Below, piece after piece: positions 1 through 25,203 of a DNA stretch of 25,203 nt. This DNA is from a bacterium. Lineage in GTDB: Bacteria; Patescibacteriota; Gracilibacteria; JAUYGZ01. The notes under the pieces were generated by a model that did not search any database, was not told where the DNA came from, and worked only from the letters and a program-made list of their open reading frames with translations. How positions within the stretch are numbered: position 1 is the first letter of the stretch; every line of letters starts with the position of its first letter. The translations under genes and the position numbers were made by a program. The stretch is taken from positions 1 to 25,203 of the forward strand of contig JAUYKR010000108.1 in assembly GCA_030699855.1 (NCBI GenBank), read 5' to 3'.

Positions 1-582
1 CCTCTGGTGCAAGACGGAGATAACCATCATGACGATCAGCAGCGAAAAAAACAGGTAGAGCTGTACCGGATGAATCGGGATGGTATAAGGAACTTCCGCG
101 TTTTCGAAACTGATTCCCCAGGGAAGTTCTGTGGGCTTGCCATAATTATTTCCACCCAGGAAAGCCCCGATGCTTTCGAACAACATGGCAAGAATGCTGG
201 CCGGAACCAGGACATCCATCCACTGTCCGATTTTTTCCTTTTGCCGGGCGGTAAAGTAAAGAAGGGCCAAAAGGAAGAAGATGATTCCGGACCACAGGAG
301 AAACCCACCATCCCAGAGGTACAGCATGGTCATGGGGTCATGCTGATAGCGGACAAAAAAGAGGTATACATATCCTAATCTGGCTCCCACCACCCCCCAA
401 AACAGCAGGGCAAAAAAATGGTCGAGGAAGAATTCTAAGTGCAGGTGCTGATTCTGAGCATGGCGAAGAAACCACAGCACCGCTATAACGAATCCCAGAG
501 CCGTTAGAATTCCGTGAAAAAAGACGGAGATGACTCCGAAGTCAGTGAAAGGGATTTCGAACTGGAAGAGAATGGGGTACAT
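1..582 (-). CDS. lgt: Prolipoprotein diacylglyceryl transferase (Lgt) family protein, 3' end outside the window, catalytic motifs degenerate
   Basis: Not in the ORF track because it has no stop in the window. Manual translation from ATG 582: MYPILFQFEIPFTDFGVISVFFHGILTALGF...GARLGYV...LWDGG...MDVLVP...YGKPTELPWGISF...PIHPVQLY. The MYPILF start, GARLxYV, WxGG, PTxLPWGI and HPxQLY are Lgt hallmarks. It starts 1 nt after the pilin stop. Confidence 0.85.
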   Translation of the reverse strand, partial: MYPILFQFEIPFTDFGVISVFFHGILTALGFVIAVLWFLRHAQNQHLHLEFFLDHFFALLFWGVVGARLGYVYLFFVRYQHDPMTMLYLWDGGFLLWSGIIFFLLALLYFTARQKEKIGQWMDVLVPASILAMLFESIGAFLGGNNYGKPTELPWGISFENAEVPYTIPIHPVQLYLFFSLLIVMMVISVLHQR

Positions 583-583
583 G

Positions 584-892
584 TCAGAGGGCGGTGACGA
601 GCAGTTGAACCAGGTTGACGATCGCGTAGGACAGCATGGCCAAAACAAAACCGCCGATGGCGTAGGTAAGGGTATTTTTACCGCTCTCCCGCATGTCGCT
701 GTAGATTCCCCCCACAATGTACTGATACCCTCCCACCAGAATCATGATGAAGGCGATAATGCCGGCCAAAATAATCAGGGCTTTGATAGCCAAAGCCACT
801 ATTTCTGGCAGGTCGGATAAATGAAAATCTCCGCTCTGAATTTTCTCGACCAGGGTATCACTGATATCTACAAAAAAGTTCTCGTCTGCCAT
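584..892 (-). CDS. TrbC/VirB2-like (T4SS-type) pilin of the CPR type
   Basis: 102 aa with two hydrophobic helices and the pattern AGIIAFIMILVGGYQYI..G......GKNTLTYAIGGFVLAMLSYAIVNLV, typical of CPR VirB2-like pilins. Confidence 0.75.
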   Translation of the reverse strand: MADENFFVDISDTLVEKIQSGDFHLSDLPEIVALAIKALIILAGIIAFIMILVGGYQYIVGGIYSDMRESGKNTLTYAIGGFVLAMLSYAIVNLVQLLVTAL

Positions 893-1912
893 CTAGAAGA
901 AAATGACAGGATTTCTCTTGATTCCATCTACGGTCACTTCGAAGTGCAGGTGAATGCCGGTCTTGCCATAGACACGTCCTGTCCGACCCATGCGGGCAAT
1001 TCGCTGGCCCCTGGCTACGTTCTCCCCTACGGTCACATACAGATCTCGGTTGTGAGCGTAGAGCGTCTTCATGCCATTCCCATGGTTGATGACGATGTGA
1101 CAGCCGTAGCCACCGTTCCATCCGCACTGAGACTTCTCCACCACTCCCGCTTCGGCGGCATAGACGGGAGGCGACTGATTGTTGGCGATGTCCACGGCGT
1201 AGTGACCGGGATTATAGAACTGAGTGTACTTGCCGTCGGTGGGAAAGTGCAGCTTGCCTCCACGATCGGCGATGGAGGTTGAGCCCTTCCAGTTGTCGCC
1301 CAGACCGGAAGACGGAGTGGTATAGGCTGGCAGGTTCTTTTTGGCGTCAGCGACCACGATTTCCATGCCTGCTTTGAGTTCTTTTCCCTTGATCTCATTG
1401 TGCTGGATCAGCTTGTCCTGATCGACTCCGTAAAGAGTGGCGATACTGCTGATGGTTTCCTTACTGCCGACTTTGTGAATGATGCCGTTGGCAATTTTCA
1501 ACTCAGCACCGAGGCGAAGACGTTTGATGTCATAGAGAGAAAGGTTATTGTTGACGATAATATCACTCTCCTTGACCCCATAGCGCTTGGCGATGGAATA
1601 GAGGGTATCACCGGACTCGACTTCAACCATTTGGATGCCCTTTCCACCCTTGCTGTTCTCAGTCGGCACATAGGTTTTGGTCAGAAATCCATCAATTTGC
1701 AGCAGAATCGATTCGGCATACTGGTCTTCGAAATCTGCCCGAGCGATCTGGTATTGGAGGGGCTCATTGGCCAGACTGAAGAAGTTGGGCGAAAGCGCCC
1801 CCACGAAGAAAATAAGGACGCCCATGACGACGGCCCTCCACAGAATTTGCTTCCTCATCTGATTGATAAAGCTGCGATGGCTGCGATCAACCAATTCCTG
1901 CTCAAAATCCAT
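893..1912 (-). CDS. Membrane-anchored LysM-domain M23 family peptidoglycan endopeptidase
   Basis: N-terminal TM; two LysM repeats (VESGDTLYSIAKRYGV, VGSKETISSIATLYGV); M23 zinc motifs HYAVD and HLH; GGYGCHIVINHGNGMKTLYAH. Confidence 0.92.
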   Translation of the reverse strand: MDFEQELVDRSHRSFINQMRKQILWRAVVMGVLIFFVGALSPNFFSLANEPLQYQIARADFEDQYAESILLQIDGFLTKTYVPTENSKGGKGIQMVEVESGDTLYSIAKRYGVKESDIIVNNNLSLYDIKRLRLGAELKIANGIIHKVGSKETISSIATLYGVDQDKLIQHNEIKGKELKAGMEIVVADAKKNLPAYTTPSSGLGDNWKGSTSIADRGGKLHFPTDGKYTQFYNPGHYAVDIANNQSPPVYAAEAGVVEKSQCGWNGGYGCHIVINHGNGMKTLYAHNRDLYVTVGENVARGQRIARMGRTGRVYGKTGIHLHFEVTVDGIKRNPVIFF

Positions 1913-2148
1913 GAGAATGGCCTTCTTCCGATCCTTACGCGCGCTAGAGAACAGTCGGTTGTAGACCCTTCTGAACCAGAAGAATTGGGATCTGCGCTTG
2001 TGGTAGAGATTTTGATGAAAGGAGTCGATAAGACTTCTTTAAGAATCGCTTGATGCCAAAAGTGACTTTACCTCTTTTAAGAGTAGGCCTTCTGGCCCCT
2101 TTCTTCAAGCATTTTTATGATGTTTTTTCGGTTTTGCAAGGAGAGTAT

Positions 2149-2311
2149 GGAGGGGGAAGGGGTTAGTATTTTTGAAGCGAGGACTGCCGATGGCCAAATT
2201 AACTTGTTCAGTTTTATTTGGTTGAAGGTGCAACTGAAGTTAGCAACTTTGACTTTTGGGGAGGGGTAATGGGCAATCCACAGCGAAAAAATACTAACCC
2301 CTTCCCCCTCC
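2149..2311 (-). repeat. Copy 1 of the arm-DR-cargo-DR-arm intergenic element (163 bp)
   Basis: Perfect 25-bp inverted repeat (2149-2173 / 2287-2311) enclosing 113 nt. On the minus strand the core reads TCGCTGT-GGATTGCC...GGCAGTCC-TCGCTTC. It matches the copy 3 core at 93/113 without gaps (manual count). Confidence 0.9.
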
Positions 2312-2314
2312 CAA

Positions 2315-3853
2315 TCAGTGCTTAAATGCTCTTTTACCGGTAAAAACCATCGGGATACCCAGTTCATCGGCCTTGGCGATGACTTCCTGATCGCGGATGG
2401 AGCCGCCGGGTTGAATAATGGCGGCTATCCCGTATTTGGCGGCCTCCTCGACCGAGTCGGCAAAGGGGAAGAAGGCGTCGGAAGCCAGCACTGAACCCTT
2501 GGCCCGTTCGCCGGCCTTACGGACGGCGATTTCCGTCGAATCGACCCGCGACATCTGACCGGCGCCAATGCCCACCGTGGCCTGATCTTTAGTGAGAACA
2601 ATAGCGTTGGATTTGACGTGCTTCACCACTTTCCAGGCGAACAGGAGGTCATTGATTTGAGCTTCGGTCGGACGTTTGGACGTGACATACTGCAAATCCG
2701 CGAGAGCGACGATAGACGTATCGGCATCCTGGGTGATGTAGCCGCCGGAAATTTTCTTGATGTCGAAGGTTTGACCCAAAGGGCAAAGCTCCCCGACTTC
2801 CAATATCCGCAGGCGGCGGCTATCTTTCTCCAATTGTCTGAGCGCCCAGGGCTCGTAGGAGGGAGCCACGATCACCTCGACAAACAACTTTCTTTTTTCC
2901 ATCTCTTCGGCAATTTCCAGGGTCACGGGCCGGTTGAGAGCGATGATCACGCCAAAGGCCGAGCGAGGATCGCAGTCGAGAGCATGGCGAAAGGCCTCGA
3001 GGAGAGAATCATGAGTCGCCAGCCCGCAGGGGTTGGCGTGCTTGACGAAAGAAACGGCCGGCTGAGCGAATTCACGAACCATGTTGAGAGCCGCGTCGGC
3101 ATCCCAATAGTTGAGAAAACTGAGGCCCTTGCCTTCCAGTTGCCTGCAGCTGATCAGGGCCGACTGTTGGCTTTCTTGAGGTATTCGCCAGGCGTCCGAT
3201 CGCTTTTGGTGCGGATTCTCGCCATAGCGCAGCTGTTGGACGTGTTCGGCAGGAAAAAGCCGCAGATGACCCTCGGAGAGATATTTGGTAATGGCGCTGT
3301 CGTATTGAGCGGTGATCCAGAACACTTCGGTCGCCAATTCTTTTCGGGTTTCCGGCAAGACATAGCCCCGATAGTTGCGGAGCTCGACCAGCAGTCGCTC
3401 GTACCAGTCCGGCGAGGGAACGGCAGCAACAGACTGGTGGTTCTTGGCGGCCGAGCGCAGCATGGAAGGCCCGCCAATATCGATCTGCTCGATCACCTCG
3501 TCGAAGGAAGCGCCGCTAGCCACGGTTTCTTGGAAGGGATACAAATTGACCACCACCATGTCGATCAAACCGATGTTTTGTTCGACCAAGGTTTTGAGGT
3601 GCTGATCATTCCCGCGCAAAGCCAACAAGCCACCATGGATAGCCGGATGGAGGGTTTTAACCCTCCCGTCGAGCATTTCCGGAAACCCGGTGTAGTCCTG
3701 TACGGCCGTTACTTTGAGACCGGCTTCGCGAAGTACCTTCTCGGTTCCCCCGGTCGAGATAATTTCATAGTCAAATTCGTTTTGGAGAGCGCTCGCGAAT
3801 GCGACGATTCCCGTTTTGTTGTGGACGGAGATCAGGACTCGTTTGGAGGCCAT
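2315..3853 (-). CDS. purH: Bifunctional AICAR transformylase / IMP cyclohydrolase
   Basis: LISVHNKTG, ISTGGT, GRVKTLHP, IDIGGPSMLRSAAKN, LRYGENPHQ, KHANPCG, GQMSRVDS, ASDAFFPF, IIQPGGSIRD, RAFKH. Confidence 0.98.
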   Translation of the reverse strand: MASKRVLISVHNKTGIVAFASALQNEFDYEIISTGGTEKVLREAGLKVTAVQDYTGFPEMLDGRVKTLHPAIHGGLLALRGNDQHLKTLVEQNIGLIDMVVVNLYPFQETVASGASFDEVIEQIDIGGPSMLRSAAKNHQSVAAVPSPDWYERLLVELRNYRGYVLPETRKELATEVFWITAQYDSAITKYLSEGHLRLFPAEHVQQLRYGENPHQKRSDAWRIPQESQQSALISCRQLEGKGLSFLNYWDADAALNMVREFAQPAVSFVKHANPCGLATHDSLLEAFRHALDCDPRSAFGVIIALNRPVTLEIAEEMEKRKLFVEVIVAPSYEPWALRQLEKDSRRLRILEVGELCPLGQTFDIKKISGGYITQDADTSIVALADLQYVTSKRPTEAQINDLLFAWKVVKHVKSNAIVLTKDQATVGIGAGQMSRVDSTEIAVRKAGERAKGSVLASDAFFPFADSVEEAAKYGIAAIIQPGGSIRDQEVIAKADELGIPMVFTGKRAFKH

Positions 3854-3917
3854 GAAATGGCAGCTTAAAAGCGCGCAGCTAGTCTAACGCAAAAAGGAAG
3901 GATTTGGAAGGGTAACA

Positions 3918-4065
3918 GAGGCGGAAAGGGGGGTTTAATTTTTGAAGTGAGGACCTTCGAAGCGAATAGCGCATCGAAGCCTCTTTGTGACACAGGGCTT
4001 ATCTTTATTCATCTCACGTCCAAATCTTTTCCACAACGAAAAAATCAAACTCCCCTTTCCGCCTC
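3918..4065 (-). repeat. Copy 2 of the arm-DR-cargo-DR-arm intergenic element (148 bp)
   Basis: 26-bp inverted repeat with 24/26 matches (3918-3943 / 4040-4065) enclosing 96 nt. On the minus strand it reads TCGTTGT-GGA...GTCC-TCACTTC. The arms resemble those of copy 1; the interior is unrelated. Confidence 0.8.
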
Positions 4066-4084
4066 GAAGCTTCTCAATCGCCTT

Positions 4085-5107
4085 CTACTGTACGTCAGCA
4101 ATGGAAATCAAGGCTCCACCGTCCTTATCGATTTCGACGAATTGTCGCTTCTTCTCCGACTTCCAGGAACCGGTGTTGAAATACACACCATCGCCAAGCT
4201 GTTTGAAGCCAGCCTTGTGGGCGTGGCCGAACACCACGTAGGCGTAGTCCTCGCCCTCGATATACTGCTTGGCCAAGCCCTCTAATTTTTGGCTGCAATC
4301 AATCTTCTTTTCACTGACATACTGGGCAAAGTGCAGGGCTTTTTCCGCGTAACTGGCATGCTGCTTGAGCAGGTCGGCCTGCCCCCCTTCCAGGCCGATC
4401 TTTTGGATAAGCTGAGCGATGATTTTCCCGTTCGCCTCCACCTTTTTCTTGGATTTAAAGTCTTTGGCCTCAGAAAAATCGTCGTACTGATGGCCATGGC
4501 TGGCGTAGATATTGAGCGGTTCGTTGGAATAGTCGTAGGCAAAGACGATAGGCGCGCTGAAAAACTTTTGCCCAACCAGCAGGCTGATAAAGCAATCGTG
4601 ATTGCCCACCAGATAGGTCACCTGAACCTCTTGAGCCAGACGGCTGAGGCGGTCGAAGACCGGTTTGTAAAGCAGGTACGTGTGGAAGACATCGCCCTTG
4701 AGCATTTCGATCATGTCCCCCACCAGCACCAGCTCGGTGGCGTTTTCCTGGGCGTAGTCGAAGAATTTCATCAGATCGCTGATTAAGTCCGGCGGCGTTT
4801 CCACCGACAGGTGCAGATCGCTGATGAAGAGCACCCGGTCGGCTTTCTTCTTGGGCGGATTGATGGCCTTTTCCAGTTCGTGGAAGTAAGCATGCTGGGT
4901 ATTGACCGTGTACAGGACCAACGCCCCCTGGCGAACTTTATTCAAGACCCCCTGCTTCACCATGGCGTTGAGTTCGCGGTGAGTAGTTCCGGGAGAAGTC
5001 TTGAGCTGCTGGGCGATTTCCAGGCCGTAAAGAGGCTGTTCAAGGTCTTTGAAGAACATCTTGAGCATCTTCAGGCGGATCTTGGAATGGGTCAACCAGG
5101 TAAACAT
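4085..5107 (-). CDS. Winged-HTH fused to a calcineurin-like (LpxH/YbbF-type) metallophosphoesterase
   Basis: N-terminal wHTH (SKIRLKMLKMFF...YGLEIAQQLKTSPGTTHRELNAMVKQGVL) followed by the phosphoesterase motifs SDLH, GD, GNHD, HGH, GHAH and NTGSW. Confidence 0.85.
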   Translation of the reverse strand: MFTWLTHSKIRLKMLKMFFKDLEQPLYGLEIAQQLKTSPGTTHRELNAMVKQGVLNKVRQGALVLYTVNTQHAYFHELEKAINPPKKKADRVLFISDLHLSVETPPDLISDLMKFFDYAQENATELVLVGDMIEMLKGDVFHTYLLYKPVFDRLSRLAQEVQVTYLVGNHDCFISLLVGQKFFSAPIVFAYDYSNEPLNIYASHGHQYDDFSEAKDFKSKKKVEANGKIIAQLIQKIGLEGGQADLLKQHASYAEKALHFAQYVSEKKIDCSQKLEGLAKQYIEGEDYAYVVFGHAHKAGFKQLGDGVYFNTGSWKSEKKRQFVEIDKDGGALISIADVQ

Positions 5108-5235
5108 GGCTTGCAGCTGCTAGCAAAAAAAGACAAAGCCATTGTAGCCCGTCATGAACAGGAAAAAAGCCGAGAAGTAGTACGAGATCATTTTTCTTTT
5201 TTTGAGAAAAGGCCATATTTAACCATACGAGAAAG

Positions 5236-5251
5236 TTAACAAAATTGTTAA
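5236..5251. promoter_or_regulatory. Palindromic operator-like site TTAACAA-AA-TTGTTAA
   Basis: Perfect 7-2-7 palindrome about 130 bp upstream of the wHTH-phosphoesterase start. It overlaps a candidate minus-strand promoter (TTAACA-18-TATGGT). An extra half-site TTGTTAA lies at 5262-5268. Confidence 0.45.
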
Positions 5252-5312
5252 TTTGCACGTATTGTTAAAACTTATGCTTCGGTATCCCACCTTGCCGAAT
5301 AACAGAAAGGAT

Positions 5313-5428
5313 CGCTGTGCAATCCGTTTTGGCGGCAAGTCCTTGTAAATGGCCGAGAGGGACGCGCCGGGGTGGTGGGCCTCACCTCCGGAAGAAAGTA
5401 CTTACCCACCAAAACGGATCGCACAGTG
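5313..5428. ncRNA. Candidate structured RNA or long hairpin (about 26-bp stem, 59-nt interior with a sub-hairpin)
   Basis: 5315-5340 pairs with 5400-5426, and three mismatches become G:U pairs on the minus strand. Inner helix CCGG-GGTG/CACC-T-CCGG. No Rfam family was recognised. Confidence 0.4.
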
Positions 5429-5591
5429 CTGACTGGAGAGATGTAAAAAATCCCTCCAACGATCTTTCAAGGATCCATTGCATTGCAGGGTGATTGCCAC
5501 CCCACAATCATTATTTAAAAAGACGATTCTATATATAGCATATAAATTTTAATTTGTCAAGTACATAGAACTCATACACGCTATGAAAATA

Positions 5592-5620
5592 TTGACAAAA
5601 GCAAAAATATTCTTTATTAT
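5592..5620 (+). promoter_or_regulatory. sigma70-type promoter for the lipoprotein gene
   Basis: TTGACA-17 nt-TATTAT, 32 nt upstream of ATG 5653. Confidence 0.75.
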
Positions 5621-5652
5621 GAGATGAATATTTTATTACTTTTACTTAGTAT

Positions 5653-6429
5653 ATGTCTACAACTCCTGATACACCGCGAGGTGATGAAGCAAGAAACCCA
5701 AGCTCCAGGGTGGGAAAACTGGGGGTGTTGGGCGCGGGACTACTCGCGGCCGGCTGCGCCACCACGGGCGAGATGGAAGCAATAAAGCAGAAAGTAGATG
5801 CTCTTCAAGCCGACGTGGCCAGTGCTGCCAGCGCCACCCTCCATCTTTCCGCACAAGAAGTGGCTGAACTGAGAGGTTACAAAAAAAGATTCAGAGAAAT
5901 GGATTCATTCTTCGAAGAAAGGGAGTTGAAAGCGGCGGAGGAAAAGGAGAAAGAGGTCCTGACAGGAGACGGGCCGGAAAGCCTGCGCGGAAGCATAGCA
6001 GGTGTCCATAGTGCCGGACTCCACCTGGCGCTGGCAATTGCCCAGGCGGAAGTGGGAGCGGTTCATAGCGCGATACCTCTTCAAGAAAAAACGAAACGGT
6101 TTAATGCGCACACAGATGCAGTGCATAACTTCAACGCCTACAAAACAACTCTGGAGACAAGAATCAACAGGGCAAGGAAGTTGGGCGTTACAGTTGGAGC
6201 TGAACTCTTTCCCGATCCCGACTGGACGACCGTTCCTGGTTACCCGGAATTGGAAGCATATCTTGCCAAACAATTTGCTAAAGGGCGCACTGTCGAAGAT
6301 TTCCTTGAAGAGAGAAAGATAGTGGTTTTACCCAAGTTGGAGTCAGAGGCTGATTATACTTGTACTACACCCACGCCTGTACCTGCCACCCCTCCTGCAG
6401 CAAATCCTGAACCTCCATCGGATTTGTAA
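5653..6429 (+). CDS. Hypothetical lipoprotein with an N-terminal coiled coil and a Pro-rich C-terminus
   Basis: Hydrophobic stretch ending in the lipobox LAAG-C35, then EMEAIKQKVDALQADV (heptad-like). Has its own promoter. No family recognised. Confidence 0.75.
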   Translation: MSTTPDTPRGDEARNPSSRVGKLGVLGAGLLAAGCATTGEMEAIKQKVDALQADVASAASATLHLSAQEVAELRGYKKRFREMDSFFEERELKAAEEKEKEVLTGDGPESLRGSIAGVHSAGLHLALAIAQAEVGAVHSAIPLQEKTKRFNAHTDAVHNFNAYKTTLETRINRARKLGVTVGAELFPDPDWTTVPGYPELEAYLAKQFAKGRTVEDFLEERKIVVLPKLESEADYTCTTPTPVPATPPAANPEPPSDL

Positions 6430-6507
6430 ATCACCCCGGTACTGGCGCAAAAGGAAAAGCCCAAGCTGTAAGAATGGCTGTTTAACTTGGCGATCTGACA
6501 CAGCATA

Positions 6508-8091
6508 CTAGTTGTCCCCTAAAATGTCTTTGGCGACGGCCAAAGCTGCCTCCTTTAGCTGTTCGGCCGTAGGGGCAGCGATGCCGTGTAATTTTGCCGT
6601 TAAGGCCTTGCCAAGTGCTTGAGTACTAATTTTTTTTGAATCGAGAGTCACACCAGCTTCTTGTGCTACCTTTAGAGTGTCTCTCAACACACTTGCACAT
6701 TTTGATCTATTCGTCCCAAAATTGGCATCTGTGATAGCATCAAGAGCGACGGTCTTAGCTTTCTCCAGATTATTAGTGCCATCTTGTGGAGGTGTCGCCG
6801 CCTCCGCGGCAGCGGCTCTTTTGGCATCCGCAGCGGCCTCTCTGAGTTCGCGTAAACGGTTGCGAAACTGACTCTGGCTTTCTCCTGGGCGTTTTCCTTG
6901 CTGGATAGCCTGCTGGAGAGCTTGTTCAGCTTGGGTCACAACGGGCTGGCCGTCGGAAGCAGGCTCAGGAGCTGGTTGAGGTTCAGCCGGTTGCTGAGCG
7001 GGAGGAGCAGGCTCAGGTTCAGCCACGGATTCTGGAGCAACCGAAGCAGCGCCTTCTTCTGCAGGCGCCTCCTCGTCACCGGCGGGAGGTGGAGCCTGCA
7101 CGCCGGTAGCTGAAGTGACCGGTACAGAAGAGGCAGAATTTGCATCAACAGCGGCAGCACCTTCAGAAGCTCCCTCCGCCGGAGCGTCTGCCGCAGATGG
7201 AGTATCGCCAGTCGGCCCTTCGGGCCAGAAGTGGTTGTAAGCAGAATTACCACCTACCGGCAGCCCGGAAAGCGTTAGGAGAATAACAACCTTCTGTATC
7301 CATGGGTTATTGTTGAATATCCACGGATACCTTCCTATAAATTTGATGAGCGCCATTAATGTACCTGCTTTTTTTTCCACCTCCAACAGCGGCCTCTTGA
7401 ACTCAATTCCCACGCTTGTGAGCTTGTCCAAAGTAAGGTCTCGCAACATGCCCACGGAGACTTCGTCACCGGCTGTTTTCGTCAAGATAAGACCTAGTTC
7501 CTTAGCATGTACTCGAAGCGGATTCTTGCCAATATGGGCGCCAATTCTGCCCCTGATCCCTGGCGAGGTAATACCGAGGGCTCGGGAAACTTCGGCATAG
7601 GGGATTTTTGTGGCGCCGCGATGCTCTTCCAGCAAGGCGGTTAATCTGTCATTAAAATTTTTTTCTGCCTCTTTTTTGATCCTCGCTACTTCATCAGGTT
7701 CTAAAGCACCATCGGAGGAACGTGGGGATGCGTCCGAAGCTGGAGCTGAAGACACGACTGGAGAAGCTGGAATGGGTGGGCGTGGCAGACTATCGCCTGA
7801 GTCTGAATTCCACAGGCTGAGTTCATCATCATCTAATTCGAAATCAGGCACCTCGTCGTCAAAATTTATAATCCCATCATCAGCTTCTACCAGCCTTGGC
7901 TCATCAGCCAGCCGTCGTACGTCATCGGCATTGAACTTCATGGACAATCCATCGCGAAAACCGCGCAATTCACCCTGGGAAACCAGTTTTTTCAGTTCCT
8001 CTTCGTCGATTCGGAGCTCACTCAAAACATCTTCAAAGCTCATATATTCCGGAGGTCTGGAACCTGGCGCTGAAGAAGGGCCGGATGACAT
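6508..8091 (-). CDS. Hypothetical protein: excisionase/MerR-like HTH, acidic linker, second HTH-like segment, probable TM, Pro/Ala/Glu-rich linker, novel C-terminal helical domain
   Basis: YMSFEDVLSELRIDEEELKKLVSQGELRGFRDGLSMKFNADDVRRL (HTH_17-like); IPYAEVSRALGITSPGIRGRI; hydrophobic WIQKVVILLTLSGLPVG; C-terminal domain aligns with that of 8164-9669. Confidence 0.75.
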   Translation of the reverse strand: MSSGPSSAPGSRPPEYMSFEDVLSELRIDEEELKKLVSQGELRGFRDGLSMKFNADDVRRLADEPRLVEADDGIINFDDEVPDFELDDDELSLWNSDSGDSLPRPPIPASPVVSSAPASDASPRSSDGALEPDEVARIKKEAEKNFNDRLTALLEEHRGATKIPYAEVSRALGITSPGIRGRIGAHIGKNPLRVHAKELGLILTKTAGDEVSVGMLRDLTLDKLTSVGIEFKRPLLEVEKKAGTLMALIKFIGRYPWIFNNNPWIQKVVILLTLSGLPVGGNSAYNHFWPEGPTGDTPSAADAPAEGASEGAAAVDANSASSVPVTSATGVQAPPPAGDEEAPAEEGAASVAPESVAEPEPAPPAQQPAEPQPAPEPASDGQPVVTQAEQALQQAIQQGKRPGESQSQFRNRLRELREAAADAKRAAAAEAATPPQDGTNNLEKAKTVALDAITDANFGTNRSKCASVLRDTLKVAQEAGVTLDSKKISTQALGKALTAKLHGIAAPTAEQLKEAALAVAKDILGDN

Positions 8092-8127
8092 ATTTATAAA
8101 GAAATGAGGTATTTATCCTTTCTTGAA

Positions 8128-8156
8128 ATTATACCATATTCTTATTCGCTTTTCAA
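8128..8156 (-). promoter_or_regulatory. sigma70-type promoter for 6508-8091
   Basis: Minus strand TTGAAA-17 nt-TATAAT with an extended -10 (TGG TATAAT), 36 nt upstream of ATG 8091. Confidence 0.8.
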
Positions 8157-8163
8157 ATCCCGA

Positions 8164-9669
8164 TTAGGGGATTTGGAAGTAGAGCTTGAGGGTATCGATC
8201 GTCCCGCCAAGCACTCGCCTGACCAGGCATTGTACGGCTACCACTATTCCTTCTTCGCTCGCTTTTTCATCCTCCGGCAAGCCCTCAATTTCTTCGCCCA
8301 ATAGTGCTCCCAGCTTGGCGGTGGTCAGGGCGCTACCGTCTACTTTCAGCTTACCCTCGTTTCTGGCGGTCAGAAAGACTCCGCGCAGAGCCTGGAGAAG
8401 CTGGTAGCGGTTTCCGAAGTTTTGCCTGGCCGCGTCTTCGGCAGAGCTGAAGGCGGTGGATAGCGCATCGAACCTTTCAGCTAGAACTTGATATTTCTCA
8501 ACATCAAGATCCTCTTTCAACTGCAGTGGTCCTCCAAGAAAACCTGAGCCCAACAATCCGCCCAGTTTGAGGCTTGCCACCATCCTGGCCGTCACTCGCT
8601 CATCTTCCGGATCAACCGTTGTCGCTCCCGTATCCGTGCCCGGCACATCAAGCGCTGGCTCAGGCTGAGGTTCTGGTGTCGGTGTTGGTACCGGCTCAGG
8701 CTGAGGTTCAGGTTCTGGAGTTGGCTCTGGTTCAGGTGTTGGTTCAGGTTCGGAAGTTGGTTCAGGCTCAATTGGTAATGGACCAAAGACCGCATCATCT
8801 TCTGGCTCAGGCCCAACAGCCCCGACTGGACCAACAGGAGGATCTGTCAGCGTCAATCCGCTGGTATCAACAGCCGCGGCTGTCCCCTCGCCTGGCTCAC
8901 CGCCCACATCGGCATCATCTTCAGATAGCTCAGCCGGATTGATCCCGGCCAGGAGCTGCGCTGCCGTTCTTTGGGTAGCCATTGTCTCGATAAGGCGCAA
9001 TGTTCGTTCATCCTCCGCTTGTCTGCCCGAAGCTATGGCAGATAGATACACCAGCATGGCAATGGCGGCGACAGTCAAAATGGGAGTAACAACCTGCAAC
9101 CTCCTTTCCAGGCTCCCACGCTTTCGATTGCTTGCGGCAAGTTGCTGAACAAACTCTACCGGAACCCGCTGGCCCAGCTCGCGGAAGCGCTGGGGAATGA
9201 TCTGTTCGGCTGCGGCGACTACTGAAGACGCTTTGATGACTCCGGCATCTCGAATGAGCAAGCCCCCGTCCACCAAAGGTTGAATGGCCTGATCTGGTTT
9301 ACCCATTTCATATGGGATAGCAAGATCATCCAATATGACTTGATTTGACATGGGTTCATCGCTGCCTGCAGCTCTGGCATAGTCACCTATGCTCAAGATA
9401 CTCTTTACCTGGCTCAAAAGACTATTTCGGGTAATAGTGTCGGGATCGTCTGCCTGATCAAGATTCAAACCTCCGCCATACTCTTGTTCGAGCAGTCCCA
9501 ACACCTGAACATCGCTTATTCCCAGCATTTCGGCTGCCTCATCCACAGTTAATAGCCCATCTTCGCCCATTTGTTCCAAACGAGCCTTAACATCCCTGTA
9601 GTGGGCCGCGTCAAGGTTTCCCGCGCCTTCCGGAGCCTTACCTGTAAGTTCATCAATTTCGAAAGCCAT
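8164..9669 (-). CDS. Hypothetical protein: HTH_17-like motif, TM helix, PEPEPT-rich linker, novel C-terminal domain (paralog of 6508-8091)
   Basis: LLTVDEAAEMLGIS; TM VVTPILTVAAIAMLVYLSAIASG; (PE/PT/PQ)n linker; NFGNR...LR...LG..L..G C-terminal motif shared with the neighbouring gene. Confidence 0.75.
   Translation of the reverse strand: MAFEIDELTGKAPEGAGNLDAAHYRDVKARLEQMGEDGLLTVDEAAEMLGISDVQVLGLLEQEYGGGLNLDQADDPDTITRNSLLSQVKSILSIGDYARAAGSDEPMSNQVILDDLAIPYEMGKPDQAIQPLVDGGLLIRDAGVIKASSVVAAAEQIIPQRFRELGQRVPVEFVQQLAASNRKRGSLERRLQVVTPILTVAAIAMLVYLSAIASGRQAEDERTLRLIETMATQRTAAQLLAGINPAELSEDDADVGGEPGEGTAAAVDTSGLTLTDPPVGPVGAVGPEPEDDAVFGPLPIEPEPTSEPEPTPEPEPTPEPEPQPEPVPTPTPEPQPEPALDVPGTDTGATTVDPEDERVTARMVASLKLGGLLGSGFLGGPLQLKEDLDVEKYQVLAERFDALSTAFSSAEDAARQNFGNRYQLLQALRGVFLTARNEGKLKVDGSALTTAKLGALLGEEIEGLPEDEKASEEGIVVAVQCLVRRVLGGTIDTLKLYFQIP
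8656..8770 (-). repeat. Degenerate coding tandem repeat encoding PEPEPT/PEPQPEP
   Basis: Repeated GGCTCAGG/GGTTCAGG/GGTTCTGG units on the plus strand; GGCTCAGGCTGAGGTTC occurs twice. Confidence 0.8.
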
Positions 9670-9699
9670 AAAATCAGCATGGTTAAAAACTTGGTATAG

Positions 9700-9728
9700 T
9701 TATTACCAGCAAATTATTTATCTGTCAA
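9700..9728 (-). promoter_or_regulatory. Possible sigma70-type promoter for 8164-9669
   Basis: Minus strand TTGACA-17 nt-TAATAA with TG upstream of the -10. The -35 is perfect and the -10 is weak. Confidence 0.5.
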
Positions 9729-9749
9729 GGAAAAGTTCGATTGGAAGGG

Positions 9750-12197
9750 CTAAACCTTCTCTTTTCTTTTGGGCTTAGAACACACCGGGCACACCAACTC
9801 CCCTTCTGCCTGCCCCTTTTTGGGCTTCTTTTGCACCATCAGCTGCTTGGGGCCGCAAACCGGGCAGGTCTTACCGGCAACGGGCAGATCCCAAAAGGCG
9901 GATTTACAATCCGGATATTTATTGCAGCCGTAGAAGATTTTGCCACGGCGGGTCTTTTTTTCGACGATCTCACCCCCCTCACAAGCGACACAGGACACGC
10001 CGATGAGCTTCTCATTCTTCTGAATATACTTGCATTTGGGGTAGCCGCTGCAGCCGACGAATTTGCCGAAGCGCCCCTGGCGGTGGATTAAATCTTCGCC
10101 GCAGTCCGGACATTTTTCGCCGGTTGGAGTGGGCTTGACGATTTCTCCGGGCGTTCCGTCCGGGTTAATCGGCCTGGCAGCCTTGCAAGCGGGAAATCCC
10201 GTGCAGGACAGGAATTTGCCAAAACGACCGAGCTTGATTTCCATCGGCTTACCGCAGTCCTCGCAGACCACGTCGGTTTTTTGAGTGATGACCTCATCGC
10301 GCTTGATCGACTCCTTTTTTTCTTCCAAAACCTGCTGAAAAGGGCTGAAGAACGAGCGGATCATATCCACCCAATCCACCTTGCCCTCGGCGACCTCGTC
10401 GAGCTGATCTTCGACCCGGGCGGTAAAGTCATAGCTGAGGATGTCGTGAAAGTGACGCACCAAAAAGTCGTTGACGACCATGCCGACATCGGTGGGATGC
10501 AGGCGCTTGTCTTCCTTCTTTTCCACGTAGTTGCGAACCTGAATAGTGTTGATGGTGGGCGCGTAGGTGGAAGGACGGCCGATACCGAGAGATTCCAGCT
10601 TTTTGACCAAGCTGGCTTCCGTATAGCGGGCCGGCGGCTTGGTAAAGTGCTGGGAGGGAATCAGGCCGGGAATTTTCGGTTCGATGGCGTAAGCCGCCTG
10701 AAGCTGTTCGAGTTTTTTCTGCTGGGCGCCGCTCAGATTCATCTCATCGCCCATTTCGTATTCTTCCCGCTCAGCCTTGGCGGCCTGACTCAGGACAGTC
10801 GTTTCCGTCGGTTGTTCTTGGAGGATGTTAGCCATATGTAGCAACTGCCCCTTCTCGAGCGCCGGTAAGATTCGCTCCTTGCTGGCCGACTCATACACCT
10901 TCATGTAGCCGGGAAAGACAATCACCTGCCCTTCGGCAGTGAATTGATGAGGCCCTGCGGAAATGGTGACGGTAGTTTTTTTCAGTTGGGCGGGGGCCAT
11001 CTGACTGGCGATGGTTCGCTTCCAGATCAGGCTGTAAAGCCGGAGCTGCTGGTCATCCAGGTACTGCTCGGCATCCTTTGGTCGAAGGGAAAGATCGGTG
11101 GGGCGAATGGCCTCGTGGGCCTCTTGAGCATTTTTTGATTTCCCTTTGAAGATGCGCGGACTGTCCAGAGCGTACGTTTTTCCGTACTCCTTGGTGATCA
11201 CGTCACGAGCCTTAGCCAGGGCTTGGTCGGAAAGCGTGACCGAATCGGTACGCATATAGGTGATAAAACCGCCATCGAAGCCTTTCTTTTTGACGTTGCC
11301 CTCATAGAGACGCTGAGCGACCATCATGGTTTGTTTGACCCCGAAGCCGAGCTTGGTGGAAGCTTCCTGCTGAAGCGTAGAGGTGGTAAAAGGTGCGGAG
11401 GGAGAAGAACTGGTATCTTTTTGTTCAATGTCGGTTATGCGATGTTCCTGCCCTTTGAGGCCATCGAGGATTTTTGACATTTCCTGGGCGGATCCGACTT
11501 TAGATTTTTTGTGATCCAGCTTGTCGCCGTTGACGGCAGACAACTCTGCTTCGAACTGAGGGTCGGCGTAAACACTGGTGAGCTTCCAAAACTCGTCAGC
11601 GCCGAAGGCCTGAATTTCCCGCTCACGCTCGACCACGATGCGAACCGCCACCGACTGCACCCGCCCCGCCGACAGGCCGTAGCGGATTTTCGTCCACAGA
11701 AGCGGCGACAGTTTGTAGCCGACCAGACGATCGAGAATACGGCGAGCCTGCTGAGCGTCAAACAGGCGCACGTCTACCACCCGGGGGTGTTCCATGGCCT
11801 CGAGAATGGCCTTCTTGGTAATTTCATGAAAGACGATCCGCTTGGTCGTCTTGGGATCCAGTTTGAGGATGTGAGCCAGGTGGTAACCGATCGCCTCTCC
11901 CTCTCGGTCTTCGTCAGTCGCGATCCACACCTGGGGTCCGTTTTTCATTTCTGCTTTCAAGTCCTGCACCACTTTCCGTTTGCCATCTTTGATGACGTAA
12001 AGCGGAGCGAAGTCGTGATCGACATCAATGGCCAGGCTGGCGTAGGACAGTTTTTGCTGAGACGGAGACAGCTCGGTTTTTTTATCGGGCAGATCGCGAA
12101 TATGACCCATCGAGGCCTTGACGGTGTAGCCCTTGCCCAAAAACTTTTGGATCAGCTTGGCCTTGGCCGGTGATTCGACGATGACGAGGTTGGACAT
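9750..12197 (-). CDS. topA: DNA topoisomerase I (type IA) with C-terminal zinc ribbons
   Basis: Start reassigned to MSNLVIVESPAKAK. Motifs ATDEDREGEAI, SAGRVQS, ITYMRTDS, AQEAHEAIRPT, GIGRPSTY, and repeated CxxC zinc-ribbon units. Confidence 0.97.
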   Translation of the reverse strand: MSNLVIVESPAKAKLIQKFLGKGYTVKASMGHIRDLPDKKTELSPSQQKLSYASLAIDVDHDFAPLYVIKDGKRKVVQDLKAEMKNGPQVWIATDEDREGEAIGYHLAHILKLDPKTTKRIVFHEITKKAILEAMEHPRVVDVRLFDAQQARRILDRLVGYKLSPLLWTKIRYGLSAGRVQSVAVRIVVEREREIQAFGADEFWKLTSVYADPQFEAELSAVNGDKLDHKKSKVGSAQEMSKILDGLKGQEHRITDIEQKDTSSSPSAPFTTSTLQQEASTKLGFGVKQTMMVAQRLYEGNVKKKGFDGGFITYMRTDSVTLSDQALAKARDVITKEYGKTYALDSPRIFKGKSKNAQEAHEAIRPTDLSLRPKDAEQYLDDQQLRLYSLIWKRTIASQMAPAQLKKTTVTISAGPHQFTAEGQVIVFPGYMKVYESASKERILPALEKGQLLHMANILQEQPTETTVLSQAAKAEREEYEMGDEMNLSGAQQKKLEQLQAAYAIEPKIPGLIPSQHFTKPPARYTEASLVKKLESLGIGRPSTYAPTINTIQVRNYVEKKEDKRLHPTDVGMVVNDFLVRHFHDILSYDFTARVEDQLDEVAEGKVDWVDMIRSFFSPFQQVLEEKKESIKRDEVITQKTDVVCEDCGKPMEIKLGRFGKFLSCTGFPACKAARPINPDGTPGEIVKPTPTGEKCPDCGEDLIHRQGRFGKFVGCSGYPKCKYIQKNEKLIGVSCVACEGGEIVEKKTRRGKIFYGCNKYPDCKSAFWDLPVAGKTCPVCGPKQLMVQKKPKKGQAEGELVCPVCSKPKRKEKV

Positions 12198-12215
12198 GGA
12201 AAGGGTATTTATTGC

Positions 12216-12345
12216 CAGCATCACTCCCTTTTCTTTTCTTGCTGCGGACTGCCCGGTTGTAGGTCTCGTTTATTTTCCCGTTTGCTGGCGTCTCCCTGCC
12301 TGCCGGCAGGCAGGCTCGCTGCGAAAATAAAAGGGAGTGAGGCTG
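12216..12345 (+). repeat. Copy 4 of the arm-DR-cargo-DR-arm intergenic element (130 bp), in the predicted topA leader
   Basis: 23-bp inverted repeat with 21/23 matches (12216-12238 / 12323-12345) enclosing TTGCTGC-GGACTGCC...GGCAGGC-TCGCTGC. Both 7-mers are identical to those of copy 3. Confidence 0.85.
12295..12314. repeat. 20-bp perfect palindrome CCTGCCTGCCGGCAGGCAGG
   Basis: Self-complementary; a motif I recall as a common intergenic palindrome in CPR genomes. Here it is nested at the right end of element copy 4. Confidence 0.8.
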
Positions 12346-12378
12346 TCTGCAGTTGCAAATTCTTTTCCTTTTCAGATC

Positions 12379-12407
12379 AGTATAGCGGATTCAGGAAAAA
12401 CATACAA
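12379..12407 (-). promoter_or_regulatory. sigma70-type promoter for topA
   Basis: Minus strand TTGTAT-17 nt-TATACT, implying a leader of about 175 nt that contains element copy 4. Confidence 0.6.
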
Positions 12408-12462
12408 GGCGGAGCCTATAATATAAGATACGATGGTGACAAGAATTTTGTCCTTGCGCAGT

Positions 12463-12762
12463 CTAGAGAAGCGATTCGTAGCCTAAATTCAGGTAGAGCA
12501 ATAATCCGGTCCAGACAAGCGCCAAAATCCAGAACAGCAGTGACAGGCCCGGAAATCCGAAACGGTCTTTAATCTGCTCCTGGATGGCCGCCAGGGCGTA
12601 CATGCCGGCGCAGAAGAAAAAGGGCATGTCGAAGGTGGTATAGATCAGGTTGAGCGTTTCCGACTTGGAACCTCCCTGGGTGATCAGAAAATCGGCGGTG
12701 AGGTAAAAGGCTCCAAAGCCGATAAAAAAGAGGAAGGCGATATTTTTGAAAGGGCGATTCAT
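12463..12762 (-). CDS. Small membrane protein with three TM helices, function unknown
   Basis: 99 aa ORF with three hydrophobic segments and an ATG start, divergent from gatC. Confidence 0.7.
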   Translation of the reverse strand: MNRPFKNIAFLFFIGFGAFYLTADFLITQGGSKSETLNLIYTTFDMPFFFCAGMYALAAIQEQIKDRFGFPGLSLLFWILALVWTGLLLYLNLGYESLL

Positions 12763-12767
12763 TGGGT

Positions 12768-12866
12768 CTACGAATTACGGATAGTTACGAATATACAAAT
12801 AGAACATATCATTAATATCCTCCTGTAAATATCATTCGTATATTCGTTCGCATTCGTAATTCGTAG
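12768..12866. repeat. Imperfect inverted repeat built from ACGAAT/TACGAAT units
   Basis: CTACGAATTACG (12768-12779) pairs perfectly with 12855-12866, and ACGAATATAC (12787-12796) pairs perfectly with 12838-12847. Confidence 0.8.
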
Positions 12867-12870
12867 GAAG

Positions 12871-12899
12871 TTGGACTCTGAACACTTCCAAGATATACT
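12871..12899 (+). promoter_or_regulatory. sigma70-type promoter for the gatC-gatA-ATPase-radA operon
   Basis: TTGGAC-17 nt-TATACT, 24 nt upstream of ATG 12924. Confidence 0.65.
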
Positions 12900-12923
12900 T
12901 TGAACGCTCGTAATCCAACTGAA

Positions 12924-13211
12924 ATGGCTTTGACAAAGGATCAGGTTCGCCATGTGGCAAAACTCGCGCGCCTGAATCTGAGCGAAGAGGAAGTGGAAAA
13001 ATTCACTCCCCAATTGGCTTCGATCTTTCAGCATCTGGACAAGTTGGCGGAAGTCGATACCAAGGACGTTCCGGAAACGGCTCAGGTCAGCGGCCTGGAA
13101 ACAGTGACCCGTGCCGACACGGTGAAGAAAGGTCTTGATCGGGAAGATTTTTTGAAGACTTCTCAGCGGGAAAGCAGCCGAGGAATGATCAAGGTTCGCA
13201 AAAGTATTTAA
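12924..13211 (+). CDS. gatC: Asp-tRNA(Asn)/Glu-tRNA(Gln) amidotransferase subunit C
   Basis: Start reassigned to MALTKDQVRHVAKLARL; motifs L..I..HLDKLAEVDT.DV and TRAD.V; directly upstream of gatA. Confidence 0.95.
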   Translation: MALTKDQVRHVAKLARLNLSEEEVEKFTPQLASIFQHLDKLAEVDTKDVPETAQVSGLETVTRADTVKKGLDREDFLKTSQRESSRGMIKVRKSI

Positions 13212-13214
13212 AAT

Positions 13215-14630
13215 ATGCACAAACCGCTCAAAAAATTATCGGAAGAACTTCGCTCCGGAACGATCAGTTCGGTGGAACTGACCAAGTACTATTTAGAGGA
13301 GATCAACAAACGCAATGGCGAGTTGAATGCCTTCGTCAACTTCGGCAAAGAGACTGAAAAAAACGCCCTGGAGATGGCCAAACACGCCGACTCCATCATC
13401 AAAAACGGCGAAGGGAATGAGTTGACTGGTATTCCGCTGGGCCTGAAAGATGTGTTTTGTGAGAAAGGGATGGAGACCACCGCCTGCTCGAATATTCTGA
13501 AAGGATTTAAGCCGCCGTATGAAGGGACGATCGTCGCGCGCCTCCGAAAGATGGGGGCGGTGTTCATCGGCCACACCAATACCGACGAATTTACGATGGG
13601 AGCTTCCACGGAAACCTCCTGCTATGGGACAACTCATAATCCCCACGACCTGAAGCGGACTTCCGGAGGATCCTCGGGAGGGTCGGCCGCCGGCGTAGCC
13701 GCCGGCCTGTGTGCCTGGGCGTTGGGCACGGACACGGGCGGAAGCATCCGCCAGCCCGCCGCCTATTGCGGCGTCACGGGTTTGAAGGTGACCTACGGAA
13801 GAACATCCAGATACGGCGTGATGTCGATGGCCAGCTCGCTGGACACCATCGGCTGTCTGACACAAACACCGGAGGACGCGGCCATCGTCCTCAAACACAT
13901 TGCCGGCCACGACGAGATGGACGGAACCACTCCTAAAGTGGACGTGCCCGACTACTCCACCCTGCTGGGAACGAAAGACTTGAAAGGGATAAGAATAGGC
14001 CTGCCAAAAGAATATCTGGGGATGGGTTTGAAGGACGGAGTACGAAAAAACTTTGAGCACTCAATTGAACAAGCTCGTCAAATGGGAGCGGAAATCAAAG
14101 AGATTTCGCTCCCGATGACGGAGCACGGTCTGGCGGTGTACTACATCATCTGTCCATCTGAGGTCAGCGCCAATATGGCGCGCTACGACGGCCTGCGCTT
14201 TGGGCCCACCAGCGATGCTAAGAATCTGGTAGAGTCGTATTTTGAGGCGCGAACCAAAGGCTTTGGAGATGAGGTCAAGCGCCGAATCATGATCGGAACC
14301 TATGCCTTGAGCGCCGGATACTACGATGCCTATTATCGCAAAGCCCAGAGAGTTCGCACTCTGACCTTGAGGGAATTTGACCAGGCCTTCAAGGAATTTG
14401 ACGTGCTCCTGACCCCCACCACTCCGCACGTGGCTTTTGAGTGTGGATCGCTATCCGATCCGGTCCAAATGTATTTGGAGGATGTCATGACCCTTCCCGC
14501 CAGTATCGCCGGTATTCCCGCCATCTCTGTTCCCAACGGGAAGATTGACGGCATGCCCACTGGCCTCCAGATCATGGGCCCCCATTTTGGAGAAGGTCAG
14601 ATACTAAAAGTCGCACAAGCGCTCTCATGA
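13215..14630 (+). CDS. gatA: Asp-tRNA(Asn)/Glu-tRNA(Gln) amidotransferase subunit A
   Basis: Amidase signature GGSSGGSAAGV...GTDTGGSIRQPA; LKDVF; EVKRRIMIGTYALSAGYYDAYY. Confidence 0.98.
   Translation: MHKPLKKLSEELRSGTISSVELTKYYLEEINKRNGELNAFVNFGKETEKNALEMAKHADSIIKNGEGNELTGIPLGLKDVFCEKGMETTACSNILKGFKPPYEGTIVARLRKMGAVFIGHTNTDEFTMGASTETSCYGTTHNPHDLKRTSGGSSGGSAAGVAAGLCAWALGTDTGGSIRQPAAYCGVTGLKVTYGRTSRYGVMSMASSLDTIGCLTQTPEDAAIVLKHIAGHDEMDGTTPKVDVPDYSTLLGTKDLKGIRIGLPKEYLGMGLKDGVRKNFEHSIEQARQMGAEIKEISLPMTEHGLAVYYIICPSEVSANMARYDGLRFGPTSDAKNLVESYFEARTKGFGDEVKRRIMIGTYALSAGYYDAYYRKAQRVRTLTLREFDQAFKEFDVLLTPTTPHVAFECGSLSDPVQMYLEDVMTLPASIAGIPAISVPNGKIDGMPTGLQIMGPHFGEGQILKVAQALS

Positions 14631-25203: not shown

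Follow-up and report, generated by a model that had tools for sequence, protein, structure and literature searches.

A stretch of 25,203 nt from the genome of a Gracilibacteria bacterium (contig JAUYKR010000108.1 of assembly GCA_030699855.1; the window hereafter) contains four hairpin-forming repeats, the long inverted arms of which differ from copy to copy around short conserved motifs. Their presence raises the question of what the repeated unit is: a small cassette dropped into the loop of an older hairpin, as the initial annotation of the window had proposed, the entire hairpin as a mobile repeat, or a structured RNA in the service of the host. We approached this question through the anatomy of the copies, their genomic setting, their presence or absence at orthologous junctions and their distribution in other genomes and metagenomes.

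Window copies and the family in the source genome

All four copies claimed by the initial annotation were found at its coordinates and with the grammar that it had described, namely a long inverted arm, TYGYTGY, GGA, the interior, (G)TCC, TCRCTKC and the complementary arm. Copy 1 (2149..2311, minus strand; motif-to-motif span 2174-2286) possesses perfect 25-bp arms at 2149-2173 and 2287-2311, and starts 3 nt past the purH stop codon (2315). Copy 2 (3918..4065, minus strand; motif span 3944-4039) has 26-bp arms at 3918-3943 and 4040-4065 with two mismatches, one A:C and one G:T; it is located 19 nt past the stop of a 340-aa phosphoesterase-like ORF (4085-5107) and 64 nt ahead of the purH start. 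Immediately upstream of topA, which lies on the opposite strand, copy 3 (12216..12345, plus strand) has 23-bp arms with two mismatches (12216-12238 and 12323-12345) that enclose a palindrome, CCTGCCTGCC/GGCAGGCAGG; its pyrimidine-rich 5' arm is atypical and its right motif is without TCC. Copy 4 (16556..16720, plus strand; motif span 16582-16694) is bounded by 26-bp arms with two mismatches (16556-16581 and 16695-16720), the left of which extends over the final 11 nt of radA (stop at 16566). Counting from GGA to CTC, copies 1 to 4 have interiors of 95, 78, 66 and 95 nt and represent the interior classes of these lengths; the three classes distinguished earlier are upheld, with the lengths formerly given as 99, 82 and 70 nt corrected for a count that was 4 letters longer.

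The source assembly (G000) of this groundwater bacterium comprises 1.15 Mb in 167 contigs and is 88% complete, and the genomes of its relatives range from 0.7 to 1.9 Mb. In the protein collection, the closest proteins to its RadA are labelled Gracilibacteria, Peregrinibacteria and Patescibacteria, the nearest being 73% identical. Scanning the 1.15-Mb assembly with the pattern TYGCTGYGGA-N40..100-CTCGCTKC gave 29 matches, against none for the reversed pattern; depending on the strictness of the pattern, 25-30 exact motif pairs were counted, which is far above chance. A scan that allowed one mismatch per motif and was combined with a test for complementary arms yielded 36 full copies, to which three exact-motif copies with imperfect arms and about eight partial copies, at contig ends or degenerate, are to be added. 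The family defined by these pattern scans, the interiors of which differ strongly in length, numbers about 47 members of 110-165 bp each, imperfect and partial ones included; the 36 full copies alone occupy 0.415% of the assembly, and the family predominates among all perfect inverted repeats of at least 20 bp in G000. Several copies are found at contig ends. The repeats are supported as a dispersed, non-autonomous family, which is what the initial annotation had supposed from four copies, and its statement that no recombinase is encoded nearby likewise holds. Near-identical copies are lacking in G000, where the best arm pair is alike at 15 of the 19 outer positions, so there is no sign of recent bursts.

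Arms, internal loop and interiors

Sequence comparison among the 36 full copies revealed that an arm pairs with its own partner at a mean of 23.75 of 25 positions, perfectly so in 13 copies, versus 10.7 of 25 when a left arm is set against the right arm of another copy. Over the outer 19 positions, 18.0 are paired with the own partner arm, whereas only 6.7-6.9 of 19 (about 35%) are identical between copies, the random level for this composition. Outer-arm identity is the same with or without a shared interior class (6.71 vs 6.87 of 19), and the closest arm pairs have the same interior class. Two to four pair types, mostly three or four, occur at each arm position. The limit of pairing is sharp at 25 bp: the arms are paired in 30/36 copies at position -25, in 15/36 at -26 and in 10/36 at -27, and pairing beyond 25 bp is at chance level. 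The earlier description of a structure that is conserved while its arm sequence is not is therefore borne out by the pairing of own and foreign arms. The arms are not entirely free, since the inner six pairs are conserved as AWTTTY/RAAAWT, and the middle of the 5' arm consists almost only of A or G.

The interiors fall into distinct classes. The most frequent, of 46-49 nt (19 copies), is T-rich with little predicted structure; that of 66-67 nt carries a GC palindrome, a further class measures 76-82 nt, and the class of 95 nt has six copies. An inner 8-bp helix, GGAYTGCC/GGCAGTCC, is present in these six copies only, and the other classes retain just GGA...(G)TCC. The 8-bp inverted repeat around a 7-bp spacer, which the initial annotation had likened to the core site of a tyrosine recombinase, is accordingly a property of the 95-nt class and of no other. 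Within the conserved 7-mers, described as direct repeats, the letters GCTGC pair with their second copy across the hairpin (G-C, C-G, T·T, G-C, C-G), so that scars of recombination or duplication are not needed to account for the 7-mers. Interiors within a class are about 80% alike and the arms around them are at random-level identity. For stems to stay near-perfect in such old copies, each locus must be under lasting selection or have its arms corrected against one another; a host function would be in keeping with this as well.

The residual mismatches in the arms are unevenly distributed. In the orientation of the initial annotation, A:C plus C:A mismatches outnumber G:T plus T:G mismatches by 15:6 in G000 and by 25:5 in metagenome copies; pooled, the asymmetry is 40 vs 11 (p=5.7e-5), with the metagenome copies not all independent. 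An excess of A:C in one orientation means that the tolerated mismatches are wobble pairs (G·U or G·T) on the opposite strand, which reads 5'-GMAGCGAGGAC...TCCRCAGCRA-3', so a single strand, either RNA or DNA, appears to fold and to be under selection. The nearly purine-only 5' arm fits with change by transitions through wobble intermediates (A-U, G·U, G-C). Summed folding energies of the interiors in the widespread class described below modestly favour the wobble-tolerant strand (-805 vs -737 kcal/mol). For the 95-nt class, alifold gave -13.2 vs -14.5 and did not single out either strand. The asymmetry tracks the orientation of the element and not the direction of the neighbouring gene, as judged from few informative copies with small counts per context.

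Genomic setting, gain of the hairpin and distribution

According to crude gene calls, 18/36 copies start between -11 and +25 nt from the stop of a co-oriented upstream gene, an opposite-strand gene ends at most 22 nt away on the other side of 14 of the 36, and in 24/36 one or both sides have a gene 3' end no more than 25 nt away. Their orientation towards the neighbours is mixed, with about 10 co-directional sense, 7 antisense, 10 convergent and 5 divergent arrangements. The neighbours are housekeeping genes, such as purH, topA, radA, gatA, aroC, trmD and genes for an M20 peptidase, a mutY-like and a CCA-adding-enzyme-like protein, and no neighbour gene recurs across 70 loci. Some copies occupy an entire co-directional gap, as in aroC-[E]-M20 peptidase-[E]-mutY-like, where [E] stands for the element. 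A -10 box at a constant distance is missing from both strands (2/36 and 5/36), and no T-tract was found as a feature after the stem (3/36 and 2/36), which argues that the copies are neither stand-alone RNA genes nor canonical terminators. No target-site duplication or other direct repeat flanking the arms was detected, and among G000 and the fetched loci no motif pair with arms encloses an interior of 130-6000 nt as a long, ORF-bearing version would.

Three loci bear on the unit that is gained. At C65:4681-4798, a copy lies in frame within a 592-aa membrane-protein ORF (L014:367-2142). Its homologues P0122-P0124 (44%, 38% and 24% identity) are single proteins that span both halves, and are without about 40-55 residues exactly at the hairpin, arms included. 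Since only 21-32% of the frames through the element are stop-free, and the lengths of 7/36 copies are divisible by three, a single surviving in-gene copy is what purifying selection would be expected to leave. At the locus of copy 4, the gene order of upstream gene, radA and ComEC-like gene is kept in four same-family genomes. The junction between radA and the ComEC-like gene consists of overlapping stop and start codons (ATGA) in one relative, carries a 7-bp tandem repeat in another and about 230 nt of unrelated sequence in yet another; the copy-4 hairpin, filled or empty, is absent from these same-family junctions. In a Doudnabacteria MAG (G041), a copy between convergent genes adjoins an intact intrinsic terminator and is not inside it, and the orthologous junction of its relative G053 contains the terminator alone. 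Judged from these three independent sequence comparisons, the unit of gain is the whole hairpin, including its arms. Insertion of a cargo into a hairpin loop by recombination between the 7-mers, as formerly proposed, is contradicted at the membrane-protein gene, the radA junction and the Doudnabacteria terminator alike; the empty hairpins that it predicted were seen neither at the orthologous junctions of relatives nor, with a 7-nt TYGCTKC loop, anywhere in G000.

The distribution beyond the source genome is patchy. The exact motif occurs in 0/6 same-family genomes; 40 relatives, these six included, gave one chance-like match, and 0/400 further genomes sampled from the same phylum had the motif. 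With a stricter pattern, the core together with arms was found in four other genomes: the Doudnabacteria MAG with six copies, two further genomes of 1.1 Mb with one and two copies, one of them labelled Gammaproteobacteria, and a 3.9-Mb genome with one copy. A scan with GCTGCGGAACTCG-N30..60-CAGTCCTCGCT retrieved 68 metagenome contigs, a few of which are chance matches inside genes, from groundwater, soil, sediment, Tara ocean samples and human gut. Viral contigs contained no exact match to the core pattern, and no similar DNA was found in plasmids and E. coli genomes. Most interiors of this widespread class form a single simple hairpin between an upstream ACTCG and a downstream CTCARACAG; the search pattern did not itself demand the CTCARA letters of the latter. 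Arms of at least about 10 bp are present in 39/63 distinct metagenome copies, at lengths of 10-30 bp; their sequence depends on the lineage, and some lineages keep it from copy to copy, with compensatory changes. Such patchiness across phyla, with copy numbers between 1 and about 47, points to a horizontally spread element rather than to a housekeeping RNA.

Variant arrangements were also seen among the metagenome copies. Two GC-rich contigs carry right and left motifs head to tail (CAGTCCTCGCTGC joined to GCTGCGGAACTCG), either as tandem arrays of 1.5-2.5 units or as a hairpin that lacks the arm helix and has the tip helix as its open one. Twelve nucleotides (TCGCTGCGCTGC) separate TCC from GGA at this junction, and the arrays are chromosomal tandem arrays. 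Other lineages repeat loop-like motifs as nested modules along a longer hairpin. Taken together, the head-to-tail and nested forms show that the actual module is the conserved loop flanked by two helices. The arrays leave room for a multimeric or circular intermediate.

Putative origin and comparison with known systems

The family size, arm covariation, 25-bp limit, strand asymmetry, insertion status and patchy cross-phylum spread observed here enable us to propose a putative model, which we hold with moderate confidence. The family is probably a palindromic, non-autonomous mobile repeat of the kind represented by REPINs and Rickettsia palindromic elements (RPEs), with a conserved centre, free but covarying arms and an exchangeable tip, the folded single strand of which would be copied or selected and the loop recognised in trans. 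In the hairpin unit, a stem of 25 bp would lead through an asymmetric internal loop of conserved sequence (TYGCTGYGGA / (G)TCCTCGCTKC) to a variable tip; what had been called cargos would be the different tips that one hairpin can carry, and not cassettes inserted into hairpins that were there before. New copies most likely arise by DNA insertion, and would be retained in the narrow spaces next to gene ends and, on rare occasions, in frame within a gene. We take the strand GMAGCGAGGAC...TCCRCAGCRA as the one copied or selected in its folded form, given that G·T or G·U pairs are tolerated there; a single-stranded intermediate would be involved. Recognition presumably relies on the conserved loop and not on the arm sequence, so that the arms could drift by transitions via wobble intermediates and stay complementary. 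The acting enzyme would work in trans. Whenever a copy is transcribed within an operon, its 25-bp perfect stem should form a double-stranded RNA site of the RNase III type for processing or stability. A bolder form of the model is tentative and in our judgement rather unlikely: a structure-specific enzyme not described so far would recognise the internal loop and, regardless of the arm sequence, copy or move the single strand (DNA or RNA) in its folded form. The family would then represent a mobile element carried by a hairpin, with its identity in the centre and not in the ends; it could pass between phyla and exchange its tip, and its head-to-tail arrays would hint at a multimeric or circular intermediate.

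The main rival reading, a real possibility although not a probable one, is a structured RNA module that serves the host as part of an mRNA or as a small RNA, with a protein-bound loop and a stem cut by RNase III, and that separates, stabilises or insulates cistrons in the manner of the intercistronic RNase III sites of phage T7; the family would have grown by duplication and been selected locus by locus. Such a function may coexist with a mobile origin. Conserved interior classes, the frequent position at gene 3' ends and the several copies that fill co-directional gaps would be well accounted for, but the orientation towards neighbours is mixed, the strand that tolerates wobble pairs often runs antisense to the gene next to it, and promoter or terminator signals are absent. 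Stems that are near-perfect despite saturated arm sequences also favour a host role, as plain decay of selfish DNA does not predict them, and the wobble asymmetry is what selection on a single-strand structure should produce; the internal loop recurs, moreover, as nested modules in the longer hairpins of some metagenome lineages. One copy, however, is translated inside a gene, close relatives lack the hairpin at the same junctions, and the copy number varies from 1 to about 47 across a patchy set of phyla. Nor does the family match any in Rfam, as the initial annotation had anticipated for a novel element: at the gathering thresholds of Rfam 15 only a tRNA was detected in the window and nothing on the elements in 20 element-bearing loci, and permissive searches returned only generic long-hairpin miRNA models far below threshold. 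In the literature, the core strings match only primers, and no paper coupling Patescibacteria with such repeats was found. A related proposal at the RNA level is extremely improbable. The loop can be read directly from the sequences as a pseudo-twofold, bulge-helix-bulge-like geometry, with a 5-bp GCUGC/GCUGC helix between two 2-nt bulges, which an endonuclease would cut before a ligase circularises the interior. The arrangement is 2-5-2 instead of 3-4-3, with bulges of 2 nt not 3 and a helix of 5 bp with a mismatch not 4, and the helix is further weakened in type-B copies; G000 encodes neither EndA (PF01974) nor RtcB (PF01139), and the in-gene copy and the insertion evidence at the DNA level would go unexplained.

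Among the DNA-based alternatives, mobilisation as a REPIN/REP family by a RAYT (a Y1 HUH transposase) missing from the incomplete assembly is improbable. The hairpins are intergenic and multicopy, with strand-specific selection on a single strand, and Y1_Tnp genes occur in three of the four other host genomes, but the gene (PF01797) is absent from G043 and from G000, where the 88% completeness leaves some latitude; the initial annotation had pointed to HUH genes as possible partners, and no Y1/HUH transposase co-occurs in the source assembly. The Y1 genes of G041, G042 and G044 are without a core copy within the loci fetched; of the pair in G044, one is flanked by another kind of repeat. Furthermore, the arms vary between copies, inspection by eye revealed no GTAG/CGTC tag at their ends, and the core is common to several phyla, unlike lineage-specific REPIN-RAYT pairs. 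Still less credible, and very improbable in our view, is the cassette model of the initial annotation, in which a cargo enters the 7-nt loop of an older hairpin by recombination between 7-mers at a tyrosine-recombinase-like core, and leaves as a circle. Different interiors within hairpins of the same loop motif, an average arm similarity independent of interior class, and the head-to-tail right-to-left motif junctions in two metagenome contigs would be in line with it. The inserted unit, however, is the whole hairpin with its arms at the three loci compared, empty hairpins are missing, the 8-bp inverted repeat with its 7-nt spacer is confined to one class, and the closest arm pairs do share their interior class. 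The junctions observed comprise the 12 nt of TCGCTGCGCTGC, not one 7-mer, and belong to chromosomal tandem arrays; as to the predicted circles, the joints listed for the source run, on contigs only, include none at the 7-mers. Further candidates were rejected as well. The four-helix-bundle cassette of 23S rRNA intervening sequences finds no counterpart, with no PF05635 in G000 and no long interior between the same arms. A DUF559 (PF04480) partner is absent from G000, G041 and G042; G043 has one weak match, and G044 has three copies, the nearest about 5 kb from an element. A MITE is not compatible with arm ends that vary and with the lack of a direct repeat flanking the arms.

Several points make the family of interest for the host and for annotation. 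A tiny, packed genome of the candidate phyla radiation devotes about 0.4-0.5% of its DNA to one hairpin family, in which the usual logic of transposable elements is reversed, the centre being conserved and the ends free. The core is common to bacteria of groundwater, soil, ocean and gut, and can ride inside a protein. Identifying the recogniser of the loop would either add a new structure-guided class of DNA or RNA mobility or expose a widespread RNA-processing signal, and a better grasp of the family would account for repeats at which assemblies break. Gene callers are misled by such repeats, as open frames run through them.

Several known systems share features with the family. Rickettsia palindromic elements were reportedly described by Ogata et al. 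in 2000 as repeats of 100-150 bp in a reduced genome, intergenic as well as in frame within genes and with no known transposase; the in-frame position in a protein gene is matched here by C65:4681-4798. Compared by description, RPE families are conserved in sequence over the whole element and restricted to Rickettsia, whereas conservation in the present family is restricted to the loop motif, with covarying arms and an occurrence in several phyla. Integron attC sites are recognised as a folded single strand in a strand-specific manner; their terminal structure varies, and they are located at the 3' ends of genes. The present hairpins are reminiscent of them in placing structure over sequence, in their variable tip, in strand specificity and in their gene 3'-end position. 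The attC core sites RYYYAAC/GTTRRRY are absent, however, and the arm ends are not conserved; in place of an integron cassette array, the copies are scattered over about 30 contigs between housekeeping genes. In addition, the conserved part is near the tip and not at the base, and the whole hairpin is inserted. The Correia/nemis elements of Neisseria and the RNase III sites of phage T7 are intergenic hairpins; once co-transcribed, they yield double-stranded RNA on which RNase III acts, and shape mRNA ends. By analogy, the same should be expected of a perfect 25-bp stem located between cistrons. Correia elements differ in having conserved terminal inverted repeats and a TA duplication, and the T7 sites are not mobile repeats.

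A resemblance in organisation exists to REPINs, which are likewise short, non-autonomous, intergenic, hairpin-forming repeats in tens of copies per genome, with the hairpin long kept. REPINs, doublets of REPs associated with RAYT, are thought to move as single-stranded hairpins (PMC3116915, PMC3337134), and REPs carry a GTAG/CGTC tag (PMC3733652). The pairs of REPIN and RAYT are lineage-specific and vertically inherited (PMC3116915; bioRxiv 10.1101/2022.05.22.493013). A RAYT gene is typically framed by its cognate REPs, whereas in our case there is no RAYT in G000 and none framed by the core elsewhere. The arms of REPINs are the conserved REPs, whereas in the hairpin family of the window the centre is conserved and the arms differ between copies.

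Further hairpin repeats and palindromes

Besides the hairpin element, the 1.15-Mb groundwater assembly containing the window (G000) carries a second family of hairpin repeats, unrelated to the element core, with stems of 14–18 bp, interiors of 69–88 nt and arms that start with GAGCCTCTGAAAAACG. Its members lie at 9765–9880 of contig C119, 2713–2832 of C36 and 719–823 of C20. The 66–67-nt interiors of the element repeatedly contain a GC palindrome, CCTGCCTGCC/GGCAGGCAGG, or close variants of it (CTGCCTGCCCGCC...), which also occur at intergenic sites outside these interiors. Palindromes of this kind were located at 12290–12312 in the window and on contigs C22, C23, C72 and C97 of the assembly. 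In two Doudnabacteria copies of the element, a related hairpin, CAGCCTGCCCGCC...GGCGGG, is appended within.

In the same-family genome G003, the gap between radA and the ComEC-like gene (locus L026, about 2900–3030) is occupied by a structured sequence of about 230 nt that contains TCTCCGCAGC...GCAGCGGAGA and faintly resembles the GCAGC motifs of the element. This sequence may be a diverged or a different hairpin repeat.

In two metagenome contigs, L084 (6640–6840) and L060 (700–820), the right loop motif is fused head-to-tail to the left one, CAGTCCTCGCTGC|GCTGCGGAACTCG, in tandem arrays amid ordinary genes. These arrays are an armless form of the element, either circularly permuted or multimeric.

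Intron matches around the 16S rRNA gene, and features of the window

The 16S rRNA gene of G000 is interrupted by a 309-nt insertion to which the group I intron model RF00028 gives 62.6 bits, and a match to group II intron D1–D4 lies about 280 nt 3' of the gene; the two intron matches span 2004–2262 and 3472–3576 of locus L001 (contig C80).

Within the window, Rfam places a tRNA on the minus strand at 17632–17707 (57 bits), with an enlarged anticodon loop. ARAGORN assigned it as tRNA-Ser(tga), whereas the initial annotation recognized Ala identity elements. Part of this tRNA recurs at 17768–17782 as a perfect inverted copy of 15 nt. Two tandem minus-strand ORFs of 527 and 501 residues (6508–9669), described initially as paralogues that carry an HTH and a membrane segment and have a C-terminal domain in common, gave no or only marginal NCBIfam matches.

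A Y1 transposase locus

The genome G044, another host of the element, encodes a Y1 HUH transposase flanked on both sides by 30-nt inverted copies of AAAAAGGGGTCAGGTCCGACTACGGACTTT (L129, contig C2, 904–1908). This locus is reminiscent of the classical REP–RAYT arrangement, but the repeat that frames the gene is unrelated to the hairpin element family.

Follow-up and report, generated by a model that had tools for sequence, protein, structure and literature searches.

Two adjacent genes downstream of topA in a Peribacteria genome encode candidate envelope proteins with a weakly shared C-terminal helical domain

Introduction

Attachment to other cells is the presumed way of life of CPR bacteria, and the obvious candidates for making this contact are the envelope proteins specific to each lineage. 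To our knowledge, almost none of these proteins has been characterised. We analysed a window of 25,203 nucleotides, by which we mean the whole stretch of DNA under study, from a groundwater bacterium of the Peribacteria (CPR), and asked what might be encoded by two minus-strand open reading frames, P0001 (527 aa) and P0002 (501 aa), that sit directly downstream of topA. The initial annotation described them as tandem paralogues, each leading from an HTH motif through a hydrophobic segment and a Pro-rich linker to a common C-terminal domain. Whether the two proteins share this domain, whether both cross the membrane, and whether they belong to any known system are the questions that the locus raises.

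Results

Two genes in a variable island

P0001 was found with an identical sequence in independent contigs from two groundwater runs, and identical contigs containing P0002 were found in run X1. The features of both genes are collected in Table 1. The 72-nt gap past the stop codon of P0002 contains a promoter-like site, from which P0001 could be transcribed independently; P0002 might also have its own promoter. A search of runs of any kind, not one dedicated to RNA, showed no listed RNA run to hold the stretch. In the related genome G002, topA is directly followed by a metallophosphoesterase gene, purH, a LysM-M23 gene, and lgt, and in G001, G003, and G005 other lipoproteins or TM proteins are found at the corresponding site after topA. 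P0001 and P0002 are lineage-restricted, have no orthologues, and occupy a variable island whose content changes from genus to genus within the family.

Table 1. Features of the two genes and their positions in the window
Feature	Position	Strand	Basis
P0001 gene, 527 aa	6508..8091	(-)	Open frame
P0001 aa 15-63, excisionase-like winged HTH (HTH_17-like)	7903..8049	(-)	Pfam HTH_17, homologues
P0001 aa 64-129, acidic Ser/Pro-rich linker, probably disordered	7705..7902	(-)	Sequence; linker of homologues also acidic there
P0001 aa 130-262, orphan helical region	7306..7704	(-)	Possible second HTH-like segment, aa 151-183
P0001 aa 263-284, weakly hydrophobic stretch, possibly a degenerate TM	7240..7305	(-)	Kyte-Doolittle maximum 1.19
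P0001 aa 285-385, Ala/Pro/Glu-rich spacer	6937..7239	(-)	A 24%, P 20%, E 12%
P0001 aa 437-524, shared four-helix C-terminal domain	6520..6783	(-)	AlphaFold2 pLDDT 80, pTM 0.65
Promoter-like site for P0001	8128..8156	(-)	TTGAAA, 17-nt spacer, TG-extended TATAAT; 11/12 consensus positions
P0002 gene, 501 aa	8164..9669	(-)	Open frame
P0002 aa 39-63, weak acidic HTH-like segment	9481..9555	(-)	HTH_17 partial match
P0002 aa 193-214, transmembrane helix, N-in/C-out	9028..9093	(-)	Kyte-Doolittle 2.18, flank charges, AlphaFold2 helix
P0002 aa 243-352, Pro/Glu/Thr-rich spacer with EP and TP repeats	8614..8943	(-)	P 25%, E 15%, T 12%
P0002 aa 390-495, shared helical C-terminal domain	8185..8502	(-)	AlphaFold2 pLDDT 72-87

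A C-terminal domain common to both proteins

The homologous C-terminal domain of about 80 aa proposed in the initial annotation was borne out, if weakly, by the agreement of several alignment programs. The Smith-Waterman score of P0001 against P0002 was 67, compared with 27.7 +/- 4.9 in 5000 composition-preserving shuffles (maximum 54; Gumbel P 2e-5). BLASTP with a word size of 2 gave 28.9 bits (E 3e-6), which composition adjustment lowered to 26.9 bits (E 1.5e-5), and phmmer gave E-values of 0.5 and 1.8 against the 8097 ORFs covered by our searches of the source genome (88% complete), corresponding to about 6e-5 to 2e-4 per pair. The paralogue comparison by hhalign that had been suggested as a check yielded P 1.2e-4 (probability 55%) for the full-length proteins and P 5e-3 (probability 7%) for the C-terminal segments alone. 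Together, these pairwise P-values range from 3e-6 to 5e-3. Smith-Waterman, sensitive BLASTP, phmmer, and hhalign all returned the same register of about 80 aa, in which the P0001 domain aligns to P0002 aa 402-482, and the two proteins are reciprocal best non-self Smith-Waterman matches in the genome (67; next best 53 and 58). Default BLASTP found no alignment between P0001 and P0002, with either the full proteins or their C-terminal parts; the Smith-Waterman and word-size-2 results indicate that seeding fails there, not that similarity is absent. Outside this domain, the similarity of the N-terminal and middle parts of P0001 to P0002 was not significant. The sequence comparisons thus suggest a C-terminal paralogy that is weak, significant pairwise, and not significant genome-wide. 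The domain might have become common to both genes via an old tandem duplication or a domain transfer, and is now about 30% identical.

Structure prediction pointed to a similar domain in both proteins. The AlphaFold2 model of the P0001 domain, built from a two-sequence alignment, has four helices at model residues 13-31, 38-55, 66-76, and 85-100 (aa 437-455, 462-479, 490-500, and 509-524). In the single-sequence model of P0002 the C-terminal domain was the sole confident part, and its predicted helices coincide in the alignment register with those of P0001, even though P0002 was modelled without P0001. We counted a structural match as specific if its Foldseek E-value was below 1e-3 or if its Z-score clearly exceeded the background of helical bundles. 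For the shared domain, the best Foldseek E-values were 0.64 in the PDB and 0.41 in the AFDB clusters, the best VIA-align wide Z-score was 6.6, inside the stated background for helical models, and the TM-scores in the ESM Atlas were at most 0.53.

Searches for further members gave a similar picture. Pfam assigned no known family to the C-terminal domain of either protein, and a profile search with both domains, covering 1.84 billion representative proteins, yielded nothing beyond P0001 and three proteins made of repeats (DUF11/DUF7507, an RpoA-CTD repeat protein, and DUF285/LRR), which we rejected as artefacts because their scores are sums of weak repeats. P0002 was itself absent from this output, so the library covers this population incompletely. 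The profile of the two copies, A1, found no third domain member, and tblastn-type searches with each domain in 200 genomes of the class gave only noise (E >= 1e-3). In G003, a TM protein of 301 aa encoded downstream of topA was considered as a third member, having the E-D-A-A-R-Q motif of P0002 and an A-K-(D/E)-I-L-G ending as in P0001 (Smith-Waterman P about 1e-3), and was rejected at only 4.2 bits with the A1 HMM. In these searches the shared domain fits no known fold family and has no detectable relative, in accordance with the initial remark that the domain was not recognised.

Different heads and unequal membrane segments

The N-terminal part of P0001 matched Pfam HTH_17 (PF12728) with 17.7-21.2 bits over profile positions 1-48 of 51, below the 27-bit gathering cut-off. 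Its clear homologues are likewise sub-threshold (19-21 bits) in the same register. An excisionase-like HTH at the N-terminus of P0001 is supported by the nearly complete profile coverage and by 72-81% identity to a conserved family. P0002 scored 16.2-19.1 bits (E 0.012; E 0.002 when the whole genome was searched) for only the first 19-21 profile positions, and its HTH-like segment gave an hhalign probability of 0.45% against the profile of the P0001-type HTH, which is not significant. Homology of the P0002 head to the N-terminal HTH of P0001 was rejected as not significant, although the HTH-like segments align in register, and so was homology to the middle region of P0001. The ESM Atlas neighbours of P0002 aa 1-192 are mostly HTH, HTH_17, and MerR clusters, with TM-scores of 0.28-0.42. 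The net charges are -5 for the P0001 HTH and -10 for the P0002 HTH-like segment; the complete cytosolic parts carry -13 and -14. As read from the sequence, the P0001 HTH is basic in helix 2 and in the wing; basic residues are nearly lacking in the P0002 segment, which is predicted to be unlikely to bind DNA.

The Kyte-Doolittle maximum of P0002 over 19 aa is 2.18 (aa 194-212), the flanking charges of +4 on the N-side and 0 on the C-side are consistent with an N-in/C-out orientation, and the AlphaFold2 model contains one long helix at aa 187-213. Sequence-based prediction therefore confirms P0002 as clearly membrane-anchored. In P0001, the maximum reaches only 1.19 (aa 263-281), less than the classical threshold of 1.6, with one Lys and one Gln inside the segment. 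The homologues of P0001 have a clear TM (Kyte-Doolittle 2.3-2.6) within aa 242-279, at or just before the P0001 segment and with a similar Leu-Pro-Gly-containing core. A membrane-spanning topology of P0001 is therefore putative.

The acidic linker of P0001 is followed by a middle region for which a word-based search of 5.8 billion proteins returned only P0001 itself. This region has a weak match to an AsnC-type HTH in Pfam, and one of its structural neighbours in the ESM Atlas is an HTH_17 cluster (TM-score 0.43/0.54). The spacer region of P0002 contains a DNA tandem repeat at 8657-8770 and has weak matches to TonB polyproline and PARP repeats; a word-based homologue search with P0002 produced Pro/Glu low-complexity matches only. 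Neither Pfam nor NCBIfam gave a catalytic or known domain in either protein. The residue compositions of the spacers agree with the Pro/Ala/Glu linkers described initially in both proteins, as do the Kyte-Doolittle maxima with a hydrophobic segment that is clear in P0002 and weaker in P0001. The claim that both proteins begin with an HTH_17 motif is supported for P0001, with its sub-threshold match over positions 1-48 and its conserved family, and is weak for P0002, where the match is partial. The proposed layout of HTH head, membrane segment, spacer, and C-terminal domain accordingly stands in part, with the TM in P0002 and the HTH in P0001, and neither protein firmly has both.

A head shared with Planctomycetota proteins

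The HTH of P0001 (aa 15-63) is 72-81% identical to that of uncharacterised "HTH - acidic linker - TM" proteins typical of Planctomycetota. This family is defined by an N-terminal module of about 55 aa, Y-M-S-F-E ... G-E-L-R-G-F-R-D-G ... K-F-K, which is present in P0001 and not in P0002. A search for the family module with P0001 gave E-values of 4e-15 to 1e-10 at 54-72% identity, and the match to the profile A3 scored 106.8 bits, whereas P0002 falls outside the family by the hhalign comparison of the heads. The Planctomycetota proteins, among them P0003, P0009, and P0014, have about 290-305 aa, one being annotated as an 'excisionase family DNA binding protein'. P0001 shares with them the acidic linker and a hydrophobic segment equally far from the HTH. 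However, their clear TM lies 25-34 residues before the C-terminus, whereas 246 residues follow the segment in P0001, which alone has an additional orphan region of some 130 aa and, instead of a short tail, a spacer with a four-helix domain, and whose hydrophobic segment is much weaker than theirs. Because of the low hydropathy and the 246 residues past the segment, P0001 is, judged by sequence, a divergent variant and not a typical member of the family. All examined homologues from Planctomycetota, Dadabacteria, and G006 have a TM after the HTH, and a G002 relative with the same module shows no hydrophobic stretch when read by eye, without a hydropathy scan. A survey of 400 other CPR genomes did not turn up the module, which within the sample searched is rare in CPR outside this family.

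Discussion

We give an even chance to the reading that P0001 and P0002 are lineage-restricted, non-enzymatic envelope proteins acting as tethers or contact sensors. P0002 would be a single-pass membrane protein. Its head of about 190 aa would lie in the cytosol and contain a degenerate HTH-like segment; the TM helix would be followed by a Pro/Glu spacer, whose repeats are of a kind able to adopt an extended polyproline helix, and by a helical end domain on the outside. P0001 might be a chimera, in which the short external tail of the Planctomycetota-type family was replaced by an Ala/Pro/Glu spacer and a P0002-like four-helix domain. At the membrane, the cytosolic head could dock DNA or a partner protein. 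The spacer would carry the four-helix head past the wall, where its binding partner might be a further copy of itself, the paralogue, material of the wall, or another cell. All these binding and signalling steps are conjectural, as are the initially proposed roles of one-component sensor, DNA-to-membrane tether, and sensor of host contact.

Several other explanations have to be weighed against this reading. The C-terminal resemblance could be due to chance or composition, with the two Ala/Leu/Gly/Lys-rich helical segments being unrelated and the genes being independent orphans, as the empty default BLASTP, the genome-wide phmmer E-values, the hhalign probabilities of 7-55%, and an A1 profile without a third member might suggest; we regard this as very unlikely, because none of the 5000 shuffles reached the observed score, the pair are reciprocal best matches among 8097 ORFs, four programs agree on one register, the helix boundaries coincide in the models, and both domains are C-terminal behind similar spacers in adjacent genes. 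P0001 could also be cytosolic and soluble, an HTH protein with long stretches of disorder, leaving only P0002 membrane-anchored and the shared domain as a generic interaction module. The low hydropathy with Lys and Gln inside the segment and the G002 relative would fit this explanation, which would place the shared domain on opposite sides of the membrane in the two proteins. It appears unlikely against the overlap of the segment with the TM of the homologues of about 300 aa, their similar core, and the TM after the HTH in every examined homologue from Planctomycetota, Dadabacteria, and G006.

Two further explanations concern what the heads bind. Membrane-bound transcription factors in the style of ToxR/CadC, in which ligand or contact sensing by an external domain directly governs how the cytosolic HTH binds DNA, would match the order of HTH, TM, and external domain and the basic helix 2 and wing of P0001. 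They are quite unlikely here, given that Trans_reg_C is missing, that the P0002 segment carries a net charge of -10 with almost no basic residues, and that no target operator can be named; moreover, the Planctomycetota relatives have an external tail of just 25-34 aa, which means that the family in itself is not a sensor. Alternatively, the HTH-like heads might bind protein instead of DNA, as the RodZ HTH binds MreB, and the pair might be fast-evolving surface or attachment proteins with a cytosolic N-terminal anchor. The net negative charge of the heads and cytosolic parts and the variable island, which holds lipoproteins in relatives, speak for this explanation, as does the report that Peribacteria invest in strain-variable extracellular proteins (PMC4736985). 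We still judge it somewhat unlikely, since neither an MreB partner, beyond actin-fold matches of 30-32 bits, nor RodZ_C was found, and the very high conservation of the P0001 HTH across phyla points to a conserved ligand that could equally possibly be DNA.

Apart from the pair itself, its HTH module might be the more useful by-product. Planctomycetota are proposed, not proven, hosts of Peribacteria. As a long shot, the HTH head of P0001, and independently that of the G002 relative, might have been captured from Planctomycetota and, in this genome, fused to a lineage-specific, envelope-spanning P0002 paralogue, making the pair surface contact proteins that couple surface events to a host-derived, membrane-tethered module for binding DNA or a partner; P0001 aa 130-527 would then correspond to the whole of P0002. 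If this were true, the gene tree of the module, shared at 72-81% identity with Planctomycetota, would be a genomic pointer to the host phylum and a testable hint to the hosts of this Peribacteria family. An orphan helical domain in two genes of one metagenome-assembled genome is unsurprising and ordinary for such genomes. The pair offers a compact, clearly delimited example of a head, a TM, a rigid spacer, and a small helical tip.

Membership of the RodZ, ToxR, or TonB families is rejected because their defining domains are absent. TonB and TolA likewise combine a TM near the N-terminus with a Glu-Pro rich spacer and end in a small domain, but here a large cytosolic head precedes the TM, and TonB_C and TolA domain III are missing; TonB gave low-complexity polyproline matches only (Pfam E 0.45; NCBIfam 18 bits against a cut-off of 315) with no match to its C-terminal domain, and no ExbBD or TolQR context was seen around the two genes. 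ToxR, CadC, and TcpP are similarly bitopic, their DNA-binding head lying at the cytosolic N-terminus and their external domain at the C-terminus, but their OmpR-type winged helix is absent, there being no Trans_reg_C (OmpR/PhoB-type) among the Pfam matches of either protein down to E = 1. RodZ is a cytoskeleton protein in which an XRE-type HTH that binds MreB is followed by a TM, a Pro-rich linker, and RodZ_C. RodZ_C (PF13464) had no match in the whole 88% complete genome, nor in P0001 or P0002 by Pfam, and the search of this incomplete genome for MreB gave just two actin-fold matches, in frames of 421-423 aa, far below the level expected for a true MreB. RodZ has an HTH of the HTH_25/XRE type, whereas the heads here are HTH_17-like, and the external domain here is all-helical. 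The parts follow one another in the same order, from a cytosolic HTH for which DNA binding is not required through a single TM and a Pro-rich spacer to a small domain on the outside. Of the RodZ- or ToxR-type layout with different domains that was proposed initially, what stands is this order of parts, as an analogy of layout only.

The shared C-terminal domain

P0001 and P0002 occupy two open frames at the coordinates initially annotated, both on the minus strand (Table), and the homologous domain proposed for their C-termini is real but weak. Default BLASTP between the two proteins reported nothing because seeding failed; at word size 2, the match reached 28.9 bits (E 3e-6), which composition adjustment lowered to 26.9 bits (E 1.5e-5). 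Smith-Waterman alignment (BLOSUM62, gaps 11/1) of P0001 aa 425–527 with P0002 aa 380–501 scored 67, against a mean of 27.7 ± 4.9 and a maximum of 54 in 5000 shuffles (Gumbel P = 2e-5), and the two are each other's best non-self match among all genome ORFs (67 vs 53 and 58 for the next). Searching all 8097 genome ORFs, phmmer gave E 0.5 and 1.8, corresponding to about 6e-5 to 2e-4 per comparison, so that the E-value alone carries no genome-wide significance. The hhalign comparison of single full-length sequences returned a P of 1.2e-4 (probability 55%), and P was 5e-3 for the C-terminal segments. Every method returned one register, N-F-G-x-N-R ... L-R ... E-G ... D ... T ... L-G. AlphaFold2 with a two-sequence alignment modelled P0001 aa 437–524 as a four-helix domain (pLDDT 80, pTM 0.65), and a separate single-sequence model of P0002 was confident only at aa 390–495 (pLDDT 72–87), where its helices (390–416, 421–437, 450–462 and 472–486) coincide with those of P0001 once mapped via the sequence alignment. 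The C-terminal domains are probably paralogous, though the similarity is weak.

Neither Pfam nor NCBIfam matched the shared domain, and searching 200 genomes of the class produced only noise. A HMMER profile of both copies, run against 1.84 billion cluster representatives, retrieved P0001 and three repeat proteins; the latter are artefacts whose scores add up over repeats, leaving no accepted third member. The absence of P0002 from this output indicates that the library covers its population incompletely. Structural searches were equally unspecific: Foldseek against the PDB (best E 0.64), AFDB clusters (best E 0.41), ESM Atlas (TM-scores ≤0.53) and a Foldseek-independent VIA-align sweep (best Z 6.6, within the stated background of helical models). 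Since sequence, profile and structure searches gave no specific relative, the domain, already unrecognised in the initial annotation, is an orphan small helical bundle found in these two genes only.

Downstream of topA, the related genome G003 encodes a 301-aa TM protein (L039:816-1721, minus strand) that has an E-D-A-A-R-Q motif in common with P0002 and an A-K-(D/E)-I-L-G ending as in P0001 (Smith-Waterman P ~1e-3); the shared-domain HMM gave it 4.2 bits only.

Features of the pair and its surroundings
Feature	Residues	Window position	Strand	Basis or remark
P0001 gene		6508-8091	-	open frame, 527 aa
Excisionase-like winged HTH	P0001 15-63	7903-8049	-	sub-threshold Pfam HTH_17 spanning full profile; homologues
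Possible second HTH-like segment	P0001 151-183	7543-7641	-	weak AsnC-type HTH match; ESM Atlas neighbour
Weak hydrophobic segment	P0001 263-281		-	Kyte-Doolittle 1.19; Lys and Gln within
P0002 gene		8164-9669	-	open frame, 501 aa
HTH-like segment	P0002 39-63		-	first 19-21 HTH_17 profile positions only; much weaker than in P0001
TM	P0002 193-214		-	Kyte-Doolittle 2.18; +4 flank on N-side
Promoter-like site, near-consensus		8156-8128	-	TTGAAA, 17-nt spacer, TG-extended TATAAT; between P0002 and P0001
topA		9750-12224	-	precedes pair; 80-nt gap to P0002
Orphan ORF, 258 aa		5653-6429	+	convergent with P0001; lipoprotein-like N-terminus
HTH-metallophosphoesterase gene		4085-5107	-	ArsR/DUF7342-like winged-helix N-terminus fused to calcineurin-like metallophosphoesterase
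Variable island		5108-9749		topA to HTH-metallophosphoesterase gene; compared with L037-L041 (topA-region loci); empty in G002

The N-terminal heads

An HTH motif had been assigned to the start of both proteins. For P0001 this is supported: its module is 72–81% identical to the N-termini of ~290–305-aa proteins from Planctomycetota MAGs, where records name the organism, plus one Dadabacteria MAG. These homologues share an HTH, an acidic linker, a basic patch, one clear TM (Kyte-Doolittle 2.3–2.6 in all) and 25–34 residues thereafter. The P0001 module combines an acidic helix 1 with a basic helix 2 and a basic wing, which makes DNA binding possible. For P0002 the assignment was overstated, and its partial profile match is better described as a degenerate HTH-like segment. 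It has a net charge of -10 with basic residues nearly absent, and hhalign to the P0001-type profile gave a probability of 0.45%. The ESM Atlas neighbours of P0002 aa 1–192 are mostly HTH, HTH_17 and MerR clusters, with TM-scores of only 0.28–0.42.

Direct comparison detected no homology between the two heads. The P0002 segment aligns in register, not significantly, with the possible second HTH-like segment of P0001, whose ESM Atlas structural neighbour is an HTH_17 cluster. This alignment hints, without significance, that P0001 might be a P0002-like protein with a Planctomycetota-type module added in front.

The module is present in 3 of the 7 genomes of the window's family and in none of 400 others sampled across the phylum (E ≤ 1e-5). 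The P0001 copy is up to 81% identical to Planctomycetota sequences, compared with 47–48% to the same-family copies. In a short, poorly resolved tree of the module loci (L043-L063, L003, L056), the three copies from Peribacteria form no group of their own: the window's copy pairs with the Planctomycetota branch L050 (support 90/83) and that of G002, a genome of the same family, with L055 (100/99), while the copy of G006, also of this family, lies in a polytomy among mostly Planctomycetota rows. This scatter suggests transfer of the module between Planctomycetota and Peribacteria, and such inter-phylum transfer may have been repeated. One lake-water culture enriched Planctomycetes and Peribacteria together, and its authors proposed, but did not demonstrate, an association between them (PMC9040852).

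The gene neighbourhood of the HTH-TM gene recurs on Planctomycetota contigs (L064, L065, L066, L067), with a small ORF of 124–139 aa upstream and OmpA-family and AMMECR1 genes downstream; two loci have the gene between these. At one locus a sigma-70-like/CarboxypepD_reg protein also follows, and one copy adjoins dnaA.

Membrane segments and spacers

The hydrophobic segment described for both proteins is a clear TM in P0002, and its positively charged flank predicts an N-in/C-out orientation. A TM was overstated for P0001, although its weak segment lies at the position of the homologue TM (aa 242–279) with a similar Leu-Pro-Gly-containing core, and we somewhat favour its spanning the membrane. 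Composition confirms the long linker in both: each spacer has ~100 residues rich in Pro, Ala, Glu and Thr. An 18/36-nt tandem repeat (8657-8770) encodes the Glu-Pro and Thr-Pro units of which the P0002 spacer is built, and this spacer gives weak TonB-polyproline matches. Logan contigs of run X1 break at this repeat, which has two back-joints with extra letters (8737>8705 and 8751>8669); these could reflect repeat-length heterogeneity or assembler ambiguity.

Genomic setting

The window's organism is a Peribacteria (Peregrinibacteria, CPR) bacterium from a groundwater metagenome. Its assembly comprises 167 contigs and 1.15 Mb (completeness 88%), and sampled members of its class all have genomes of 0.7–2.0 Mb. 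For two groundwater samples from a single study, independent Logan contigs match most of both genes exactly and break at the repeat region; the sequencing-run search found no RNA run holding the pair. The promoter-like site in the 72-nt intergenic gap is probably a promoter of P0001's own.

In G002, nothing separates topA from the HTH-metallophosphoesterase, purH, LysM-M23 and lgt genes, which are the neighbours seen in the window; both the pair and the lipoprotein gene are missing. The corresponding stretch in the related genomes G001, G003 and G005 encodes different lipoproteins or TM proteins, unrelated to the pair. The two genes thus belong to a variable island of envelope genes, consistent with the strain variation of extracellular proteins reported in Peribacteria (PMC4736985). 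The convergent orphan ORF has an N-terminal hydrophobic stretch ending in A-A-G-C and a Pro-rich C-terminus; a Pfam search gave no family. A 786-aa protein downstream of topA in G003 (L039:2107-4467, minus strand) has a similar layout to the pair, with TM, coiled coil, Pro-rich spacer and C-terminal domain. The remaining window genes are housekeeping (lgt-like, LysM-M23 peptidase, purH, HTH-metallophosphoesterase, gatA, radA, ychF, gyrA), and purH agrees with the capacity for nucleotide synthesis published for Peribacteria (PMC4736985). The ArsR/DUF7342-like metallophosphoesterase fusion is kept beside purH in G001 and G002.

Discussion

The anatomy initially proposed is largely right. No catalytic domain is present in either protein, and as the most economical reading we infer an envelope-spanning tether or contact sensor. 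The cytosolic head would dock DNA or protein at the membrane, the Pro-rich spacer, probably stiff, would cross the wall, and the small helical tip might bind something outside. The pair is of the ordinary kind of CPR lineage-specific envelope genes, whose function we infer; against this background, its chimeric origin is mildly interesting. The defining domains of RodZ, ToxR/CadC and TonB/TolA were looked for in the pair, that of RodZ also in the genome, and were not found. The RodZ- or ToxR-like layout initially noted, and likewise that of TonB/TolA, thus stands only as an analogy in the order of parts.
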